Positions 1 through 64,000 of a DNA stretch of 64,000 bases are shown here, one piece after another (the first letter of the stretch is position 1; the number at the start of each line of letters is the position of its first letter). The position numbers and the translations under genes are program-made. A model generated the notes under the pieces. It was not told where the DNA came from. It searched no databases and was given only the letters and a program-made list of their open reading frames with translations. This stretch comes from Minisyncoccota bacterium (lineage in GTDB: Bacteria; Patescibacteriota; Minisyncoccia; Phycocordibacterales; UBA918): NCBI GenBank assembly GCA_021734905.1, contig JAIPIB010000001.1, positions 71,476-135,475 on the forward strand. The letters run 5' to 3'.

Positions 1-104
1 TATATATACTCTACAGAAGATTTTGTTCTTTTTCAAGATCCTGCGCCATAAGCTGTTTTAGCTTTAAAACCGAGTATTTCATTTAACGAATACGCGCTGA
101 AAGC

Positions 105-132
105 TTGACCTTTTTTCACCTACCTGTATAAT
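105..132 (+). promoter_or_regulatory. Candidate sigma70-type promoter (TTGACC-N16-TATAAT) about 460 nt upstream of the 16S 5' end
   Basis: ttgacc at 105-110, 16-nt spacer, tataat at 127-132. It is the only near-consensus -35/-10 pair in the AT-rich 16S leader. Confidence 0.3.
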
Positions 133-597
133 AGCGCCACTGTCCAGTTTGAGGGTATATAGCGCTTATAAGAAGGCGTTTTATTTACTTTCATTGTTTG
201 GAGGATGGTTGTTTTTTGAGAGACTTGGAAGTGTATTTATTAGATATTTCTAATACGTATATTACAAGGTCTGTCTGGCAAAGGTCAGCAGATTACATAT
301 TTCAAATAGTAATCAGCAAGTTACTGTTTGAATGTACGTATAGTTACATAGTTGTAACGACTTTTTAAGTTGTTAAAAATATGGAACGGTACGCATCAGC
401 AAAATTGAATATTGGTAAATATTCCACCAAATGAAGAAGGCAAAAGCAATCATGATCTCAAACATTGTTTGGAATCGTGCATTCTCTTTTGTCTTATCCT
501 TAGAAAATTGTTTGTTGAGGGAGAATAGTAAGTACAGTTCTCCATTACTCACAGACGCAAGATCGCACCAATCACTTCGGTGATTGCGATCCTGTTT

Positions 598-2054
<1,457 letters not shown>

Positions 2055-2207
2055 AATTGGACACGTCGTCGAAAATGGTAACATTTTCACAAACGGCTAA
2101 TTGGTCGATATTTTGTGCCTCAATTGAGCACAAAATAGGCTATAATACCTAACCCTAAAGATGGTATTCGACTCACAGGAAAGACTGAGCTAGGATAAGA
2201 CAAAAGA

Positions 2208-2302
2208 GAGTGAACGCTGTTGATGCACAAAAAGGCACCCGTAAGGGTGCCTTTTTGTGCATCAAAGAACCGTGCCTGCGCACGGTTCGTCAGCGTTCAC
2301 TG
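2208..2302. repeat. Nested palindromic structure in the 16S 3' trailer: an 11-bp outer stem enclosing a perfect 21-bp hairpin and a 9/10-bp hairpin
   Basis: Outer arms agtgaacgctg (2209-2219) and cagcgttcact (2291-2301). Inner hairpin ttgatgcacaaaaaggcaccc-gtaa-gggtgcctttttgtgcatcaa (2220-2265). Second hairpin gaaccgtgc-ctg-cgcacggttc (2267-2288). Confidence 0.6.
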
Positions 2303-2451
2303 ACCGGAGCGATATTTTGTCGACCACAAGGAGATAAAATCGCGAGGTGAGGCCGACAGGCACTTAACGAGTGCAACGAGTTTAGTGACCTGGGCTGAAG
2401 ACTCGAACCGTGCCTGCGCACGGTTCGTCAGCGTTCACTGACCGGAGCGAT
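2267..2451. repeat. Exact 47-nt direct repeat, two copies (2267..2313 and 2405..2451) with a 91-nt spacer
   Basis: gaaccgtgcctgcgcacggttcgtcagcgttcactgaccggagcgat occurs twice identically. Each copy carries the gaaccgtgc/cgcacggttc hairpin. Confidence 0.8.
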
Positions 2452-2504
2452 GTTGATAGAAGATCCTATTCAAAATGAATTGTTTAGACAAGAGGTATTA
2501 CTAA

Positions 2505-2550
2505 TACAAAAAAATAAGCCACCTAGTTATGGGTGGCTCTTGTTTTGTGC
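2505..2550. terminator. Bidirectional rho-independent terminator between the 16S trailer and the convergent minus-strand ORF
   Basis: Stem agccacc (2518-2524) / ggtggct (2532-2538), flanked by an A-tract upstream and a T-run downstream (cttgttttgtg). Confidence 0.6.
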
Positions 2551-2562
2551 ACGGAATCGTCT

Positions 2563-3060
2563 TCAGGTTGTTCTTGTTTGTGTACGCGCGACGATGAGCT
2601 TGCCAAACATTGTGAGGATATAGGGGGTTATAGGGTATGCCTTGATTACCGCAACAGGCCTTATCGGTTGGCGAGAATATGACATCCGTAAACTACCAAC
2701 GAAGCCTTTGTTCGGAAGTACATGTATGTATCCTCCATGAGGACAGAGTTGCTCTCCTTCTTTTATGAATACGACAACCCCTTTCTCTCTTACGTTCTGC
2801 CAAGGAAGATTGTCCAGAGTTGCGTAGACAATTGCAATTATTGGATTTCCAGTCGCGTAAACCGCTTTTTGGTTTTGAAATGGTGTCCGTATCCGAGCTG
2901 GTTTTGATCTCTTTGGTAGCAAGAGGCGAGATCTCTTTCTTGATCCATGAAGAATGTACTTACCTATCGAGAGTCTCTTCAGGCGTTCCATGGTGATTTT
3001 GAATTTACGTGCCTCGGTAGGGCTTATCCTTCGTAGTGCTCCAGCAGTTGTTTTTTCCAT
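2563..3060 (-). CDS. Hypothetical basic protein (165 aa), no family recognised
   Basis: Long ORF with a strong intrinsic terminator right after its stop. Arg/Lys-rich N-terminus. No motif I can name. Confidence 0.4.
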   Translation of the reverse strand: MEKTTAGALRRISPTEARKFKITMERLKRLSIGKYILHGSRKRSRLLLPKRSKPARIRTPFQNQKAVYATGNPIIAIVYATLDNLPWQNVREKGVVVFIKEGEQLCPHGGYIHVLPNKGFVGSLRMSYSRQPIRPVAVIKAYPITPYILTMFGKLIVARTQTRTT

Positions 3061-3186
3061 TACTATCTCCCATCAGAATATTTTATCTAATAGTGATATT
3101 ACAACATGAAAAGCTCTATGTCAACCTCAAGTCTTGAGGGACTTAGAATTTATCGATTATTGCCAAAAAAGTTGGACAGGAAGTAA

Positions 3187-3597
3187 TCACTGAGTCCTAA
3201 ACTGACTTGGAAGCGTGTACCCAGCATCATTATCAGCGGGGTAGGTATTTTTTTGTTTCATGTAGTCTGGTGTAATTGCTTCATTGCCAAACCCGAGCCC
3301 ACTGACGAGTAGGTTAACAATACCCCAAAGACTTATAATGATAACGAAAGCCGAAATGCTCCATATGGTCATTGAACGCGCTTTTTCATGACCTTCTTCA
3401 CTACCACCTGCAAAGATAAAGAAACGTGCTGCATTCCAAACAAATATCAGAAATGCTATCGAGAGCAAGAAGGGTATGAGTGCGCCATCAAGGAATTTAA
3501 GTATATTTGCAAGGAAAGTTTGAATATTCATTACAGTAATCATACCGCAAAAGTACCCAAAATAAGCCGAATTTGCACATATTGACAATAATTTCAT
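3187..3597 (-). CDS. Small integral membrane protein (about 136 aa from the Met at 3597). It loosely resembles VirB2/TrbC-like pilins and similar small proteins common in CPR genomes.
   Basis: Two to three predicted TM helices (LIPFLLSIAFLIFVWNAARFFIF, IWSISAFVIIISLWGIVNLLVSGLGFG). On the minus strand a tattat -10 lies about 7 nt before this ATG, which suggests a leaderless start. The ORF-track start at 3651 would overlap the divergent gene. Confidence 0.45.
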   Translation of the reverse strand: MKLLSICANSAYFGYFCGMITVMNIQTFLANILKFLDGALIPFLLSIAFLIFVWNAARFFIFAGGSEEGHEKARSMTIWSISAFVIIISLWGIVNLLVSGLGFGNEAITPDYMKQKNTYPADNDAGYTLPSQFRTQ

Positions 3598-3650
3598 ATG
3601 TGCTATAATATATATAGAAGGTGGGTCATCGCTCACTAGAGGAGAATACA

Positions 3651-3830
3651 ATGCACGTTGTGAAAAAAGAAAGTAAGGCCGAAATACTCATGGGCTCCAT
3701 TTCTTTTGTTCTTTTCCTTTACCTCTTGATTGGGACGCCAGTATGGATGTCCCTCGCAGAAGGAAAGCCAATCTTCCCCGGTCTGCTCTATGAGCCAGCG
3801 GTGAGATTGATTCAAGCGGTTCTCGGGTAA
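3651..3830 (+). CDS. Small membrane protein (59 aa)
   Basis: gctataat -10 at 3603-3608 and GAGGAGA 7 nt upstream of ATG 3651. One TM helix (ILMGSISFVLFLYLLIGTPVWM). Followed by a hairpin plus T-run at 3854-3885. Confidence 0.35.
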   Translation: MHVVKKESKAEILMGSISFVLFLYLLIGTPVWMSLAEGKPIFPGLLYEPAVRLIQAVLG

Positions 3831-3853
3831 AACCCGCGGAACAGAAACAAAGT

Positions 3854-3936
3854 CGGGAGCGATTCATTTCGCACCCGGCTTTTTTAGTGTCGATAATACA
3901 AAACGCCGACATGCGCGCATGCCGGCGTTTTGTATT
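3854..3936. terminator. Two adjacent hairpins: terminator for the plus small ORF (3854-3885) and a bidirectional hairpin aaaacgccg..cggcgtttt (3901-3931) that serves the minus-strand tRNA
   Basis: gggagcga/tcgcaccc stem followed by ggctttttt. Perfect 9-bp stem aaaacgccg / cggcgtttt flanked by T/A runs. Confidence 0.55.
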
Positions 3937-3962
3937 TAATTTTGGATATTTTACGTACTTTG

Positions 3963-4036
3963 TCCGCGCTCTAGGATTCGAACCTAGGACCCTCCGAGTA
4001 TCAGTCGAATGCTCTAGCCAACTGAGCTAAGCGCGG
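3963..4036 (-). tRNA. tRNA-Ile (anticodon GAU)
   Basis: The reverse complement folds as a cloverleaf: acceptor CCGCGCT/AGCGCGG, D-stem GCTC/GAGC, anticodon stem TTCGA/TCGGA with loop CTGATAC (anticodon GAT), T-arm CTAGG-TTCGAAT-CCTAG, discriminator A. No encoded CCA. Confidence 0.85.
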
Positions 4037-4212
4037 ACAAATGGCACAAAATATCAAAATGGTTTACTGCTCTCGTGAGAAGTCATTTGGATACTCACCA
4101 ATCAGTCACACGATACTACCAAAAACTAAGCAATTGAGCAATGAATTGACACAATAGTATTTTGAGACACATATTGATATAGTACTGAAGGACTAAACAT
4201 GGAGGGTTTGAA

Positions 4213-4410
4213 ATGGCACGAGGAAAGACCTATTCTGCAGCAAAAGTTAAAGGTGGGACTCAACCACAAGAGAAAAAGTTTATTCCTGGAGGTACAGCAG
4301 TGAGACGTCTCGACAACGCGCGATTCGTTGTTCGACATAGTGGTGCTGATGGCTTACGGTTTGAGGGATATATCGGCCTCTTCAATCCACAGTACTTCTA
4401 CCCACTGTGA
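4213..4410 (+). CDS. Small basic protein (65 aa), unknown function
   Basis: GGAGGG 5 nt upstream of the ATG. Canonical terminator aaagcctgc..gcaggcttttt at 4428-4460 immediately downstream. Confidence 0.4.
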   Translation: MARGKTYSAAKVKGGTQPQEKKFIPGGTAVRRLDNARFVVRHSGADGLRFEGYIGLFNPQYFYPL

Positions 4411-4426
4411 GTTCTTTCAACAAACG

Positions 4427-4461
4427 AAAAGCCTGCGGTATTTCCCAGCAGGCTTTTTCTT
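4427..4461 (+). terminator. Rho-independent terminator
   Basis: aaagcctgcgg-tatttccc-agcaggcttttt followed by ct. Confidence 0.7.
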
Positions 4462-4760
4462 ATGAATTTTTAATACAGCTAGTTAACTGGTTGAGACGTT
4501 CCCATATCGTTAAGTCGCTGTTCAAGTCTGTCGACACCATCGCCGATTTGTGCAAGATCACTTTGGAACTGGACAGTAAGATTGTAAGTAAAAAATGCAA
4601 ACCCCACAATGAGAGTCCAGGCTATATATGGAAAGATTTTGTGTGATTCAAGCGTGTGTTTCATATGTGAGTAGTATAGCAAAGCATGTTTGTATATGTC
4701 GTATTGAGATGTTAGTATCCTTCATGGAATCGATACTTTGATTAAGAGAGGAGGCAGTAT

Positions 4761-5132
4761 ATGAATTGGTTCAATCCAGTCCCCTTAGGGGCACCACAGA
4801 GAGCGCGTAGGGTGGGTTTTTTAACTGGTGTGTGCGAATTAGCTCAGCCTAAGGAGCCAATTCTTACTGATCAAAAAAAATTTGAACTAAAACCAAAACT
4901 TGAGAAAGGAAAAGCAGCGAGCAAAAAACCTCCAAAACGCAAAAAATCTACAGTACTGCAGAGCAAATCCCTTTATTTCAAAAAAGGGCAGAGACTCCAG
5001 TATAAAAAGGGAAAAGGACCAAAAAAGGATCGAGAGAGGATTTTTGTAGTCGTTTTTCACGGACACAAAGGAATCCTCTTTGGAGGGAGAGATGTTCTCT
5101 TTTCCGAAGATTTTTTCGAACCAGTGGACTAA
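4761..5132 (+). CDS. Lysine-rich basic protein (123 aa), unknown function
   Basis: AGAGGAGG SD 8 nt upstream of the ATG. Central region is about 40% Lys/Arg (KPKLEKGKAASKKPPKRKKS...KKGKGPKKDRER). Confidence 0.5.
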   Translation: MNWFNPVPLGAPQRARRVGFLTGVCELAQPKEPILTDQKKFELKPKLEKGKAASKKPPKRKKSTVLQSKSLYFKKGQRLQYKKGKGPKKDRERIFVVVFHGHKGILFGGRDVLFSEDFFEPVD

Positions 5133-5185
5133 AAAGGAAGGAGGAAGGGAGGGTCGCAAGTAGTTTCTGCGGCCTTTTTTGTGCT

Positions 5186-6571
5186 ATGATGCGTCATATG
5201 CAGGGCGCTTCAGAATATTTTAAAGATAAGAAAATAACCGTAATGGGGCTTGGTTTGCTTGGTCGCGGTGTAGGGGATGCTGCCTTTCTGGCGGAATGTA
5301 GCGCGGAGCTTATCGTGACTGACATGAAGTCAGAAGAAGTACTCAAAGAATCACTTGAGAAGCTTTCCGCGTATAAAAACATTACCTATCGGCTGGGGGA
5401 ACACCACGAAGAAGATTTTCGAGGGCGCGACATGATTCTCGTGGCCGCAGGGGTGCCATTTGACTCGGTGTTTGTGGAAGTTGCTAGACAGGATGGAGCT
5501 GAGATCTCAATGAGTGGAGCGCTCTTTGCATCACTTTCAAAAGTTCCGATTATTGGTATCACCGGGACAAGAGGAAAGTCGACAGTGACTCACATGATTC
5601 ATCATGTTCTCAGAACTATGACTGAAGGAGGGAAGGTGCTTCTTGGAGGAAATGTGCGAGGAGTTTCAAACCTGCAGTTGCTGAAAGATGTTGAAGAAGA
5701 TTCTGTTGCAGTCATGGAACTCGACTCGTGGCAATTGCAGGGGTTTGGAGAGAAAAAGATGAGTCCACATATTTCAGTGTTCACCAACTTCATGGAAGAT
5801 CACATGAATTATTACAAAGGCAACATGGGAATGTATTTTGCTGACAAAGCAAATATTTTCATGTATCAAGATGAGCCAGATACTTTCGTAACAACTCGGG
5901 AGGTTCTTGAAAGTGCAGAAGTTTTTGCACGAGAAAAAGGATTTGAGATGGTCCAAAATATCCGACTCGCCGACACATCTATTCTTCCCGATGATTGCCT
6001 TCTTACAATGCCAGGCGAACACAACCGTCTCAATGCAGCACTTGCCATAGAGGCGCTTCGCGCCACTGGACTCACTGATGATGAAATCTTTGAAGGACTC
6101 GCGACATTTCCTGGAGTTCCTGGAAGACTCGAATATCTTGGAGAAATTAAGGGAATGAAAGTATACAACGACAATAACGCAACAACGCCTATGGCGACCG
6201 TTCGAGGGATTGAGGCGGTTGCCGGCAATAAGAACGTAGTTCTTATTGCCGGCGGAACATACAAAGAGATTGACTCGAGCGTGCTTATCGAACCAATCAA
6301 GAAATATTGCAAAAAGTTGGTTCTTCTTCCTGGGACAGGTACAGACAAACTCAAAGGAACCCTCCACACTATTCCAGTTAACTGGAATAGTGTGGAGGGA
6401 GTGACGGGTGGGGAGGTTCTTAAGAATGCGGTGGAGGCCGGGCTCGCCCATGGCGAGCCCGGCGACGTTCTCCTTTTTTCTCCTGGTTTTGCGTCTTTCG
6501 GTATGTTTTTGAATGAGTATGATAGAAATGATCAGTTTGTTGATATCATAAAATCACATGAAACTCTCTGA
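5186..6571 (+). CDS. murD: UDP-N-acetylmuramoyl-L-alanine--D-glutamate ligase
   Basis: N-terminal Rossmann VMGLGLLGRGVGDAAFLAECSAELIVTDMK. P-loop GITGTRGKSTVT. Mur ligase middle and C-terminal domains. Overlaps the murC start. Confidence 0.85.
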   Translation: MMRHMQGASEYFKDKKITVMGLGLLGRGVGDAAFLAECSAELIVTDMKSEEVLKESLEKLSAYKNITYRLGEHHEEDFRGRDMILVAAGVPFDSVFVEVARQDGAEISMSGALFASLSKVPIIGITGTRGKSTVTHMIHHVLRTMTEGGKVLLGGNVRGVSNLQLLKDVEEDSVAVMELDSWQLQGFGEKKMSPHISVFTNFMEDHMNYYKGNMGMYFADKANIFMYQDEPDTFVTTREVLESAEVFAREKGFEMVQNIRLADTSILPDDCLLTMPGEHNRLNAALAIEALRATGLTDDEIFEGLATFPGVPGRLEYLGEIKGMKVYNDNNATTPMATVRGIEAVAGNKNVVLIAGGTYKEIDSSVLIEPIKKYCKKLVLLPGTGTDKLKGTLHTIPVNWNSVEGVTGGEVLKNAVEAGLAHGEPGDVLLFSPGFASFGMFLNEYDRNDQFVDIIKSHETL

Positions 6572-7853
6572 TTACAAAAAGGCACATTTTATTGGGATTG
6601 GAGGCATTGGGATGTCCGGCCTCGCGCGTTTATTTCTTCATGGAGGCAAAGTAGTTTCTGGCTCTGATCGCTCGCCGTCAGACATTACACGGTCGCTTAT
6701 GTTAGAAGGTGCTAGCTTTTTTGAATCTCACGCAATAGAAAACATTACAGACGATATTGATCTTGTAATATACACGGAAGCCGTCAGTGAAAAAACAGAA
6801 GGGTATGTCGAACTACAAGAAGCGAAAAAAAAAGGAATTACGACGATAAATTATTTTGATGCACTAGGGATGGTTGCCAATGAATATTATCTCATTGCAG
6901 TTTCGGGAAGTCATGGAAAAACAACGACAACTGCAATGCTCATTGATATTTTTGAAGAAGCGGGGCTTGACCCCTCGGCTATTGTTGGTTCGCTACGATC
7001 GAAGACGAAGAGTAACTATCGCGCAGGGAAGAGTAAGTATTTTATTGTCGAGGCGTGTGAGTACAAACGTGATTTTCTTAGCCTTACACCAGATGTTCTT
7101 GTGATTACAAATATCGAACATGAACATGTTGACTACTATAAGAATCTTCGTGAAGTCCAACAGGCATTTAGTGAGTTTGCAGGACAGGTGCGGGATGGAG
7201 GTTCTATCGTTTTGAATTTTGGTGGACAAAATGTTGCTGCAATACTTGAGGGGATACACGCATCTATAGTTGATTATGGGAAGTATTTTGATCCGACTCT
7301 TACGTTAAAGATGCCTGGTGTCCACAATCAATTGAACGCGGCAGTAGCCAAAGCCGTGGCTGAGCTGGTTGGGATTGATTCCAAAATCACAAAGGATGCT
7401 CTTCAAAATTTTACCGGAACGTGGCGACGGTTTGAATATAAAGGGGAAGTTAACGGAGCAAAGGTATATGACGACTATGGACATCATCCGACAGAGATTG
7501 AGGCGACGATTAATGGCGCGAAGGAACTTTATCCAGATAAAAAAATAACGCTCGTTTTTCAATCACACACATACTCTCGTACGCATGCCCTTTTTAATGA
7601 TTTTGTACGGGCGCTCTCACTAGCTGATCGTGTGATAGTTCTTCCTGTCTACGCAGCGAGGGAGGAAAATATCTCCGGCGTTTCGCACACAAAACTCGTT
7701 GAAGCAATGATAAAAAGTGGAGAGGAGGCGCACACGACAGAGACATTTGTCGAGGTCGTTGAGGAACTCAAAAATTCAGCAACAAAAGACGACCTCATTC
7801 TTATCATGGGCGCAGGAGATGTTACACAAGTCGCAGGCATGTTGACGAAGTAA
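6558..7853 (+). CDS. murC: UDP-N-acetylmuramate--L-alanine ligase
   Basis: MurC signature HFIGIGGIGMSGLARLF and P-loop GSHGKTTTTAM. Confidence 0.9.
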   Translation: MKLSDYKKAHFIGIGGIGMSGLARLFLHGGKVVSGSDRSPSDITRSLMLEGASFFESHAIENITDDIDLVIYTEAVSEKTEGYVELQEAKKKGITTINYFDALGMVANEYYLIAVSGSHGKTTTTAMLIDIFEEAGLDPSAIVGSLRSKTKSNYRAGKSKYFIVEACEYKRDFLSLTPDVLVITNIEHEHVDYYKNLREVQQAFSEFAGQVRDGGSIVLNFGGQNVAAILEGIHASIVDYGKYFDPTLTLKMPGVHNQLNAAVAKAVAELVGIDSKITKDALQNFTGTWRRFEYKGEVNGAKVYDDYGHHPTEIEATINGAKELYPDKKITLVFQSHTYSRTHALFNDFVRALSLADRVIVLPVYAAREENISGVSHTKLVEAMIKSGEEAHTTETFVEVVEELKNSATKDDLILIMGAGDVTQVAGMLTK

Positions 7854-8125
7854 TATTTTGTAGTAGATTGGTTTAATAATTACCCACCAGAGGAGAGGGA
7901 GATGAAAAGGGTATTAAAGAAAGTTCTTCCGAAGGCCATGATATCCATGATTCGTCGTCTAAAAGCATATCTTGTGCTCATTATGCGCGAATATGGAAAA
8001 TACAGAACCGAACAACCTGAAGAATGCGAAAGGATTCGTGCAGAGCAGGTTTCGATGCATGACTGACTCCAATCTGTATTCAACAACAACGCGTGGGCTT
8101 GCTCGCGCGTTATTTACTTATATAA

Positions 8126-8809
8126 ATGACAGGATTACTTTCAATAGTTGCGACTCCGATAGGGAACATGGAAGATATCACTCTTCGGGCAATTCGTGTG
8201 CTTAAAGAAGCCGATTACGTCCTTTGTGAGGACACAAGGGTGACAGGAAATCTTTTGAAGCACTATGGTATAGAGACGAAGACACGGCGGTATGATGCCC
8301 ATGCATCAGAAAAAGTCCATGAGGGCATATTGAAAGACCTTGAGGATGGAAAACATATAGCACTTGTTTCAGATGCTGGGACTCCGGGGATAAGCGACCC
8401 AGGGGTAATGTTGGTGTCTCGTGCTCGTGAAGCACAAATCAGAATCGATGCTATCCCAGGTGTGTCTGCAGTGACGGCTGCATTTTCTATTGCAGGTATC
8501 TATGGAAACAGTTTTATCTTTTTAGGTTTTGCGCCACCAAAGAAGGGAAGGCAAACTTTTTTCAAAAGTTTGCCTGAATATGATATTCCCGTTATCTTTT
8601 ATGAGGCACCACATCGGATTATGAAAACTCTCGAATCATTAAAAGAAACCCTTCGTCCCAATCAACGAGTAATTATTGCACGAGAACTGACAAAGTTTTT
8701 TGAAGAAATTGTATCAGGTTCTCCAGAAGAAGTTCTTCAGTATTTTATTAGCAATTCCGACCATGTTCGTGGGGAGTTTGTCGTTTTGGTTGATCAGGCT
8801 AAAAAATAG
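8126..8809 (+). CDS. rsmI: 16S rRNA (cytidine1402-2'-O)-methyltransferase (tetrapyrrole methylase fold)
   Basis: LSIVATPIGNMEDITLRAIRVLKEADYVLCEDTR and VSDAGTPGISDPG, typical of RsmI. Confidence 0.85.
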   Translation: MTGLLSIVATPIGNMEDITLRAIRVLKEADYVLCEDTRVTGNLLKHYGIETKTRRYDAHASEKVHEGILKDLEDGKHIALVSDAGTPGISDPGVMLVSRAREAQIRIDAIPGVSAVTAAFSIAGIYGNSFIFLGFAPPKKGRQTFFKSLPEYDIPVIFYEAPHRIMKTLESLKETLRPNQRVIIARELTKFFEEIVSGSPEEVLQYFISNSDHVRGEFVVLVDQAKK

Positions 8810-8942
8810 CATCAACGGTGCCTGTAATAGATTTGTGCAGTGAATTTTATGTTTAGAGAGAGTTTTTAAGTTAGGATATCTCGAAATATGCTTTCCCGAC
8901 TCACTATTTTAAATACAGGGAGATTCAGGCTATACTATAAAT

Positions 8943-9206
8943 ATGTCGAAAGAATCATTTGTTTTTGTCCTTGGTGGAATTGTTTTTGTGACGCCGTTTT
9001 TGGGTGTTCCGAGTGATTACAAGGAGTGGATATTCATTGTAAGTGGAGTCCTCCTGATGATTGCCGGATATCGGTTGAGGAGAATGGCGTTTTTAAAATC
9101 TCTCGAGCATGAGAGCGGTGAACGTCGTGGAGAGGTCTTTGTCGAAAATAATCATTTTGAATTAGAAAAGAAAGAAGTTGTCCAACACGAGGAAATACAT
9201 GTATGA
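8943..9206 (+). CDS. Small membrane protein (87 aa)
   Basis: Two TM helices followed by an acidic tail. The ATGA stop/start overlap with the next gene suggests co-translation. Confidence 0.45.
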   Translation: MSKESFVFVLGGIVFVTPFLGVPSDYKEWIFIVSGVLLMIAGYRLRRMAFLKSLEHESGERRGEVFVENNHFELEKKEVVQHEEIHV

Positions 9207-10498
9207 AATGGATGTCTGTTGCAGGAATTGTTGGCGGAGGATTTTACATCCTTTCGTACGTCACTTTGCCACAACTTACAGCTCTTGAGTATTCTAGTCC
9301 CCAAAATTTTGAACCGACCGAAATTGTACAAGAGGAGATAAAACAAGTGGAGCAAAAGGACGAACGAGAGATTATCTTGCATGAGCCACTCCCTGAAGCT
9401 GTTCGGGCAATTTACATGACTTCCTGTGTTGCTGGTACGACTGACTTTAGGAATAGACTCGTGTCATTAATTGATGACACTGAGATCAATGCTGTTGTCA
9501 TAGATATTAAAGATTATTCTGGTACGATCTCTTTTCCTCCTCTGAGTGAAGCCTGGAAGTCTGCGTGGACTGATGCAAAATGCGGCACACGAGATATGAA
9601 GGAGTTTATTCATACCCTTCACGAAAAAGGTATTTTTGTGATTGGCCGTATTACAGTATTTCAAGATCCATTTTATACAAAAATAAGGCCTGAGTTAGCT
9701 GTTACAAAAGCATCTGATGGATCAGTTTGGCATGATCGAAAAGGTCTTTCATTTATTGATGTTGGTTCGCATGAATATTGGGACCATATAGTGGAGCTTT
9801 CTTCAGACGCATATAATATTGGTTTTGATGAACTCAATTTTGATTACGTCAGATATCCCTCAGATGGGAATATGCAGGATATCGCATTTCCAAATAGTCT
9901 GAAAAGTGAATACGGGGCTGACAAACAAGCAAACCTTGAAGCATTCTTTAAATATCTCAACGAACAGTTAGATGTTGAATCTAAGTTCAGTGAATACAAA
10001 CATGAAAATACTGGGCGTGCTTCAACGACCCCGTGGACTTCTGTAGATTTGTTTGGGATGACAACGACCAATTTTGATGATCTCTCAATTGGGCAAGTGC
10101 AGGATCGTGCTGCTCCGTATTTTGATTTTGTGGCACCAATGGTGTATCCGTCTCACTACCCAAATAGTTTCTTAGGGTTAGGTAATCCCAATGATTATCC
10201 GTATAAGGTGGTCAACTATGTGATGCAAGCAGGCGTAAACCGTATGATCTCTTCAACGACGCCGATGCAAGGATTTCTTCATGAACGAATTGGAACATCA
10301 ACGCCAGCACTCTACAAAAAACCTGTCTATACCGCTGAAAAATTCCGCACCTGGATACAGGATTTTGATTATGGAGGAGATTATGATGCGACTGATGTAC
10401 GCAATCAGATCCAAGCAAGCTACGATGCTGGTGTTAAAAGTTTTATGATTTGGGCACCATCGAATATATATACCCGCGGAGCACTTAATGTTGAGTAG
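9203..10498 (+). CDS. Membrane-anchored putative glycoside hydrolase-like TIM-barrel protein (DUF4015-like)
   Basis: N-terminal TM. AIYMTS...AVVIDIKDYSG and GFDELNFDYVRYP resemble the putative glycosyl hydrolase domain PF13200. Assigned from memory only. Confidence 0.5.
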   Translation: MKWMSVAGIVGGGFYILSYVTLPQLTALEYSSPQNFEPTEIVQEEIKQVEQKDEREIILHEPLPEAVRAIYMTSCVAGTTDFRNRLVSLIDDTEINAVVIDIKDYSGTISFPPLSEAWKSAWTDAKCGTRDMKEFIHTLHEKGIFVIGRITVFQDPFYTKIRPELAVTKASDGSVWHDRKGLSFIDVGSHEYWDHIVELSSDAYNIGFDELNFDYVRYPSDGNMQDIAFPNSLKSEYGADKQANLEAFFKYLNEQLDVESKFSEYKHENTGRASTTPWTSVDLFGMTTTNFDDLSIGQVQDRAAPYFDFVAPMVYPSHYPNSFLGLGNPNDYPYKVVNYVMQAGVNRMISSTTPMQGFLHERIGTSTPALYKKPVYTAEKFRTWIQDFDYGGDYDATDVRNQIQASYDAGVKSFMIWAPSNIYTRGALNVE

Positions 10499-10615
10499 TG
10501 TCAATTTCGAAATTCTGGCATATTTTCCAATGTGTGGATAAATATCTAGTTGATTTAGTATGATGTTATACTTTGGTTAAGCTTCATTTTATGATCTTGA
10601 TTAGGGAGGTTGATT

Positions 10616-10777
10616 ATGCCAGTTAGTATCTTGCGAGCGATGTACGAAAGAGCAATTAATGGTCTTAGTCAGGGAGAGATCGAAGCGGTTGAAGAAGGTC
10701 GTTTATGCGAAAGTGGCAGAATGGCTGAAGCGCGGAGGTGTTTTCTCTTTCTTTTTGTTGCTCAATTGGGCTTATGA
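10616..10777 (+). CDS. Possible small protein (53 aa) with the strongest SD in the window
   Basis: GGGAGG 5 nt upstream of ATG 10616. Hydrophobic C-terminus (FLFLFVAQLGL). A 13-bp perfect hairpin at 10848-10877 lies downstream. Below the ORF-track size cutoff. Confidence 0.25.
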   Translation: MPVSILRAMYERAINGLSQGEIEAVEEGRLCESGRMAEARRCFLFLFVAQLGL

Positions 10778-10881
10778 TGTTTGTCTGACCCAACGCTAAT
10801 TATACTGTGGTTAGTAGACATCCCATTCTCGTTTTCGAGTTAATTTCAAAGCCTCGTAACTACGGTTACGAGGCTTTCGTC

Positions 10882-10903
10882 TTGTTTGCATTAATGCAAA
10901 CAA
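10882..10903. promoter_or_regulatory. Perfect 22-bp palindrome TTGTTTGCATTAATGCAAACAA, candidate operator about 25-50 nt upstream of the ATPase gene
   Basis: Exact dyad symmetry (11+11). It sits just before a tacaat-like -10 element. Confidence 0.45.
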
Positions 10904-10928
10904 ATTACCTACAATGTAGACAATTTGT

Positions 10929-12938
10929 TTGGTCCACTTCTGTTATACTTTTCGTATGTCATTTGATCCAAACAGAATTAACTTTTTTGCACAAACTGAT
11001 GCCCGTGGCAAAAATGTCCAGTTTGGTATTAAGGCAAAGGATCGGCAACGTCACGTTTATGTGATCGGGAAAACCGGAATGGGTAAGTCAACGCTTCTCG
11101 AAAATATGGCCGTGCAAGATATCCAGAATGGGGAAGGGATTGCCTTTATTGACCCACACGGCTCTGCAGTTGAAAACCTCCTCAATTATATTCCCGAACA
11201 CCGTGTGAAGGACGTTCTCTATTTTTCACCATCTGATACTGAGTGTCCAGTTTCTTTTAATATTATGGAGGATGTTGGCCCAGACAAGAGACATCTCGTA
11301 GTCTCAGGACTCATGTCTGTATTCAAGAAGATATTTGTTGATCAGTGGTCAGCACGTATGGAATATATTCTTTCAAACACACTTCTCGCACTTCTTGAAT
11401 ATCCGGACTCGACGCTTCTTGGTGTAAATAGAATGCTCTCTGATAAAGATTACCGAAAGCTTGTTGTTGATAATGTGAGAGACCCTGGTGTAAAAGCCTT
11501 TTGGGTAGATGAGTTTGCGAAATATAATGAGCGTTACATGCAGGAGGCGGGGGATGCTATTAAAAATAAAATCGGACAGTTTACTGCGAATCCTATCATT
11601 CGGAATATCATTGGCCAGCCAAGGTCGAGTTTTGACCTTCGAATGATTATGGATGAGAAGAAGATCCTTATTATGAACCTTTCAAAAGGACTCATTGGGG
11701 AAACAAATGCAACACTTTTAGGCTCCATGCTCACAACGCGCATCTATCTTGCTGCCATGAGTCGTGCTGATCTTCCTCCTGAAAAAATGCGTGACATGCC
11801 AAACTTCTACTTTTTTGTGGATGAGTTTCAATCCTTTGCTAATGCTTCCTTTGCAAATATTCTCTCTGAGGCACGTAAATATCACCTCAATCTTACGATT
11901 GCTAACCAATATATTGATCAAATGGAAGAAGAGATTCGAAATGCAGTGTTTGGAAACGTTGGGACGACCATTACATTTCGCGTAGGACCATTTGATGCTG
12001 AAGTACTTGAGACAGTATTTACACCACAATTTTTAGCTCCTGATATTATCAACCTGAGTTTTGCACAAATTTATCTCACGCTCATGATTGATGGTATTGG
12101 ATCACAACCATTCTCTGCGACCACTCTTCCACCAATTGCTCCGCCTCAAACCTCTTGCAAAAATATGGCTCTTGCATCAAGTAGGGCGCAGTTTACGAAG
12201 CCACGTGCTGAAGTTGAGGAATTAATTCATAAATTCCACGAGCCTATTGTCAAGCCAAAAAAAGTTGAGAGAGTAGAGACGATTATTCCACGAGCAGTCT
12301 ATTCATCAGAAAAAAAGAAAGATGTGCCAAGGGAAGCGGTATCAATTCAAAAACCAATAATTCAAACAACTCCTGCAGCACTTACAGAGCAAGGAGCACG
12401 ATCAGTCCCTGAAAAAGCACAAGGTTTTCGAACGGAACAACGGCGAACACAGACTGACAGTGGAGCGCCCGCACGAAGAGAGATGAGCGCTCGGCCAAGG
12501 CAGCAGGTTCAAACATCTGTGCCGAGCAGGGGTCCAGAAAAGCCCAAGTCTCCAATAAAGGCTGATGTTCAGTCTGAGGATCTTAGGACTGTCCTCAAGC
12601 GACTTGCAGCGACTGAGAAGTCAAATAATCCTGGGGATTATAATCACGAAAAAGGTTTTGGGAAAGAGAAGCGAGATCAGCCAGAAAAACCAGAACTTAA
12701 GCGTGCACTGGAGTCACTTGTAAAAAAAGAAGATGGTACAGTACAGAACAATTCTAAGTCAGAAACAGGAAATGAGACTCAGACAAATCAAGAAACAGAG
12801 GCGTTTGTGAACAGAAATACAAATGAGTTAGCAAAAAGTAATTCTACACCTGAGGAGGGTGTTGAGAAAAAACACATTACACCGAAAGAGCTTGAACGAA
12901 TGATGCGTATCACCACAAGTGATAAACCTCCGATATAG
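10929..12938 (+). CDS. P-loop ATPase of the TraD/TraG/VirD4 (type IV coupling protein)-like / DUF87 family with a roughly 300-aa low-complexity C-terminal tail
   Basis: Walker A GKTGMGKST and FIDPHG. TraG-D_C-like block FYFFVDEFQSFANASFANILSEARKYHLNLTIANQYIDQ...FGNVGTTITFRVGPFDAEVLE. Residues about 370-669 are Pro/Ser/Glu/Lys/Gln-rich with no predicted fold. The true start may be the Met at about 10956. Confidence 0.6.
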   Translation: MVHFCYTFRMSFDPNRINFFAQTDARGKNVQFGIKAKDRQRHVYVIGKTGMGKSTLLENMAVQDIQNGEGIAFIDPHGSAVENLLNYIPEHRVKDVLYFSPSDTECPVSFNIMEDVGPDKRHLVVSGLMSVFKKIFVDQWSARMEYILSNTLLALLEYPDSTLLGVNRMLSDKDYRKLVVDNVRDPGVKAFWVDEFAKYNERYMQEAGDAIKNKIGQFTANPIIRNIIGQPRSSFDLRMIMDEKKILIMNLSKGLIGETNATLLGSMLTTRIYLAAMSRADLPPEKMRDMPNFYFFVDEFQSFANASFANILSEARKYHLNLTIANQYIDQMEEEIRNAVFGNVGTTITFRVGPFDAEVLETVFTPQFLAPDIINLSFAQIYLTLMIDGIGSQPFSATTLPPIAPPQTSCKNMALASSRAQFTKPRAEVEELIHKFHEPIVKPKKVERVETIIPRAVYSSEKKKDVPREAVSIQKPIIQTTPAALTEQGARSVPEKAQGFRTEQRRTQTDSGAPARREMSARPRQQVQTSVPSRGPEKPKSPIKADVQSEDLRTVLKRLAATEKSNNPGDYNHEKGFGKEKRDQPEKPELKRALESLVKKEDGTVQNNSKSETGNETQTNQETEAFVNRNTNELAKSNSTPEEGVEKKHITPKELERMMRITTSDKPPI

Positions 12939-14358
12939 GATATGTCCAGATCGTTCTATCTTGTTCTTGTTGTACTCTTTTGGATACCATGGACATCTCA
13001 TGCAGCTGATCGTGATCAATGAGGTGGCATGGATGGGAACTGGTGCGAGTGCGAATGATGAATGGATTGAATTATATAATAGCGGATCTTCAGCCATTGA
13101 TCTCGAAGGATGGGTGCTAACCGACAATGTATCACTAAATATTGCGCTTACCGGTATCCTTAGTACTGACGAATATGCAGTTCTCGAACGAACTGATGAT
13201 ACAACTGTTGAAGGTGTTGCATTCTTAATCTATTCAGGAGCGCTTTCAAATGATGGGAGAACACTGACTTTGCAGCGTTCAGATAATTCTATTGAGGACC
13301 AAGTCGCTGGAGGAGAAAATTGGGAAAACATCGGTGGCAATAATGAGACGAAAGAAACACCCCAAAGAACATCGTCTGGCTGGATAACAGGAGCTCCAAC
13401 CCCAGGAAAGAGTAATATTTTTGGAACAACTGAAAGTGAAGATATGTCGGAGAATTTTTTGTCGTCTGGATCAAATACGAGTGGGGGAGGTTCGTCTTCA
13501 AAAAATGCAGCAGTATCGAGTGTTCAAAAAGTTAAAGCACTAACCCCTGAACCCTTTCTTGTTCTAAAAATTAAAGGACCAAGTCTTGCATATGTTAATC
13601 AAGAAATTTCACTGGAGGCGATACCAAGCGGTATAGGAAAGACACTCATGAATTCACTTGTTTATATATGGAATTTTGGAGATACCTATACAGCGTCATC
13701 AAAGAAAATTTCGCATATTTTTGAATACCCAGGAGAGTATATTGTTGTTACAGAGGCAGTGTATGCAAAGCAGAAGGCTTTAGTGCGACACGAAATTACG
13801 GTACTTCCTGTTTCATTTTCGCTCTTAAAATCAGAGGCTGGTGATGTACTTTTACATAACAATTCAAAATATGAAGTTAATATCAGTGGCTTCATATTAA
13901 AGAGCGATTCTCAGCTTACACTTCCAATGCATACAGTACTGAAGGCGAACGGGACACTTACTATTTCATCGAAACGGTTGCAGTTGCGACCAGGTGGAAT
14001 AATATCTCTCTATGATGCAACAGGGACATTCGTCACATCAAATACAATAAAAGAGCAAAATGGACCTACGACAGAAAAGTCTTTTTCAAATCCTTCACCA
14101 CAAAACGTGCTATATGACACTGAAGAAGTTGTCACTGAACCAGCTTCTGCTAAAAATAGTTCAATTGAAGATCAAGGTGTGGCTATTGAAAAGGATGTTC
14201 TTTTGGAGACAATGATCCCTATTGGGGCAAGAACAGTTGATGGAGTAGAAAATGAAACTGGATTTTTAGGAAACAAAAATATGTTTTATTGGATAGTGTC
14301 AGGGATTATAATTTTGGGTATTTTCAGTCTTTATACGTGGCGGTCGATAAAGGTATAG
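12919..14358 (+). CDS. Lamin-tail-domain (LTD) plus PKD-domain surface protein with a C-terminal TM anchor
   Basis: LTD signature INEVAWMGTGASANDEWIELYNSGSSAIDLEGWVLTD. PKD-like IWNFGDTYTASSKKISHIFEYPGEYIVVTEAVYA. C-terminal hydrophobic helix WIVSGIIILGIFSLYTW. Confidence 0.7.
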   Translation: MINLRYRICPDRSILFLLYSFGYHGHLMQLIVINEVAWMGTGASANDEWIELYNSGSSAIDLEGWVLTDNVSLNIALTGILSTDEYAVLERTDDTTVEGVAFLIYSGALSNDGRTLTLQRSDNSIEDQVAGGENWENIGGNNETKETPQRTSSGWITGAPTPGKSNIFGTTESEDMSENFLSSGSNTSGGGSSSKNAAVSSVQKVKALTPEPFLVLKIKGPSLAYVNQEISLEAIPSGIGKTLMNSLVYIWNFGDTYTASSKKISHIFEYPGEYIVVTEAVYAKQKALVRHEITVLPVSFSLLKSEAGDVLLHNNSKYEVNISGFILKSDSQLTLPMHTVLKANGTLTISSKRLQLRPGGIISLYDATGTFVTSNTIKEQNGPTTEKSFSNPSPQNVLYDTEEVVTEPASAKNSSIEDQGVAIEKDVLLETMIPIGARTVDGVENETGFLGNKNMFYWIVSGIIILGIFSLYTWRSIKV

Positions 14359-14403
14359 TTCCGGCTTTGGAACAAATTATCGTGTAAGGTAGTTTTATAA
14401 AAA

Positions 14404-15435
14404 ATGAATACAAAAAAGAAAAAATTGGTTGTTATCGGAGGAGGAACGGGAACATATACGATATTGAGCGGGCTTAAGCACTATAAGGATATTTTTGATC
14501 TTACTGCTATCGTTGCCATGACGGATTCAGGTGGATCAACAGGACGGTTACGAGATGAATTCGGCTATCTTCCTGTTGGTGATGTGAGGCTCGCACTCAC
14601 TGCATTGGCAAATGAAGAGGATGAACAGCAAGAGCTGATACGAAAATTATTTCTCCATAGATTTGACACAGAAGGGGATGTGTCTGGACATAATTTTGGT
14701 AATCTGTTTCTCGTTGCATTGACCGATATTCTTGGTTCAGAAGAGTTGGCAATTGAGGCTGCTGCACGAGTATTAAATATCTGCGGAAAAGTAATTCCAG
14801 TAACTCACGAAAAAGTGCATCTTGTTGCAGAATATGAGGATGGCAGGGTGGTGGTTGGCGAACATGATATTGACGAACCAAGAGAACATATAAATTCACC
14901 TATCATAAAACTTTCTCTGACGAGTCCAGCTCAGATAACTAAAAGCGCAGCACAAGCAATACGATCTGCTGACGTTGTTGTTTTTGGGCCAGGTGACTTG
15001 TATACGAGCATTCTTGCAAATTGTGTTGTTCGTGGCATGCAGGAAGCTCTAAGAGACACACAAAGCGAACTAATTTACATCCCAAACCTTATGACAAAAA
15101 AAGGTCAGACAACTGGGAAGGGAGTAAAAGAGCATATTAATGAAATATCCCGATATTCTGGAAGAACTCCTGACTATGTCCTTATTAACGATGTGTCGTT
15201 CTCTCATGAACTGCAAAATCGGTATGCAAAATATGGGGAATATCCTGTCAAACAAAATTATGATGGTGAAAATCCAAAAATAATCACAGGTGATTTCCTG
15301 GCATCTGAAGAAATAATCCCAAAGAAAGGAGATGTCCTCAGGAGGAGCTTTATTCGGCATGACCCACACAAACTTGCAGCTGTTTTGGTATCAGTTTTTG
15401 GCGATAAGAAAACATCGTCTTTTACTTCTTTTTAA
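14404..15435 (+). CDS. YvcK/CofD-like (UPF0052, gluconeogenesis-factor family) protein
   Basis: VVIGGGTGTYTILSGLK...AIVAMTDSGGSTGRLRDEFGYLPVGDVR, characteristic of the UPF0052/2-phospho-L-lactate-transferase-like family. Confidence 0.8.
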   Translation: MNTKKKKLVVIGGGTGTYTILSGLKHYKDIFDLTAIVAMTDSGGSTGRLRDEFGYLPVGDVRLALTALANEEDEQQELIRKLFLHRFDTEGDVSGHNFGNLFLVALTDILGSEELAIEAAARVLNICGKVIPVTHEKVHLVAEYEDGRVVVGEHDIDEPREHINSPIIKLSLTSPAQITKSAAQAIRSADVVVFGPGDLYTSILANCVVRGMQEALRDTQSELIYIPNLMTKKGQTTGKGVKEHINEISRYSGRTPDYVLINDVSFSHELQNRYAKYGEYPVKQNYDGENPKIITGDFLASEEIIPKKGDVLRRSFIRHDPHKLAAVLVSVFGDKKTSSFTSF

Positions 15436-15461
15436 GGTAGTATTTTGAAATAATCCTTGGT

Positions 15462-16343
15462 ATGTCTATGGATCAAAAAATTGCTGTTGTGACGGGGGGA
15501 GCTGGGTTTATTGGTTCGCATCTTTGTGAGCGTCTTGTTTGTGAGGGGTATCGTGTTATTTCTCTTGATAACTATTTTGCAGGTTCATCTGTAAATCATG
15601 TTGCAGGTGTTGAATATCGCACGGGACATACAAAAGATATTGCATCATTTATTCCAGAAACTCCGGATATTATCTACCATCTCGGGGAATACTCTAGGGT
15701 TGCAAAAAGTCTTGAGGAACCAGAATTAGTCTTTGATTTAAATGTTGTAGGAACCTTCGCCGTTCTGGAATTTTGGCGAGAGAAGAAATGTAAACTTGTC
15801 TATGCAGGGTCGTCAACAAAAAATGTAGGAGCGCGAGAAGATGGAGTTGTTGGCCGTGACCTTGCGCCATATACGTGGATGAAGGCTATGAACACCGAGC
15901 TAGTCGTAAACTACGGCAGATGGTATGAACTTCCGTATGCAATTGTGTATTTTTATAATGTGTATGGACCTCGCGAACGTACGATTCATGAGTATGGAAC
16001 AGTCATCGAAACATGGCGACAAGCAACGGAAAAAGGAGAGCCTCTGTACGTACGAAATCCAGGTACACAAGCGCGTGCATTTACACATGTACTTGATACT
16101 GTGGAGGGGATTGTTCTTGTCGGTGAAAAGGGGGAGGGAGATAATTTTGGTATCGGTACAGATGAGATTTTTACACTTCTACAAGTTACAGAAATGTTTG
16201 GTGGAGAGATAGAGATGCTTCCAGTAACAGCATCAACACGACAAAGTGCTGAAGTAGACTCATCTAAGGTCCGCTCACTTGGATGGTTGCCAAAATATCA
16301 TTTACCTGATTACATACACAATTCAAAAGTGTCTATGCAATAA
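15462..16343 (+). CDS. NAD-dependent sugar epimerase/dehydratase (extended SDR)
   Basis: VVTGGAGFIGSHL Rossmann motif and a YxxxK catalytic pair (PYTWMK). Confidence 0.75.
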   Translation: MSMDQKIAVVTGGAGFIGSHLCERLVCEGYRVISLDNYFAGSSVNHVAGVEYRTGHTKDIASFIPETPDIIYHLGEYSRVAKSLEEPELVFDLNVVGTFAVLEFWREKKCKLVYAGSSTKNVGAREDGVVGRDLAPYTWMKAMNTELVVNYGRWYELPYAIVYFYNVYGPRERTIHEYGTVIETWRQATEKGEPLYVRNPGTQARAFTHVLDTVEGIVLVGEKGEGDNFGIGTDEIFTLLQVTEMFGGEIEMLPVTASTRQSAEVDSSKVRSLGWLPKYHLPDYIHNSKVSMQ

Positions 16344-16432
16344 GCAGAATCCATGCTCTAATAACATATAGAAAGGAAGTTTGTCTTTAAACTATATTAG
16401 TAGGTACACGCTCGTTACAATAGGAGGTGGCC

Positions 16433-16912
16433 ATGAGTAACTTTTTTCCAAAAGATACACCTTCGACCAAGAGGGAATTTTTGATTGAAGAGGTCAAATG
16501 TTCGGACGGAGTGTGTAAAACAAGGGTGACAAAAAATGGAACTTGTCTGAGTATGCAACCGTGGACGTTTGAAGAAAGTGTGCCATGGCAAGGAGGCTTC
16601 GCTACGGAATATTCAATTTGTTATGGTTGGGTACTTATAGTGAGTTTCGACAAAAAACGGCATCAGTTTTCCCACGAGGTCCTGGTTGCAAGTGTTCTTT
16701 GCAAGAGTAGGACACAAATAGATCCTAGCGTACCGCATGTTCTACTCTTGGGTCCGCGAGCGCGTATATCAATGTCTGGTGGTACTGAAATACCGAATAA
16801 CGCAGTATATTCAGAAGTTGTTGAATATGTTCATTCTCACGACAGTAATTATTGGAGGGAAAGAGTATGTGGTTTAACAACAGTAATTGATATCGCCATG
16901 AAGGATATTTAA
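16433..16912 (+). CDS. Hypothetical Cys-containing protein (159 aa)
   Basis: TAGGAGGTG SD placed before the second ATG (16433). No recognisable family. Confidence 0.5.
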   Translation: MSNFFPKDTPSTKREFLIEEVKCSDGVCKTRVTKNGTCLSMQPWTFEESVPWQGGFATEYSICYGWVLIVSFDKKRHQFSHEVLVASVLCKSRTQIDPSVPHVLLLGPRARISMSGGTEIPNNAVYSEVVEYVHSHDSNYWRERVCGLTTVIDIAMKDI

Positions 16913-16967
16913 CCCCACCAAGTACAAAATATTTGGTGGGAGTTTTTATGATACAATCAAAAATTAT

Positions 16968-18173
16968 ATGAAAAAAATACTTATTTTCTCTCTTGATTAT
17001 TTACCAGGGACGATTAGTGGGGCCGAGGCAGCAATTCAAGAAATTACCGGACGTATTGACCCACGTGAGATTGAATTTCATATGGTGACCCTCTATTACG
17101 ACAGTACAGTACCGCGCGTAGGGAAAATTGGGAATGTGCTCATTCACCGTGTTGGTATTTTTGGAAAACGAAATGCATCATTAGAAGAACGACGAAAATT
17201 TCCACTCCACTACAATAAGCACTATTTCCAAATTATTGCGGGGGTTAAGGCGTTTTTTCTCCATAGGAAATATCACTATGATGGAGCATGGGCAATGATG
17301 GCGCACGGCACTGCTGTACCTGTTTCGATCTTCAATATACTTACTAGGGTACCCTATGCGCTTACGCTTCAAGAAGGAGATCCTCCTGAATATATTGAGC
17401 GAACCATGAAACCACTTTGGCCATTCTTTAAGCGTGGGTTTATGAACGCGACTGTTGTACAGGCAATCTCAGAATTTCTTGCTTCCTGGGCAAGAAAAAT
17501 GGGACATGCAAAGCCTATTGAAATTATTCGGAATGGTGCAAATCCTGAATCAATTGAACCTACATTCAAACAGGATAGTGTTGAAAAACTTAAGCATGAA
17601 CTTGGAAAAAGAGACGGAGAAATTTATCTTGTGAATACAGCGCGACTCGTAGATCAAAAGGGATTTGATACAACAATACGTGCGCTCTTGCTGCTTCCAG
17701 AACATATAAAATTACTCGTTGTTGGCGGCGGTCCTGCTGAAGGGAGCTTAAAAAAACTTACACACGAACTCGATCTTGGTGGCAGGGTTGTTTTTACAGG
17801 GCAAGTTGAACGAAGTGTTGTGACTCAGTACCGCATGGTATCAGATATCTTTGTGGGACCGTCGCGCTCAGAAGGTTTAGGGAATGCATTTCTTTCTGCC
17901 ATGGCGTGTAGACTCCCTGTAATCGCAACGCAGGTAGGTGGAATTGCAGACTTTCTGTTTGATGCAAAACGAAATCCAGATAAAGAGACCACTGGGTGGG
18001 CAGTCGATCCGGATGAACCTGAACAAATTGCGCGAGCTGTTGAAGACATTATTTCTCACCCAGAGATAGTATCGCACGTTACAGAGACTGCCCGAAAAAT
18101 GGTTGAGCAAGAATATAATTGGGACATCGTCTCAAAAAAGATGAGGGAACGTATCTTCGATAAACTAGTGTAG
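16968..18173 (+). CDS. Glycosyltransferase family 4 (GT-B)
   Basis: C-terminal GT4 motifs SRSEGLGNAFLSAMACRLPVIATQVGG (EX7E-like). Confidence 0.8.
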   Translation: MKKILIFSLDYLPGTISGAEAAIQEITGRIDPREIEFHMVTLYYDSTVPRVGKIGNVLIHRVGIFGKRNASLEERRKFPLHYNKHYFQIIAGVKAFFLHRKYHYDGAWAMMAHGTAVPVSIFNILTRVPYALTLQEGDPPEYIERTMKPLWPFFKRGFMNATVVQAISEFLASWARKMGHAKPIEIIRNGANPESIEPTFKQDSVEKLKHELGKRDGEIYLVNTARLVDQKGFDTTIRALLLLPEHIKLLVVGGGPAEGSLKKLTHELDLGGRVVFTGQVERSVVTQYRMVSDIFVGPSRSEGLGNAFLSAMACRLPVIATQVGGIADFLFDAKRNPDKETTGWAVDPDEPEQIARAVEDIISHPEIVSHVTETARKMVEQEYNWDIVSKKMRERIFDKLV

Positions 18174-19271
18174 ACCTTTTTGTCTGGAGATTTCCTCGTT
18201 ACTTCTTAACGAATCACGTTTTTTAGTATAGGCACTGATGATCGACTGTGGGACATCTTTTTCTTCAAGAACGCATGAAAGAACCGTCCCCCAGAATTGA
18301 ATACGTGTAGTGTTTAATTCAAAGAGAGGACCGTTACTCTTTTTCAGACTCCGAGTGTAATACCAGATAATTTCCCCGAGGCGATATATACGCATTAAGC
18401 GAAGTGATTTGAACTCCTCAGGTGCTCGGTTGTCACGAACGTATGTCTCAAGTGCACGCTGAAGTGGGGGGTTGTAAAGCGTCATGAAGTTGATAAAACG
18501 TGCCCATCCTTCATATTTGTTACCGAAGGTGAGTGATGAATGATCAAGGAGGTATATGGTGTCGTCATTGATTCGAATATTGTGGGGAACAAAATCAGTA
18601 TGGGTCAAAAAATTACAATATTGGTCAATAGTTACGATATTTTCTTTAAGGATTGTTTGGCTCTGTGTTAATGCAACACAGATGTCGTTACTGTCTCCTA
18701 GGCTGCTTGATATATTTTTATTAAAGTTAGTAAATGTCTGTATATATGAGTCCGCTGTGCGGATCCCGTAGATACGGGTAACTGATTTTTGATGTCTTGA
18801 TGTTGTTGCATGAGCACTTTCTTGTCCTTTAAATGCTCGTAGTGCAAGAGAGAACTGCTCTTCAATAGATCGATCAAGGAAACTGCATGGTTGATCAATG
18901 AATCGTTGAATTGTGATAGTAAAACCACGTTCATTGATGAATGCAACTTCTTGTGGGGAGTGGAACACTTCTCCCGCAAAATCAATTCTCTGGAGGAAAT
19001 CTCGACACAGACGTTCGTGTTTAATTTCATGTTTTCCTCCTGATTCACGCGTTGCTTTAATTATAACTTTTGACATATCAGGCGCTACTCCTGTAAGGAT
19101 AAGTTTCCTTCCACTTGATGTCGTCACGGCTTGCATGAGGTAGCGCTCACCTTGTAGATGTTTTTGCTCTGCATCAAGGATGTATCCATGTGCAGCAAGA
19201 AGAGGGTTGAGGACTTCAAGTTCTTGAGCGCAGTAGTTTTCCCATTCAGTTTTGTGATTCGTGCTGTTCAT
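18165..19271 (-). CDS. Protein-kinase-like / aminoglycoside-phosphotransferase-fold (APH/CotS-like) protein
   Basis: Brenner-type HTDFVPHNIRI catalytic loop and DHSS (DFG-like) motif. Glycine-rich N-lobe. Confidence 0.55.
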   Translation of the reverse strand: MNSTNHKTEWENYCAQELEVLNPLLAAHGYILDAEQKHLQGERYLMQAVTTSSGRKLILTGVAPDMSKVIIKATRESGGKHEIKHERLCRDFLQRIDFAGEVFHSPQEVAFINERGFTITIQRFIDQPCSFLDRSIEEQFSLALRAFKGQESAHATTSRHQKSVTRIYGIRTADSYIQTFTNFNKNISSSLGDSNDICVALTQSQTILKENIVTIDQYCNFLTHTDFVPHNIRINDDTIYLLDHSSLTFGNKYEGWARFINFMTLYNPPLQRALETYVRDNRAPEEFKSLRLMRIYRLGEIIWYYTRSLKKSNGPLFELNTTRIQFWGTVLSCVLEEKDVPQSIISAYTKKRDSLRSNEEISRQKGLH

Positions 19272-19846
19272 AATTTAAAAATTGAAATCAGTTTTGAAAT
19301 GTGATCTTCCCATGATTTCTCAAAATGCAAAAAGGCAGCGGTGGGGAAATCACTAAAGGGAAGAATTTCTGGACGTGGGAGTGGACGCTCAACACAATAC
19401 TGCTGTGATCCAACATTGAATTTTGAATGCGTAATGATTGCACTCATGCGCCGTATTGTGTTGTTGAGGATGCTCCGAAGGAGGGGGAGTTTCAATGAAT
19501 TCTGCAATGATGTTTCGTCACCAAGTCGCATAAAAATTGGTTTTGATGAAAAAAAAGATAGAACAAAAATAGGCACCTCAACTGAAGGACCATTCTGTGA
19601 GTAGATACAGTCAAATTTTTTAGACATCTGTAGAAGTGTCAAAGTGAAACGCACAACTCTAATAGGTAATGATGAAGATTTTTCTAGGGCAGTAATTTCG
19701 ACATTGGAGATTGTTTCAGGAATGTGTCCATAGGTAAGTATTTCTACAGTATTTTGTGAAGAGAGACGAGTCGCAAGCTCTTTAACATAGGCTGCAGGCC
19801 CTGCAATATCAGGTGGGTAGAGGGGTGAAATGAGTAGGATACGCAT
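19268..19846 (-). CDS. Stand-alone GT4 N-terminal (acceptor-side) Rossmann domain, 192 aa. Possibly a split or truncated glycosyltransferase.
   Basis: MRILLISPLYPPDIAGPAAYVKELATRL closely parallels the N-termini of the full-length GT4s at 24027 and 16968. There is no C-terminal donor-binding half. Four-nt overlap with the downstream kinase-like gene. Confidence 0.5.
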   Translation of the reverse strand: MRILLISPLYPPDIAGPAAYVKELATRLSSQNTVEILTYGHIPETISNVEITALEKSSSLPIRVVRFTLTLLQMSKKFDCIYSQNGPSVEVPIFVLSFFSSKPIFMRLGDETSLQNSLKLPLLRSILNNTIRRMSAIITHSKFNVGSQQYCVERPLPRPEILPFSDFPTAAFLHFEKSWEDHISKLISIFKL

Positions 19847-19955
19847 GATGGTACTATAACAATCTTTTGGAAAATAGGTACTCCTTAGAACTGAATGAGT
19901 GTAAGAATGGTTTTTGAATTAGACAGGAACTGGGGCACGTATTAGTATTGGATTA

Positions 19956-21164
19956 ATGAACTTTGCACTGGTACTCGATGGGCAACTCAAAAGTGCACTT
20001 TCAGCGGTACGCTCATTGGGGCGAGCGGGTGTGTCTACGTGTGTAGGAGCAGAACGAGAAACAGGAATGGCTCTTCACTCACGATATACAAAAGAACGAT
20101 TTGTATATCCTTCACCCTATACTCATCAAAAAGAATTTATCGCATCAATAAAAGACGAGGCAGCGCGGTTGGGCGGGAAGCCTCTCGTGTATGCATTTAG
20201 TGATGCGACATATCTTTCCCTGCATATGCATCGGGAAGTTCTCTCGGAATATGTAACTTGCGTTTTCCCAGACCTGAAGTCAGTTGAAATTGCTTTTGAT
20301 AAGGCCGCTACGTATTCACTTGCTCATGTATCAGCAATCCCGACTATCGCAACGTATATGCCAGAGGCCGTAGAGGAAGTACGACGACTCGCCGAAACAC
20401 TTGTGTATCCAGCAGTAATAAAGGCCCGCCGAAGCGTCACGTGGAAAGATGGGGTTGGGATATTTGGTAGCACGACATTTGTTCACAGTAAGGAAGAGTG
20501 TGAAAAAGTATTTCAATTCCATAAGGAAAGTTTTGGAGAAGCACCACTCGTGCAAGATTTTATCCTTGGTGAAGAATATGGAGTTGAGATGCTTGTTCAG
20601 AAAGGGTTGGTGTATGCGAGTGTGGCTCACCACCGAATTCGGTCGCTTTCTCCAACAGGAGGTGCTTCGGTGGTGAAGGAGATCCTTGGTGAGTGCGAGC
20701 TTAAAACTGTGCTTGAGGAATACTCGTCAGTCCTTGTCTCGAGGCTCGTGTGGACAGGACCAATTATGGTTGAATTTAAAGTTGATAGTGATACAAGAGA
20801 ACCGAAGCTTATGGAAATAAACGGGCGTTTTTGGGGATCGTTACCCCTTGCCGTCGCTTCTGGAGTTGATATGCCGTACTTATACTACGAGCGAGAATAT
20901 GAAAAGAAAGAGATATTGAAGACAGTATCGCTGAGAGAAGACGTTGTAACAAGGCACTTTTTGGGGGACGTGAGACATCTTTTGCGTGTATTTTTTTCAC
21001 GAGACAAGATGCGCCCATACCTGTATCCCAAAAGACTAACTGCACTACGAAATTTTTTTACTGTACCAAATTGCACAGTGAGTGATGTGTGGTCGTGGAA
21101 TGATCTGAAGCCAGTGCTCATGGAATTTATTGATATATTTAATAAACATATTTTAGGAAAATAA
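19956..21164 (+). CDS. ATP-grasp domain protein
   Basis: PAVIKARRSVTWKDGVGIF...EAPLVQDFILGEEYGVEMLV...RIRSLSPTGGASVVKE...MVEFKVDSDTREPKLMEINGR, ATP-grasp fold motifs. Confidence 0.7.
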   Translation: MNFALVLDGQLKSALSAVRSLGRAGVSTCVGAERETGMALHSRYTKERFVYPSPYTHQKEFIASIKDEAARLGGKPLVYAFSDATYLSLHMHREVLSEYVTCVFPDLKSVEIAFDKAATYSLAHVSAIPTIATYMPEAVEEVRRLAETLVYPAVIKARRSVTWKDGVGIFGSTTFVHSKEECEKVFQFHKESFGEAPLVQDFILGEEYGVEMLVQKGLVYASVAHHRIRSLSPTGGASVVKEILGECELKTVLEEYSSVLVSRLVWTGPIMVEFKVDSDTREPKLMEINGRFWGSLPLAVASGVDMPYLYYEREYEKKEILKTVSLREDVVTRHFLGDVRHLLRVFFSRDKMRPYLYPKRLTALRNFFTVPNCTVSDVWSWNDLKPVLMEFIDIFNKHILGK

Positions 21165-21239
21165 ACGACTCTCATACCACTTTGCACATTACTTTTATTA
21201 TGTACGGTCGTATATAATAAAAGTAATACTAAGATACTT

Positions 21240-21812
21240 ATGAAACCGTTTGATGAGCAAAAATTTCATACAAAGAGTCGAGTAAATATAGAAGGAGTAA
21301 TACTGAAGTCACTTGCGCTTGCAGGGCTAGTAACAATTGCTGTTATTGCACCAAATGCACTCCAGCTCCTCAAGTATCTCGACAAGGATAGGCGACGTAA
21401 AAAGAATCCAAAACATCTTATCGACGAAGCACTCGCAAGACTTGTCACAAAGAAATTTATTAGTATTTCAAAAAATGGTCAGTTATTCCTGACGAAGGAA
21501 GGGGAGAGAAAACTGCACATGATTGAACATGGTGTCTACCCACTCCCAAAGATAAAATGGGATAAGAAATGGAGGATCGTATCATTTGATGTGAGTGAAA
21601 AGAGGAGAAAAAGTCGAGATAAGCTCAGATTACTTCTTCGACAGGTCGGATTTGTTCGATTACAAGATAGCGTGTGGGTGTACCCATATGATGTTGAAGA
21701 TGTGGTTAATCTTATCAAAACAGGAAGTTTTCTTGGAAAGGAGATACTCTACATGACAGTACATACCACAGGTAAAGATGTTGAATTAAAATCACACTTC
21801 AAACTTTCTTGA
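21240..21812 (+). CDS. Hypothetical protein with an N-terminal TM helix and a possible winged-helix segment
   Basis: ORF flanked by a roughly 40-nt repeated element on both sides. No family recognised. Confidence 0.5.
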   Translation: MKPFDEQKFHTKSRVNIEGVILKSLALAGLVTIAVIAPNALQLLKYLDKDRRRKKNPKHLIDEALARLVTKKFISISKNGQLFLTKEGERKLHMIEHGVYPLPKIKWDKKWRIVSFDVSEKRRKSRDKLRLLLRQVGFVRLQDSVWVYPYDVEDVVNLIKTGSFLGKEILYMTVHTTGKDVELKSHFKLS

Positions 21813-21858
21813 TATTACTTTTATTCTCAACGGTCGGATACTGTAAAAGTAACTGTGA

Positions 21859-22716
21859 TTGTTTGGTAGGTGGGCAGGTTGTAGGTATTTGTGTATACTT
21901 TTTGGTATGGAAATGAAAGAATATAAAGGAATATTGCATTGTCATTCAACCTATTCGTATGATGCAAAGCTCTCACTCCTTGAGCTTAAGAAGTTATTTC
22001 AGGAGAAAGGTTTGAGTTTTGTGTGCATGACCGAACATGTAGATGAACTGACACCAGAGCGATCCGAAGAATTCGTCCGTGAGTGTGAAGTACTCTCGGA
22101 TGACTCATTCCGATTCATCCCAGGCTTTGAAGTGCCTTATAAGCACGCGCATATTCTTATGATAGGTATGCGCGAATTCTTAGGGAAGTACGCGTCGACT
22201 CTTGAGGTTTTAAAAACATGGACAAGCAAGGCAGAGTTTGTTGTTCTTGCACACCCTGTCCGAAATCACTTCGAAGTTGAGGATGGACTCCTAGAACAAA
22301 TTGATGCCCTTGAAGTATGGAACCAGCAATATGAGGGAAAGCGTGTGCCACGAACTCGCTCCGTCACACTTCTTGATGGGTTGCGAAAACAAAAACCATT
22401 GCTTCTTGCAGTAGGTGGTGTTGATTTTCATCGAACAGAACATTTTGGATCACCAGTAACAACTCTCAGTGTTGAGAAACTTACAGAGGCGACAATATTA
22501 GAAAAATTGCAGACAGGAGCGTACAGTGTTTCTTCAGATAAAGCATTTTTCTACGGAACGTTACCAAATAGTGTTGGGCTACTTAGAGCTCACAGACTTG
22601 AAAGTTTAGTATCAGTCACCGTAATCGTAATGGGGAAGTTTGTTAATAAAATACTTGCGTCGCTCGGGCTCTCTCTTCCAAAATCCTTCAGAAACATCAT
22701 CCGAAAGCGACTTTGA
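21859..22716 (+). CDS. PHP-domain metal-dependent phosphoesterase (CpsB/YwqE-like fold)
   Basis: ILHCHSTYSYDAKLSLLELKKLFQEKGLSFVCMTEHVD matches the PHP HxH...D...TEH pattern. The likely start is the Met at about 21904. Confidence 0.65.
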   Translation: MFGRWAGCRYLCILFGMEMKEYKGILHCHSTYSYDAKLSLLELKKLFQEKGLSFVCMTEHVDELTPERSEEFVRECEVLSDDSFRFIPGFEVPYKHAHILMIGMREFLGKYASTLEVLKTWTSKAEFVVLAHPVRNHFEVEDGLLEQIDALEVWNQQYEGKRVPRTRSVTLLDGLRKQKPLLLAVGGVDFHRTEHFGSPVTTLSVEKLTEATILEKLQTGAYSVSSDKAFFYGTLPNSVGLLRAHRLESLVSVTVIVMGKFVNKILASLGLSLPKSFRNIIRKRL

Positions 22717-22835
22717 CAGGTAAACATTTTAATTGTACTGCCACTGGCTCGTCAACGAGGTGGCCCTAACTACACGTCTGCCATTTTGGCAAGTTAGGCC
22801 TTCGAATAGGCCCACTGAGACCAAGTAAGATTCAA

Positions 22836-22927
22836 TTAGCCTCGACGCGCAAGCGCGTCGAGGCTAATCTATTTAAGCTCGATATTATTTCCCCATCATA
22901 AAATAGTACGATCGATCGTACTATTTT
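22836..22927. terminator. Two perfect palindromes between convergent genes: ttagcctcgacgcgc-aa-gcgcgtcgaggctaa (22836-22867) and aaaatagtacgatc|gatcgtactatttt (22900-22927)
   Basis: 15-bp and 14-bp perfect inverted repeats flanked by A/T runs, suited to bidirectional termination. The second overlaps the stop codon of the minus-strand gene. Confidence 0.55.
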
Positions 22928-23907
22928 GGAGTGAGATCGCTTATCGATGTGCTTTGCATTTTGTACTTAGTTTGGAGCATTTTAAAGTGCGTGAGGATGT
23001 CTTCGAGGTTTTTGAAATTTTCTTCTTGGTCGATGCCAAAATTATGTGGGTGCCACCAGAGATGGAAGACCTGGTCGTTTTTTGCGGCATGTGACATGGC
23101 ATTTTTAATACGTCGCATACGGAGTGGCTCAAAGAGTCGAAGAGTACTATTCCATGGACGGAAAAAACGACTGGAAGGAATGTTTACTGGAAAATTCTTA
23201 ACTCTTTCAGGAAGTGAGTAGGTGTGATATCCGCTGATGTTAACGTAGTGATCGAGAAGACGAAGTGCGCGTATGAAGAGTGATTGTGAGGAATCCTTTC
23301 TAGGTTTGTAGAGAAAATGATTTTCATTGCCTCTGTATGTTTTTAGACCTTTTTCAGAACAAACTCGCAAAGCTTCTTTGTCAGTTTGATTTCTAGGGAA
23401 GACTATTGAGGTGGCATGTATGTCATACGTTTGAGCAATACGATTGAAGGCGTCGATGTCTGCCTCAAATATTTCACCGCTATTTTTATGGCCATCGATG
23501 CAGTAGTAGTGCGAGAAGGTATGATTCCCAATTTCTTGATGTGGTGTGCTTAGAATTTTCTTAACAAGACTTTCTCCAAAGTGGTACTTGTCGGCAGACT
23601 CATCAGTACCGATTGAGGATGTCTCGATGTATTGATAAGATGAAACATTCATATCTTCATACGTTGGTCGTAGTTCCTTTGGCGGAAGAAGAGAAAGGAG
23701 TTCTTCTCTGTCGCGCGCCATAAGCATTCCGACAGTTGCCCATGTTGCATGAATCCCGTATCTTTCAAAAATTTCGAGTATTCGAGGAATAGCAGTTTGC
23801 TCCCCCAAGATTCTTTCTCCGTACTCAGCCAAAGTGACTTTATCAAACATGCCCCAAAAGAGCTCAAAATCAAGTGAAACAACGAAATAGCTTTTGTGCC
23901 TTTCCAT
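22921..23907 (-). CDS. Polysaccharide deacetylase family (CE4-like) protein
   Basis: VVSLDFELFWG resembles the aspartate-containing motif 1 and GNHTFSHYY the H-S/T-x-x-H motif 2. Confidence 0.55.
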   Translation of the reverse strand: MERHKSYFVVSLDFELFWGMFDKVTLAEYGERILGEQTAIPRILEIFERYGIHATWATVGMLMARDREELLSLLPPKELRPTYEDMNVSSYQYIETSSIGTDESADKYHFGESLVKKILSTPHQEIGNHTFSHYYCIDGHKNSGEIFEADIDAFNRIAQTYDIHATSIVFPRNQTDKEALRVCSEKGLKTYRGNENHFLYKPRKDSSQSLFIRALRLLDHYVNISGYHTYSLPERVKNFPVNIPSSRFFRPWNSTLRLFEPLRMRRIKNAMSHAAKNDQVFHLWWHPHNFGIDQEENFKNLEDILTHFKMLQTKYKMQSTSISDLTPK

Positions 23908-24026
23908 GGTGTAACTATACGCTGCTAATCAGGGTTTTAAAAGTGAATGAGAAAACTGCTAGATCAAAGGAGAAAAACTTTAAGACTTGATAATTCTAAT
24001 TAATCCTAGATTCTATTACTGTCTTC

Positions 24027-25145
24027 GTGCATACTATGGCTATGAAGATTCTTATTGCAACAGGCTTATATCCACCAGAAATAGGCGGACCTGCCACCTA
24101 TGCTGTCTTTCTTGAAAAGTTTCTAGGACTACATGGTGTCTCATGTAGTGTTCTTCCATATAGCGAGGTTCGTAAGTACCCAAAGGCTATTCGACATCTT
24201 GCGTATATCATTAAACTTTTGTTACGCTCGCAAGGAGTTACTCTGTTCTATGCGCTTGATACAGTAAGCGTCGGTCTTCCGGTACGTGTTGTGAGTTTTA
24301 TTACACGCAAACCTTACTTCCTTCGTGTTCCGGGTGATTATGCCTGGGAGCAAGGACAACAAAGATTTGGCATTACTGAAACATTGGACGAATTTTTACT
24401 TTCTAAAAAGAAAACATGGAAAGTCACGATGCTTTCGCGGATTCAGTATTATGTAGCATTGCATGCGACAAAAGTTGTTGTCCCGAGTGAATATATGAAA
24501 TCAGTCGTTTCACGATGGGGAATTGAACTGAAAAAAATCACAAGGGTTTATAGTGCACTCACCCTTGATCTTTCTACTGAAACAAAGACAGAGCTTCGCT
24601 CGCGTTTTGAATATGATGGATTTGTCGTTTCTACTGCTGGTCGCCTTGTACCATGGAAGGGGATGGAGGTGCTTATTGATGTTGTAGCGCAACTCTATAA
24701 ACAAGGTAAAAAAATACGTCTTGAAATAATGGGAGACGGTGAATTACGATCAGAACTCGAGAGACATGTTGAGAAAATTGGTGCCCAGGAGTATGTGCAT
24801 TTTTATGGCGTTGTCGATAAACGAGAGCTTAAAGATAGAATCAAAGCATCCGATGTCTTTGTGCTCAACACATCTTATGAGGGCCTTTCCCATCAGTTAC
24901 TTGAAGTTATGGATTGCGGTACACCAGTCATAACAACACCAGTAGGCGGAAATGCTGAGCTCATTGAAGATGGTAAAGAAGGACTTCTTGTATCATTTAA
25001 TGATAAGGAAGGAATAATTGAGGCTCTTACACGAGTAGCTACTGATGAAAGACTTCAGGAACACATTGTTGGGAATGCTCACGAAAAAGTTTCACTTTTT
25101 CGTGAGGAAGTTATTATTCCAGAGGTCGTCAAACTATTTACGTAA
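24027..25145 (+). CDS. Glycosyltransferase family 4
   Basis: MKILIATGLYPPEIGGPATYA N-terminus. C-terminal GLSHQLLEVMDCGTPVITTPVGG. Confidence 0.85.
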   Translation: MHTMAMKILIATGLYPPEIGGPATYAVFLEKFLGLHGVSCSVLPYSEVRKYPKAIRHLAYIIKLLLRSQGVTLFYALDTVSVGLPVRVVSFITRKPYFLRVPGDYAWEQGQQRFGITETLDEFLLSKKKTWKVTMLSRIQYYVALHATKVVVPSEYMKSVVSRWGIELKKITRVYSALTLDLSTETKTELRSRFEYDGFVVSTAGRLVPWKGMEVLIDVVAQLYKQGKKIRLEIMGDGELRSELERHVEKIGAQEYVHFYGVVDKRELKDRIKASDVFVLNTSYEGLSHQLLEVMDCGTPVITTPVGGNAELIEDGKEGLLVSFNDKEGIIEALTRVATDERLQEHIVGNAHEKVSLFREEVIIPEVVKLFT

Positions 25146-25148
25146 CAT

Positions 25149-26279
25149 ATGGAAATTCTTACCGTTGGGATCGCCCGGAAAATCTTAGATGTAAAAAGTC
25201 GTGAATATCGACGTATGAGGACGTATGCCAAACACTTTGAGGCATTTCACGCAATTGTTTTAACACGGAAAGAACATGGATATGGTGACGTACTTCACGA
25301 TGAGACATTGAATATTTATCCGACGAATTCATCTTCACGGATGATGATGCTTTGGGATGCGTACAGAATCGGAAAAGAAATTGCACGACAAAAGAGAAAA
25401 TCTACACTCATCATTTCGGCACAAGATCCATTGGAAATCGGATGGCTTTGTTTTTTACTCTCAAGTATCAAAAATACATGTCTTCATGTTCAGATACATG
25501 GTGATTATTTTAGCTCAAATGCATGGGCAGGAAAGTCACTATTGAGATACGCTCGTCGCTTTTTTGCGCTCGTACTCTTGAAACGCGCTGTAGCAATTCG
25601 CGTTGTGTCAGAGAGAATTAAAAAATCTTTATGTAGTAGAGGTATCAGTTCTGGTCGTATCGCGGTATTGCCCATTCGACCGGAGTTAGAATCTTTTTGT
25701 CGGGTGGTATATACAGTTAAAAAAAATCCACCTTATACATTTTTGTATATCGGTAGGCTCGTATCAGAAAAAAATATCACGCGTATTGTAAAAGCTTTTT
25801 CTAATATACATACCAAATATCCAGATACACGGCTTACTATTGTGGGCGACGGGGAGGAAAAAAAGAAAATTGAATCTTTAATTCAAAAGCTCAAGATTGG
25901 TAGTTCTGTTGATATAAGAGCTTGGACAGAAAACGTGCCAAATGAGATGGCGGATGCCGACGTTCTCCTTTTGGCTTCAAAACATGAAGCATATGCGCTA
26001 ACACTTGTTGAGGCAATGGCGACCGGACTTCCACTGGTTACGACTGATGTTGGGTGTGTTGGTGAATTGGTGAAAGACGATGAACACGGCATTGTCGTTA
26101 CAGAAGAAGGTGTCGATGCGTATTCAAAAGCGATGGAGCGCATGGTAAGTGATTATGAATTTAGAAAAGCATGTAGTGAAAATGGAAAGAAAACTATGTG
26201 TTGTAAAGCGACGAACAGCAATGACGAATATATAAGAGAGTGGGTAAGTTCGGTATCAATGGCACTTCAGCACGTATAA
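25149..26279 (+). CDS. Glycosyltransferase family 4
   Basis: KHEAYALTLVEAMATGLPLVTTDVGCVGELV motif. Confidence 0.8.
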   Translation: MEILTVGIARKILDVKSREYRRMRTYAKHFEAFHAIVLTRKEHGYGDVLHDETLNIYPTNSSSRMMMLWDAYRIGKEIARQKRKSTLIISAQDPLEIGWLCFLLSSIKNTCLHVQIHGDYFSSNAWAGKSLLRYARRFFALVLLKRAVAIRVVSERIKKSLCSRGISSGRIAVLPIRPELESFCRVVYTVKKNPPYTFLYIGRLVSEKNITRIVKAFSNIHTKYPDTRLTIVGDGEEKKKIESLIQKLKIGSSVDIRAWTENVPNEMADADVLLLASKHEAYALTLVEAMATGLPLVTTDVGCVGELVKDDEHGIVVTEEGVDAYSKAMERMVSDYEFRKACSENGKKTMCCKATNSNDEYIREWVSSVSMALQHV

Positions 26280-26287
26280 TATAAAGT

Positions 26288-27685
26288 ATGGCAAAGAAGA
26301 TCTATGATTGGCTTGATCCATCAAAACAAGCCGCTGATTATTTAAACACAGTACTTGAACGGGATGATGTATTAAAAGGTGATCAGACACTTGATGATCT
26401 TCTTGAAAATGATGATGACGACAATCAGTCTTATTCCTCAGAAATTGATGTGGAAGTAGATACAAAGACCACACCAAGAAATGCACGTAATGAGCCAAAA
26501 ATCCTTTCAGATATACCAGAACGAGAACAGGCTCGTCTTCTTTTCCTGACTAAGGACACTACAATAATGCAGGAGGGAAGTCTTTCAAATCGACGGATTG
26601 CTGATCTTCGTAGTTTTTTCCTTGAAGTCCATGTCGTCGTACTTACCTTGCGAGAAGAGGAGGATGTTGCTCCCGTACGATTATTTGATAACGTGTGGTT
26701 ATATGCAACGAATTCACGTTCACCGTGGCGCATGGCATATGATGCTTATGTTGTTGTTAAAACCCAACTTATATTCGGAGGTGGATTTCGTGCCGATGTG
26801 ATTATTGCAGAGGATACGTTTGAGACAGGTCTCGTTGGATGTTTCTTTTCAAAAAAACACAAAAGACCTCTTCAGGTGCATATCAGTGAAGACTTTTTTG
26901 TTACGTCTTTTATTGAAGCACAGGAGTATCCACTTTTGTATGAATGGGCAACTAGATATGTTCTTAAGCACGCAACAAGTGTGCGCACAAAGACAGAATT
27001 TCAGCGACAAGCAGCTATTTTGGAATACCCAGATCTCACATCAGTAACTGAGATCCTCCCTAATTATTATAATTTGGAAGGATGGAAAAATTTTGTGCCA
27101 ACCGTAAATTTACGTGAGCGGTATCCTCAATTTAAATTTACATTGCTTAATATTTCATCAATGCGAAAGAGTTCTCGCGCACTTGAAGCGCTTATAGGTG
27201 CGGCAAAGATTTTGCACAGATATCCCGTCGTCGGGCTCATTATGGTAGGGAATGGTCCTATGCGCGCAGTCCTTGAGAGGTATGCAATTTCTCTTGGTGT
27301 TCAGAAACAGGTGGAGTTTGAACCACTGCCGACTGAAGTACTCTCATTCATGAGGTCTACTAATGTACTACTTCATCTTTCTGAGGACGGGGAAGACGAT
27401 GATTTTATTTTAGAGGCTGCTGTCGCAAGACTCCCTATGGTGGCAAATAAAGACGGGATCGCAGGGCAACTTTTTGTTGATGAAGAATCTGCATGTCTGT
27501 GCGCAGCTACTGATATCGAATGCATTGCCAATAGCATCAATAGATATTTAAATGAAAATCAAGATCGTGCACTGTTTACAAACAGAGCATATGACATAGT
27601 TTTCGAACGTGTTGAGCAAGACTATGGAGAATATATCAAGCAGTATGCAGAGAGCATACAACGTTGTGTCGTTAAAGAAGGTTAG
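26288..27685 (+). CDS. GT4-like glycosyltransferase with an acidic roughly 90-aa N-terminal extension
   Basis: GT-B halves are recognisable (DVIIAEDTFETGLVG... and EDGEDDDFILEAAVARLPMVAN). The N-terminus is Asp/Glu-rich. Confidence 0.65.
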   Translation: MAKKIYDWLDPSKQAADYLNTVLERDDVLKGDQTLDDLLENDDDDNQSYSSEIDVEVDTKTTPRNARNEPKILSDIPEREQARLLFLTKDTTIMQEGSLSNRRIADLRSFFLEVHVVVLTLREEEDVAPVRLFDNVWLYATNSRSPWRMAYDAYVVVKTQLIFGGGFRADVIIAEDTFETGLVGCFFSKKHKRPLQVHISEDFFVTSFIEAQEYPLLYEWATRYVLKHATSVRTKTEFQRQAAILEYPDLTSVTEILPNYYNLEGWKNFVPTVNLRERYPQFKFTLLNISSMRKSSRALEALIGAAKILHRYPVVGLIMVGNGPMRAVLERYAISLGVQKQVEFEPLPTEVLSFMRSTNVLLHLSEDGEDDDFILEAAVARLPMVANKDGIAGQLFVDEESACLCAATDIECIANSINRYLNENQDRALFTNRAYDIVFERVEQDYGEYIKQYAESIQRCVVKEG

Positions 27686-27699
27686 ATCTACTAAGCAAT

Positions 27700-28764
27700 G
27701 TGGAGTACAATGCCACGTATTGCTTCCCTATGAACCTACTTATTTGTACACAGACTATAGACAAAAATGACTCAATTCTGGGATTTTTTCATGGGTGGGT
27801 TCTTGAATTTGCAAAGCATTTTGATGAAGTTCATGTCATATGTCTTGGAAAAGGGGAATACAATTTTCCGCCGCATGTTCATGTGTATTCTCTTGGGAAG
27901 GAGTGTGGTGAAAATAGATTGAAATACTTTTTTCGTTTCTACTCCTACTTTTCCAAAATATTTCTTGGAGGGCATGTAGATTATGTTTTCTTTCATATGG
28001 GAGCGATTTACAATATTCTCGCAGCACCATTCTTCGTAATTCGAAAAATATTTAAGACTAAATTTTATTGGTGGAAAGCACACGGACACATTAACTGGGG
28101 AGGTAAGCTCGCTCTTCTTTTTGTTGACATTGTTTATACAGCTTCTCAGGAAAGTTTCCCTATTGATTCTAGAAAAAAGAAAGTGATTGGTCATGCGATC
28201 AACATAAATATGTTTAATGTGGTGGAACGCACTATATCTGATCCTATCGTTTTGTTTGTGAGTAGGATTACACCAATCAAACAAGCTGAATCTTTTATTG
28301 ATACGGTGCAAATACTTAAAACTCGAGGATATAAGTTTCAAGCACGCATTGTCGGGGTAGTGGGTGATCCTAAGTATATGCAATTGATGGAGGAAAAAAT
28401 TCTCAGAGCAAAACTTTCAGATACAATTCAATTTATTGGCCCAATCAAGCATGATCTACTTCTTGAAGAGTACCGCCATGCTTGCGTACTGGTCCATCCG
28501 TCCGAAACGGGTAGTATTGATAAGGTTGTCCTTGAGGCAATGGCTTCTGGAGTCCCTGTGGTGGCCCTGCAGAAAGCATATGCCGATTTACTTAAAGAGT
28601 TTGACCTTACTGTTAATTCACAAGATCCAGTGCTGTACGCAAACTTGGTAGAGAAAGTATTTTTAAATAGAGAATATTTTCAACAAATGTCGGAAAAATT
28701 GAGAAAAAAGATTATAAGCACTAATTCCCTTGAAACCCTATCTGGAAGGATTTTTGGTTTTTAA
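27700..28764 (+). CDS. GT4-like glycosyltransferase
   Basis: C-terminal SETGSIDKVVLEAMASGVPVVAL. Probable start at the internal Met at about 27727. Confidence 0.65.
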   Translation: MEYNATYCFPMNLLICTQTIDKNDSILGFFHGWVLEFAKHFDEVHVICLGKGEYNFPPHVHVYSLGKECGENRLKYFFRFYSYFSKIFLGGHVDYVFFHMGAIYNILAAPFFVIRKIFKTKFYWWKAHGHINWGGKLALLFVDIVYTASQESFPIDSRKKKVIGHAININMFNVVERTISDPIVLFVSRITPIKQAESFIDTVQILKTRGYKFQARIVGVVGDPKYMQLMEEKILRAKLSDTIQFIGPIKHDLLLEEYRHACVLVHPSETGSIDKVVLEAMASGVPVVALQKAYADLLKEFDLTVNSQDPVLYANLVEKVFLNREYFQQMSEKLRKKIISTNSLETLSGRIFGF

Positions 28765-28833
28765 ATACTGACGAAGGAAAGTATTTAAAAAATTAGAAAT
28801 GACAGAATAGAAATGGTGTTCTAATATAGATTT

Positions 28834-29682
28834 ATGGTCAATTTTATAGGTATTGGAGCGCAACGAACGGGGACGTCGTGGGTATATGCATGTCTTTATG
28901 AACACCCAGATATTTGTATCCCTGTTAAAGAAATTCACTTTTTTAGTCGACCACGGTATGAAAATGGAAAAGAATGGTATGAAGACCATTTTAGGAAGTG
29001 TAAAAAAGAAAGTAGGTGCGGAGAATTTTCAACTTCGTATTTGTACTCAGATGTTGCTGCTGAGCGTATTTCTAAAGATTACCCAGAAGCAAGAATAATT
29101 GTCATTGTACGAAATCCTATTACGCGTGCGCTTTCACAGTATGGAAATGCAATAAAGGGAGGCGAGATACCCGAGACTATGTCTTTTGAGGAATATTACA
29201 AATCAGAGGCAAGTGTTCTTGAACAAGGACGTTATGTAGAACAACTTGAACGGTACCTTGAGAGATTTGACCGTTCACAAATACTTGTCCTCGTGTATGA
29301 AGATAATAAGAAAGATCCACGTGCATTTATTCACAGTATATATGAATTTCTTGGTGTGCGTTCTGACTTCGTGCCAAGTATGCTTCATGACACAATCAAT
29401 GCTACTCGTATACCAAAAAATGTTGTAATAGAAAAAATGATGCATCGTTTTTCAGAATATCTGAGACGGTACGGATTTGATCGACTCGTGCATCGTATTC
29501 GGCAATTAGGAATTCCTGAATTAATACGAGCCATGAATACAAAACCAAAAAAAGATGAGAGGCCAGTATTTAATCAAGAGTATCTCATGAATTATTTTAA
29601 GAACGACGTAACAAAACTCTCTTCGTTACTTGGGCGTGACCTTAATTCTGAGTGGGGAATAAGTGACACACATACACAATAA
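28834..29682 (+). CDS. Sulfotransferase (PAPS-dependent, Sulfotransfer_1/3-like)
   Basis: 5'-PSB loop IGAQRTGTSW and 3'-PB motif IVIVRNPITRALSQY. Confidence 0.75.
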   Translation: MVNFIGIGAQRTGTSWVYACLYEHPDICIPVKEIHFFSRPRYENGKEWYEDHFRKCKKESRCGEFSTSYLYSDVAAERISKDYPEARIIVIVRNPITRALSQYGNAIKGGEIPETMSFEEYYKSEASVLEQGRYVEQLERYLERFDRSQILVLVYEDNKKDPRAFIHSIYEFLGVRSDFVPSMLHDTINATRIPKNVVIEKMMHRFSEYLRRYGFDRLVHRIRQLGIPELIRAMNTKPKKDERPVFNQEYLMNYFKNDVTKLSSLLGRDLNSEWGISDTHTQ

Positions 29683-30491
29683 TGAAAAAATATCTCAGAA
29701 ACAACTTTATATCATTTGTTAGTCATGTGGGACTTTCGTATATATATCGTACCCTCAAAAAAAGGGAAGGTTCTCTTGTGCGGGTGCTTGTCTTTCATGA
29801 TGTGCAGGATGCAAGCTGGTTCGAGAATATGATGACGTCTCTGAATAAGCGATACAATCTGCTTACGCCAGATTCTTTTCTTAAAAAGCAGTATGACTCA
29901 AATCGGATAAATGTACTTATTACATTTGATGATGGGTACTTATCATGGGTAGATGTTTGCCTTCCTATCCTTAAAGAAAAGGGGATCAAAGCACTCTTCT
30001 TTATTAATTCAGGACTCATTGACGTATTTGAACATCAAGATATTCAGGAACAATATATTCGGGGAAACCTCCTTCTTTCGCCACGGAAAACACTTTCATG
30101 GGATGGTGTCAAAAAACTTCATGAAGCTGGACACATGATAGGTGGCCATACGACAACCCATCCTCGACTTTCTGAGTTACATGAAGATAGACAGAGAGAG
30201 ACTGTCGTCCAGGATAAAAAACGGATTGAGGAAATACTTAATACGTCGATACGCACTTTCGCATATCCGTTTGGTCAGAGAAATGACTATACTCCAGAAA
30301 CAGTAGGCATTGTAAAGGAGTCCGGATATACACACTCGTTTACAACTGAAGGAGTATTCGTTAATGCGTATAATCAATTTGAATTTTCAAGACTTTGCGT
30401 TGAGGACGGCCTTTCAATAGGACAATTGAAGCAATGGATTGAAGGTGGGTACGATCTCTATCACAAAATTAAAACACTATGTGTGCGATAA
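29682..30491 (+). CDS. Polysaccharide deacetylase (CE4 / NodB-homology domain)
   Basis: VLITFDDGY motif 1 and GHTTTHPRL motif 2. Confidence 0.75.
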   Translation: MKKYLRNNFISFVSHVGLSYIYRTLKKREGSLVRVLVFHDVQDASWFENMMTSLNKRYNLLTPDSFLKKQYDSNRINVLITFDDGYLSWVDVCLPILKEKGIKALFFINSGLIDVFEHQDIQEQYIRGNLLLSPRKTLSWDGVKKLHEAGHMIGGHTTTHPRLSELHEDRQRETVVQDKKRIEEILNTSIRTFAYPFGQRNDYTPETVGIVKESGYTHSFTTEGVFVNAYNQFEFSRLCVEDGLSIGQLKQWIEGGYDLYHKIKTLCVR

Positions 30492-32335
30492 ATGGCGTTA
30501 CTAAAAATGATGAGGCTCGTGTAGTCCTCATGAATAAAAAGACAAACCATCGAGGTCCTGATGGTTCTTCAGTGTTTGTAGATAGTAAGATAACACTTGG
30601 ACATAACCGTCTCGCTATCATTGATGTGAGTGATGCGTCAGCACAGCCAATGAAAAGTAATGACGGACGCTATGTCATTGTCTATAACGGAGAACTTTAT
30701 AATTTTAAAGAATTGCGTGAAGAGCTTGTGTCACGATATGAATTCAAAACGCAGGGTGATACAGAAGTCCTTCTTGCTGCGTACATAGTATGGGGAGAAG
30801 AAATGTTCACGAAACTTCGAGGTATTTTCGCTCTTGCTATTTGGGATACCAAAACTGAAGAACTTCTTCTTGCTCGAGATCATATGGGAGTGAAACCGCT
30901 CTACTATCATTTTGAAAATGGAATATTGAGTTTTTCCTCAGAAATTAATGGACTCATAGACACACAAACGAAAGAGCTTGATCAAGATGCTCTCGCACTC
31001 TATATGGAGTTTGGATACGTTCCGAGTAGTGCGTCACTCACTAAAAATATTAAGAAACTATCGCCAGGTCATTGTATTCTCTACAAAAATGAAAGGTTCG
31101 ATGAACACGCTTTCTATGACCCAATTTGTAATATTGGTATTCCGGCGCTTTCCGCGAATCCAAATATGGACCCTCAACAAAGCCTAGTATGTATTATTGA
31201 TACTGCGGTTCAAAGACAACTTGTGTCTGATCGCCCTGTCGGAATGTTTCTATCAGGAGGCATTGATTCAAGTGTTGTACTTCATCATGCATCCAAGTAC
31301 ACACCACATATGCGTACATTCTCTGTCGATTTTGAGATGGTCACGGGAGCAGAGTCGGAAGGAGGTAAATTTAACACCGATGCAGCACTTGCGGCAAAGA
31401 CAGCTCAAATATACGGAGCGCAACACAAGACATTTACGCTCACCATTGAGGATGTTCGTAACAATTTAGTACTAGCAATTGAATCGCTTGATGAGCCTGT
31501 TGCAAATCCAACAGCAATCTCACAGTACCTACTTTCAAAATGGGTACGTGATGAGGGTGTTGTCGTTGCACTCGGTGGGGATGGAGGAGATGAGCTCTTT
31601 GGAGGTTACACACGCCATCGTATGTCAATGGCTGCGTACTATTTTCAAAAAATACCCGCATTATTTCGAGCACCTATTTCTCATCTCAATTCTCGTGTTG
31701 GAAAATTGAACACCGAACTTGGTTTCCCAATGCATATGATGCTTATGGCAAATAAAGTTGTTCAAAATAAAGATATTTTTTTACAAGATTTCTCACCTTA
31801 TATAAAAGCAGAAGCATTTTTTACGTCTGCGTACGCGCGTGTACCACAAGACACCTACCATCCTGTTGATACATTCATGCGTATCGATCGTGAGACATGG
31901 CTTCCTGACGAATCACTGGCACGTTCTGATCGTTCAAGTATGGCACATGGCCTGGAACTTCGTGTACCGCTCCTTGATTTAGATGTCGTAACGTATGCCG
32001 ATACAATCTCTGTCTATAAAAAAACAGACCCATTCACAGGAAAGAAAATTCTTCGTAATGCATACAGTACACATTTACCCGAATACCTTTATAATCAACC
32101 GAAACGTGGTTGGATATCTCCAGGCGCAAAATGGTTTCGCGACCCTGTTATCATGTCGCTCGCGAAAGAAATACTTTCGCCCACCTATTACGACGGACTC
32201 AATCTTTTTAATTGGCCAGTCGTGGAGACGATGCTTTTAGACCATATAGAAAAAAGGGGGTATTATTTGTATCCACTTTGGAACATACTCGTTCTTCAGA
32301 TATGGGCGAGAAAGAACCGCATTAGTATGCAGTAG
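30479..32335 (+). CDS. asnB: Asparagine synthetase B-type glutamine amidotransferase (WbpS-like amidotransferase is plausible in this glycan context)
   Basis: N-terminal Cys2 (MCAING), GHNRLAIIDVS, PP-loop LSGGIDSS. Confidence 0.85.
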   Translation: MCAINGVTKNDEARVVLMNKKTNHRGPDGSSVFVDSKITLGHNRLAIIDVSDASAQPMKSNDGRYVIVYNGELYNFKELREELVSRYEFKTQGDTEVLLAAYIVWGEEMFTKLRGIFALAIWDTKTEELLLARDHMGVKPLYYHFENGILSFSSEINGLIDTQTKELDQDALALYMEFGYVPSSASLTKNIKKLSPGHCILYKNERFDEHAFYDPICNIGIPALSANPNMDPQQSLVCIIDTAVQRQLVSDRPVGMFLSGGIDSSVVLHHASKYTPHMRTFSVDFEMVTGAESEGGKFNTDAALAAKTAQIYGAQHKTFTLTIEDVRNNLVLAIESLDEPVANPTAISQYLLSKWVRDEGVVVALGGDGGDELFGGYTRHRMSMAAYYFQKIPALFRAPISHLNSRVGKLNTELGFPMHMMLMANKVVQNKDIFLQDFSPYIKAEAFFTSAYARVPQDTYHPVDTFMRIDRETWLPDESLARSDRSSMAHGLELRVPLLDLDVVTYADTISVYKKTDPFTGKKILRNAYSTHLPEYLYNQPKRGWISPGAKWFRDPVIMSLAKEILSPTYYDGLNLFNWPVVETMLLDHIEKRGYYLYPLWNILVLQIWARKNRISMQ

Positions 32336-32342
32336 TGATTGT

Positions 32343-33512
32343 ATGACAGAAAAAACACGCAAAATAAAATTAGTGTACATAGCGAATGTTCGTATGCCTA
32401 ATGAGCGTGCACATGGAATTCAGATTGCAAATACGTGCGAAGGGGTTGGTAAAAGGGGAATTGACTTAACCCTCGTTACATCAAAATTTTATGACAAGCG
32501 CCTACTTCTATCCGAACATTACGATATTACACAGACCTTTAAGCACACCAAAATATTTGTTTTTGATATACCGTGGATTCCATTTCGGTATTTTCTTCGA
32601 AATTTTTCCTTTTTCTTTTTTGTAAATGTTTATTTACTTACTGCATATATAAAGTCATTTGTGGCAAGGGAGAAATTAGTGGTGTATGTGCGAGGAGAAG
32701 TAATACTTTCACTAATTCCATTTACTTGGTTCATTCCTATTTTTTTTGAGACGCATCAAATTAGAAACTATGAAAGCTTGTACCGAATTGCACTTAGTAG
32801 AGTAAGGGGAATAATTGTGGTTACTCAAGGCCTGAAGACAAAGTTTGTTAAAGAATATAAAATTTCACAAAATAAGATTCTTGTGGCCAGGGATTCGGTA
32901 AATCTAGAAAAATTTAAATCTTCCGCACGGAACAGAGAACTGTGGATTCAACATGGAATTCCGAAGGATAAAAAAATTGTCCTCTATTCCGGAAGCTTGG
33001 CAATAGAAAAGGGTGTTCATACACTAGCGGGTACAGCAATGTTTGTGCCAAATGATGTGCAAATCGTATTTCTAGGAGGAACAGAATCTCAAGTTTCCGC
33101 ATTTAAGGATAAATATGGAAACGTAAAAAATATTTCCATACTCGGTAGGGTAAACTATATTGAAGTTCCAAAATATATTGCCGCGGCTGATGTGCTCGTT
33201 CTCCCTGACCTAGCTGAATTTACTTATAGTAACTTGTACACATCTCCGATGAAGCTTTTTGAGTACATGGCAAGCGGACGTCCGATTTTGGCTTCTCGAG
33301 TGCCGTCACTTCTTGAGGTTCTTAATGAAAATTCGGCAGTATTTTTTGAATCGGGAAATTCAGAATCTCTTGCAAAAGGAATTAACTCAATAATAAATGA
33401 CGACATACAATCGAATGAGTTGGGTATGCGGGCACAGGAAATTGTCTCTGAATTTACGTGGGAAAAGAGAGCCGAAGCAATCATAAGTCATATTCAGAAT
33501 CATTTAGCATAG
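32343..33512 (+). CDS. Glycosyltransferase family 4
   Basis: C-terminal SPMKLFEYMASGRPILASRV motif. Confidence 0.75.
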   Translation: MTEKTRKIKLVYIANVRMPNERAHGIQIANTCEGVGKRGIDLTLVTSKFYDKRLLLSEHYDITQTFKHTKIFVFDIPWIPFRYFLRNFSFFFFVNVYLLTAYIKSFVAREKLVVYVRGEVILSLIPFTWFIPIFFETHQIRNYESLYRIALSRVRGIIVVTQGLKTKFVKEYKISQNKILVARDSVNLEKFKSSARNRELWIQHGIPKDKKIVLYSGSLAIEKGVHTLAGTAMFVPNDVQIVFLGGTESQVSAFKDKYGNVKNISILGRVNYIEVPKYIAAADVLVLPDLAEFTYSNLYTSPMKLFEYMASGRPILASRVPSLLEVLNENSAVFFESGNSESLAKGINSIINDDIQSNELGMRAQEIVSEFTWEKRAEAIISHIQNHLA

Positions 33513-33570
33513 AGAGGTAATTTTATTCGAATCACTATATACTAGTACAAATCAAAATTATGCAACGAGT

Positions 33571-34191
33571 ATGATGAATAAAGATAAGGAAGCAACATAC
33601 GCTGAAAAAATATACACCGTTAATGGTGTTACTCAGGAGAATATTTGTACTCATGGTGAAAAAATCCTCCATATAGGTCCGGGCAAGAGGGCTCTCTTAG
33701 GGGCAAAAACAATAGATATTCTTAATCTTTCTGGTGTTGATATTGTTCATGATTTAGATATCGTGCCGTGGCCATTTAAAGACAATGAATTTGATTTAAT
33801 ATTTGCGCACAGTGTTTTTGAGCACTTGGATAAACAAATCGCCGTAATGGAGGAGATGTGGCGGATTCTTAAGCCGAAAGGTCGGATTGTCATTACGGTA
33901 CCGCATTTCAGGTGTACAGATGCTTTCACCGATTCAACGCACAGACATTTTTTTACGACACAATCAATGGACTACTACATAAAGACAAAAGCGCTCTCGA
34001 ATTACCAGTACACGACCAAAAACTTTTTGGAAAAAGGTTTTTGGTTTGGATGGCCACAGCAGTCAAAAAATCCATTCACGAGACTCTTTAAGTGGTTTAT
34101 TAAAAGGTACCCACGTTTCTATGATTCGCACCTGTCGCTCCTTTTTCCAGTCAAGATAATTATTTGGGAACTTGAAGCAGTAAAAGAATAA
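33571..34191 (+). CDS. Class I SAM-dependent methyltransferase
   Basis: ILHIGPGKR motif I and FDLIFAHSVFEHL...MWRILKPKGRIVITVP (Methyltransf_11/23-like). Confidence 0.7.
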   Translation: MMNKDKEATYAEKIYTVNGVTQENICTHGEKILHIGPGKRALLGAKTIDILNLSGVDIVHDLDIVPWPFKDNEFDLIFAHSVFEHLDKQIAVMEEMWRILKPKGRIVITVPHFRCTDAFTDSTHRHFFTTQSMDYYIKTKALSNYQYTTKNFLEKGFWFGWPQQSKNPFTRLFKWFIKRYPRFYDSHLSLLFPVKIIIWELEAVKE

Positions 34192-34192
34192 T

Positions 34193-35284
34193 ATGCATGT
34201 AGGAATCGTATTACATCCATTTGGCAACTCATCGAAGGGCTTGGAACAGTATGTCTTCGAGAGTACCAAGGCGATACTTGAAAAATCTGTAGGCGATATT
34301 ACAGTTACTGTTTTTGTAAAGGGTGATTCTGATACGAGTTCGTTACCTGCAGGAACTCCTGTAATAAAATTACCAGACTCAATATTTTGGAATTTGTTTT
34401 TGATACCGTGGTATAGAAAATGTGACACGTTTATTTTTTTTACTGAGTCCGCACCATTTTTTCTTTGGAAGAAAAGCATTATTGTTTTTCTCGATGCTGC
34501 GTATTACCATTTTGTTGAATCAACCTTTTTTTCAAAAATAAAACGAATTTTTCTTGCTTGGTGGAGGAAACATATGATGCTTGCAGCTCAGCATGTTGTG
34601 ACGATTTCAGAGGCTTCGAAGAAAGATCTTTTAGATATCTTTAAAATCCAAGATCAACACGTCTCTGTGATTTATCCAGGATTTAAGTCATTGAAGTATT
34701 CGAAGAATACAATTACGCTGGTAAATGAAAAAACGTACTTTATGTATGTTGGTCCGATGAAAGAGCGTAAGAATGTTGTGGCTATCGTCGAGGCGTATAT
34801 TCGTTTCCATGAAATGACTGATTTTAATCATCAGCTTATTCTTGTTGGAAGAAAATCGAGTGGAACATATGCCGATAAAGTGAATAAACTTGTCGAAAAA
34901 AGTATATACAGAGATTCAATTATCTTTAAAACATCTGTGAATGATGAAGAGTTACAAGAAATGTACACTCAAGCTGCTGCACTTGTGTACCCGAGTTTGT
35001 TAGAAGGTTTTGGTCTACCAATACTTGAGGCACTAAGCTGTGGGTGCATGGTTATTACCTCAAACACAACGAGCACGAAGGAAGTCGTAGGGAAAGCAGG
35101 ATTTTTGGTTAATCCACACGAAGTCTATGAAATTGCTGATGCTATGGCGCATGTGGCTAATTATGATTATGATGAAGAAGAGTTTAAGGTAGCTGCAAGA
35201 GAACAATGTGATAAATTTAGTTGGGAGAAGTCGGGAGTTGAATGGTGTAAAATACTTCGGGAAAAATGCCCGACGACTAAATAA
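34193..35284 (+). CDS. Glycosyltransferase family 4
   Basis: YPSLLEGFGLPILEALSCGCMVITSNTTSTKEVVG motif. Confidence 0.8.
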   Translation: MHVGIVLHPFGNSSKGLEQYVFESTKAILEKSVGDITVTVFVKGDSDTSSLPAGTPVIKLPDSIFWNLFLIPWYRKCDTFIFFTESAPFFLWKKSIIVFLDAAYYHFVESTFFSKIKRIFLAWWRKHMMLAAQHVVTISEASKKDLLDIFKIQDQHVSVIYPGFKSLKYSKNTITLVNEKTYFMYVGPMKERKNVVAIVEAYIRFHEMTDFNHQLILVGRKSSGTYADKVNKLVEKSIYRDSIIFKTSVNDEELQEMYTQAAALVYPSLLEGFGLPILEALSCGCMVITSNTTSTKEVVGKAGFLVNPHEVYEIADAMAHVANYDYDEEEFKVAAREQCDKFSWEKSGVEWCKILREKCPTTK

Positions 35285-35304
35285 TCCTCAAACATCACTA
35301 TAGT

Positions 35305-36339
35305 ATGAAAAAGAAGAAAGTATTTGTTACAGGAATCACTGGTCAAGACGGATCGTATTTAACGCCGATCTTACTTGATGCTGGATATGAGGTTCATGCA
35401 CTCGTACGTCTTCGTGGTGGAGATCGACCAGTCATTATTGATGACCTTGCGCGAGAAAAAAAAGTCATTTTTCATACAGGTTCACTTACGGACCTTTCTT
35501 CTTTAAGTACGATTTTGGAGGGGGTGAGACCAGATGAAGTTTATAATCTTGCGGCACAATCCCACGTAGTGTCTTCATTCAAAAGTCCCGTTGAAACATG
35601 GGACGTAAATTATTATGGTCTTGGACGCTTGGTCAATGAAGCACTTCGAGTAAATCCTGATGTGCGTATTTACCAAGCGTCGACAAGTGAAATGTTTGGT
35701 AATTCTCCAGCACCACAAAGTGAGAATACCCCGTTTGATCCTCAGAGTCCGTATGCAATGTCAAAAGCGATGGCACACACTGATTTTATTATGCACAAGA
35801 GAGCTTCAATGGGCGCGTTTGCCGTATCAGGCATTCTCTTTAATCATGAGTCACCAAGACGGGGAAGGGATTTTGTCACACGAAAAATTACGTTTTCTCT
35901 AGCTAAGATCGCATTTGGTTTACAAGAGTGTCTTGAGCTTGGGAACCTTAATGCAGTACGTGATTGGGGACATGCTGAAGACTATGTCCGCGCGATGTTT
36001 ATGATGCTCCAGCAAGACACTCCAGAAGATTATGTCATAGCGAGTGGCGAGTCACATTCAGTGCGAGATTTTGTTGAGATTGCCGCACAGTATTTTGGCA
36101 TCAATATTGCATGGGAAGGAGAAGGAAAAGCTGAAATAGGTCGTAACAAAATGACGGGAAAGATAGTTGTAAAAGTGAACCCAGAGTTTTATCGACCACG
36201 GGAAGTCAACTTCATTCAGGGGGATGCGACAAAGGCACACACAAAACTCGGATGGAAACCAAGGTATAGCTTTAGTGATATTGTCACTGAAATGGTGAAG
36301 TCTGATCAGGAATTAGTCCGTAGAGAATATAAATTATAA
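35305..36339 (+). CDS. gmd: GDP-mannose 4,6-dehydratase (paralog 1)
   Basis: KKVFVTGITGQDGSYL, YAMSKAMAH (YxxxK), ILFNHESPRRGRDFVTRKIT. Confidence 0.85.
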   Translation: MKKKKVFVTGITGQDGSYLTPILLDAGYEVHALVRLRGGDRPVIIDDLAREKKVIFHTGSLTDLSSLSTILEGVRPDEVYNLAAQSHVVSSFKSPVETWDVNYYGLGRLVNEALRVNPDVRIYQASTSEMFGNSPAPQSENTPFDPQSPYAMSKAMAHTDFIMHKRASMGAFAVSGILFNHESPRRGRDFVTRKITFSLAKIAFGLQECLELGNLNAVRDWGHAEDYVRAMFMMLQQDTPEDYVIASGESHSVRDFVEIAAQYFGINIAWEGEGKAEIGRNKMTGKIVVKVNPEFYRPREVNFIQGDATKAHTKLGWKPRYSFSDIVTEMVKSDQELVRREYKL

Positions 36340-36343
36340 TCGT

Positions 36344-37498
36344 ATGATTAAAAGTACCTATCTAAGAACCGCTATCCTTTTTTTGTTATCATTATTCTTT
36401 TCACTTTTCAGAGGAAAAGCTACTCGTGTGGCACCGAATATGACGCGTGTCGGAGTAATATATCTTACAGGTAATGTTGGGGATATGATCTTTTGTACAC
36501 CCATATTTCGAGCACTTAAGGAAGCAAAACCAGAAAGTGAAATGTATGTTATTGGTAGGAAGCGAAATGCAGATACACTTCGTTATAGTCCTCATGTGAA
36601 GGAATATATTGAATGCCCAAACTCGCCATACGCACTTTGGAAGATTCTGAGAGGACTCAAATTACAGTATGCCTTTATACTCAATCCTTCAACGCTTGAA
36701 CTTGCTCTTTTTTATCTTGCGAACGTCCAAGCGATTGCGACATTTTCTGCGCCAATTGCGTCTGCAGAAACACGAACGTATAGAATCTTAAAGAAACTTT
36801 GTATACAAATTCCATTTGCAGCTGGTGAGAATTTTGCAACTGAGAATCTTAAGTTAATTGCTCCCCTCGGTATTGTGTCTACTGATACGAGGAAGCATCT
36901 CTACTATTCAGAAGAAGCTCGTATTGGTATCCAGAATTTTCTTAAAGAACAAAATGTTGTTCTGGGGGTCAACATGGTCATTGCCCTCGCTCCTGGGGCA
37001 GGTACAAAAATAAAACAATGGCCGGCAGATAGATTTGCAAAGCTTGCAGACCACTTGTATGAAAAATATCATACCCCTATTTTTATCGTAGGAGGCCCTG
37101 GCGATAAAAAAGAATTTGAAGCGATGTCACAGGCACTAAATACTGAGACAAAGGTAGTATCATGTCTGCATCACACAATTGATGAACTAAAGGCATTTAT
37201 GGCACAAATAGATATTGTTATTGCAAATGATAGCGCACCAATCTATGTTGCTGAAGCTTTCGATAAAGCTACCGTAACGATTGTTGGGCCAACAGATGAA
37301 AATGAACATCCACCAAAAGGTGTGTTCGACAGAGTGGTAAAAAGCAAGGACAGAGGAGTTCCTGCTCTTGCTGCCAGTATTGCCAATGAGCAATCAAACA
37401 ACAGTGAGGACGCACGAAGTCAAATAGAAAAAGTGACTGTTCTAGAAGTGGTTGATACTGCTGATGAACTCATTGCTACCCTTGAAAAAGGCAGATAA
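36344..37498 (+). CDS. Glycosyltransferase family 9 (ADP-heptose:acceptor heptosyltransferase-like)
   Basis: N-terminal VIYLTGNVGDMIFCTPIFRALKEAKPESEMYVIG and C-terminal IFIVGGPGDKKEFEAM...IANDSAPIYVAEAF, typical of GT9. Confidence 0.65.
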   Translation: MIKSTYLRTAILFLLSLFFSLFRGKATRVAPNMTRVGVIYLTGNVGDMIFCTPIFRALKEAKPESEMYVIGRKRNADTLRYSPHVKEYIECPNSPYALWKILRGLKLQYAFILNPSTLELALFYLANVQAIATFSAPIASAETRTYRILKKLCIQIPFAAGENFATENLKLIAPLGIVSTDTRKHLYYSEEARIGIQNFLKEQNVVLGVNMVIALAPGAGTKIKQWPADRFAKLADHLYEKYHTPIFIVGGPGDKKEFEAMSQALNTETKVVSCLHHTIDELKAFMAQIDIVIANDSAPIYVAEAFDKATVTIVGPTDENEHPPKGVFDRVVKSKDRGVPALAASIANEQSNNSEDARSQIEKVTVLEVVDTADELIATLEKGR

Positions 37499-37542
37499 AC
37501 AGTGAATTTTAAATTTAGTAGTCATATGATATATTTACATCG

Positions 37543-38580
37543 ATGAAAAAAGCTCTCATTACAGGGATTACAGGACAAGACGGGTCGTACCTTGCTGAAT
37601 TTTTGCTACAAAAAGGCTATGAAGTTCATGGTTTAATGCGTCGTTCAAGTACGGAGCCACTGATTCGCATTCAGGATATTGTTTTTGATGGAAAGGTTAC
37701 TCTTCATATGGGTGATTTACGTGATCCTGCCTGCATCCAGCGTGTAATAGAACTTGTATCTCCAGATGAGATCTATAATTTTGCAGCACAGTCAGACGTC
37801 GGGATTTCGTTTAAGTGTCCAGAGGAAGCTTATTCCATTAACTTTGAAGGCGTACGAGATTTGGTTGAGGCAGCTTGGAAACACAATAAGGATGTTCGTT
37901 TTTACCAAGCGTCGACAAGTGAGATGTTTGGCTCAACGAATCCTCCTCAGAATGAAAAGGCGCCATTTCAACCAGTAAGTCCATATGCAGAAGCAAAACT
38001 CAAAGCCCATCAAGATGTTGTCCTTGAGTATCGGAAAAAATATGGAATGCACATTTCTTCAGGTATTCTTTTTAATCATGAGTCACCACGTAGAGGTAAA
38101 CATTTTGTGACTCGAAAAATCACTCACTCACTCGCTAAAGTAAAGCTTGGACTTCAGACACATGTGACTCTCGGTAACCTTGAAGCTAAGCGAGACTGGG
38201 GATATGCAGGAGATTATGTAGAGGCTATGTGGCTCATGCTTCAGGCTGAGACAGCTGATGATTATGTTATAGCAACGGGTGAGTCACGGTCTGTCCGTGA
38301 TTTTGTCGAGGCTGCAGCTGATTCATTGGGTATGAAAATTACTTGGGAAGGAGAGGGTGTTGATGAGGTTGGTAAAGATGAACATGGGGATGTTGTGGTT
38401 AAAATCTCTAAGAATTTTTACCGCCCGGCCGAAGTTGATTATCTCCTCGGAGATGCCACAAAAGCAAAAGAGAAACTTGGTTGGACTCCAAAAACCACGT
38501 TCCAAGAACTCGTACACATGATGGTTGCTTCAGACTTGAAGGATGCAAAATATGAGCAAATGAAAAAGAGTATTGAGTAA
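37543..38580 (+). CDS. gmd: GDP-mannose 4,6-dehydratase (paralog 2)
   Basis: KKALITGITGQDGSYLAEFLLQKGYEVHGLMRRSS, YAEAKLKAH, ILFNHESPRRGKHFVTRKIT. Confidence 0.85.
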   Translation: MKKALITGITGQDGSYLAEFLLQKGYEVHGLMRRSSTEPLIRIQDIVFDGKVTLHMGDLRDPACIQRVIELVSPDEIYNFAAQSDVGISFKCPEEAYSINFEGVRDLVEAAWKHNKDVRFYQASTSEMFGSTNPPQNEKAPFQPVSPYAEAKLKAHQDVVLEYRKKYGMHISSGILFNHESPRRGKHFVTRKITHSLAKVKLGLQTHVTLGNLEAKRDWGYAGDYVEAMWLMLQAETADDYVIATGESRSVRDFVEAAADSLGMKITWEGEGVDEVGKDEHGDVVVKISKNFYRPAEVDYLLGDATKAKEKLGWTPKTTFQELVHMMVASDLKDAKYEQMKKSIE

Positions 38581-38608
38581 ATTATTGATAATGCACCTTT
38601 AAGTATCT

Positions 38609-38998
38609 ATGAGTATACACATTCCTGTTTCAGCTGCAGAACTTATTGATAAAATCACAATTCTAGAAATCAAATGTTCGGAATTCACTGACAGTAATAA
38701 GCTTGCTAATGTTAAGGATGAACTTGATGCTCTAACCGAGGTAGTGAAGAGTAGTGTTAATGATTCGCTCGAACTCGAAAAGTTACACACAGAACTTCGG
38801 CTCATTAACAAGAAGATTTGGGATTCTGAGAATGACGTACGACAATTTTGGAATGATGATGAAAAATTTAATGCTGGAGCAAAACAGTCTCATTATTATA
38901 ATGATGAGCGAGCGCGAGTAAAAAAAGAAATAAACCAACTACTTGGTTCAAGTATTATAGAAGAAAAATCGCACCCAGCGTATGAGCACAAGGTCTAA
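38609..38998 (+). CDS. Hypothetical coiled-coil protein (129 aa) embedded between Gmd paralogs
   Basis: Overlaps both neighbours by a few nt, so operonic. No family recognised. Confidence 0.45.
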   Translation: MSIHIPVSAAELIDKITILEIKCSEFTDSNKLANVKDELDALTEVVKSSVNDSLELEKLHTELRLINKKIWDSENDVRQFWNDDEKFNAGAKQSHYYNDERARVKKEINQLLGSSIIEEKSHPAYEHKV

Positions 38999-39989
38999 AC
39001 GAGCCTTCATAACGGGAGTATATGGACAGGATGGATCGTATCTTGCTGAGGTTCTTCTTGATAGTGGATATGAGGTTCTTGGACTTGTGTCTCCTTCAGA
39101 TAAAAAGAATCAAGATGCAAAACTTTTTCAAGAGAAAAAAGAATTCTCTCTTTTTGTTGCTAATTTAGAAGATGCGGGACGTATCGTGGAAAAACTTGAA
39201 GAATTTCGACCACATGAAATATATAATCTTGCTGCAGTCTCTGATTTAAAAACAGCAAAAGAACGACCAGAGTATACCTACGATATAAATTATACTGCAT
39301 TCAAAAACCTTGTTACACATGCGACTGACATTGATTCTTCTGTGAAGATCTTTCAGGCACTCTCATCAAGAATTCTTGTTCCCAATACACAAGGCGTCAT
39401 CGAGGAGACTTCACAATTTTCTGAACCGAGTAATGCGTATGACAAAGCAAAAAGAGATTCGTATACGTTTGTCCGTGACTACAGAGACCGTGGTTTTTTT
39501 GTAGCATCAGGCTTTCTCTGTAATCATGAATCACCACGGAGGGGTCCTCGTTTCGTGACAGGGAAGATCGCACGAGGAGTCATTGATATTGAAAACGGAG
39601 CTATTGAAAAAATATATGTCGGGAATGTTAACGCCCTAAGGGACTGGAGTCACGCAAAAGATGTCGTGAGGGCGATGTATGCCGTCCTTCAAGTTCCTGT
39701 GTCAGACGATTATGTTATTGGGTCAGGTGAACTTCATTCGGTAAGAGATTTTATTAGTGAGGCTTTTAATGCTATAAAAATGCCCCTTACGTGGGCAGGT
39801 GAAGGTATAGATACGTATGCAGTCGATTTGAGCGGTACCGTTCGTGTAGCTGTTGATCCAGAATTCTTTCAAGTCGATGATAACCCAGTAGTCTCAAATA
39901 CAAAAAAGTTAAAGACAGACACAGGATGGTCACCAAAAATCTCTTTTTCAGAACTTATCTCGGAGATGGTAGAGGCTGAGCGCTTGTGA
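38982..39989 (+). CDS. GDP-mannose 4,6-dehydratase family protein (divergent paralog 3, possibly altered specificity)
   Basis: KRAFITGVYGQDGSYL, YDKAKRDSY, FLCNHESPRRGPRFVTGKIA. Confidence 0.75.
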   Translation: MSTRSKRAFITGVYGQDGSYLAEVLLDSGYEVLGLVSPSDKKNQDAKLFQEKKEFSLFVANLEDAGRIVEKLEEFRPHEIYNLAAVSDLKTAKERPEYTYDINYTAFKNLVTHATDIDSSVKIFQALSSRILVPNTQGVIEETSQFSEPSNAYDKAKRDSYTFVRDYRDRGFFVASGFLCNHESPRRGPRFVTGKIARGVIDIENGAIEKIYVGNVNALRDWSHAKDVVRAMYAVLQVPVSDDYVIGSGELHSVRDFISEAFNAIKMPLTWAGEGIDTYAVDLSGTVRVAVDPEFFQVDDNPVVSNTKKLKTDTGWSPKISFSELISEMVEAERL

Positions 39990-39990
39990 T

Positions 39991-41265
39991 TTATTTCTGA
40001 AAAGTAATTATCTCAAACTTTGGGCAGGGGACAATGAAGGCTCCTCCTTTCTCGAGGTACTCCTTTTCACGTGTTGTAAACTCATTTATGAAGTGCCAAG
40101 GTAAAACGAGCATGTAATCAGGTTTCTTATTTCGAGCTTCTTCCTCAGAGAATATTGGTATGTTAGATCCTGCTGTTTTCTTTCCATATTTTATTGATGA
40201 TCGCTCGGCGATTCCATCAATATGGTTGTCATTGAGGCCGTACCACTGAAGAAGAGTGTTTCCTTTTGTTGAAGCACCATAACCCATGATTTTCTTTCCA
40301 TCAAGCTTTGCCTGTTCAATAAAATCCATAGTCTGCTTCTTGAGCTCTTGTATCTGGGAGAAAAAGTCTGTATACGTCCGTGGATCTTTGAGGTTCATTT
40401 TTTCTTCGAGAGCGAGAATCCCATCGATACGCATTTGCGCAACGTCCCTGTATGGAGCTGTGGCGAAAAGCGATGCAGTTGCATCTTTTTTACGAATGTA
40501 GATTCTAAAACTACCACCGTTGATGTCGTTTAACTGACAGTCGACTACTCTAAGATCATGCTGGTCAAGGAGGTATATAAGAGACTCAAGGCTGTAATAC
40601 TCAAGATGTTCATGGCAGATATTATCAAAGGCGAGTTGCTTGAGCATGAGAGGAAGGTAACTCATCTGGATAATCCAGAGTCCTTCATCATCAAGTGAGT
40701 CGTATATATCAGAGACAAAGGCATGTGGTTCCTCGAGATCATAAAACATCGCGATGGACGTAATTATTTTTGCTTTCTGTAACCCTGTCTCTTTATATTT
40801 GTCTGCCGTGAAGTAGTCAACAATAACTTCGTCTGCATGTTTTTTTGATTCTTCCTCAAGGAAGGTATTAAGTGCTGGGTCGAAGCCAACTCTTTTTATT
40901 GAAGGGTCGACATTTGCTAGTAGCGTCCCATCGTTACACCCAATATCAAGCCACACATCATCTGAAGTAGGGTGTATCATTTTTGTTGCGCTCTCGGCTA
41001 TTTCTTTGAGTTCCTGTCGCATTGTCGCATTGGTGCCAGAGCGATACCAATACTCTCGGTACATTGCATCAAAGTCAGCAGTATGGGCGAGCTGGACGAG
41101 TCCAGATTTTGGAGCAAGCATCATTTTAAGTTCAACAGGTTCAAGACGTGGCTCAATATCAGGGTCAATGAAGTCTGAAATGTGGAGTTCTCCCAAGGTG
41201 AAAAGCTCAATGAGTGGCTCTCCAGATATTCGGCATACGGCACGATCCTCCTTGTTTTTTAGCAT
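39991..41265 (-). CDS. Sugar C-methyltransferase-like class I SAM methyltransferase (TylCIII/NovU-like architecture)
   Basis: LDIGCNDGTLL motif I. Two-domain size of 424 aa, consistent with an NDP-hexose C-methyltransferase N-terminal plus C-terminal domain. Assignment by overall resemblance only. Confidence 0.55.
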   Translation of the reverse strand: MLKNKEDRAVCRISGEPLIELFTLGELHISDFIDPDIEPRLEPVELKMMLAPKSGLVQLAHTADFDAMYREYWYRSGTNATMRQELKEIAESATKMIHPTSDDVWLDIGCNDGTLLANVDPSIKRVGFDPALNTFLEEESKKHADEVIVDYFTADKYKETGLQKAKIITSIAMFYDLEEPHAFVSDIYDSLDDEGLWIIQMSYLPLMLKQLAFDNICHEHLEYYSLESLIYLLDQHDLRVVDCQLNDINGGSFRIYIRKKDATASLFATAPYRDVAQMRIDGILALEEKMNLKDPRTYTDFFSQIQELKKQTMDFIEQAKLDGKKIMGYGASTKGNTLLQWYGLNDNHIDGIAERSSIKYGKKTAGSNIPIFSEEEARNKKPDYMLVLPWHFINEFTTREKEYLEKGGAFIVPCPKFEIITFQK

Positions 41266-41317
41266 GGTGAGATTATAACGTGTGACTCATGTACGTACAA
41301 GCACCTGCTGAAGGGGT

Positions 41318-42115
41318 ATGATACACTTCTACCATATATGGTTGTGGTGGGATCTGACTTTAGATATGTTCAAATTCATTAAAGAAAGATTATATTTTTT
41401 GAAACGGTGGTATCGACTCGTTTTTACCTATCCACAAGCAAAAATTTTGGTTGAGGAATCTCTTAATTATGATGAATACTGGAAAGAGAAGCGGGGTAAT
41501 ATCGATGGTACGCAAGCGCGCGCGATTTCAGCGAATGAAAAGATGCGAGCGGATTATGTTGCTCGAATCATTGGAAATACTGACTCTGTAGTGATTGGAG
41601 ACATTGCTTCTGGCCCGGGAGTCATCTACAACTACCTTAAGGGCAAAATACAGTTGCGGGGATACATCGGTTATGAATATTCTGAATATGCACTCAATGT
41701 TGCAAGATCTTTAGGTATGACGGGAGTGCAGTTCGATATAAATTCAGAGCGGGATCTCTCAGAAGTCCAAGAAGCAGATTATTTTCTTATGCTCGAAATT
41801 CTTGAGCATATCCCACATTCGGAGAAAGTTTTAGCATCTATGTATAACAAAGCGAGAAAAGGAGTATTTTTTTCATTCCCGAATTCTGGAAACTTCTTAT
41901 ATCGACTTAGGGTGCTCTTCGGTAGGATGCCAGCACAGTGGATTAAATTTCCTAATGAACATTTGCGTTTCTGGACATATACGGACTTGCAGTGGTGGCT
42001 CAAAGCTCTTGGATATAAAGACTATGAAATTTATGCGTACCGCGGTGCTCCAGTTTTAGAGAAAATCTGGCCAGCACTCTTCGCGGGTAGTTTTGTGGTT
42101 TATCTTAAAAAATGA
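41318..42115 (+). CDS. Class I SAM-dependent methyltransferase
   Basis: VVIGDIASGPGVIYNYL motif I and DYFLMLEILEHIP. Confidence 0.6.
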   Translation: MIHFYHIWLWWDLTLDMFKFIKERLYFLKRWYRLVFTYPQAKILVEESLNYDEYWKEKRGNIDGTQARAISANEKMRADYVARIIGNTDSVVIGDIASGPGVIYNYLKGKIQLRGYIGYEYSEYALNVARSLGMTGVQFDINSERDLSEVQEADYFLMLEILEHIPHSEKVLASMYNKARKGVFFSFPNSGNFLYRLRVLFGRMPAQWIKFPNEHLRFWTYTDLQWWLKALGYKDYEIYAYRGAPVLEKIWPALFAGSFVVYLKK

Positions 42116-42168
42116 CTATAACTTGAAGATAGCAACCTTTTATGTGTAATTTTAGTACTATTGGTTAG

Positions 42169-43167
42169 TTGTATCAGCAAAATAATATGTTAGAACGTGA
42201 TTTAGTTGAAGAAAGAATTAAACAGACTATTGCTGCGGAAGTTGCAGCTGTCTCCAACTTGTCTGAGGGCATTGATGATAATTTTTATCGTGCAGTTGCA
42301 TTAATTGCTGATCGAGGTGGAAAGATACTCATCACCGGGGTTGGGAAATCAGGGTATATTGCTATGAAGATGGTCGCGACTCTTATTAGTCTTGGTCATG
42401 AATCGGTATTTTTAAATCCGCTTGATGCTTTACATGGAGATTCTGGGATGGTCAAGGATGACGATGTGTTGGTCGTCTTTTCTTTTTCTGGTGGATCACC
42501 TGAGTTGGTGAGGATCGTTGAGCACCTTAAGAAACATTTTTCTATTGGTGTCGTGACAATTACTGGGAATTGTAATTCTATGCTTTCAAAATTGTCTGAT
42601 GAAGCGATCACTTTTTCGGTGGAAGAAGAAGGGTGTCCTTTAGGTCTTGCACCTATGGCAAGTACGACAGCATCACTCGTAATTGCTGACAGTATTGCTG
42701 CAGCATTGACGTCACCTGACACTTTTAGGCAAGAACATTTTGCTATGTTCCATCCTGCAGGAAGTCTCGGGCTTTCATTAAAAAAAGTCAAAGAAATCAT
42801 GCGCGGAGGCGACGAATTACCAAAGGTATCGATGTATATTAGTTTTGAGGAAGTGCTTGAAGCAATAACTTCGCAACGGCTCGCGCAGATTGTCGGTGTT
42901 GTAGACGAGGAAGGGTATTTGGTTGGAGCACTCGGTGATGGAGATATAAGAAAAATGCTTATTAAACATGGAGACCTTCGGGGGAAACAGATTAATATCT
43001 TCATGAATCAATCACCTAAAACAATCAATGAAGATGATAGTCTGCAGGTCGCACTTCAAACAATGAAAGAACATAAAATTAACAATCTTTTTGTGACTGA
43101 TAGCAACAATGTCTATATTGGGTTTATTCATCTGCATGACATTGTTGGTGATTATGCAACGTCTTGA
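42169..43167 (+). CDS. kpsF: Arabinose-5-phosphate isomerase (KpsF/GutQ; SIS domain plus tandem CBS)
   Basis: GKILITGVGKSGYIAMKMVATLISLG (SIS) and two CBS repeats at the C-terminus. Confidence 0.85.
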   Translation: MYQQNNMLERDLVEERIKQTIAAEVAAVSNLSEGIDDNFYRAVALIADRGGKILITGVGKSGYIAMKMVATLISLGHESVFLNPLDALHGDSGMVKDDDVLVVFSFSGGSPELVRIVEHLKKHFSIGVVTITGNCNSMLSKLSDEAITFSVEEEGCPLGLAPMASTTASLVIADSIAAALTSPDTFRQEHFAMFHPAGSLGLSLKKVKEIMRGGDELPKVSMYISFEEVLEAITSQRLAQIVGVVDEEGYLVGALGDGDIRKMLIKHGDLRGKQINIFMNQSPKTINEDDSLQVALQTMKEHKINNLFVTDSNNVYIGFIHLHDIVGDYATS

Positions 43168-43200
43168 TTTTTTTACAGAAAAGTTTTTCCATCAAGTTAA

Positions 43201-44706
43201 ATGAATTCTATGGAGCCTAATAAACATTATGCAATTGATCTTCTTACTCGGATTAATGCATTGCAACATAACGGAAAAGATATTTCCTTAGCCTTTATCG
43301 AAGGCAAGTATTCACGATGGGCATTTCAGCAGTTTTTCCTCCTGAGTCAGATTGAGGAATTCAGTAAGACAAAAGATTTTTCAAATTATATTAAGAGACG
43401 AAAGCCACGATATGGGACCATTAGTATTTTTTTTGTCATCCTTTTCGAAGTTGTGACTGTGTTTTTTACGATACTACAAATTATGTACGTTCGTATTCAT
43501 CGTCCAAGAGTAATAACATTTTCATCGGATTTTTTAGATGCTTCGACCCATCTTAATCCACGATTGCGAAATATTTATTCATATTTTCATGCTAAAAATA
43601 TATCTTACGTTGAAATTCTCCATGTTACGACAGTGCGAAATTTTCTTATAAATATATGGAAACGAGGAGGATTAAGTATTTATCTTGAAGCATTTAACAC
43701 AGTATCACGTGCATGGACTTTTGTGAGTCGAAAAACTAATGCTGATGACTTTGTTAAGGAGCTTGATTTACAGAACATTCATGAAGATGAGCGTAAATTT
43801 GTCGAGTACCTTATTGCTGAGGCTGTTGAAAAAATTCAAGTCGCTAAAATAAATTCCGTCATTATTCAAGCCTTTTTACGTTTCAGTGGTGTGCGGGAAT
43901 ATGTATCTGCAGATGATTTCCGATATATACCTGAGTTGCTCCTTGCTTGTGAAAGGGAACATATACCATCGTATGTATTTCAACACTCAAATTTTGGATA
44001 TCTGACTGGAATGTATTTATTACCACCACAGATATATATTTTTCCTTTAATTTTCTTTACGTGGAATGCTTACTGGAAGAGAAGAATTAAAGAAATAAGT
44101 CCATTTTTTTCAGAGTATGGGTCTCGTATTGAAATCGGAGGACGTTCATTTACACCAGCGCAACCCGTACAGGTCATTCGTAAGAAGTTGGACAGCACAA
44201 GAGATAGCATTTCAGTACTAATTCCATATGAAGTTTCTGTGAGCAGGGATCAAATTATTCCATACACTAGCCAACTTCTTGGCGACTCACGAATCAGAAT
44301 ATTTTTTGTTCTAAGAGGAACCATTGATCAGATTGATTATGGAATGCAACTGGATAAATACTTTACTTCTGAACATCAAAAGAGCCCACAACTGGTTGTC
44401 GTGGAACCATCTGGACGGCAAGGAGCCGTCGAAAATTGTAATGTCATTGCAGGCGTGTATTCTGGTTTCCTTGATGAGTCGATTGAGACAGGTGTGCCAA
44501 TTTGTGTATTCATGACTGATTTTCTCACGGTAAATAGGCTCGATGAAGACAATCTTGCGTCCACTATTGACTATGTTCAGGGGAATATCTATGATCAGCT
44601 ACGCAGTGCTTGTATGACACCAGACCATATTTTGTCTGAGAGAAGAGAGAGAGTTCATTCGGGCACTGTAGATATTCGTAAGACACTGCAGAGGATATTG
44701 GAATAA
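43201..44706 (+). CDS. Hypothetical membrane-associated protein (501 aa) sandwiched between kpsF and kdsB. Candidate Kdo-handling transferase, by inference only.
   Basis: One TM helix around residues 70-95. No motif I can name. The function is suggested solely by gene context. Confidence 0.45.
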   Translation: MNSMEPNKHYAIDLLTRINALQHNGKDISLAFIEGKYSRWAFQQFFLLSQIEEFSKTKDFSNYIKRRKPRYGTISIFFVILFEVVTVFFTILQIMYVRIHRPRVITFSSDFLDASTHLNPRLRNIYSYFHAKNISYVEILHVTTVRNFLINIWKRGGLSIYLEAFNTVSRAWTFVSRKTNADDFVKELDLQNIHEDERKFVEYLIAEAVEKIQVAKINSVIIQAFLRFSGVREYVSADDFRYIPELLLACEREHIPSYVFQHSNFGYLTGMYLLPPQIYIFPLIFFTWNAYWKRRIKEISPFFSEYGSRIEIGGRSFTPAQPVQVIRKKLDSTRDSISVLIPYEVSVSRDQIIPYTSQLLGDSRIRIFFVLRGTIDQIDYGMQLDKYFTSEHQKSPQLVVVEPSGRQGAVENCNVIAGVYSGFLDESIETGVPICVFMTDFLTVNRLDEDNLASTIDYVQGNIYDQLRSACMTPDHILSERRERVHSGTVDIRKTLQRILE

Positions 44707-44739
44707 GTCCATATGTTTGAAATAAACTAAGAGATTAGT

Positions 44740-45495
44740 ATGAATATAAATAAAGATATAAAAGTACTCGGAGTAATATCAGCTCGAATTGGATCAACAC
44801 GAGTATCGAGAAAGATGCTTAAGGATGTCTATGGGAAGACGCTCATTTGCAGGGCGTATGAGAGGACTGTTCAGGCAAAAAAATTAGACGCACTTGTAAT
44901 TGCAACAGATTCGGATGAAATTGAAGCTGAAGCAAAATCATTTGGAGCAAAGGTTATTCGGTCCATCAAGGAGCATGCGAATGGTACGGAACGCACAGCT
45001 GAAGCCGTAAAAATATTTGATGAATTTCTTCCTGATACTGTGGTGACTGTTTGGGGTGATGAGCCAACCTACCCTGCCTCAGCAATTGATGATTGTATTG
45101 ATTTGTTTCATACGGGTAAGTTTGATGTCGTTATACCTTCATTCAAGATCCATAATCCAGCATCCATAGATGATCCAAGTGTGGGGAAGGTGGTTACCGA
45201 TATTCATGGACGTATTTTGTATCTCTCTCGTTCTACTATTCCACATAATTATAAAGGTGCGAGTGTCGATTACTATCATGCGAGTGGTGCAATGATTATG
45301 CATCGAGACTTTTTTGATATTTATAGTTCACTTCCAAGAACAGGATTAGAGGCGATAGAAGATATTGAACAACTGAGAATTCTTGAGCAAGGATATTCGA
45401 TTGGAACTATTAAAACCAATTTTTTGAATCAAGGGGTAAATACACCGGAAGATTATGAAGCCGTCGTTCAAATATATAAAGAACGAGAAGGGTAG
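44740..45495 (+). CDS. kdsB: 3-deoxy-manno-octulosonate cytidylyltransferase (CMP-Kdo synthetase)
   Basis: HANGTERTAEAV...VVTVWGDEPTYP, LYLSRSTIP, EDIEQLRILEQGYSIGT...GVNTPEDY align block-for-block with E. coli KdsB. Confidence 0.8.
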   Translation: MNINKDIKVLGVISARIGSTRVSRKMLKDVYGKTLICRAYERTVQAKKLDALVIATDSDEIEAEAKSFGAKVIRSIKEHANGTERTAEAVKIFDEFLPDTVVTVWGDEPTYPASAIDDCIDLFHTGKFDVVIPSFKIHNPASIDDPSVGKVVTDIHGRILYLSRSTIPHNYKGASVDYYHASGAMIMHRDFFDIYSSLPRTGLEAIEDIEQLRILEQGYSIGTIKTNFLNQGVNTPEDYEAVVQIYKEREG

Positions 45496-45512
45496 TGTTT
45501 TTTATATAAAAT

Positions 45513-46793
45513 TTATTTAGAATTATCTTTTTCTGATCTTGAAAAGAGAATCATTTGTAGAATTATAGTCGCTCCTTTTGAAAGTAAAATAGATAGAATG
45601 GCGCCGAGAACTCCATAGTGGGGAATAAGTATGACAAAGAAAAAGATTTTTAACCCAGAGTCAAATATTCTGATTGAATAAAGAGATTTTATTTTTTTTT
45701 GGATTTGAAGAGCGTTACCGTGAAGGATTCCAGCAGCAATAATGGGAAGAATGAGTATGTAGATTGATGCATACCATGAAGCCTCAACATATTGAGGAAA
45801 CAGCAATGAATAGAGTGGTTTCGCTATTATCCAGAAAAGTATAGTGATAACGAGCGTGACGATGACGTATGTTCGTGTGTGAGTTTTGATACTATGAGCA
45901 AGTTGCGCGTCATTTTTTGTACTAAGTCTTGGTATAACCATCGAATTAATTAATTTGTTGATACTTCGAATTTGATCAGGAATTCCAACTGAAAACGCAT
46001 AAATAGCTAGTTGGTATGGTCCAAGGAATTGGAAAATAAGGATTTTGTCGATATATTCAGCTATAACACTAATGATGTTTCCAACACTGAGGTGCCTACT
46101 GAGTGCCTGCTCAGAGACGTCGACACTATTTTTGTCAGGGTTATAAAATCGGAGAGTTCTTTTTTGAGCAAGATATTGATAAAGCGTCATCGAGCCATTG
46201 TAGGCAAGGAGTATCCAAAACACACTTGTGGCATCAAAAAATATAATACATGCTATGGAAGACACTACGGTAATTGAACTGAGTACTTGATTTTTTGCGA
46301 GATTCTTAAAATCTTTTTTTCCGTTTAGAAACGAAGTGTGCAGTATGAAAATATTTTGCAGATATACAAAAGTGCTCATGAGTATGACTCCAAGTCCAAG
46401 AACATAATTATCGTTATAGATGTAGTATCCGCCAAAGAAAAGCGAGATTATTATTGCGGGAGTACCCCATAGAGCAGAGAGTTTTTTTTCGTATTCAAGC
46501 GACCCATCAAATCCCTTTGAAACTGATTGCAGCACTGCGCTGGCAGCACCAGTAAGCGAAAAAGCACTTATTATTCCAGCAACAGCAAGGATGTATTTAT
46601 ATTGTCCATAGGTAGTTGAATCAATATAGTTCGCGAGAAGTACCGAAACAAGAAATCCACAAAGTGTACCAAAGGCATGACTACTACTAATTATAGTACC
46701 GTTTTTAAGTAAATAATGAATATCAATATGAAATTTTTTTTGTATGATGTTGAGAAAAGATTCTAATTTCATGGTGTGTGTTGATTTTACCAC
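45513..46793 (-). CDS. Wzx-type oligosaccharide flippase (polysaccharide biosynthesis protein / MOP superfamily)
   Basis: 426 aa with about 12 predicted TM helices and a typical Wzx hydrophobicity profile. Confidence 0.7.
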   Translation of the reverse strand: MVKSTHTMKLESFLNIIQKKFHIDIHYLLKNGTIISSSHAFGTLCGFLVSVLLANYIDSTTYGQYKYILAVAGIISAFSLTGAASAVLQSVSKGFDGSLEYEKKLSALWGTPAIIISLFFGGYYIYNDNYVLGLGVILMSTFVYLQNIFILHTSFLNGKKDFKNLAKNQVLSSITVVSSIACIIFFDATSVFWILLAYNGSMTLYQYLAQKRTLRFYNPDKNSVDVSEQALSRHLSVGNIISVIAEYIDKILIFQFLGPYQLAIYAFSVGIPDQIRSINKLINSMVIPRLSTKNDAQLAHSIKTHTRTYVIVTLVITILFWIIAKPLYSLLFPQYVEASWYASIYILILPIIAAGILHGNALQIQKKIKSLYSIRIFDSGLKIFFFVILIPHYGVLGAILSILLSKGATIILQMILFSRSEKDNSK

Positions 46794-47320
46794 TACCTAG
46801 TACATGAAGATGGTTGTGTGATATTTGTAACCACTATTGTAGGCTATAAGTTTAGCCTATTCGTGGCCTGTTTTTAGAGTATGAGAGTCAAGGCTCCAAA
46901 TATGATACTATCCTTATGTACAATATGTAGCATTCTTGGAACAACAAAATCAATACAAAATCTTACTCGAGTGAATTACTTCCAATGATTTCGAGGCCTT
47001 GATTTGACCAATCTAATACAATACGGAGATTTTGCACTTGCTCACAATCTCCTTAGCATAACGGGTGACGTAACACCACAGCCATTTGTGTCGAAAGGTA
47101 ACGAAACGAAATATCGAGCCTTTGAGTTCTAGTGATTGGTGAGTCGTTTAACTCACACATAATATTCACTTTGAGGAGACACGCACTGTTGATGGTCTGT
47201 ATTCCTACATGTATGTAGGGGGGCAGTTTGCATTTTAAATGACCTAACTCTAAAATACAAAGTTGGATTACAGAACACTCAATCGCAGTCCTTGTAGGAC
47301 TTGCTGTCGCTATTCTAGTA

Positions 47321-49009
47321 GTGTCTCCACATATTCGATCTTTTCTCATAATTGGTTCTGAAAATTTTGAAGGGGTATACCCAGCTTTTAATGATGATGA
47401 AATCACGTATCAAGCGAGAATCAAAGAAGCGGTGGAAGGAAATTTGAACATTGGGAATCCATACATTAAGGAGCATATGAGTGATCCGTTTATTATGCCA
47501 CCAGTTGGTGAGTGGATAATTGCCATCGGGGCATGGATAACGAATACATCAGTACCGTTTATGACGAGTGCAAGTGATTTTGTTTTTGGTTTTGTTGACT
47601 TTGTGCTTGTCTACGCACTTTTTCTTATGGTCACCAGAAAAAGAAAATGGGTGGCACTCTTTTATACAGTACTGTTTATTTCTTTCTCTCTTTCGACATT
47701 TGGTCGCCCAATAAGCCCGCAACTCAATTCCATTTTTTTATATTTGGGAATTATAGCTACTGCGCGCATTTATTTTCTTGATGGTGTATCAAAGAAGTCG
47801 TGGAACCGCACGGCCGGCCTTATTGCTGGTATTACCTGTTTTATCTCCCCGTATTTTTTCACCGCACTACTCGTATTTTATTTTGCACTTTTTTTACTGA
47901 AAGGAGTATTTGAAAAAAGTATTGAACCACTTAAAAGAAACATTCCATCATTTCTGATAACATTTATACCATTTGCGTTACTCTATGCATTCTTTCAAAT
48001 ACGCGCTGCTGGAGATCCTTCGTATAGTGAAACTGTGCTTCGGTATGGTCTTTTCCAGTCACATCTCCCAGGAAGTTATACAAACGTGGCCTTTGGTGTG
48101 CTTACATTGGGGGTAATTTTTATAGCATACAAATTTCTCACACAAAGAGCATTTATTTTTGGCCTAAGTGTTGTGAGTAGTATATGGATACTTAATTTAC
48201 AAAACATTATTACGGGCAAATCACTTCAATTTTCAAGCCATTATCTATTTACCACGATTCTTTTTGTACTCATGGCGCTGGCAGTTATTCACGGGGCACT
48301 TCTCGAACAGAAAGGAAAAACTAGTAATAGGAAAACTATGGCTATTATAGGAATTATTTTTGTGGTATCGCTTGTTGCATATAATCAGCGAAATGAATTT
48401 ATGCATATTGCCAATATGCCATACACACGAGAGGAGCTCATCGAAGAGCAGAGGAAAATGAAAGTGTTTGAATGGCTGAATGAAAATACTGAGCCAAATT
48501 CTGTCGTGTATTCATTGGGAGATAATTATGATTTTCTTATTCCGATCTACACTGAAAATAAGGTTTATTATAATTTTTATGCGGCGCTCTACCCAGCATC
48601 GAATACTGAAACGGAAGAGCGATGGCTTATACAGAACATGTTTGTACCGGAGATAGATTCGAACACGATACGAGATAGGCAGCGAGAATTTTGGGGTAAT
48701 CGATTTATTGATGTCTACCAATCCGCCGAAAATAGAAAAAAAATTGTTGCCTTTTTGACACGAACAAAGTACGCTCCTTCAGAAATGATTGACGAAAGTT
48801 TCATCGACTATATGCATACAAGATGGGAAGGAATTAAAGAGCAACCACATGAGGAACTATTCGGACGCTATCAAATTGATTATATTCTTCTGAGTAAAGA
48901 ATATTTGTATTTCAATGATACAAAGAAACGTCTTGATGAAACAAAGAATATTACTTTGCAGACCACTATGAATGGAGAATTAATTTATAGTGTTGTGGAC
49001 CCACTGTAG
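47321..49009 (+). CDS. Integral membrane protein (562 aa): about 9-10 TM helices plus a roughly 230-aa soluble C-terminal domain. GT-C-like glycosyltransferase candidate.
   Basis: GTG start in the ORF track. The in-frame upstream codons 47243-47320 encode a hydrophobic stretch with no ATG. The topology resembles PMT/ArnT-type GT-C enzymes. Confidence 0.5.
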   Translation: MSPHIRSFLIIGSENFEGVYPAFNDDEITYQARIKEAVEGNLNIGNPYIKEHMSDPFIMPPVGEWIIAIGAWITNTSVPFMTSASDFVFGFVDFVLVYALFLMVTRKRKWVALFYTVLFISFSLSTFGRPISPQLNSIFLYLGIIATARIYFLDGVSKKSWNRTAGLIAGITCFISPYFFTALLVFYFALFLLKGVFEKSIEPLKRNIPSFLITFIPFALLYAFFQIRAAGDPSYSETVLRYGLFQSHLPGSYTNVAFGVLTLGVIFIAYKFLTQRAFIFGLSVVSSIWILNLQNIITGKSLQFSSHYLFTTILFVLMALAVIHGALLEQKGKTSNRKTMAIIGIIFVVSLVAYNQRNEFMHIANMPYTREELIEEQRKMKVFEWLNENTEPNSVVYSLGDNYDFLIPIYTENKVYYNFYAALYPASNTETEERWLIQNMFVPEIDSNTIRDRQREFWGNRFIDVYQSAENRKKIVAFLTRTKYAPSEMIDESFIDYMHTRWEGIKEQPHEELFGRYQIDYILLSKEYLYFNDTKKRLDETKNITLQTTMNGELIYSVVDPL

Positions 49010-49085
49010 TCCGTTTAATTCTGTATCTTTGAATGAATATGGTAAGTTATAGAAATTGCTGGAGACAACAAGAAATAAATAATTT

Positions 49086-49796
49086 ATGAAACGAATAACA
49101 ATTTCTGGAGGTTTTGATCCGATACATCCTGGACACATTGCGATGATTGAGGATGCAAAGAAGTTTGGTGAGGTACACGTAATTGTAAACAGTGATGATT
49201 GGCTTATACGAAAGAAGGGTTTCTTTTTTCAACCGTGGACAGATCGTAAAAAAATCCTTGAAGCGTATACACCACATGTTTATGATGTCGATGATTCTGA
49301 TGGTACTGTCTGTGAAGCACTTCGTCGTATTAGGCCAGACTATTTTGGAAATGGCGGTGATAGGGGAAAGACAAATACTCCAGAATTAAATGTGTGTGAG
49401 GAGCTCGGTATAGAGCCGGTTTTTGAACTTGGTGGAGGGAAATATTCTTCAAGCTCAGCATTGAATGCAAAACAGCGAGTGAGTACACGATGGGGTTGGT
49501 TTGACGTTATCCTTGATATGCACGCACTGAAAGTAAAAATGCTTCATATTGAAGCAGGGAAATCATTATCGCTCCAAAAGCATGGTGACAGGAGTGAGTT
49601 CTTTTTTATGCCTACCGGAGAAGTGAGGGTAAATCTTCCTGGCGTATGGCATGTGCTTGAAGCACCAAGCGACCAAGACCTGGATGTTCTCGAGGTCCAA
49701 ATGGGAATTTCGGCAGAGGAAGATATTGATAAGATACATGAGACTCATGAGTCGTTTGACGTTGAAAAAGTAAAGAAAATACTTCTGAATAGATAG
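49086..49796 (+). CDS. Fusion of a HIGH-motif (cytidylyltransferase-like, RfaE-domain-II/TagD-type) nucleotidyltransferase with a PMI-type cupin
   Basis: N-terminal ISGGFDPIHPGHIAMIEDAKKFG (HxGH). C-terminal RWGWFDVILDMHALKVKMLHIEAGKSLSLQKHGDRSEFFFMPTGEVRV parallels the ManC PMI cupin (RPWGxY...KVKRI.V.PG..LS.Q.H.HR.E.W). Confidence 0.65.
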   Translation: MKRITISGGFDPIHPGHIAMIEDAKKFGEVHVIVNSDDWLIRKKGFFFQPWTDRKKILEAYTPHVYDVDDSDGTVCEALRRIRPDYFGNGGDRGKTNTPELNVCEELGIEPVFELGGGKYSSSSALNAKQRVSTRWGWFDVILDMHALKVKMLHIEAGKSLSLQKHGDRSEFFFMPTGEVRVNLPGVWHVLEAPSDQDLDVLEVQMGISAEEDIDKIHETHESFDVEKVKKILLNR

Positions 49797-49863
49797 CTAT
49801 GAAAATTATTATACACAAGGGTGTTATTATATGTTTTCAATAATATTTTTTTGACACATCATT

Positions 49864-50571
49864 ATGAGTAACACTACTAACGAAACATTTTCTTATACAG
49901 GAGGGGCAGCACTCGAAAACATGAATGAAGCCGTTCGATACAATCAAGCGCTTCTCAATTTAATTTATCGAACTGACATAACCAAAACGTCTAGGATACT
50001 TGATTTTGGTGCAGGAATGGGCACGTTTTCAAAATTGCTTCGTGAAGAAGGCTATAAGGTTGACTGTCTTGAAGTTGACCCCACAGAGAGTGCTTATTTG
50101 CGCGGTGCAGGTTTTACTGTTTTTGAGAATCTACTCGAGGTTCCTGATGGTGTGTACGATAGCATTTACAGTCTTAACGTGCTTGAACATATAGAAGATC
50201 ATGCTGGGGCTCTCTCTGAATTGCAGAAAAAATTGAAAGTTGGTGGCAGACTATTCTTGTATGTTCCTGCATTTCAATCTCTTTATTCCGAATTTGATGC
50301 CATGTTAGGTCATTTTCGTCGATATAAATTATCTGATCTACAAACACTACTCGAAGCTAGCCACTTCAGTATTCTTGATATTCGTTATTATGATACGCTC
50401 GGCTTTCTTGCTGCATACATGTTTAAGTTACTTCGTTCAAAACCAGAGCAGGTTACGCGAAGAAAGATATGGATATTCGATCGACTCATCTTCCCATGTA
50501 ACCGCATTTTTGATCCGTTATTTCGGAGGTGGTTTGGAAAAAATATCTTTGCATTGTGTATTAAAAAATAG
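49864..50571 (+). CDS. Class I SAM-dependent methyltransferase
   Basis: ILDFGAGMGTFSKLL motif I and LNVLEHIEDH. Confidence 0.7.
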   Translation: MSNTTNETFSYTGGAALENMNEAVRYNQALLNLIYRTDITKTSRILDFGAGMGTFSKLLREEGYKVDCLEVDPTESAYLRGAGFTVFENLLEVPDGVYDSIYSLNVLEHIEDHAGALSELQKKLKVGGRLFLYVPAFQSLYSEFDAMLGHFRRYKLSDLQTLLEASHFSILDIRYYDTLGFLAAYMFKLLRSKPEQVTRRKIWIFDRLIFPCNRIFDPLFRRWFGKNIFALCIKK

Positions 50572-50631
50572 AGATTTCATACCATATGCATATTCATTAA
50601 ATATGCTACAATCCCAGCAAATTTAACTGAT

Positions 50632-51756
50632 ATGATAGATGCCTTGCGTCCATATGTATTCCTCGGTGTTGCAGTAATTGTTGCGACGTTAAGTTTTCTT
50701 GTGATTGGTCCATTTAATATGAATATTGATGGAGATATCTATGTTGCACAGGTTGAACAATTCGAATCTGGACAAGTAACCAATGTGCCATACAATGTTG
50801 CGCAACGTGCGTTTAAGCCAGCGGTTGGTGTATTAGGAAGTTTGCTTGTACCATTTTTTACACCAACTGAAGCAATCCAATTCCTAAACCTCTTAATACT
50901 TTTCGCATTACCGTTTGTTGCATTCAAATTTTTCTGTGAGTGTGGTTTCACAGAGAAAGAAGCGACATGGGGAGCAGTCTGGCTTATGACCGGGTATCCT
51001 GTCTTGAAATATGGACTTGCGATTAGTACAGATATGGGAAGTTGGCTTTTCGCACTCGCAAGTGCATATTTTGTACTTAAAGGCTTACGCACGGATTCAT
51101 ATCGAACGATTCTTCTCGCGTCACTCCTTGGATTTATTGGAGGAACAATAAAAGAGCCTGGAGTTTTTGGGCTTTTCTTCGGAGCTATATACATCGCTTT
51201 TACATATGCACAACGACCAATACAAAAAACTATTACACTACTTTCGGTTCTAGCACTTCCAGCATTTATCTGTGAAACGATACTTTTTTCAGTACTCATA
51301 TACGCCGGATTTCCAACATTTTTGGATTGGTATAGTGTCGTCACCGTTGAAAAGTTTGCAGCAGAGCATTACCAGCTATTACAATTTGCTGGGGTCCTTG
51401 CTTCCACGTTTAGTATTCTGCTTGTGTATGCATTGATAGGATTTATTTCTGTTCTGTACAGACGTGTACGACTTTATGACACGACGCATGCATTTACAGC
51501 AGCAGTTCTTCTAACGTCGTTACCAATATTACTTTGGAAAATATTTATTTCGCGAGTTCTTTTTATTCAGTTTATATTTTTTATACCGATGGCACTACTC
51601 GGAGTACGTACGCTCAACGAGTATGTTGGGAGCAGGAAGAGCGTATTAAAATTACAGACCGTTTTATACGTATTACCAATCATCTGCTCTGTGGGGCTTT
51701 TCTTGCTCGCTGGTCGAGGGTCACTCTTTGACCTATTCACTAGAATATTTGGGTAG
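50632..51756 (+). CDS. Polytopic membrane protein (374 aa, about 10 TM). GtrC/GT-C-like candidate.
   Basis: Converges on and overlaps the 3' end of gtrA by 24 nt. No soluble domain. Confidence 0.5.
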   Translation: MIDALRPYVFLGVAVIVATLSFLVIGPFNMNIDGDIYVAQVEQFESGQVTNVPYNVAQRAFKPAVGVLGSLLVPFFTPTEAIQFLNLLILFALPFVAFKFFCECGFTEKEATWGAVWLMTGYPVLKYGLAISTDMGSWLFALASAYFVLKGLRTDSYRTILLASLLGFIGGTIKEPGVFGLFFGAIYIAFTYAQRPIQKTITLLSVLALPAFICETILFSVLIYAGFPTFLDWYSVVTVEKFAAEHYQLLQFAGVLASTFSILLVYALIGFISVLYRRVRLYDTTHAFTAAVLLTSLPILLWKIFISRVLFIQFIFFIPMALLGVRTLNEYVGSRKSVLKLQTVLYVLPIICSVGLFLLAGRGSLFDLFTRIFG

Positions 51757-52164
51757 GTTATTTTCCTTGTTTTTGAATAGCTTACTGTAGGCAAGATACG
51801 ACCATACTGCGATGATCATTGCTACCACGATTTGCGCAACAACCGGGGCAAGGCCAACGCGCTCGACAAAGAAAATCATGAGTACATAGTTTACAAAAAA
51901 GTTCATTGAGGCAACAAGAAAGAAAAGTAGGGACTGTTTGTGGACTGTTTGCGTATCAGTGTTTCGGAAAGTAAAAAACTTTTGCATTATAAAATTAAAC
52001 GTAACAGCACCAAGAAAACCAAATGTTGTTGCGTACCGGTACCAAACATCAAATACATCAGTCAGTATGAATACGATACCAATATGGATCGATGCACTCG
52101 TTCCTCCTGAAAATAGAAAACGAAATATTCTTATCCCAAATATTTTTTTTGTCAGTTGATACAT
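51733..52164 (-). CDS. GtrA-family polyprenyl-phosphate-sugar flippase-like protein
   Basis: 143 aa with 4 TM helices. FLFSGGTSASIHIGIVFIL...FNFIMQKFFTFRN is characteristic of GtrA. Confidence 0.7.
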   Translation of the reverse strand: MYQLTKKIFGIRIFRFLFSGGTSASIHIGIVFILTDVFDVWYRYATTFGFLGAVTFNFIMQKFFTFRNTDTQTVHKQSLLFFLVASMNFFVNYVLMIFFVERVGLAPVVAQIVVAMIIAVWSYLAYSKLFKNKENNLPKYSSE

Positions 52165-52173
52165 TTTGTTACG

Positions 52174-52884
52174 TTAATCGGTGAAACGGTATTTAATGAG
52201 AGTCCAAACTCCCTCGATGCCATCCCGCCAGTTTATTTTTTTCCCGTCGGCAACTGACCGTGGATAGTATGAGATTGGAACTTCATGAATTGGAATCTTT
52301 CTTTTGGCAATCTTCGCAGTTATTTCAGGGCAGAATTCGAAACCTGTACAGGCGAGAGGGATACTTTTGAGAAGGTTTGCTCTAAATACTTTATAACAGG
52401 TTGGTTCGTCAGTGATTCTGGTGTTGTAGAGAAGATTTGTCTGTATAGTGAGCACCATACCCCCAACATAAAACCAAAAACCTGAATATTGAGCATTCTC
52501 TTTCTTGAGTCTTCTTGAGCCATACACGACGTCCGCAGTGTTGTTTAGTATTGGTGCAATGAGAAGTTTAAAGTCCTCTGGGTCATATTCTAAATCAGCA
52601 TCCTGGATAATAATAATTGTACCAGTGCAGTGGGCAATTGCGGTACGAATTGCAGAACCCTTGCCCTGGTTTTTTTGCGATAATAATGTAATTGGTAGTG
52701 TTGGATTGTGAGCGATGAATGTCTCGACTTGCTCGATGGTTTGGTCAATTGAACCATCATTAACAATGATGATCTCCTTAGATACACCCATTGCCTCAAG
52801 ATCCACAGCGTGGATTTTTTCAAGGATCTTTTGGATCGTTGACTCTTCATTGTAAGCAGGGATTATAATTGATAGTCGATGCAT
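52174..52884 (-). CDS. GT2 polyprenyl-phosphate hexosyltransferase (GtrB/DPM1-like)
   Basis: LSIIIPAYNEE, IIVNDGSID and QDADLEYDP (DXD) motifs. Confidence 0.8.
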   Translation of the reverse strand: MHRLSIIIPAYNEESTIQKILEKIHAVDLEAMGVSKEIIIVNDGSIDQTIEQVETFIAHNPTLPITLLSQKNQGKGSAIRTAIAHCTGTIIIIQDADLEYDPEDFKLLIAPILNNTADVVYGSRRLKKENAQYSGFWFYVGGMVLTIQTNLLYNTRITDEPTCYKVFRANLLKSIPLACTGFEFCPEITAKIAKRKIPIHEVPISYYPRSVADGKKINWRDGIEGVWTLIKYRFTD

Positions 52885-53008
52885 GAGTATTTCGTGAAAA
52901 TAAAGTGAGTGTGGCTAGTATATCACGCCTCTGTTTTTGAACGAGTATTCGCATACCACCTCTTTTGTGAGAGATGCTACTTTTCAACATTCTCAGATGT
53001 TATAGTGT

Positions 53009-54685
53009 TTGTCACTTAGAATAAATAAATTATATATGAATACAGAGCATGCTGATATCCTACATCTTCCGCGACTTAATCTGCGTGGAAGGCAACTCCA
53101 CGATCTTGAGGTGATGCTCGTGGGTGGATTTCTTCCTGTAACGGGATTTATGGATGAGGAGGATTATACTTCTGTAGTAGAGACAATGCGACTCAAAAAC
53201 GGTTCACTTTTTCCTATTCCGATTGTGCTCGATATTCCTGCAAAGAGTCCGTATGTCGTTGGCGACAAAATTTTGCTCTGTGATTCTTTTGGTAACCCCC
53301 TCTCAGTTATGGATGTCACCTCACGGTTTACACCAGATAAAAAAAGGGAAGCGCAGGCTGTGTATGGAACTGAAGATACTATGCATCCAGGGGTACAGTA
53401 TCTTTTCAGTGAAATGCATGACACCTACATTGGAGGAACACTATCGAAGCTTGCGCTTCCAATTCGAAACGACTTCAAACAATTTAGAAAAACACCGGAA
53501 GAACTTAAGGTTATATTTAAGGAGAAAGGATGGGACAGGGTTGTTGGTTTCCAGACGCGCAACCCAATGCATCGTGCACATTTTGAGCTTGTTAAACGCG
53601 CATATGAAAAAGTCGGTGCCCCCGTGCTCGTACACCCTGTTGTTGGGATGACAAAGCCTGGCGATATTGATTACGTGACGAGAGTTCGTACGTATAACAT
53701 TGTCTGTAATAGTTATGGAAAGGATTTTACGTATCTTTCCCTCTTGCCACTTGCTATGCGTATGGCAGGCCCACGAGAGGCCGTATGGCATGCGATTATT
53801 CGAAAGAATTACGGGTGTACGCATTTTATCTCTGGGCGCGATCATGCAGGTCCTGGCAAAGGGAGTGATGGAAAAGATTTTTATGGACCATATGACGCGC
53901 GCGATCTTGCACTTAAATATGCTGATGAGATAGGCATTACTATCATTGCATCTGATGAGCTTGCATATTCTAAGACGCGACAATCGTATGTCGCCGCTGA
54001 CGAAGTGACTCATGAAGATGAAATTGAGAATATTTCAGGTACTGAATTTAGAAGGAAGCTGCGTGAAGGTGAAGATATTCCCGAATGGTTTTCGTTTAAG
54101 GAAAGCATTGATATATTGCGTGAAAGTGTCCGAAAGGATATTCGACCCGGTGTCACTTTCTTTTTTACAGGACTCTCATGTTCTGGTAAGTCGACACTCG
54201 CCCAACTACTTCTTGCTCGTCTTCAAGAAATTCAAGATCGTGAAGTGACATTCCTTGACGGTGACGTCATTCGTGAAAATCTTTCAAAAGGCCTCGGTTT
54301 CTCAAAGGAGGATCGGGATGAAAATGTAAAGAGAGTTGGGTTTGTTGCTAGTGAAGTGGTGAAGCACGGAGGAATAGCCATTTGTTCACTTATTGCACCA
54401 TACCGTGATACGCGTCGATATGTGCGAAATATGATAGAGCACCATGGTGAGTTTATTGAAATATTCGTGAATGCGTCTGTTGATGAGTGTGCGAGGCGCG
54501 ATACAAAGGGTCTCTATGAAAAGGCCCGCAAGGGACTCATTAAGGGATTTACTGGTGTTGATGACCCATATGAAGAGCCTGAAAATCCAGAGCTCATTGC
54601 CTTGACTGAAGAAAATTCTCCGGAAGTAATTGTCGAAGAAATACTGAAATATCTACATGAACGTGAGATATTCAAGCGGAAGTAG
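53009..54685 (+). CDS. Bifunctional sulfate adenylyltransferase (ATP sulfurylase) / adenylylsulfate kinase (PAPS synthase)
   Basis: N-terminal GFQTRNPMHRAHFEL (QTRN/HRAH ATP-sulfurylase motifs). C-terminal VTFFFTGLSCSGKSTLA P-loop and APS-kinase fold. Confidence 0.85.
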   Translation: MSLRINKLYMNTEHADILHLPRLNLRGRQLHDLEVMLVGGFLPVTGFMDEEDYTSVVETMRLKNGSLFPIPIVLDIPAKSPYVVGDKILLCDSFGNPLSVMDVTSRFTPDKKREAQAVYGTEDTMHPGVQYLFSEMHDTYIGGTLSKLALPIRNDFKQFRKTPEELKVIFKEKGWDRVVGFQTRNPMHRAHFELVKRAYEKVGAPVLVHPVVGMTKPGDIDYVTRVRTYNIVCNSYGKDFTYLSLLPLAMRMAGPREAVWHAIIRKNYGCTHFISGRDHAGPGKGSDGKDFYGPYDARDLALKYADEIGITIIASDELAYSKTRQSYVAADEVTHEDEIENISGTEFRRKLREGEDIPEWFSFKESIDILRESVRKDIRPGVTFFFTGLSCSGKSTLAQLLLARLQEIQDREVTFLDGDVIRENLSKGLGFSKEDRDENVKRVGFVASEVVKHGGIAICSLIAPYRDTRRYVRNMIEHHGEFIEIFVNASVDECARRDTKGLYEKARKGLIKGFTGVDDPYEEPENPELIALTEENSPEVIVEEILKYLHEREIFKRK

Positions 54686-54892
54686 GTTTGATTTGGTGTA
54701 TAAAAAAAGCAAATCACCAAGTGCTTTATTGACGAAAGAGTTGACTTATTGCATTCAGAAGATTCTTTGTACAGGGTAGGGGTTGCCATGGTATAGTTTT
54801 TGTCATATGAGTTTTCTGCAGACTACTACATAAGGGGTGATGTTGTGGTAGATACAGAAACAAATGTTATTAATGATTAATTTCAAAATAGG

Positions 54893-57112
54893 ATGAAAGA
54901 TATTGCAAAAGGATTAGTGTACATGGGGATTTTTGCCATCCCTTTCATTCCGCTTATCATCTCTAATTCAATGTTCTTCCCATTTATTACTGGAAAGAAC
55001 TTCACATTCCGTATCCTTGTCGAAATCGTTTTTATTGCATGGATAATTCTCGCTGCGTATGAGCCAGCGTATCGACCGAAACGTTCGGCGATAGCGTTGA
55101 GTTTCCTTTTGTTTCTTGTTGTTATGTTTGTCGCTAATATTAATGGGCAATATCCATTAAAAAGTTTTTGGAGTAACTTTGAACGAATGGAAGGATACGT
55201 AACACTCGTACATACTTTCGCCTATATGCTTGTTCTCGGAAGTGTGTTTACGACCCAAAAAATTTGGGATAGGTATTTTATGACCATCATTGGTTCAGCA
55301 ATGATTCTTTCTCTGTACGCATTTGCACAGCTTTCTGGAAATATTGTCATCAATCAAGGTGGGGGACGACTTGATGGAACACTTGGGAATTCTGCCTATA
55401 TGGCAATCTACACGCTCTTCCTTATTTTTATAACATTTTTTATGCTGCTCCGAACTCAGAGCAAAGGCATGCGATATGGGTATAGTGCACTCATACTTCT
55501 CTTCATGTATTTATTACTGCAGACTGCCACTCGAGGAACAGTACTAGGTCTCGTAGGAGGTATGTTTATTGCTGTCTCTTATATCGCATTATTAATAAAA
55601 AGTCATCCACATGTACGTAAGTACGCAGTTGGTGGATTGGTGGCAATAGTAGCGAGTGTGACACTTTTCATTACATTTAAGGAATCTTCTTTCATTCAAG
55701 GAAATCCCTATCTCGCACGTATTGCAACTATTTCTTTAAAAGAAGGATCAAACCGTTTTGAAATTTGGAGCATGGCATTTGAGGGGGTAAAAGAACGTCC
55801 ACTTCTTGGATGGGGGCAAGGAAACTACAATTATGTCTTTAACAAGTACTATGAGCCTGAACTTCATGGGGGAGAAGCATGGTTCGACCGTGTTCATAAT
55901 ATTGTTATGGATTGGTTGATTGCTGGTGGATTCATTGGTGCCGTTGCCTATTTCTCAATTCTTGGTTCTGCAGTGTACTATCTTTTCTTCCGCCCACTCT
56001 TCAAGAAGGATGATGAAGCGTTTACTGTCGTGGAACGTGGAGTTCTCTTGGGAATTCTTGCAGGGTACACAGTACACAATCTCTTTGTGTTCGATAATAT
56101 TGTGAGTTATGTGTTTTATGGAACGATACTCGCATATATTCATTCACGGACAAGTACTGGTATTCCTGCACTTGAGCGGTGGAAGATCGATGTTCGTGTT
56201 GTTGAACAGGTAGTAGTTCCTGTTATGACAATCCTCCTTGTCATAACAGTCTACTTTGTAAATGTTCCAGCTATACAGGCATCGAAAGATATTATTAACG
56301 CATTCCGAGCAAAAGATCCGAATGAGATGCTTAAAAATTTTGATATTGCTCTTGCACGAAATTCGTTTGGAAATCAAGAGATACGCGAACAACTTACTCA
56401 ACGTGCGCAATCAGTCTTTCAAGATCCGAACGCACCAGAAGCATTAAAACAGAAGACGTTTAAACGTGTTGAAGAGGAGTTGCAAAAGCAGATAGAAGAG
56501 AAGCCCAATGATGCAAGAGTCGAGGTGTTTATCAGCTCATTCTATCGAATGACTAATAATCTTGATCAGGCGGTTACTCACCTTGAGAAAGCTCGATCAC
56601 TTTCCCCACGAAAGCAGCTCATTATCTTTGAGCAAGGTACGGTAGCATTGCAGAAACAGGAATTCGAGAAAGCTACAGAATTCTTTAAGGAGGCTTACGA
56701 ACTTGGACCACAGTTTATAGAGTCGCGTGTGTATTACGCAACCGCATTGGTTTATGGTGGGCAACTTGGGCTTGTTGGCGACCTTATCCAAACAGAAGAA
56801 CAGAAGAATGCCTTTGCAGTAAATGAAAATGCAGTTAGAGCAGTTTACCAGGCAAAAATGTATCCAATGCTTAAAGATATGTTTGCGCGACAAATTGTGC
56901 TAAATCCAAACAATGGACAAGTAAGAACGAATCTTGCGTATGTATTGAGCGAGACGGGAGATACTGCAGGAGCAATCGACGTCCTTACAAAGGCAGGAGA
57001 GGATATTCCAAGTTTCAAGGAACAGGCGGATCAATTTATAGCAACCATTAAAAATGAAGATCCTGCAACACCGACTGTAGAAATTAATGGGCAGAAAGTT
57101 CAGACTGAATAA
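54893..57112 (+). CDS. O-antigen ligase/polymerase-like (Wzy_C) membrane domain fused to C-terminal TPR repeats
   Basis: About 12 TM helices with a periplasmic loop TRGTVLGLVGG...LLGWGQGNY. C-terminal roughly 250 aa show TPR-like repeats. Confidence 0.7.
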   Translation: MKDIAKGLVYMGIFAIPFIPLIISNSMFFPFITGKNFTFRILVEIVFIAWIILAAYEPAYRPKRSAIALSFLLFLVVMFVANINGQYPLKSFWSNFERMEGYVTLVHTFAYMLVLGSVFTTQKIWDRYFMTIIGSAMILSLYAFAQLSGNIVINQGGGRLDGTLGNSAYMAIYTLFLIFITFFMLLRTQSKGMRYGYSALILLFMYLLLQTATRGTVLGLVGGMFIAVSYIALLIKSHPHVRKYAVGGLVAIVASVTLFITFKESSFIQGNPYLARIATISLKEGSNRFEIWSMAFEGVKERPLLGWGQGNYNYVFNKYYEPELHGGEAWFDRVHNIVMDWLIAGGFIGAVAYFSILGSAVYYLFFRPLFKKDDEAFTVVERGVLLGILAGYTVHNLFVFDNIVSYVFYGTILAYIHSRTSTGIPALERWKIDVRVVEQVVVPVMTILLVITVYFVNVPAIQASKDIINAFRAKDPNEMLKNFDIALARNSFGNQEIREQLTQRAQSVFQDPNAPEALKQKTFKRVEEELQKQIEEKPNDARVEVFISSFYRMTNNLDQAVTHLEKARSLSPRKQLIIFEQGTVALQKQEFEKATEFFKEAYELGPQFIESRVYYATALVYGGQLGLVGDLIQTEEQKNAFAVNENAVRAVYQAKMYPMLKDMFARQIVLNPNNGQVRTNLAYVLSETGDTAGAIDVLTKAGEDIPSFKEQADQFIATIKNEDPATPTVEINGQKVQTE

Positions 57113-57161
57113 AGATTTTGAAGTAGCTATCCGCACCAGTGAATTTTAATGGAAAGATAGT

Positions 57162-58259
57162 GTGTACATGAATAATTTTAATATTCAACAAAATATTCCG
57201 CTTGCACAACATACCACGCTTGGTATTGGGGGCATGGCGGAATATTTTGTTGAAGTGAAAACAGAGTCTGAACTCATGGAAGCTCTCACATGGGCAGGTA
57301 ATCAAAATTTGGCCGTTACAGTCCTTGGTGGAGGATCGAATGTTCTTATTGCAGATGAAGGTGTGTCTGGTGTTGTCATTAAGATGAGTTGCGGCGGAAT
57401 TTTTTTTAAGGAAGATGATGATGGAGTAAGTATACTTGCTAGTGTGTCTGCTGGTGAATCATGGGACCGTTTTGTAGAAGCCACAGCTGAAAGAGCTCTA
57501 TGGGGACTTGAAAATCTTTCAGGTATTCCGGGACGCGTTGGCGCCGCACCAGTTCAGAATATTAACGCATACGGCGTTTCTGTAGGTGATGTGATTGAAC
57601 GAGTTCATGCAATCAATATTTCAACAAGAGAAAAAGTAATATTTACTAAAGAAGAATGCAAGTTCGCATATAGGGATAGTTTTTTTAAAACAGAAAAAGG
57701 AAGAGAGTACATCATTACATCTGTACAGTTTCGCTTAACTTCTCAGAACGACATACATACAACATATAAAAGTTCTTCACAAAGCATTGAGCAATATTTT
57801 TTGAAAAATAAAATTACCAGTCCGAATTCTGAAGACGTTCGGAGAGCAGTCCTTTTTGTTCGTAAAAACATCGGCATGCTTGATGGAATCTATAAATCAG
57901 CAGGGTCATTCTTTAAAAACATCGTCCTTGGATTTGAAGAATTCAAAGAACTCCAAAAAATTATTGCGAATGAATATCAAGATAAATCAGAAATATTTGC
58001 ACCATGGCATTGGATACTTGCAGACGGGACAGTGAAAGTTTCAACAGCATTTCTTATGGAGTGTACAGAATACAATAAAGCATATGGCACTAAAAGTAAG
58101 AATGGAGTAGTAGGTATTTCTCCGTTGCACACACTCTCAATCATCAATTATGGAAATGCGCGATCGAGAGATGTAAAAATTTTCTCTGATAATATTTGTG
58201 ATGTAATCCAAAAAAAATTTGGAGTTGAAATTGAAAAAGAAGTTTGCTATCTCGAATAA
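57162..58259 (+). CDS. murB: UDP-N-acetylenolpyruvoylglucosamine reductase
   Basis: FAD-binding GGGSNVL, GLENLSGIPGRVGAAPVQNINAYGV, KEECKFAYRDSFFK and AGSFFKN align with E. coli MurB. Confidence 0.85.
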   Translation: MYMNNFNIQQNIPLAQHTTLGIGGMAEYFVEVKTESELMEALTWAGNQNLAVTVLGGGSNVLIADEGVSGVVIKMSCGGIFFKEDDDGVSILASVSAGESWDRFVEATAERALWGLENLSGIPGRVGAAPVQNINAYGVSVGDVIERVHAINISTREKVIFTKEECKFAYRDSFFKTEKGREYIITSVQFRLTSQNDIHTTYKSSSQSIEQYFLKNKITSPNSEDVRRAVLFVRKNIGMLDGIYKSAGSFFKNIVLGFEEFKELQKIIANEYQDKSEIFAPWHWILADGTVKVSTAFLMECTEYNKAYGTKSKNGVVGISPLHTLSIINYGNARSRDVKIFSDNICDVIQKKFGVEIEKEVCYLE

Positions 58260-58453
58260 AATAATTTTATAAAAATATTTCATTCAAATTTTTTTTACAA
58301 AAATAATTATCCACACATTGTTTGAAATTTTTTCTTGTGTAATTTTTTCTATCACTGATAATGTAGTTAAGCAGATGTTCTCTTTGTACAAGCTCTTTGA
58401 GAAGAGAATAATGCGGTCGAATTGTTAATGGTAAAAATTTTCAATTTCATATC

Positions 58454-58621
58454 ATGCCAGCAAAAAAGAAAGTTGCCAAAAAAGTTGCTAAGAAAGTTGT
58501 AAAAAAGAAAGTTGCAAAAAAAGTTGCAAAAAAGACAACTAAGAAAGTAGCTAAGAAGGCTCCAGCAAAAAAGAAAGTTGCTAAGAAGACCGCAAAACGA
58601 AAGACAGCAAAACGAGCATAG
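58454..58621 (+). CDS. Histone-H1-like lysine/alanine-rich basic mini-protein (55 aa)
   Basis: MPAKKKVAKKVAKKVVKKKVAKKVAKKTTKKVAKKAPAKKKVAKKTAKRKTAKRA, built of (AKKV)n repeats. Followed at 58651-58690 by a canonical hairpin and T8 terminator. The antisense ORF 58367..58666 is an artefact. Confidence 0.55.
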   Translation: MPAKKKVAKKVAKKVVKKKVAKKVAKKTTKKVAKKAPAKKKVAKKTAKRKTAKRA

Positions 58622-58649
58622 TCTCAGGAGTAGCGTGTCTTCCAACACA

Positions 58650-58690
58650 CAAAAACACTTTTCCATCGGAAAAGTGTTTTTGTTTTTTTT
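58650..58690 (+). terminator. Rho-independent terminator
   Basis: aaaaacacttttcc-atcg-gaaaagtgttttt followed by gtttttttt. Confidence 0.8.
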
Positions 58691-58854
58691 GGCAAGGTAT
58701 TTAAATTAAATTTCGCATACGAAACCTTTTAGATTAAGGTTTTTATAAGGATTTTCATTTGATCTGCCCATTTCTTATTAGGTAGGGATTCATGGTATGC
58801 TAGGTTACATTATTGTCGTAATGATTTTGAAAGAGTGTAGCGTAATGCGTATAT

Positions 58855-61398
58855 ATGTCATTTTTAGATAGATTTTTCAGTCCTCCATACGAAAGGGAAC
58901 TCAAGGAAGCGAAAGCACTTGTTCCTCAAATTAATGCTCTTGAAAGCGAAGTGTCAGTAATGAGTGACGAACAACTCCTTGGTCGTTCGGATGAATTACG
59001 TGAGAAAGTTCGAGAAGGAGAATCACTCGATAGCATTCTCCCGATTGCTTTTGCACTTGTGCGGGAGGTAAGTAAACGAACACTTGGTCAGAGACATTAC
59101 GATGAACAACTTATTGGAGGAATTATCTTGCATCGTGGAAAGATTACTGAGATGCGAACAGGTGAAGGAAAAACACTTGTCGGGACACTTCCTGCATATT
59201 TGAATGCACTTACAGGAAAAGGTGTTCATGTGGTGACGGTCAATGATTATCTTGCACGACGTGACTCGGTGTGGATGGGGCAGATATATGCAGCCCTGGG
59301 ACTTACTGTGGGTGTTACCAATCAGAATGGGTCATATCTCTATGATCCGGGACACGTTGATCAAGATGCGGTGCGTGACACGCTCGGATCATTTAAAGTT
59401 GTGTATGAGTTCCTTCGTCCATGTACGCGTAAAGAAGCATACGAGGCAGATATTACATACGGAACGAATAATGAATTTGGTTTTGATTACCTGCGAGATA
59501 ATATTGAGTTCGAAGTTTCAAATCTAAGACAGCGAGGGCATGCGTATGCAATCATTGATGAGGTAGACTCAATTTTGATTGACGAGGCGCGTACACCGCT
59601 TATTATTTCTGCGCCTTCTCAAGATTCTGAAAATTTATATGCTATGTTTGCACAGATTGCTGAGAGGCTTACGCTCGACAAAGATTATACTGTCGATGAA
59701 AAACTTAAAAGTGCAACACTTACTGACGCTGGTGTTGAGGCTGCAGAGAAGATGCTTGGTGTCGATAATATTTACACCGATAAAGGTATTAAGTATGTAC
59801 ATCATCTTGAGACAGCTGTTCGAGCAAAAGCATTATATACACGAGATAAAGAATACGTTGTAAAAGACAATGAAGTCGTTATTGTGGATGAGTTTACAGG
59901 AAGGCTCCAGCCAGGACGTCGGTGGTCAGACGGACTGCATCAGGCAATAGAGGCGAGAGAAGGTGTATCAATCCAAAAAGAATCCCACACATACGCCTCG
60001 ATTACTTTCCAGAATTATTTTAGGATGTACGATAAGATTTCTGGAATGACCGGTACAGCACTCACGTCACAAGAGGAATTTTATTCAGTGTATAAGCTTG
60101 ATGTTATACCTGTTCCGACACACAGAGATATAAAACGTATCGATCACAATGACCTCATTTTTCAAAATGAGCGAGGAAAAATAACTGCTATAATTAAAAA
60201 AGTAAAGGAGGTTACTGAGAAGGGGCAGCCGTTACTTATCGGAACAGCAGCGATCGATAAAAATGAGATGTTGAGCGTTGAGCTTACAAAAGCTGGTGTT
60301 TTGCATGAAATGCTTAACGCAAAGAACCATGAACGAGAAGGGGAAATTATTGCTGAGGCAGGAAAGAAAGGTCGTGTAACACTTGCGACAAACATGGCTG
60401 GTCGTGGCGTAGATATCAAGCTCGGTGGTATCAATGCGACAGAAGCAGAAGCAGAGGAAGTCAAAGCGCTTGGTGGACTTTTTGTCTTAGGAACTGAACG
60501 GCATGAAGCGCGACGAATTGATAACCAGCTTCGAGGACGATCAGGACGACAAGGCGACCCTGGAGAAACACAGTTCTATGTATCGATGGACGATTCACTG
60601 ATGCGTGTATTTGCAAATGATACGGTGAAAAATATGATGGGTAGGTTTGGTATCCCTGAGGATCAGCCAATTGAGAATAGTATGATCACGAGATCACTTG
60701 AATCTGCTCAGAAGAAGATCGAAGGATTCCACTTTGACTCCAGAAAGCATGTTCTTGCGTATGATGATGTCTTGAATCAACAAAGGCATATTATCTATAA
60801 AAAGCGGACAAAACTCCTCCATGGGTCAATTGACGACGTTAGAGAGCTCATAGGTGAGCTTGTGATGTTTATTCCAGAGATTGATACCGTTATTCAAGCT
60901 CGAGAGAAAGAATTTGGCCAGGAGAAATGGTATGAAATTATCCGAAGGCTCATGCTTCAGGTGAACGACATTCTTTGGGTAGAACATCTCGAGGTCATGC
61001 AGCACACACGTTCGAGTGTAAGCTTGCGTGCGTACGGGCAACAGGACCCACTCATTGAATATCGTAAAGAGGGAATGAGATTGTTTCGTGAGATGCAGGA
61101 AGTTTCTTTGCATAGAGTTGCTGAACTGATACCGACGGTTCGTATTGAAGCAGTCGAAAAAGAAGAGGAGGAGCTTAAGAAGGCGCAAGCGCATCTTGCG
61201 TTGGGAGGTGGAGCTCTTGAGACTGAGGTAAAGAACGGTCAGCGATCTTCGGGGATGCCTATTCATAAGGAAATGAAAGTTGGTAGAAATGAATTCGTCA
61301 CCATAACAAATGGTACCGAGACAGAAACAGTTAAATTTAAAAAAGCTGAAGAAAGACTCCGATCGGGTGATTGGAAAGTTGTAGAGAAGGTTGTATAG
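58855..61398 (+). CDS. secA: Preprotein translocase ATPase subunit SecA
   Basis: MSFLDRFFSPPYERELK N-terminus. GKITEMRTGEGKTLV Walker A. DEVDSILIDEARTPLIIS. Helical scaffold and wing domains. Confidence 0.9.
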   Translation: MSFLDRFFSPPYERELKEAKALVPQINALESEVSVMSDEQLLGRSDELREKVREGESLDSILPIAFALVREVSKRTLGQRHYDEQLIGGIILHRGKITEMRTGEGKTLVGTLPAYLNALTGKGVHVVTVNDYLARRDSVWMGQIYAALGLTVGVTNQNGSYLYDPGHVDQDAVRDTLGSFKVVYEFLRPCTRKEAYEADITYGTNNEFGFDYLRDNIEFEVSNLRQRGHAYAIIDEVDSILIDEARTPLIISAPSQDSENLYAMFAQIAERLTLDKDYTVDEKLKSATLTDAGVEAAEKMLGVDNIYTDKGIKYVHHLETAVRAKALYTRDKEYVVKDNEVVIVDEFTGRLQPGRRWSDGLHQAIEAREGVSIQKESHTYASITFQNYFRMYDKISGMTGTALTSQEEFYSVYKLDVIPVPTHRDIKRIDHNDLIFQNERGKITAIIKKVKEVTEKGQPLLIGTAAIDKNEMLSVELTKAGVLHEMLNAKNHEREGEIIAEAGKKGRVTLATNMAGRGVDIKLGGINATEAEAEEVKALGGLFVLGTERHEARRIDNQLRGRSGRQGDPGETQFYVSMDDSLMRVFANDTVKNMMGRFGIPEDQPIENSMITRSLESAQKKIEGFHFDSRKHVLAYDDVLNQQRHIIYKKRTKLLHGSIDDVRELIGELVMFIPEIDTVIQAREKEFGQEKWYEIIRRLMLQVNDILWVEHLEVMQHTRSSVSLRAYGQQDPLIEYRKEGMRLFREMQEVSLHRVAELIPTVRIEAVEKEEEELKKAQAHLALGGGALETEVKNGQRSSGMPIHKEMKVGRNEFVTITNGTETETVKFKKAEERLRSGDWKVVEKVV

Positions 61399-61417
61399 AG
61401 AGGAAACAAAGTAATTT

Positions 61418-61456
61418 AATTCAGGCCACATTTCCGAAGGAAATGTGGCCTGAATT
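61418..61456. terminator. Perfect 18-bp inverted repeat (aattcaggccacatttcc-gaa-ggaaatgtggcctgaatt) immediately after secA
   Basis: Exact 18-bp arms with a 3-nt loop, A/T-flanked. Confidence 0.55.
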
Positions 61457-61551
61457 ATTAACCAAACCAGAGAAATTAAAAGCTATAGACATATTTCCGT
61501 TATGTGGTATAATATAAAGAGATAAGAGATATAACATTGAGGAGGTGTGAT

Positions 61552-61956
61552 ATGACTTTTTGTTCATTACATGTGCCACAGTTTGACCACGTCGAGACGT
61601 TACGATTAAGGCTGCTTGCGCAAAGGCGTTTGAACGGGTGGAGAGGAAAAGCTTCATCACTTGTAAGTCAGGCAGTTCTCGCTGTCATGCGGGGAGTACT
61701 CGATCGTAAGGGGGTTACTCCAAGTGAGGGAGCTATTACCATAAAAGAAAGGAGAGGAAAAATACGACCTGAATTTATGGCCACGTATTTCTCGGGTGGG
61801 GCAACCGTGACGTTTCTCGTTATTCCTGACACTGAGCGTGCTTGTGCAAGTGTTCAGGTTCATTCATACGAGACACACGTTCTTGCCTTTTGGCTCGCAC
61901 TTGAGGTTGGTCAGGGGTGGACTGTAGAAAACCTCTACCATAGCTCAAATGAATAA
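61552..61956 (+). CDS. Hypothetical protein (134 aa)
   Basis: GAGGAGG SD 6 nt before ATG 61552. Canonical terminator acccgtcggaa-ttt-ttccgacgggt plus T7 at 61957-61990. Confidence 0.45.
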   Translation: MTFCSLHVPQFDHVETLRLRLLAQRRLNGWRGKASSLVSQAVLAVMRGVLDRKGVTPSEGAITIKERRGKIRPEFMATYFSGGATVTFLVIPDTERACASVQVHSYETHVLAFWLALEVGQGWTVENLYHSSNE

Positions 61957-61990
61957 ACCCGTCGGAATTTTTCCGACGGGTGTTTTTTAT
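61957..61990 (+). terminator. Rho-independent terminator
   Basis: 11-bp GC-rich stem with a T-run. Confidence 0.8.
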
Positions 61991-62023
61991 GGAAAACAAA
62001 CAGAAAAAGTATATACTAATAAT

Positions 62024-62356
62024 ATGAATTTCTTCGCAAGACTTATTATAAGTGCAGCAACACTTATGCTGGTGACCTACATTGTCCCAGGGATCACGGT
62101 AGATAGCTTCTATACAGCGCTTGTTGCAGCTTTAGCCCTCGGGCTTTTGAATGCTGTAGTTCGCCCCGTGCTCGTTATCTTAACGCTACCAATTACTATT
62201 CTCACACTCGGTATTTTCATTTTTATTATTAATGCGAGTTTGTTTCTCTTTGTTGCATCATTCGTTGACGGGTTTGAAGTCTCCGGTCTTGTGAGTGCAC
62301 TCATTGGTTCAATACTTGTAAGTATCATCAGTGGTATCGCAAACAAGCTTTCGTAA
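62024..62356 (+). CDS. DUF360 / phage-holin-family-4-like small membrane protein
   Basis: LLNAVVRPVLVILTLPITILTLGIFIFIINASLF...GFEVSG pattern with 4 TM helices. Start taken at the internal Met to avoid the terminator. Confidence 0.5.
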   Translation: MNFFARLIISAATLMLVTYIVPGITVDSFYTALVAALALGLLNAVVRPVLVILTLPITILTLGIFIFIINASLFLFVASFVDGFEVSGLVSALIGSILVSIISGIANKLS

Positions 62357-62416
62357 ACCATATCGACAATAGTGTAGATGACGTCATAGTTTCAGGAATA
62401 AGAGCTCCCTGTATAT

Positions 62417-63088
62417 ATGAAAAACATGAAATTGATAGTAGAGGTGGGTGTTGTTGTAATAGTGCTTGCACTATTAGGAGCTACGTCCTTACTGAGTGGG
62501 TATCTCCCCGTTGAAAATCTTATGTTGATTGCAGATGAGAATAGAGTGCTCGGGGCATTTCTTTTTACGCTCATTATGTTTGCAACAACCGTTCTCGCAC
62601 CACTCACCGCAATTCCGCTTGTCCCTATGGTGGCTCCATTCTTAGGCCCGTTTACAACAGGAGTTGCATGTTTTACTGGATGGATACTTGGTGCGGTGGT
62701 TGCTTTTGTGATTGGTAAAAAATATGGACAACCGTTTGTGTCTCGGTTCATTGACATGCAGACAATAAAGAAATACGAAAGCTACATCAAACCAGATATA
62801 AGTTTTCTTATGATTGTAGTATTACGTATGGTCGTTCCTGTTGATGTTCTCAGTTATGCTCTTGGTATCTTTACGACGACCATATCACTTCGAACATACA
62901 CGCTCGCAAGCATGATAGGGATAGTGTGGTTCTCCTTTGCTCTCGCATATGCTGGAGATGCGCTCGTTAGTCGTAACTATGTACTTTTGATGAGTATCAG
63001 TGTAGCATCAGTGGTCATTCTCTATTTTTCATGGCGTTATGTGAGGCGTGTCCTTGGAACCACAGAAAATAAGAGTATCTTTAAATAA
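62417..63088 (+). CDS. DedA/TVP38/TMEM64-family membrane protein
   Basis: 223 aa with multiple TM helices. MIVVLRMVVPVDVLSYALGIFTT... is typical of SNARE-associated/DedA proteins. Confidence 0.65.
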   Translation: MKNMKLIVEVGVVVIVLALLGATSLLSGYLPVENLMLIADENRVLGAFLFTLIMFATTVLAPLTAIPLVPMVAPFLGPFTTGVACFTGWILGAVVAFVIGKKYGQPFVSRFIDMQTIKKYESYIKPDISFLMIVVLRMVVPVDVLSYALGIFTTTISLRTYTLASMIGIVWFSFALAYAGDALVSRNYVLLMSISVASVVILYFSWRYVRRVLGTTENKSIFK

Positions 63089-63089
63089 A

Positions 63090-64000
63090 ATGTTTGTCGA
63101 TGAATTAGAAATAAAAGTTGTTGCAGGACACGGTGGTAACGGGGTTGTTCGTTGGCGCCGAGAGAAACATGTGGCTGAAGGTGGCCCTTCTGGAGGAAAT
63201 GGCGGTAAAGGCGGAGATATTTATATGCGTGCGGTGCGAGACTTATCGCTACTAAGCAAATATACAGGCTCAAAGGAATTTCGTGCAACTGACGGGAATG
63301 CAGGAGAAAAGAGGAGTAAATATGGTAGGGATGGGGAAGACCTCTACATTGATGTCCCTGTTGGGGCGACGGTCACTGAGCATGAACGGGGGCGCGTTCA
63401 TGTGTTTGAACATGAAGGACAGATACACAAGATTCTTCTCGGAGGCAGGGGCGGGCTTGGTAATGAGTATTTTAAATCTTCAACTAATCGTGCTCCAGAG
63501 GAATCTACTGAAGGGAGACCGGGTGAAAGAGGGACGTTTACCATAGAGCTCTCACTCATTGTTGATATTGGATTGGTGGGAATTCCTAACGCTGGAAAGA
63601 CAACAATTCTCAACGCTCTCACACACACAAAGGCACGTGTTGGAGCGTACCCTTTTACGACAGTTGAACCTCATCTCGGAGAACTATATGGATTTATTTT
63701 GGCAGACATCCCTGGACTTATTGAGGGAGCATCAGAGGGGAAGGGTCTTGGGCATAAATTTTTACGACACATCAAACGAACAAAGACGATCCTTCATTGT
63801 GTGTCCTTGGAGGAGGAAAATCCACTTCAGACATACGACCTCATACGTGGTGAACTTGGTAAATTTGACCAAACACTCCTTGAAAAAGAGGAGTGGATAC
63901 TCCTCACAAAGTCAGATATTTGTCTTCCAGACAAGATAAATTCAGTGAGTGCTTCGTTTATTGCTCGTGGCCTCACCAATGTTCACGTTGTCTCAGGGGT
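63090..64000 (+). CDS. obg: GTPase Obg/CgtA, 5' portion (runs off the window end; absent from the ORF track because no stop lies inside the window)
   Basis: Glycine-rich Obg fold VVAGHGGNGVVRWRREKHVAEGGPSGGNGGKGGDIY, then G1 motif IGLVGIPNAGKTTILNALT. ATG 2 nt after the previous stop. Confidence 0.85.
   Translation, partial: MFVDELEIKVVAGHGGNGVVRWRREKHVAEGGPSGGNGGKGGDIYMRAVRDLSLLSKYTGSKEFRATDGNAGEKRSKYGRDGEDLYIDVPVGATVTEHERGRVHVFEHEGQIHKILLGGRGGLGNEYFKSSTNRAPEESTEGRPGERGTFTIELSLIVDIGLVGIPNAGKTTILNALTHTKARVGAYPFTTVEPHLGELYGFILADIPGLIEGASEGKGLGHKFLRHIKRTKTILHCVSLEEENPLQTYDLIRGELGKFDQTLLEKEEWILLTKSDICLPDKINSVSASFIARGLTNVHVVSG

Follow-up and report, generated by a model that had tools for sequence, protein, structure and literature searches.

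In the E. coli rrn operons, the leader and trailer of the 16S precursor pair into a processing helix, the RNase III stem, whose 3′ strand lies ~33 nt past the 16S end. The cyanobacterial 16S–23S ITS carries conserved structure domains (D1–D1′ helix, box B, box A, and V3), and these conserved spacer helices are removed after processing. Interspersed structured repeats form another group of described elements, which includes REP/BIME, ERIC, the Neisseria Correia/NEMIS repeats, and pneumococcal BOX/RUP.

Brewer et al. ([quoted passage not shown], bioRxiv 10.1101/705046) call a 16S gene unlinked when no 23S lies within 1500 bp past its end or when the 16S–23S gap exceeds 1500 bp. They place Patescibacteria among the clades with exclusively unlinked rRNA genes; other unlinked lineages include Deinococcus-Thermus, Rickettsiales, and Dehalococcoidia. 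Loss of the anti-Shine-Dalgarno (anti-SD) motif has been published for a Parcubacteria subgroup (Tsurumaki et al. 2022, PMC9297842).

Here, we analyze a 64-kb stretch of DNA (the window) from a Paceibacteria (Patescibacteria/CPR) bacterium with a normal, self-contained 16S gene, which an earlier note, made from the letters of the sequence, had described as unlinked. This reading is correct and already published; two conserved RNA structures of the 16S tail appear to be previously undescribed.

Results

Unlinked 16S gene and its neighborhood

The 16S gene is complete (Table 1), with 596 nt of the window 5′ of it and 61.9 kb 3′ of it. No LSU or 5S rRNA matches the window at the Rfam gathering thresholds, and permissive Rfam scans of positions 1–6000 (E ≤ 5) and 1850–2600 gave no 23S or 5S fragment. 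The sole further RNA gene recovered by Rfam and ARAGORN is a tRNA-Ile(GAU). With LSU rRNA absent from the 61.9 kb downstream, the gene is unlinked as Brewer et al. define it; this direct absence covers the downstream side, and the upstream side, of which the window holds 596 nt, is covered by the relatives.

When we searched GTDB species representatives for the unusual 3′ tail of this 16S, 119 loci emerged, nearly all from Paceibacteria/Parcubacteria. Their blocks extend 5 kb or more past the 16S in 57 cases and, measured back from the 16S 3′ end, 5 kb or more upstream in 24. None of the 119 has a 23S or 5S in its block (blastn, with Rfam run on 18 of them). Their neighborhood is conserved in the order 16S, pilin-like gene, tRNA-Ile, murD, murC, with the convergent pilin-like gene present in 87 loci, murD in 61, and murC in 50. 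This conserved order, together with the lack of 23S and 5S near the 16S of the 119 relatives, excludes a misassembly. An independent assembly (L241, a 3,973-nt contig) also matches 2422–6394 at 100% and ends inside a 50-nt repeat.

The tRNA-Ile(GAU) lies ~1.9 kb away on the opposite strand, as the earlier note had it. In the relatives it is found downstream of the 16S in 91 of 119 loci, at a median distance of 1429 nt; 71 have it on the same strand and 20 on the opposite one, and that the window shows this minority orientation had escaped the note. We conclude that this tRNA is a displaced, stretched remnant of the ancestral 16S–23S spacer, inverted here. A 13-nt inverted repeat (2107–2119/4043–4055) was considered as the scar of this inversion and rejected, since the intervening pilin-like gene keeps the ancestral orientation; a 13-mer match of this kind is not improbable in 4 kb of AT-rich DNA. 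The convergent protein gene said to follow the 16S corresponds to orf165, which has an exact NCBI match in a Candidatus Pacebacteria MAG and two homologues at 66–68% identity. These matches point to a real though rare gene. It belongs to no Pfam, NCBIfam, or PHROGs family, has no tblastn match in the 119 related loci, and is absent from this position in the relatives.

The unlinked 16S is therefore biology and not an assembly artefact. It follows the pattern of Brewer et al. (10.1101/705046), a clade-wide and phylogenetically conserved unlinking in a small-genome lineage, without essential difference, and it agrees with the association with small-genome and symbiotic lineages that had been pointed out beforehand. 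What goes beyond that pattern is the loose attachment of tRNA-Ile(GAU) (median 1.4 kb, with genes between) and the conservation of the whole neighborhood.

Table 1 Features of the 16S transcription unit and its 3′ neighborhood (positions within the window).
Feature	Position	Strand	Evidence or remark
Promoter-like site TTGACC-16 nt-TATAAT	105–132	+	Consensus scan, 11/12 matches; sequence match only
Processing stem, leader (5′) strand	478–503	+	Pairs with 2189–2214
16S rRNA gene, full length	597–2057	+	Rfam RF00177, 1368 bits, model positions 1–1533
16S 3′ tail GGAUUAAUUCCAAU without anti-SD core CCUCC	2044–2057	+	Alignment to Rfam consensus GGAUcACCUCCUUu
Conserved structured domain of the 3′ external spacer	2053–2188	+	blastn, alignment, covariation
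Domain helix P0	2053–2059/2098–2104	+	Hand structure
Domain helix P1	2065–2069/2093–2097	+	Hand structure
Domain P2 hairpin, GUAA loop	2071–2088	+	Hand structure
Domain H2 hairpin	2109–2137	+	Palindromic loop CAAUUG at 2121–2126
Domain pseudoknot	Helix A 2137–2139/2154–2156 crosses helix B 2144–2149/2163–2168	+	
Domain H4 hairpin, loop GGAAAGAC	2174–2189	+	Hand structure
Processing stem, trailer (3′) strand	2189–2214	+	Pairs with 478–503
Three-way junction, outer stem 2209–2219/2291–2301	2209–2301	+	Fold of 2203–2302
Predicted terminator T1, GGCACCC-GUAA-GGGUGCC then UUUUUGUG	2220–2265	both	−38.9 kcal/mol, z −9.05
Direct repeat copy 1: small hairpin, CAGCGUUCAC, module start GACCGGAGCGAU	2267–2316	+	None expected by chance
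Module, full copy, diverged family member	2303–2400	+	Covariance model 50.4 bits, E 4e-10
Direct repeat copy 2, start of cut-off second module unit	2405–2454	+	98% identical
Predicted terminator T2	Stem 2517–2538, U tract to ~2548	both	−19.5 kcal/mol, z −4.2
orf165, convergent, hypothetical protein, 165 aa	2563–3060	−	Exact NCBI match and two homologues
T4SS-pilin-like gene	3187–3651	−	PF18895, E 1.2e-6; homologues adjoin 16S in 87 loci
tRNA-Ile(GAU)	3962–4036	−	1.9 kb past 16S end, opposite strand

An invariant 16S tail without the anti-SD motif

The 16S tail reads GGAUUAAUUCC in place of GGAUCACCUCC, and an identical tail is present in at least 119 species. We considered that the true 3′ end with CCUCC might lie past an insertion and rejected it; CACCTCCT was not found near the 16S, and the odd tail is lineage-wide. 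As in the Parcubacteria of Tsurumaki et al. 2022 (PMC9297842), the tail lacks CCUCC and genes are seldom preceded by SD motifs: about 50 of the 55 longest ORFs of the window have no SD-like (GGAGG-type) motif upstream, while GGAGG-like motifs precede a few small ORFs near the 16S. A further criterion for that subgroup is overlap with the lineage without ribosomal protein uL1, whose rplA region falls outside the window. That study reports the absence of the motif, whereas here the replacement tail GAUUAAUUCCAAUUGG is also invariant across 70 aligned trailers and, in our structure model, paired with the trailer in the precursor.

Processing stem and conserved trailer domain

The structured trailer seen by the earlier note is borne out by the fold of 2058–2562, which reaches −201 kcal/mol (z = −12.4 versus shuffles). 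It resolves into four parts, namely a conserved domain (2053–2188), a strand of a processing stem (2189–2214), a terminator (2220–2265), and module copies (2267–2454). That its first 160 nt form a conserved pre-rRNA domain and processing stem had been missed.

The leader strand pairs with the trailer strand at 22 of 26 positions, enclosing the 16S. Across 42 relatives, 88.4% of cells are paired versus 48–60% in slid controls, and 21 of the 26 pairs show double changes (a level reached by 0 of 500 shuffles), figures that carry a mild bias from setting the register of each sequence around a fixed motif. The sequence of the central 14 bp hardly varies, a hint that the stem has a second role that depends on sequence, and cross-species conservation ends immediately past the trailer strand. 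Like the pre-16S processing helix of E. coli, complementary 16S flanks form a long helix in which pairing is kept by compensatory changes. In contrast to the ~33 nt found there, however, the 3′ strand lies ~135 nt past the 16S end, with a conserved pseudoknotted domain in between. Pairing of the trailer with the 16S 5′ end (607–623/2185–2201; 625–637/repeats) is strong in the window only (−26.8 kcal/mol) and at the shuffled level in relatives; we consider it incidental.

The intervening domain has blastn similarity in ~90 species and an identity of 72–86% where the 16S is at 88–95%. In an alignment of 70 sequences, RNAalifold finds compensatory changes at 18 of 30 pairs. Our hand-built structure, which includes the pseudoknot, is 94.7% paired versus 30–40% when slid, with double changes at 26 of 41 pairs (again, 0 of 500 shuffles reach this level). 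Helix P0 pairs with the former anti-SD tail and is invariant in 70/70 sequences; the loops GGUAAC, CUCAAUUGAG, and GGAAAGAC are invariant too. No Rfam 15 family corresponds to the domain, with sub-threshold noise as the only return for 1850–2600. Like the cyanobacterial ITS domains, its helices are kept across a large clade and lie next to a processing stem; unlike them, it has no 23S downstream, contains a pseudoknot and invariant loops, and shares no sequence similarity; a box A was not recognized in it.

Two predicted terminators

A single terminator had been placed at about 2505–2550. T2 is indeed present there, as a 9-bp stem with 5 GC pairs followed by CUUGUUUUGU and shared with the convergent orf165, but it is not the sole one: the stronger T1, overlooked before, lies directly past the processing stem, and close relatives have an equivalent at the same position. 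With its G+C-rich hairpin and U tract, T1 is predicted to act as an intrinsic terminator. An upstream A tract extends its stem to a perfect 21-bp hairpin (100% complementary), so that it can be read as a terminator on both strands. T1 is enclosed, together with a small hairpin at 2267–2288 (GAACCGUGC-CUGC-GCACGGUUC), in a three-way junction whose fold (2203–2302) reaches −71.2 kcal/mol (z −12.4). Three relatives (L012, L040, and L118) show the same layout with different sequences.

A ~97-nt structured RNA module

Beyond T1, positions 2267–2454 comprise 1.4 copies of a ~97-nt two-domain structured RNA, a copy number given by one assembly (L241 starts inside repeat copy 2). The MFE fold of 2301–2402 alone reproduces the architecture of the module family, which is 89.7% paired versus 31–40% when slid and has a covariation score of 0.452 versus 0.06–0.09. 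The core in the window is diverged (50 bits versus 80–110 for typical members) and could be decaying. Since T1 looks strong, transcription of the module from the rRNA promoter may be rare; in this genome the module might alternatively have its own expression, or none.

By nhmmer and covariance-model matches, at least 120 stretches of metagenome sequence contain a member of the family. On several contigs two or three copies are packed into a few kb, and copies lie at separate loci on two large contigs; the window has the module at a single locus. The upstream neighbor is co-oriented with the module in 69 of 73 cases, and the downstream neighbor is mixed. Modules lie just downstream of tRNA, tmRNA, EF-G, uL5, and FtsZ genes; a 16S precedes the module in four of the 119 relatives (L012, L040, L118, and L048). 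In L048 it sits between the processing stem and the sole terminator and must therefore be co-transcribed with the 16S. In 22 of 81 instances, 16–35 nt of the 3′ end of the host gene are duplicated at the flanks: in L205, L131, L158, L197, L177, and others, the insert lies between direct copies of the tRNA 3′ end that begin at the T loop, and L206 provides a tmRNA case. The module matches no Rfam 15 family (26 module-bearing loci and 1850–2600 gave only sub-threshold noise), and we found no description of its core sequence, of CPR repeat elements, or of CPR spacer structure in the searchable literature.

Several known identities were examined and rejected. ARAGORN and Rfam were negative for a tRNA, tmRNA, 5S, or known ribozyme. 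The core CUUAUGA-GC-GNNA-GC-GAA does resemble the CUGAUGA-stem II-GAA of the hammerhead ribozyme, including the tandem G·A pairs. However, the essential G5 is a U in the module, and its flanks pair together, giving a hairpin in place of a three-way junction. Its CUUAUGA ... GAAU also departs from the required CUGANGA ... GAAA, and no Rfam match appears even at E ≤ 1. A type III toxin-antitoxin pair formed by the repeats and orf165 was discarded, with the repeats downstream of the ORF and behind a terminator; the absence of orf165 from other module loci also argues against it. A prophage att remnant fares no better, with no recurrent integrase nearby and no viral-contig match. The flanking repeat expected of integrase-mediated insertion is present, but an integrase or larger element is not, the insert being only ~200 nt, and the module also follows protein genes besides tRNA and tmRNA. 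As for a MITE- or REP-like element, there are many intergenic copies, but neither the terminal inverted repeats with a short target-site duplication of a MITE nor the palindrome with RAYT of a REP. No terminal inverted repeats and no recurrent transposase-like protein nearby were detected.

The nearest likeness is to REP/BIME, ERIC, Correia/NEMIS, and BOX/RUP. As with these, the module is multi-copy and intergenic, forms stable RNA folds, occurs in tandem and partial copies, and is often located near terminators and co-transcribed with its neighbors. It differs from REP/ERIC-type palindromes in its complex two-domain fold, whose many helices covary and whose internal loops are conserved, in its almost invariable co-orientation with the upstream gene, and in having, in place of terminal inverted repeats or a transposase, flanks that duplicate 16–35 nt of the host 3′ end. 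It is also conserved across a whole phylum-level radiation.

Discussion

We propose that a self-contained 16S transcription unit has its 3′ end in this region, a model that we regard, taken as a whole, as very probable. Transcription would probably start at the promoter-like site ~465 nt upstream of the 16S 5′ end. The leader (478–503) and trailer (2189–2214) would then form a ~26-bp helix enclosing the 16S, the type of substrate that is cut by RNase III in other bacteria, and by analogy this helix may be cleaved in the same way. The 135-nt domain most likely guides precursor folding and end maturation and would be removed afterwards. Most transcripts would end at T1, and those reading through would carry the 1.4 module copies and end at T2. 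The module itself is not confined to rRNA; its family is strand-specific, exists in many copies, and flanks heavily transcribed Patescibacteria genes on their 3′ side. We take it for a REP/ERIC-like structured element that presumably arrived by duplicative insertion and whose likeliest effect at the RNA level, if any, would be on 3′-end stability or processing. The 23S and 5S genes should lie elsewhere in the genome, and tRNA-Ile(GAU), with the genes between it and the 16S, would mark the stretched and broken ancestral 16S–tRNA–23S spacer. We observed directly which genes are present, what is conserved, that all helices covary, and how the family is distributed and co-oriented, whereas promoter use, RNase III cleavage, termination efficiencies, domain removal, and module function are predicted from sequence.

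The alternative that survives best, although we judge it unlikely, is that the module is no passenger: it would be a dedicated 3′-end device for the upstream RNA, taking part here in 16S maturation, with its 5′ flank pairing with the upstream RNA's 3′ end and thereby directing cleavage or protecting the end. Its strict co-orientation with the upstream gene, its preference for stable RNAs and highly expressed genes, and a structure maintained by covariation are all compatible with such a role. So is the complementarity of the 5′ flank to the upstream gene's 3′ end, which in the window takes the form of 2291–2301 pairing with 2209–2219 and overlapping the processing-stem strand. Yet only 4/119 relatives have the module after the 16S, so 16S maturation in the clade cannot depend on it; a strong terminator precedes it in the window, and tandem or partial copies with duplicated flanks resemble the footprint of an insertion.

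Under the proposed model, the trailer domain is discarded from the precursor. Distinctly less probable than the maturation role for the module, in our view, is that 2058–2188 is retained as a 3′ extension of the mature SSU rRNA and alters the ribosome's mRNA-binding platform. The high conservation of the domain exceeds that of a usual disposable spacer, approaching that of the rRNA itself with its invariant loops and pseudoknot, and may leave room for retention. Because the processing stem encloses the domain, RNase III cleavage alone would not detach it, and a further step would be needed; the domain begins by pairing with the former anti-SD tail, in a lineage that has lost SD-based initiation. 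Against this, conserved spacer helices that are removed are known from the cyanobacterial ITS, and other lineages with the same 16S tail (L003, L021, and L024) have quite different trailers, which speaks against a core ribosomal role.

It is very improbable that the gene is a degenerate or secondary 16S copy without an anti-SD, with a working linked rRNA operon elsewhere. The altered tail and the few GGAGG-preceded small ORFs nearby would fit such a copy. A full-length Rfam match, an identical tail in so many species, a published loss of the motif (PMC9297842), the rarity of SD-like motifs before the longest ORFs, and purifying selection with covariation on leader, processing stem, and trailer domain do not. 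Least credible of all is a chimeric contig in which the 16S was joined to unrelated sequence near 2050–2600: assemblers classically break at rRNA genes and repeats, and the short-read assembly L241 indeed ends within the 50-nt repeat, at ~2422, but the gene order from 16S to murC recurs in dozens of independently assembled relatives, the module also comes straight after the 16S trailer in L012, L040, L118, and L048, and the trailer pairs with this gene's own leader.

The self-contained 16S unit proposed here adds, as far as the unlinked gene is concerned, one more case of a published clade-wide trait and nothing new; long-read amplicon methods spanning 16S to 23S already must allow for such lineages. 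The trailer domain, in turn, offers a testable handle on the maturation of the SSU rRNA 3′ end, or on retention of the domain, in ribosomes without SD pairing. As for the module (2303–2400), it is conceivable, although we lean against it, that it represents an undescribed phylum-wide RNA class, a general 3′-end device for heavily transcribed Patescibacteria genes that has spread by copying the host 3′ end in direct and inverted form. If so, it would define or protect the 3′ ends of tRNAs, tmRNA, 16S, and ribosomal-protein and EF-G mRNAs, and 3′-end formation in organisms with a reduced set of RNases would be solved by a dedicated RNA. The module family is a multi-copy structured RNA with clear covariation in CPR metagenomes, absent from Rfam 15. 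With CPR bacteria so difficult to culture, RNA elements defined by sequence, as this one is, offer one of the few ways into their RNA metabolism.

An unlinked 16S gene in a conserved neighborhood

The 16S transcription unit whose 3′ end makes up this region is an ordinary one that stands alone, as is typical of its clade; the table collects its features. The earlier note had claimed that neither 23S nor 5S follows this gene and had interpreted the rRNA genes as unlinked, and both claims are borne out. Rfam at gathering thresholds detects no LSU or 5S rRNA in the 64-kb window, where just 596 nt precede the 16S, and permissive Rfam scans of 1–6000 and 1850–2600 yield no 23S/5S fragments. Besides the 16S, the window has a single RNA gene, the spacer-type tRNA-Ile(GAU), nearby and on the opposite strand, as that note had stated (Rfam; isotype by ARAGORN). 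None of the 119 related loci listed, GTDB species-representative stretches sharing the same unusual 16S 3′ tail, has 23S/5S similarity within its block, with 5 kb or more of downstream flank in 57 of them and, counted to the 16S 3′ end, 5 kb or more of upstream flank in 24. Rfam finds SSU rRNA, tRNAs, two introns, and nothing else in 18 loci with long downstream or upstream flanks. One relative has a group I intron within its 16S (L027, 1522–2501), another a group II intron D1-D4 match ~230 nt past the 16S end, just beyond the trailer, the region 3′ of the 16S (L109, 7132–7203), and several others, including L080, L088, and L111, have 16S genes 0.7–2 kb over normal length. Patescibacteria are among the clades with exclusively unlinked rRNA genes (Brewer et al., bioRxiv 10.1101/705046); the unlinked 16S here is already known biology.

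The surroundings of the gene are also conserved. Among the 119 listed loci, the 16S is followed by murD in 61, murC in 50, and a convergent T4SS-pilin-like gene in 87; in the clade the latter usually ends 280–650 nt past the 16S, with a terminator common to both. A tRNA-Ile(GAU) lies downstream in 91 loci (73 of the 81 with at least 3 kb of flank), at a median distance of 1429 nt, on the same strand as the 16S in 71 and, as in the window, on the opposite strand in 20. The window genes encode T4SS-pilin-like, VirD4-like, MurD, MurC, DUF4015, and LTD/PKD proteins, and the 16S neighbors point to Patescibacteria. This conserved neighborhood, together with the related loci without 23S/5S, excludes a misassembly, and with it the chimeric join near 2050–2600 that the earlier note had considered. 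An independent short-read contig matches 2422–6394 at 100% and ends within a 50-nt repeat, which confirms the rightward sequence; the repeat copy number comes from one assembly. The layout suggests that an ancestral 16S-tRNA-Ile-23S spacer was lengthened by inserted genes and broke past the tRNA. An exact 13-nt inverted repeat, GATATTTTGTGCC, has one arm in the conserved trailer hairpin and the other just upstream of the inverted tRNA-Ile; inverting the 2107–4055 interval in one simple step does not account for its layout, and it is probably due to chance.

Features of the 16S region (window coordinates)
Feature	Position	Description
Leader/trailer helix	476–500/2192–2216	Refined register 478–503/2189–2214
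16S rRNA	597–2057 (+)	Full-length, bacterial; Rfam, 1368 bits, model positions 1–1533
Invariant helix, 16S tail with trailer	2053–2059/2098–2104	Hand-drawn structure
Long hairpin		Loop GUAA or GUGA, CUCG in one species; hand-drawn structure
13-nt inverted repeat	2107–2119; 4043–4055	
H2, trailer hairpin	2109–2137	Loop 2121–2126 (columns 86–93 of A1, the 70-sequence trailer alignment); palindrome CAAUUG, CGAUCG in several species
H-type pseudoknot	2137–2139/2154–2156 crossing 2144–2149/2163–2168	Hand-drawn structure
Hairpin with loop GGAAAGAC		Trailer domain; hand-drawn structure
Outer stem	2209–2219/2291–2301	Encloses T1 and small hairpin 2267–2288 (three-way junction)
T1	2220–2265	Perfect 21-bp hairpin, G+C-rich core GGCACCC-GUAA-GGGUGCC, then UUUUUGUG
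50-nt direct repeat	2267–2316/2405–2454	98% identical; start of repeated unit
Module copy	2303–2400	Covariance model 50.4 bits, E 4e-10
Module domain 1		P1, GGA/GAG loop, P2, P3 hairpin
Module domain 2		P4, AGG/GAC loop, P5 with bulged A, core hairpin
T2	2517–2538	Stem plus U tract, readable on both strands
orf165	2563–3060 (−)	165 aa
T4SS-pilin-like gene	3187–3651 (−)	
tRNA-Ile(GAU)	3963–4036 (−)	

The 16S tail

The 16S 3′ tail reads GGAUUAAUUCCAAU versus the consensus GGAUCACCUCCUUU, the anti-Shine-Dalgarno core being absent. A damaged tail is ruled out: a scan of GTDB species representatives finds the same tail in at least 119 stretches, nearly all Paceibacteria/Parcubacteria (e.g., Kaiserbacteria and Nomurabacteria), a GGAGG-type motif is absent upstream of most of the window's 55 longest ORFs, and loss of the anti-SD motif has been reported for a Parcubacteria subgroup (Tsurumaki et al., PMC9297842). 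TATAAT-like hexamers ~7–10 nt before several starts (e.g., 26288, 36344, 28834, and 41265, minus strand) hint at leaderless or near-leaderless mRNAs.

A probable processing helix and a conserved 3′ domain

The leader and the trailer pair in all 44 relatives having both flanks, at 21–26 of 26 positions. Across 42 distinct sequences, 88.4% of the cells are paired versus 48–60% with slid partners, both sides have changed at 21 of the 26 pairs, and none of 500 shuffles reaches the observed values. Such helices are RNase III substrates in other bacteria, and we infer an RNase III-type cleavage here.

The 135 nt from the 16S end to this helix are conserved in ~90 species (70–86% identity versus 80–95% for the 16S), and conservation ends abruptly just past the helix. 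The structured trailer of the earlier note is real, the fold of 2058–2562 (−201 kcal/mol, z −12.4) being far beyond chance. RNAalifold gives four helices with compensatory changes in 18 of 30 pairs, and the structure drawn by hand has 94.7% paired cells versus 30–40% when slid, with double changes in 26 of 41 pairs and 0/500 shuffles reaching these values. Scans of 1–6000 and 1850–2600 return no Rfam family for the domain. The change from CAAUUG to CGAUCG across species shows that the palindromy of the H2 loop is kept at positions unable to pair within a hairpin loop, which suggests loop-loop dimerization or a symmetric binding partner. Retention of the domain in the mature rRNA, to which its high conservation could point, strikes us as improbable; we read the domain as a lineage-specific precursor folding/processing element that would be removed.

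Terminators and a lineage-specific stretch

By its sequence, T1 (−38.9 kcal/mol, z −9) is an intrinsic terminator, at which transcription would end. An equivalent terminator stands at this position in close relatives, where the pilin-like gene ends directly after it. A consensus scan missed T1 because its U tract belongs to an extended stem; the three-way junction around it folds at −71.2 kcal/mol (z −12.4). The terminator that the earlier note placed near 2505–2550 corresponds to T2 (−19.5 kcal/mol, z −4.2), and the convergent protein gene, orf165, is real but rare: its exact match at NCBI is annotated as a hypothetical protein in a 'Candidatus Pacebacteria' MAG, two homologues share 66–68% identity with it, and it has no recognizable family and no counterpart at the same position in the 119 relatives listed. 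Together, the structured module described below, T2, and orf165 form a ~900-nt stretch; in relatives it is absent from the interval separating the 16S terminator from the pilin-like gene, and it may therefore be a lineage-specific insertion.

A family of structured RNA modules

The module is a ~97-nt two-domain unit defined from low-GC (CPR-like) metagenome stretches; the window has one copy plus a truncated second unit. The MFE fold of 2301–2402 alone gives the architecture of the family, the core being diverged (CUUAACGAGUGCAACGAGUUUAG) and the helices kept. The best-conserved part, CUUAUGAGCGUNAGCGAAUUAG, is a hairpin with tandem G.A pairs beneath a GNNA loop, with exact matches in at least 120 metagenome stretches and none in viral contigs. 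Over 52 sequences, 89.7% of the cells are paired versus 31–40% in slid controls, and the covariation score is 0.452 versus 0.06–0.09, with double changes in 19 of 28 pairs, six core pairs being uninformative because the search pattern fixes them. In the metagenome loci the covariance model has 122 matches, frequently arranged in tandem and frequently 2–3 to a locus. No Rfam 15 family matches the module, even at E≤1, and full-text literature searches on its core sequence, CPR repeat elements, and CPR non-coding RNAs gave nothing. High-GC non-CPR contigs also contain the exact 22-nt core hairpin, in quite different scaffolds (L121, L135, L150, and L187, GC 0.60–0.63; L124, L127, L143, and L148, GC 0.65–0.70). 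One type pairs it with another, similar hairpin, CCUAUGCGAGCGCUAGCGAGCAUG, and a different type has it between REP-like GC-rich palindromes; the core hairpin may be a general recognition motif.

Iterated nhmmer places the unit after the 16S trailer in four relatives (L012, with ~2.6 copies, L040, L118, and L048), in each case co-oriented with the 16S. The L048 unit is flanked by the processing stem and the sole terminator, and there it must consequently be co-transcribed with the 16S. Since it follows the 16S in only 4 of the 119 relatives listed, the clade cannot depend on the module for 16S maturation. The covariance model finds copies outside the training set in six further relatives, in five of which coordinate arithmetic places them 45–363 nt downstream of tRNA-Ile(GAU) on the same strand.

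Of 73 classifiable upstream neighbors, 69 are co-oriented with the module (26 tRNA/tmRNA genes covering many isotypes, 40 ORFs, and 3 further modules), and the downstream neighbor is mixed (39 same strand, 25 opposite). EF-G (13 loci), uL5 of the S10-spc cluster (9), and FtsZ (5) recur upstream; among the neighbors there is no recurrent transposase, integrase, or reverse transcriptase. In L207, L139, L145, L230, and others, the module and then an intrinsic terminator directly follow rplE (uL5), so that the long S10-spc operon may be interrupted there in those CPR organisms.

At tRNA/tmRNA genes, a copy of the gene's 3′ end, starting at the T loop, follows the module, and the module 5′ flank carries the complement of this segment; the host repeat is exact over 12–35 nt in 22 of 81 instances versus ~7 nt in shuffles. 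The window equivalent is the complementarity of 2291–2301 to 2209–2219, where the processing-stem strand ends. At one tmRNA (L206, ~5000–5300 in module orientation), the tmRNA 3′ end is repeated beyond the module and its complement lies in the 5′ flank, a layout matching that at tRNA genes.

In distribution and context the module resembles REP/ERIC-type repeats, but it differs by its complex covarying fold, strict orientation, and long flank duplications. The description that suits it best is that of a structured, strand-specific element in the 3′ flank of heavily transcribed genes; its likeliest RNA-level role would be an effect on 3′-end stability or processing, and it most likely reached the window 16S by duplicative insertion.

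Proposed transcription unit

Based on the above data, the unit would comprise a promoter-like site, a long leader, a helix enclosing the 16S and its conserved 3′ domain, T1, an inserted 1.4-copy structured element, and T2, followed by the lineage-specific orf165 and then the conserved pilin-like neighbor. Promoter use, cleavage, domain removal, termination, and any role of the module are predicted here from sequence and comparative data. Beyond the known unlinking, the interest of this locus lies in its conserved 3′ domain with a pseudoknot and in the undescribed family to which its module belongs.

Follow-up and report, generated by a model that had tools for sequence, protein, structure and literature searches.

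What is an exact 47-nt direct repeat, overlying a set of nested palindromes, doing in the trailer of a bacterial 16S rRNA gene? The locus lies in a 64,000-nt stretch of DNA, from here on referred to as the window, and an earlier note on it had left the choice between a MITE-like element and RNase III-type processing stems of the rRNA precursor that had been duplicated. All coordinates given there hold on direct reading of positions 1-3000 and with a repeat finder. We favour a third reading, in which the stems and the repeat belong to a larger structured spacer that is transcribed together with the 16S gene.

The host is a Paceibacteria/Kaiserbacteria-like CPR/Patescibacteria bacterium. This assignment follows from MurD, the window copy of which (5186-6571) is 100% identical to the protein of an NCBI 'Candidatus Pacebacteria/Paceibacterota' MAG and 79-82% identical to MurD proteins of Kaiserbacteria. 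An Rfam scan found no 23S gene in the 64-kb window and the 16S gene is thus an orphan. Unlinked rRNA genes are common in CPR bacteria (10.1101/705046). A putative 16S promoter (TTGACC-16-TATAAT) is found at 105-132. The convergent order of the 16S gene and a T4SS-pilin-like gene is kept in the window and in the loci of relatives, and no transposase gene lies near the element.

Nested stems and a repeated unit in the 16S trailer

The outer stem pairs AGTGAACGCTG with CAGCGTTCACT at 11 of 11 positions (Table 1). Enclosed by it are a long hairpin, T1, whose arms (2220-2240 and 2245-2265) pair at all 21 positions around a GTAA loop, and a shorter one, hp9, paired at all nine (2267-2275 with 2280-2288). 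Together these elements are predicted to form a three-way junction in which the outer stem acts as a clamp around T1 and hp9. The two copies of the direct repeat are identical over 47 nt, are separated by 91 nt and can be stretched to 50 nt at 98% identity, with a period of 138. Matches to the 47-mer at up to three mismatches were seen in none of 100 shuffles, which excludes chance as an explanation, and the fold of 2180-2560 scores z = -12.2 against shuffled sequence. Since both copies are also present in an independently assembled MAG contig (GCA_021734385.1, locus L028) that is 99.985% identical over 6.6 kb, an assembly artefact is very unlikely. The 5' arm of the clamp is perfectly complementary to the corresponding 3' arm of copy 2 as well, and folds using one or the other partner are nearly isoenergetic (-130.8 vs -130.0 kcal/mol, a difference of 0.8). 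The existence of two equivalent partners would be a by-product of the duplication. In copy 2, hp9 is lengthened to 10 bp by the pair 2404/2427.

The suggestion that these are processing stems proved half right. A real leader-trailer (LT) helix exists, in which the leader of the 16S transcript (480-503) is complementary to its trailer (2190-2212) over 23 bp that include a single bulge and a single G-U pair, whereas the outer stem and the hairpins pair within the trailer. The same helix is found in the five relatives for which a leader is available (L008, L011, L019, L021 and L025), and its trailer sequence GGATAAGACAAAAGAGAGT is kept in all relatives. The last four trailer nucleotides of the LT helix (AGUG, 2209-2212) are also the first four of the 5' clamp arm, so that the junction starts at the 3' end of the LT helix. 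With 21 perfect base pairs and 23 bp, respectively, T1 and the LT helix would in principle each be long enough to serve as a putative RNase III substrate.

T1 looks like a bidirectional intrinsic terminator. Its core reads AAAAA, GGCACCC-GUAA-GGGUGCC, UUUUU, a G+C-rich stem-loop followed by a U-tract, and both stem and U-run are kept in relatives. The nine extra basal base pairs go beyond what termination needs, and the equivalent stems of junction-bearing relatives measure about 21-27 bp as estimated by eye. A terminator scan reports a second hairpin, T2, on both strands and does not list T1, presumably because the stem of the latter extends through the U-tract. T2 ends both the 16S trailer and the convergent minus-strand ORF at 2563-3060. 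An extended palindrome similar to T1 and T2 follows the tRNA-Ile gene at 3895-3936.

Table 1. Coordinates of the 16S gene, the elements of its trailer and neighbouring genes in the window.
Feature	Positions	Strand	Basis or remark
LT helix, leader strand	480-503	+	complementary to 2190-2212
16S rRNA gene	597-2057	+	Rfam SSU_rRNA_bacteria, 1368 bits, full length
LT helix, trailer strand	2190-2212	+	duplex and co-folding analysis
Clamp (outer stem), 5' arm	2209-2219	+	11/11 with 2291-2301, equally with 2429-2439
T1 hairpin, 21 bp perfect, GUAA loop	2220-2265	+	direct reading and repeat finder
hp9, 9-bp hairpin, CUGC loop, first element of module 1	2267-2288	+	
Repeat copy 1: hp9, clamp 3' arm and CACUGACCGGAGCGAU (5' strand, base of arm 1)	2267-2313	+	
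Clamp 3' arm, linker of module 1	2291-2301	+	
Module 1, complete	2295-2406	+	covariance model R1, 114.3 bits, E = 3e-28
Module 1, arm 1	2300-2351	+	inner 8-bp hairpin 2314-2321 x 2333-2340
Module 1, arm 2	2352-2395	+	RNAalifold
Repeat copy 2: second hp9, orphan clamp 3' arm (2429-2439) and start of arm 1	2405-2451	+	
Degenerate second module	2433-2538	+	R1 4.4 bits, E = 0.88, filters off
T2, bidirectional intrinsic terminator	2509-2546	both	terminator scan and inverted repeat
ORF165	2563-3060	-	convergent to 16S; T2 closes its end too
tRNA-Ile(GAU)	3962-4036	-	same window

The junction and a two-arm module in related lineages

Syntenic loci were collected via MurD homologues, yielding eight relatives (L006, L008, L009, L010, L011, L019, L021 and L025, with L008 being the complete genome CP064968.1) whose MurD proteins are 69-82% identical to that of the window. 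Seven of them, together with the window, make up an alignment of eight lineages (A1), L010 having no junction. In every one of the eight, GGATAAGACAAAAGAGAGT is followed by an AGUG...CACU clamp enclosing a long perfect hairpin made of an A-run, a G+C core and a U-run, and then by a 9-bp hairpin; otherwise, the junction sequences differ in each lineage. Even so, 98.4% of the alignment cells are paired and 24 of the 31 pairs show changes on both sides, with compensatory change in 7/11 pairs of the clamp, 10/11 of the basal long hairpin and 7/9 of the short hairpin. None of 500 shuffles reached the observed pairing, and sliding the partner by 1-3 columns left at most 49% of cells paired. The alignment thus indicates that the junction is kept in shape by compensatory change while its sequence turns over. 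Watson-Crick pairs occupy 242 of 248 cells (97.6%), with two G-U and three A-C, and the junction therefore carries no strand signal. L010 encodes a plain terminator only, lacking clamp, hp9 and modules altogether, and in all loci compared junction and modules are present or absent together.

Behind the 3' arm of the clamp, a consensus continues in all junction-bearing relatives, reading CACUGACCGGAGCGAU - hairpin - (C)GCGAGGUGAGGCC-RACA-NN-CACUUA...UUAGUGA-NN-UGGGCUGA. Primary sequence is kept between T1 and T2 in three segments (CACUGACCGGAGCGAU, GAGGUGAGGCC and UGGGCUGA) across the MurD range of 69-82%. RNAalifold, applied to seven compact copies, returns two arms with 26 pairs, 14 of which show double changes that preserve pairing, and the covariance model R1 was built from this alignment. 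The module so predicted is about 110 nt in size, has two arms and occurs in 1-3 tandem copies in junction-bearing relatives, where certain copies score weakly, are incomplete or contain insertions of 70-80 nt; across all lineages the count runs from 0 to 3. Twelve modules were found in the R1 scan, namely 11 in 16S trailers and one after a tRNA-Ile gene in L009 (2423-2533), the latter with a 9-bp hairpin of its own in front and a terminator behind. Every one of the 12 has the orientation of the stable-RNA gene upstream of it, and R1 found no copy elsewhere in the related loci, which add up to about 260 kb. The modules sit between two terminator-like hairpins.

In an alignment of the 12 best modules (A4), pairing extends to 93.9% of cells, against at most 41% in slid controls, and compensatory change affects 16 of the 26 pairs. 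It should be noted that A4 was fitted to R1, which inflates its paired fraction somewhat, while the MAFFT-based RNAalifold result is independent of R1, and that the alignments hold 8-12 sequences of a single clade. Module pairs include nine G-U against three A-C combinations, and all 12 modules fold better as the + strand, with a mean advantage of 9 kcal/mol. This G-U excess and fold preference suggest that the module acts as an RNA of the 16S strand, and we consider it likely that the element as a whole works as a + strand RNA co-transcribed with 16S. Read by eye, the conserved internal loops of the module resemble tandem G-A pairs on either side of two Watson-Crick pairs, which covary from GC to AU.

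Seen against this module, the repeat turns out to be the 5' third of the larger two-arm unit, comprising hp9, the linker that is also the 3' clamp arm and the beginning of arm 1, and not, as had been proposed, a processing stem that was duplicated. Where a relative has two modules, a 9-bp hairpin, a linker of about 13 nt ending in CACU, and GACCGGA(G/A)(C/U)GAU likewise open the second one. The final 16 nt of the repeat belong to the sequence conserved in every module, so that similarity is expected there anyway; it is the identity of the other 31 nt that speaks for a recent event. The same conclusion follows from L006, where the hp9 and linker sequences of the two modules are quite different. 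After copy 2 the window sequence no longer fits the module and then runs into T2, module likeness in the second module being left in its first 19 nt or so only. The repeat is very probably a partial module duplication or conversion. Candidate events are a partial tandem duplication with a period of 138 or a gene conversion that overwrote part of an older second module already in decay; the closest relative, apart from the near-identical L028, has a MurD that is 82% identical.

Competing readings and searches for other copies

The best surviving alternative, itself unlikely, takes the locus as a plain double terminator or insulator between the strongly transcribed 16S gene and the convergent pilin-like genes, in which T1 and T2 would block transcription arriving from either side and the T1-T2 interval has no function as an RNA product. 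It would account for the A-tract, G+C stem and T-tract that T1 and T2 present on both strands, for the conserved convergence of 16S and the T4SS-pilin-like gene, for the similar palindrome behind tRNA-Ile and for L010, where T1 alone suffices. However, a double terminator has no need of a 3' clamp arm lying beyond the terminator, yet 7 of the 11 clamp pairs covary, nor does it need a 110-nt module whose loops are conserved, whose pairs are compensatory in 16 of 26 cases and which clearly prefers one strand. Moreover, a neutral spacer would not be expected to keep the three conserved segments at the MurD identities found here.

More improbable still is the local amplification of a selfish structured element, MITE-like or of another type, whose terminal inverted repeats would be represented by the clamp arms and whose transposition, or replication slippage, would have left the 47-nt repeat behind. 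Such an origin could explain why copy number varies between 0 and 3, with L010 lacking the element, why L009 carries an extra copy downstream of tRNA-Ile, why modules contain large insertions and why the window holds an exact partial duplication. The arms themselves argue against it, as they differ in each lineage and stay complementary through compensatory change in 7 of 11 pairs, unlike inverted repeats recognized by a transposase. In addition, no direct duplication surrounds 2209-2301, the flanks being AGAG (2205-2208) and GACC (2302-2305), and each of the 12 copies points the same way as the rRNA or tRNA gene in front of it.

Dispersal, which a mobile element would lead one to expect, was not seen either. 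Even when up to three mismatches are allowed, the 47-mer matches nothing but its two copies, leaving one locus in the 64 kb of the window, and in about 260 kb of related loci the element is confined to stable-RNA trailers. A search of 185,579 species genomes, among which the source genome is not included, with the 22-mer hairpin returned five loci, in Betaproteobacteria and a Thaumarchaeote, that match the hairpin only, lack the 47-mer and are unrelated. A 21-mer of the repeat gave 0 matches in metagenome collections, which under-sample the clade and thus say little on distribution, and the module pattern ACTGACCGGARYGAT..GAGGTGAG retrieved from metagenomes the L006 contig plus five chance matches in G+C-rich coding sequence. 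Viral contigs, phage records and plasmid records yielded no match.

A role at the level of DNA, whether as cruciforms, protein operators, recombination sites or through upkeep by template switching, we regard as very unlikely. The 97.6% Watson-Crick pairs of the junction helices, without G-U excess, would suit it, and the murD coding sequence of the same genome keeps perfect palindromes with compensatory changes. It is conceivable that the perfect short-loop hairpins, T1 and hp9, may be kept by template-switch correction of quasi-palindromes. Upkeep of this kind is less plausible for the clamp, whose arms lie 71 nt apart around two hairpins and would make an unlikely DNA structure, and for the modules, which show nine G-U against three A-C pairs, non-canonical conserved loops and a strand preference of 9 kcal/mol in 12 of 12 cases. 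The joint gain and loss of junction and modules also argues against it. Finally, a cis-regulatory leader resembling tandem riboswitch aptamers, or an antisense regulator of a neighbouring protein gene, is highly improbable: the tandem modules and a small same-strand ORF after the trailer in L019, L021 and L010 are reminiscent of one, but the trailers of the window, L006, L008, L009 and L025 end in a terminator and are followed by a convergent gene, L010 has its small ORF without modules, no Rfam riboswitch matches, and no downstream gene family is consistent across the loci compared.

Known RNA families were searched as well. Over 2040-2700, Rfam 15 at E <= 10 gave only miRNA- or sRNA-type hairpin matches on T1 that fall far below gathering scores, and the trailers of the relatives scanned have no match at the gathering score. 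A hammerhead ribozyme, which has CUGANGA, stem II, GAAA, stem III and a UH cleavage site in this order, was suggested by CUGAAGA next to a hairpin and rejected because GUCAGCG rather than GAAA follows the hairpin and Rfam has no match; the CUGA box also varies in relatives, as in CUGACUG of L019. A k-turn fails on a bulge of 1 nt instead of 3 and on the change of GGA/GA to ACA/GA in L025. SRP RNA, RNase P, 5S, 6S and box C/D RNAs were set aside after comparison by eye and the Rfam scan. The arm-1 loop CACAAGGAGA fits a CsrA-type GGA loop, yet half of the modules carry CUAUUCAUAAUG, and mimicry of an anticodon loop by UUCAUAA was dropped as the loop varies (UUCCUAA, UGCUUAA). Pairing of a module segment, GAAUUAGU, with the 3' tail of 16S was likewise discarded, the segment not being kept in the window's own module.

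Proteins fared no better as partners or products of the region. ORF165 has no Pfam match and a 26%-identical homologue in L009 only, and tblastn at E <= 0.01 found none in the other module-bearing loci. The small ORFs at 2210-2350 (+) and 2290-2421 (-), of 46 and 43 aa, lie over helices whose sequence changes fully between relatives; as the underlying sequence is not conserved as coding, they are not genes.

A probable structured 3' spacer and its known counterparts

That a conserved structural element is tied to the 16S trailer is hardly in doubt. With moderate confidence, we interpret the whole of 2190-2546 as the structured 3' external transcribed spacer of the orphan 16S operon, co-transcribed with 16S. 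More tentatively, hp9, arm 1 and arm 2 might constitute an undescribed functional RNA class of the Paceibacteria/Kaiserbacteria clade that is processed from the 16S precursor, and a specific function in which this RNA is released and binds a target is more doubtful again.

We hypothesize that polymerases starting at the 16S promoter would pass a leaky T1 in a fraction of rounds and halt at T2. The clamp would then tether the module RNA to the 16S LT helix until cleavage. RNase III would cut the LT helix and possibly the T1 duplex too, giving pre-16S and a structured trailer RNA of about 300 nt that ends at T2 and whose level would be coupled to rRNA synthesis. Read-through at T1, cutting by RNase III and a stable trailer RNA are all steps that we infer. 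If T1 is efficient, the 16S promoter would yield little of the 3' clamp arm or of the module RNA, and we saw no space that could house another promoter. The module RNA could, for example, bind protein, be linked to ribosome biogenesis or even process itself; judging by the conserved internal loops, a protein-binding or RNA-stabilising role would be the most likely. Given that module number ranges from 0 to 3, that large insertions occur and that one lineage has no modules, whatever the function is, it must be dispensable or redundant.

The locus bears on how CPR bacteria, which have reduced genomes, unusual ribosomes and often unlinked rRNA genes (10.1101/705046), process and terminate orphan 16S transcripts. 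If the trailer RNA is made and released with 16S, it would represent an rRNA-coupled non-coding RNA in a lineage with very few known RNAs and would offer a handle for studies of pre-rRNA processing via metatranscriptomes. For annotation, the region should not be labelled a mobile element, nor should the two small ORFs be entered as genes.

In Escherichia coli, tandem terminators T1-T2 stand behind the rRNA operon rrnB. The window is similar in having two terminator-like hairpins about 250 nt apart behind an rRNA gene. Here, however, a covarying clamp surrounds T1, the perfect stem of which has 21 bp or more, and the stretch that separates it from T2 consists of a structured RNA that is conserved and covaries. 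A second E. coli counterpart is 3'ETS-leuZ, a short unstructured sponge RNA derived from the spacer behind a tRNA. As in that case, the spacer of a stable RNA could be released and act in trans at a level tied to stable-RNA synthesis, whereas the RNA proposed here would be a multi-helix molecule of about 300 nt located behind 16S.

With MITEs and REP/BIME elements, the locus shares palindromic units that lie between convergent genes and vary in copy number by lineage. It differs in not being dispersed, in having neither target-site duplication nor conserved terminal repeats, in its single orientation behind stable-RNA genes and in its two-arm fold with compensatory substitutions. REP/BIME elements are palindromes of about 35 nt in hundreds of copies of alternating orientation, while the units described here measure about 110-140 nt and occupy a single locus.

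The LT helix has the closest counterparts. Two papers describe LT helices of pre-16S rRNA as RNase III processing stems in bacteria (PMC11404451, PMC10250234), and that of the window is likewise a long helix between the flanks of mature 16S that is kept in relatives. It departs from these in the three-way junction within the trailer and the tandem modules downstream of the helix, an appendage that did not turn up in the abstract of one survey or in a keyword search of it. The modules, in turn, resemble orphan structured RNA motifs from comparative genomics (PMC5737381, PMC2864571) in being defined by covariation, confined to a narrow lineage and without an assigned function; unlike such motifs, the element is modular and joined to a 16S processing helix, and it has no match in Rfam 15. 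The locus thus belongs to a known kind, the 3' spacer of an rRNA, and what is new in it is a terminator enclosed by a clamp and followed by tandem covarying modules.

Orientation and surroundings of the tRNA-Ile gene

The tRNA-Ile(GAU) gene of the window is encoded on the minus strand, opposite to the 16S gene, while all eight related syntenic loci (MurD 69-82% identical to that of the window) carry it on the 16S strand. This difference implies a probable local inversion. A near-perfect 42-nt palindrome is located immediately downstream of the window tRNA-Ile, and its anatomy, consisting of an A-run, a G+C core and a T-run, is similar to that of T1, the perfect 21-bp terminator-like hairpin of the 16S trailer. 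In the related locus L009, the region downstream of tRNA-Ile carries a complete module, the ~110-nt two-arm RNA of the 16S trailer, with its own 9-bp hairpin and a terminator. The sequences GCGCGAGCTGAAAAATGCGTATAGCATTTTT and TCGCGAAGCGACAAGTCGATGTT are found downstream of tRNA-Ile in L009 and upstream of it in L006, and the motif TTCGCAAGACYTTGA is repeated within the module insertions of L009 and L011 as well as close to tRNA-Ile in L006. Together, these recurring sequences could represent an additional conserved RNA element.

Coordinates of features in the window and in related loci
Feature	Locus	Position	Strand
16S 3' tail	window	2040-2057	
165-aa ORF	window	2563-3060	minus
T4SS-pilin-like gene (PF18895)	window	3187-3651	minus
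42-nt palindrome	window	3895-3936	
tRNA-Ile(GAU)	window	3962-4036	minus
murD	window	5186-6571	plus
15-bp murD hairpin	window	6221-6253	
40-nt murD palindrome	window	6360-6399	
TrwB/VirD4-like coupling ATPase	window	10929-12938	
Lamin-tail-domain/PKD protein	window	12919-14358	
Region near tRNA-Ile with module and recurring sequences	L009	2230-2560	
Region near tRNA-Ile with recurring sequences	L006	2580-2790	
SAM-I riboswitch	L006	6767-6872	
SAM-I riboswitch	L009	6923-7028	
LAGLIDADG ORF	L010	1230-1688	
LAGLIDADG ORF	L011	3762-4220	
Region with 22-mer GAACCGTGCCTGCGCACGGTTC	L001	3330-3400	

Neighboring protein genes and palindromes within murD

Between T2, the bidirectional intrinsic terminator of the 16S trailer, and the pilin-like gene, the window has a basic ORF of 165 aa without a Pfam match. 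Its homologue in L009 occupies the equivalent position (26% identical, E = 3e-13), and no homologue was found in any other locus (tblastn, E <= 0.01). The pilin-like gene is convergent with the 16S trailer in the window and in every relative; the coupling ATPase and the lamin-tail-domain/PKD protein are encoded further downstream.

The murD gene contains a perfect, in-frame 40-nt palindrome (CCCTCCACACTATTCCAGTT followed by AACTGGAATAGTGTGGAGGG) coding for TLHTIPVNWNSVE, and also a perfect 15-bp hairpin. Perfect palindromes of 36-40 nt with compensatory changes occupy the same position in murD of L006, L008, L010, L011 and L019; MurD of L021 and L025 does not have the corresponding segment of about 11 aa. 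One possible explanation of the palindrome is the insertion of a palindromic sequence in frame; another is an RNA or DNA structure within the gene that is maintained by selection. SAM-I riboswitches are located 5' of metK in two relatives, and no metK is found at the corresponding position in the window.

The 16S 3' tail, 16S insertions in relatives and a 22-mer in other bacteria

The 16S 3' tail of the window is GGAUUAAUUCC in place of the E. coli counterpart GGAUCACCUCC, so that the anti-Shine-Dalgarno core CCUCC is missing, as it is in all relatives. Upstream of 48 long window ORFs, GGAG, GAGG and AGGA are not enriched (2% vs 7-9% background), and Shine-Dalgarno pairing seems to be unused in this clade. 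The 16S genes of L010 and L011 carry an intron-type insertion with a LAGLIDADG homing-endonuclease ORF; the window 16S has none.

The exact 22-mer GAACCGTGCCTGCGCACGGTTC is present in Methylotenera, Roseateles and two Burkholderiales MAGs, at L001, L002, L003 and, in two copies ~150 nt apart, L005. The flanks are alike inside each pair of loci. The 22-mer looks like a betaproteobacterial repeat or RNA motif unrelated to the window element.

Follow-up and report, generated by a model that had tools for sequence, protein, structure and literature searches.

Type IV coupling proteins (T4CPs) carry an N-terminal transmembrane domain that anchors the hexamer, and the C-terminal tails of DotL and F TraD dock adaptors or relaxosome proteins. 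T4CPs such as DotL and Cagβ also translocate proteins. CPR/Patescibacteria are unable to synthesise nucleotides, and scavenged DNA is believed to sustain them; to our knowledge, their near-universal type IV secretion system (T4SS) lacks a relaxase, and no coupling protein has been assigned to it. T4CP homologues were found in 2,918 of 3,035 Patescibacteria genomes, with only 148 near virB4, whereas VirB4 was present in 2,417 genomes; the authors counted 5,713 T4CP (VirD4-type) homologues encoded away from virB4 and left exaptation possible (Quiñonero-Coronel et al. 2025, PMC12102498). Patescibacterial T4SS clusters without a recognisable coupling protein have been described (Wang 2023), and virB4 clusters occur in Paceibacteria. 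Southlakia requires its T4SS but can do without its T4CP homologue and without com genes. ComEA is annotated in just 31% of CPR genomes, and the authors of that survey proposed an alternative DNA-binding mechanism (PMC6744442).

Here we describe two adjacent genes in a 64-kb stretch of chromosome (the window): an ATPase gene and, directly downstream, a gene for a surface protein with lamin-tail (LTD) and PKD domains (Table 1). The ATPase is identical to a public protein record (P0001, 'type IV secretion system DNA-binding domain-containing protein', Candidatus Pacebacteria), and almost certainly figures among the 5,713 homologues counted in PMC12102498. Orphan T4CP homologues in Patescibacteria have thus been known since 2025; the new elements are the lack of a membrane anchor, the peptide that closes the tail and the partner gene in the operon. 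The earlier study did not describe the distinction between anchorless and TM–DUF8128 architectures or an operon with an LTD/HhH surface protein, and gave no account of the extreme conservation or of a disordered tail that closes with a conserved peptide. The longest ORF for the ATPase spans 10929–12938, but its TTG at 10929 was rejected as the start; homologues and the public record begin with MSFDPN, which places initiation at the ATG at 10956.

Table 1. Features of the ATPase–surface protein locus (coordinates in the window)
Feature	Coordinates	Strand	Remarks
VirB2-like T4SS pilin gene	3187..3651	-	PF18895, 29 bits; 7 kb upstream; context only
Terminator-like hairpin	10848..10877	+	13-bp stem followed by a T-rich run; between DUF4015 and ATPase genes
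Anchorless T4CP-like ATPase gene	10956..12938	+	660 aa; stop codon within coordinates
Conserved ATPase module (aa 1–435)	10956..12260	+	RecA-like nucleotide-binding domain with all-alpha insertion
Walker A (aa 38–46)	11067..11093	+	GKTGMGKST
All-alpha insertion in the nucleotide-binding domain, predicted (aa ~109–233)	11280..11654	+	AF2 model, eight helices
Walker B (aa 285–290)	11808..11825	+	YFFVDE; within the TraG-D_C match (aa 284–350)
Variable low-complexity tail (aa 436–640)	12261..12875	+	E/K/R/T/S/P/Q-rich; predicted disordered
Short conserved tail helix (aa 540–549)	12573–12602	+	EDLRTVLKRL
Short conserved tail helix (aa 579–588)	12690–12719	+	PELKRALESL
Conserved C-terminal peptide (aa 641–660)	12876..12935	+	ITPKELERMMRITTSDKPPI; presumed docking motif
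Signal-peptide coding segment of surface-protein gene	12942..13007	+	MSRSFYLVLVVLFWIPWTSHAA; out of frame with the remainder
Extra G, frameshift between signal peptide and LTD body	13008..13008	+	In two assemblies; outside any homopolymer
Surface-protein gene body	13009..14358	+	
LTD1	13009–13305	+	Followed by a disordered Ser/Gly linker
PKD and second LTD-like sandwich	about 13552–14049	+	Followed by a second linker
C-terminal TM helix of surface protein	about 14281–14349	+	Followed by a short basic tail

A preliminary description had proposed a VirD4/TraD-like ATPase from the Walker A motif and a TraG-D_C-like region, and the Pfam domain models support this: TrwB_AAD_bind (PF10412) matched aa 27–343 with 32.2 bits (gathering cutoff 20.5), and TraG-D_C (PF12696) passed with 22.9 bits (cutoff 22.0). 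Full-length NCBIfam models scored far under their cutoffs (SXT_TraD, 48 versus 366; conju_CD1115, 34 versus 250). Both Walker motifs are invariant in an alignment of 72 homologues. In an AF2 model, in which aa 317–385 are poorly modelled, the all-alpha insertion has pLDDT values of 80–95. Foldseek placed DotL first among PDB structures (6sz9, E 4e-7), followed by TrwB of R388 (1e9s, E 8e-7, TM-score on target 0.47) and Cagβ (8dol), these three spanning E 4e-7 to 1e-5, and then HerA (4d2i). The structural alignments to T4CPs show only about 14–15% sequence identity, and PDB sequence searches gave matches confined to the P-loop region. The predicted fold thus appears to share with TrwB, VirD4, Cagβ and DotL both the P-loop RecA-like nucleotide-binding domain and the inserted all-alpha domain.

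HerA belongs to the same ASCE P-loop superfamily, and DUF87, its central domain, also passed (26.1 bits, cutoff 23.2). A plain HerA identity was rejected, with TrwB_AAD_bind outscoring DUF87 and three T4CPs preceding HerA in the fold search. The 37 residues ahead of Walker A are too few to accommodate a HAS barrel; no NurA partner was matched by Pfam in the 64-kb window; and the all-alpha insertion is typical of T4CPs. The preliminary description had named a HerA/DUF87 helicase devoid of T4CP features as the contrary outcome, and this is not what we found.

In contrast to TrwB, VirD4, Cagβ and DotL, the protein has no N-terminal transmembrane domain: Walker A already begins at residue 38, and no segment is hydrophobic, the maximal 19-aa Kyte-Doolittle mean being 1.4 and located in the core domain. 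The product of gene 1 is therefore a cytoplasmic member of the VirD4/TrwB/DotL superfamily of P-loop ATPases, from which the N-terminal membrane domain has been lost or in which it was never present. TM–DUF8128–ATPase paralogues of CPR bacteria (PF26449) are about 50% identical to it over the ATPase domain and likewise have disordered tails. The paralogues differ in possessing one or two N-terminal TM helices and a DUF8128 module of ~350 aa, exactly at the end of which the window protein starts, and in lacking the PKELERMMR terminal peptide.

The conserved domain ends at about aa 435, and the disordered tail, previously put at 300 aa, is about 205 aa long (436–640) and is followed by a conserved 20-aa peptide. 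The hydrophobic fraction falls to 17% in this tail, versus 37% in the domain. The terminal peptide is nearly invariant, about 78% identical among 117 homologues, with the amphipathic consensus TPKELERMMRxTTSDKPP; farther relatives end in related (EVPEDVLKxIL type) or different (LKPGExIxF type) motifs. This family-specific ending further distinguishes the protein from the T4CPs named above, and we presume it to be a docking or tethering motif. The peptide is conserved with or without the LTD gene, and therefore does not contact the LTD protein.

The ATPase gene resides in the chromosomal core, in the order MurD–MurC–RsmI–DUF4015–ATPase–LTD–CofD, with a YkuD–S11 peptidase, CofD/YvcK and glycosyltransferases among the other genes around it. 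MurD–MurC–RsmI–orf–DUF4015–ATPase synteny is kept across 80 species loci. The ATPase domain shows the highest conservation in the neighbourhood: its median identity between species is 78%, compared to 57% for MurC, 55% for MurD and 41% for the LTD protein, and it exceeds that of MurC in 42 of 42 loci. Close homologues number more than 8000, and at E≤1e-30 there are 5,828 clusters (50% identity). These data indicate that the gene belongs to the chromosomal core in Paceibacteria-type CPR bacteria and that purifying selection on it is very strong, a setting unlike that of the described T4CPs. Pfam found no VirB4, VirB6, VirB8 or relaxase among the 63 ORFs of the window, which extends to 64 kb the earlier remark that no relaxase or VirB4 is nearby, and, together with the conservation, agrees with the earlier view that this is not classical conjugation. 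A proposed check for VirB4, VirB6, pilin and comEC gave a mixed answer in the same window: ComEC, VirB4 and VirB6 are absent, and a VirB2-like pilin gene is present as the sole T4SS-type gene, with syntenic copies in three related loci.

This pilin gene bears on whether the ATPase might be the coupling ATPase of a chromosomal Patescibacteria-type T4SS whose genes (VirB4, VirB6 and VirB2-like pilins) lie in another part of the genome, near dnaA. In that case the tail peptide would recruit it to the T4SS, to which it would hand over protein effectors or DNA, and the LTD gene would be a mere neighbour in an island of envelope genes. The Pfam and fold matches to T4CPs, the conserved synteny of the pilin, the virB4 clusters of Paceibacteria, the T4SS clusters that have no recognisable coupling protein while T4CP homologues lie elsewhere, and, by analogy, the docking tails of DotL and F TraD would all fit. 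We nonetheless consider it unlikely: the ATPase has no membrane domain, VirB4 and VirB6 are missing from the 64 kb, genomes with T4CP homologues outnumber those with VirB4, the Southlakia T4CP homologue is dispensable where the T4SS is essential, the TraD and VirD4 equivalog scores are far under their cutoffs, and the conservation of the domain is far above that expected of a secretion accessory.

The same conservation, together with the setting beside MurD/MurC, the YkuD–S11 peptidase, CofD/YvcK and glycosyltransferases, could instead point to a housekeeping DNA or nucleoprotein motor for cell division, chromosome segregation or envelope growth, its tail peptide tethered to a divisome or elongasome component. 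A long disordered linker with a terminal peptide would resemble the tethers of FtsZ and FtsK, and a TM-anchored paralogue of the ATPase lies back-to-back with MurG–FtsW–MraY–FtsI–RsmH–MraZ. However, proximity is weak evidence, because much of the gene content of these small genomes is devoted to the envelope; the niche is probably filled, because ftsK is annotated in the CPR bacterium TM7x; and the Southlakia homologue is non-essential. FtsK is of the same ASCE P-loop superfamily, but the window protein has neither its gamma domain nor its membrane domain, and an FtsK/SpoIIIE identity was rejected (PF01580, 12.1 bits versus a cutoff of 24, E 0.13; no TM segment). We regard a housekeeping motor as improbable.

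The second gene has the architecture signal peptide–LTD–PKD–LTD-like–C-terminal TM anchor. It had been described as an LTD-PKD gene, rightly so: LTD (PF00932) scored 62.4 bits in two stretches (cutoff 34.3) and PKD_4 28.0 bits (cutoff 27). The 20-nt overlap with the ATPase gene reported along with it is spurious and arose because the longest ORF was used. The true start is the ATG at 12942, 3 nt past the ATPase stop and in a different frame, and it encodes a signal peptide homologous to those of related proteins, a 15–45-aa leader being present in 104 of 120 homologues. In silico deletion of the single G at 13008 yields ...SHAA-IVINEVAWMG, matching homologues, and the same frameshifted sequence occurs in an independent Logan assembly. 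Public gene calls start at the ATG at 13000 and give a 452-aa product without the signal peptide, for which AF2 pLDDT is about 85–95 over aa 1–140. Gene 2 appears to encode an exported, C-terminally anchored surface protein; in this genome its signal peptide is out of frame with the body. Its cytoplasmic tail comprises merely 4–10 variable residues, so direct contact with the ATPase is not expected.

Adjacency alone is weak evidence for a shared function because the whole neighbourhood consists of cell-envelope genes with slowly changing synteny. The 458 nt 5' of the ATPase gene are non-coding, and the terminator-like hairpin within them suggests that the ATPase begins a new transcription unit; no terminator-like site lies between the ATPase and LTD genes. 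Of 64 related loci, 33 have the surface-protein gene next after the ATPase, and the gap between stop and start is 2–7 nt in 26 of 31 LTD genes. The pair is retained in three loci in which both flanks have changed. In the reverse direction, the ATPase lies directly upstream in 27 of 39 LTD homologues with the full architecture, including all those of ≥37% identity with enough upstream DNA; 12 more distant homologues have no ATPase upstream. Independent gene calls on two more long contigs confirmed the pairing.

Together, these results give moderate support to a functional pairing. The proposal that the two genes form a module therefore stands in part: the LTD gene is missing from about half of the relatives and carries a frameshift in this genome, which shows that the ATPase can do without it. 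These absences, the fast evolution of the LTD protein (41% median identity versus 78% for the ATPase), its acidity, its fold matches to generic Ig/PKD adhesion modules and the 12 unpaired homologues would also suit two functionally unrelated genes, the LTD–PKD protein being an adhesin or host-contact protein that shares only a promoter with a conserved ATPase. We find this somewhat unlikely, given the tight spacing, the persistence of the pair between different flanks, the invariable presence of the ATPase upstream of the closer LTD homologues, and a head domain that can be exchanged for a DNA-binding one.

That exchange was seen in six gene 2 orthologues among the 33 paired loci, in which LTD1 is replaced by a ComEA-type HHH_3 domain (36–75 bits, E down to 3.5e-21) while the PKD–LTD2–TM part is kept. 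The first domain of the surface protein is thus interchangeable with a ComEA-type HhH DNA-binding domain. As in ComEA, the protein is membrane-anchored and predicted to be extracytoplasmic, and in the six orthologues the HhH domain immediately follows the signal peptide. Unlike ComEA, which is anchored by an N-terminal helix, it is held by a C-terminal helix and contains additional PKD and LTD-like modules, and in the window an acidic LTD takes the place of HhH, HHH_3 (PF12836) having no Pfam match there. The earlier suggestion of a DNA-uptake module is accordingly strengthened by the swap and weakened by the strong acidity of LTD1 (pI 4.1; median net charge -13 per 125 aa), a property that speaks against the domain contacting DNA directly; the HhH variants are mildly acidic too. 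Within the literature searched, we found no demonstration of DNA binding by a bacterial LTD, and no report of the ComEC association in CPR that had been claimed for the domain.

The features of the pair hint at DNA handling rather than conjugation, and a role in DNA acquisition is plausible. Tentatively, and without calling it probable, we favor the following explanation. The ATPase would form a hexameric ring motor like TrwB, and its tail peptide would hold it to a ubiquitous membrane partner, for which the TM-anchored DUF8128 paralogue, ComEC/ComF and the inner-membrane platform of the T4SS are candidates. There, on the cytoplasmic side of the membrane, it may pump a polymer, DNA being the likeliest. 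The surface protein, a dispensable accessory, would serve the same pathway from the exterior by capturing extracellular DNA or its source, be it a cell or other material. From such a motor at the membrane and capture partner outside, it would follow that the pair serves DNA acquisition or handling and not plasmid conjugation. Extreme conservation of the kind seen in the ATPase is unusual for competence proteins and counts against a role in acquisition, as does the ability of T4CPs such as DotL and Cagβ to move proteins.

A more specific version, which we consider very doubtful, would make the T4CP-derived motor and the LTD/HhH protein two ends of a lineage-specific DNA-acquisition route in Paceibacteria-type CPR, with the surface protein replacing ComEA, which the majority of CPR genomes lack, and the tail tethering the motor to ComEC or to a relaxase-less T4SS working as an importer, so that DNA is pulled in. 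If true, a conjugation coupling protein would be working in the uptake direction. About 96% of Patescibacteria genomes encode this ATPase family, whose conservation surpasses that of the Mur ligases. The missing membrane anchor, the tethering peptide and a recurrent, probably co-transcribed surface-protein partner, whose head is sometimes DNA-binding, make hypotheses of DNA uptake versus secretion testable, and the 20-aa peptide, LTD1 and the HhH variants are defined reagents for pull-downs and binding assays.

Lastly, a link to DNA is also suggested by more distant orthologues, which occur in the setting PilB–RuvB–[LTD]–YebC–RuvC, and by the TM-anchored paralogue of the ATPase, which adjoins DprA–TopA in two contigs. 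The scarcity of annotated ComEA in CPR, and the dispensability in Southlakia of com genes and T4CP homologue alike, in contrast to the T4SS, fit such a link as well. RuvB/RuvC and DprA–TopA are housekeeping genes in compact genomes, which counts against reading these neighbors as a link to DNA.

In homologues and in the identical public protein P0001 (Candidatus Pacebacteria, 204,587-bp contig) the ATPase begins at ATG 10956, so its product is 660 aa. Its translation contains Walker A (GKTGMGKST) and Walker B (YFFVDE) motifs, and three Pfam families matched it above their gathering cutoffs (see table); NCBIfam full-length TraD/VirD4 models gave weak matches, far under their cutoffs. Walker A is preceded by only 37 residues, and no membrane helix was found in the protein (highest 19-residue Kyte-Doolittle mean, 1.4). 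Because sequence searches of the PDB, with either the single protein or a 72-sequence profile, aligned to TrwB only in the P-loop region (E about 1e-3), a comparison of folds was needed. The AlphaFold2 (AF2) model, built on 72 homologues (mean pLDDT 63.7), has high confidence at aa 50–310 and 390–430, low confidence at aa 317–385 and in the tail, and a helical insertion at aa ~109–233. When it was compared to the PDB with Foldseek, DotL (6sz9, E 4e-7) was the best match and, with TrwB (1e9s, 8e-7, TM-score on target 0.47) and Cagβ (8dol), ranked ahead of HerA (4d2i). Together, the Pfam matches, the lack of a transmembrane (TM) segment and the ranking of the modeled fold indicate that the protein is a distant, anchorless member of the type IV coupling protein (T4CP) superfamily, in agreement with the VirD4/TraD-like assignment of the preliminary description. 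We rejected a HerA identity (a HAS domain would not fit, no NurA is nearby and T4CPs rank above HerA) as well as an FtsK identity (PF01580, 12 bits versus a cutoff of 24).

Features of the ATPase–LTD gene pair, its products and the surrounding window
Feature	Position	Score or confidence	Source
ATPase ORF (longest; same strand as LTD ORF)	10929–12938		ORF call
TrwB_AAD_bind match, ATPase		32.2 bits (gathering cutoff 20.5)	Pfam
DUF87 match, ATPase		26.1 bits (gathering cutoff 23.2)	Pfam
TraG-D_C match, ATPase		22.9 bits (gathering cutoff 22)	Pfam
LTD ORF (longest; same strand as ATPase ORF)	12919–14358		ORF call
LTD match, second ORF		62.4 bits (cutoff 34.3)	Pfam
PKD_4 match, second ORF		28.0 bits (cutoff 27)	Pfam
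First lamin-tail domain (LTD1)	aa 1–140 of 452-aa product		AF2 model
Disordered Ser/Gly linker	between LTD1 and PKD		AF2 model
Rigid PKD and second LTD-like sandwich	aa 185–350	pLDDT >94	AF2 model
Second linker	after PKD/second LTD-like sandwich		AF2 model
TM helix	aa 428–450 of 452-aa product		AF2 model
Terminator-like hairpin	10848–10877
16S rRNA gene, complete	597-2057 (+)	1368 bits	Rfam
VirB2-like T4SS pilin, PF18895	3187–3651 (-)	29 bits	Pfam
tRNA-Ile(GAT)	3962-4036 (-)
Small ORF, 87 aa	8943-9206 (+)
Glycan-synthesis island	~16,900-57,100
PaaX_M/Cas2-like domain protein	21240-21812 (+)
PHP-domain protein	21859-22716 (+)
Sulfotransferase	28834-29682
Flippase	45513-46793
ATP-sulfurylase/APS-kinase	53009-54685
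Wzy_C–TPR protein	54893-57112
Phage_holin_4_2 family membrane protein	61949-62356 (+)	113 bits

A search with the ATPase domain recovered 21,534 representatives of 50%-identity clusters at E≤1e-3, and 5,828 at E≤1e-30. A second form, about 50% identical, is longer at the N terminus by 300–450 aa, and this added region starts with TM helices and matches PF26449 (DUF8128); the window ATPase starts at the exact point where DUF8128 ends in this long form. The two forms are intermixed in a rough neighbor-joining tree of 100 cluster representatives, in which truncated gene calls may account for some of the "short" forms. On two Saccharimonadia-like contigs, L164 (10001-12636) and L165 (10001-12770), the TM–DUF8128–T4CP-like form follows DprA–TopA–sigma factor and lies back-to-back with MurG–FtsW–MraY–FtsI–RsmH–MraZ; there it is called as two ORFs (DUF8128 plus DUF87, then TraG-D_C).

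Conservation is unevenly distributed along the protein. In an alignment of 117 homologues, identity to the window ATPase is 73–98% in most 20-residue blocks of residues 1–430, falls to a low level over the gap-rich stretch from about residue 440 to 640, and returns to about 78% in the final 20 residues (aa 641–660; consensus [ST]PKELERMMR[VI]TT[SN]DKPP). The variable part has a high content of E, K, R, T, S, P and Q, with 17% hydrophobic residues versus 37% in the domain, and contains two small conserved helices (EDLRTVLKRL, aa 540–549, and PELKRALESL, aa 579–588) similar to the terminal peptide. More distant anchorless relatives also end in short peptides, either related ones (…EVPEDVLKxIL) or a second type (…LKPGExIxF), so that a short motif at the end of a flexible tail is a family trait. 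The motif is kept with or without an LTD gene downstream.

A Pfam scan of 63 window ORFs revealed a chromosomal, envelope-centered region with the order MurD, MurC, RsmI-type methylase, DUF4015, ATPase, LTD protein, CofD/YvcK and epimerase; many glycosyltransferases, sulfation genes, an O-antigen-ligase-like protein, MurB and SecA are also present. As the preliminary description had noted, neither a relaxase nor VirB4 is nearby: the scan detected no VirB4, VirB6, VirB8, relaxase or ComEC in the 64-kb window, and its one T4SS-type hit was a VirB2-like pilin. This pilin gene, the sole T4SS-type gene in 64 kb, stands alone between rRNA/tRNA genes and MurD, and has syntenic copies upstream of MurD in three related loci (L012, L027, L041). 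A strong terminator-like hairpin lies just 5' of the ATPase gene, and none occurs between the ATPase and LTD genes. A promoter scan yielded 10 sites versus 13.2 expected, no excess over chance; the sequence TTGCAT-N18-TACAAT, spotted by eye 5' of the ATPase, does not satisfy the scan's criteria and is not claimed as a promoter.

Species-representative genomes were scanned for relatives, which were found in 488 species, and 80 loci were analyzed. The order MurD–MurC–RsmI–small ORF–DUF4015–ATPase is widely conserved among these loci. The small ORF, which has one or two hydrophobic helices and no Pfam match, is kept in 55 of the 80. In about 20 related genomes DUF4015 and the ATPase are separated by a gene whose product, of about 500 aa, fuses YkuD (L,D-transpeptidase) to Peptidase_S11 (L163, 6337-7818; L015, L018, L019, L022, L024, L028 and others); the 458-nt non-coding gap at this position in the window holds no remnant of it. 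Median identity to the window protein was 78% for the ATPase domain, 65% for DUF4015, 64% for RsmI, 57% for MurC, 55% for MurD and 41% for the LTD protein, and the ATPase domain exceeded MurC in 42/42 loci. It is securely shown that the ATPase is an anchorless, core-chromosomal and exceptionally conserved protein of the T4CP superfamily, with a predicted disordered tail and a conserved terminal peptide.

The surface protein is encoded by the gene after the ATPase in 33 of the 64 loci with enough downstream DNA, and starts 2–7 nt past the ATPase stop in 26 of 31 HMM-positive cases. The pair is kept at loci whose flanking genes on either side bear no relation to the window (L058, L067, L072), and in independent gene calls on two long contigs the ATPase is again directly upstream of the LTD gene. 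A reverse test used a metagenome scan with 10 closer sequences as query, restricted to homologues that have the complete LTD–PKD–LTD arrangement and sufficient DNA upstream: the ATPase was directly upstream of 27 of these ~39 genes, including every one at ≥37% identity, and was not in that position at the 12 more distant. Whether the two genes are functionally related is a separate question from the role of the ATPase; we regard two unrelated genes as rather unlikely. Distant LTD–PKD–LTD–TM homologues with no adjoining ATPase (L119, 2878-8456; also L114, L121, L130, L141, L117 and L123) occur in the setting PilB-type ATPase (T2SSE)–RuvB–[LTD]–YebC–RuvC.

Of 32 downstream proteins scanned, all contained PKD, 31 contained LTD and six contained a ComEA-type helix–hairpin–helix (HhH) domain, HHH_3 (up to 75 bits). 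In these six orthologues HHH_3 directly follows the signal peptide and replaces LTD1, while PKD, the second LTD-like module and the TM anchor are retained. Homologues of the LTD protein have a clear N-terminal signal peptide that runs straight into the LTD motif (…AxA-[IV]xINE[VI]AWMG), with a leader of 15–45 residues in 104/120, and at the C terminus a TM helix plus a few basic residues. The frequent, tightly spaced 3' partner is securely identified as a protein that is exported, anchored at its C terminus and built of LTD, PKD and LTD-like modules, with a head that is swapped between LTD and HhH.

It is equally secure that this partner is frameshifted in the window genome. The signal peptide (MSRSFYLVLVVLFWIPWTSHAA) is encoded from ATG 12942, 3 nt past the ATPase stop, but out of frame with the LTD body; removal of a single G at 13008 restores …SHAA-IVINEVAWMG. 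This G is also present in an independent Logan assembly, and the site is not a homopolymer. Public gene calls start the protein at ATG 13000, without the signal peptide. Since the homologous signal peptide starts at ATG 12942 in the other frame, the 20-nt gene overlap described earlier is an artifact that arises from taking the longest ORF. In this organism the gene has probably either been inactivated recently or yields a product that is not exported. The model of the 452-aa product (mean pLDDT 79.5) resembled only generic PKD/Ig modules among PDB folds, with no clue to a ligand.

We infer that the ATPase would act as a ring motor, recruited to the membrane via its tail by a partner that would be present in all these genomes and would not be the LTD protein. 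DNA would be its most likely substrate, given what members of this family usually do, the HhH swap, and the presence of recombination and competence genes next to related genes. This substrate also fits the non-essentiality common to the com genes and the t4cp homologue of Southlakia: its com genes are non-essential yet mediate transformation (Wang et al. 2023), and its T4CP homologue is non-essential while its T4SS is essential (Quiñonero-Coronel et al. 2025, PMC12102498). ComEA occurs in only 31% of CPR genomes, and an alternative DNA-binding mechanism has been suggested (Méheust et al. 2019). A role in DNA acquisition or handling can nevertheless be proposed only tentatively: LTD1 is strongly acidic (net -13 per 125 aa, pI 4.1), the neighborhood is syntenic and broadly envelope-related, the partner gene is absent from half of the relatives, and conservation this high points to a more central function. 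Extracellular nucleases and archaeal ComA-like proteins are known to contain LTDs, for which a part in membrane association has been proposed. The literature searched contained no case of DNA binding by a bacterial LTD, and the link between LTD and ComEC in CPR that had been put forward did not appear there; the only associations it offered were those with the nucleases and the archaeal ComA-like protein.

Coupling of the ATPase to a distant T4SS is unlikely in our estimation. The Southlakia T4SS cluster has no recognizable coupling or relaxase protein (Wang et al. 2023), and VirB4 was found in 2,417 Patescibacteria genomes; 5,713 VirD4-type T4CP homologues were counted in 2,918 of 3,035 genomes, only 148 of them near virB4, and the authors stated that exaptation of these homologues cannot be ruled out (PMC12102498). 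A housekeeping role of the division or segregation type, to which the high conservation might point, appears improbable. Substitution for FtsK is not favored, as the ATPase lacks the FtsK signature and the CPR bacterium TM7x has an annotated ftsK gene.

Earlier work has already described orphan T4CP homologues in Patescibacteria, and NCBI annotates the proteins. The present analysis adds the distinction between an anchorless architecture and the TM–DUF8128 form, a tail that ends in a conserved motif, the extreme level of conservation, an operon that joins the ATPase to an LTD/HhH surface protein, and the frameshift in the window genome.

Several other features of the window deserve mention. 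The rRNA operon is unlinked, since no 23S rRNA gene lies beside the complete 16S rRNA gene and tRNA-Ile(GAT) sits about 1.9 kb from it on the other strand. A PaaX_M/Cas2-like domain protein adjoins a PHP-domain protein, a pair that is also conserved downstream at several of the related loci (L003, L007). A Phage_holin_4_2 family membrane protein occupies a housekeeping setting by SecA and a VTT/DedA-type protein. Lastly, a very large glycan-synthesis island encodes at least 10 glycosyltransferases (GT4, GT2, GT9), four GDP-mannose-dehydratase-type enzymes, several methyltransferases, a sulfotransferase, an ATP-sulfurylase/APS-kinase, a flippase and a Wzy_C–TPR protein, which suggests a sulfated surface polysaccharide.
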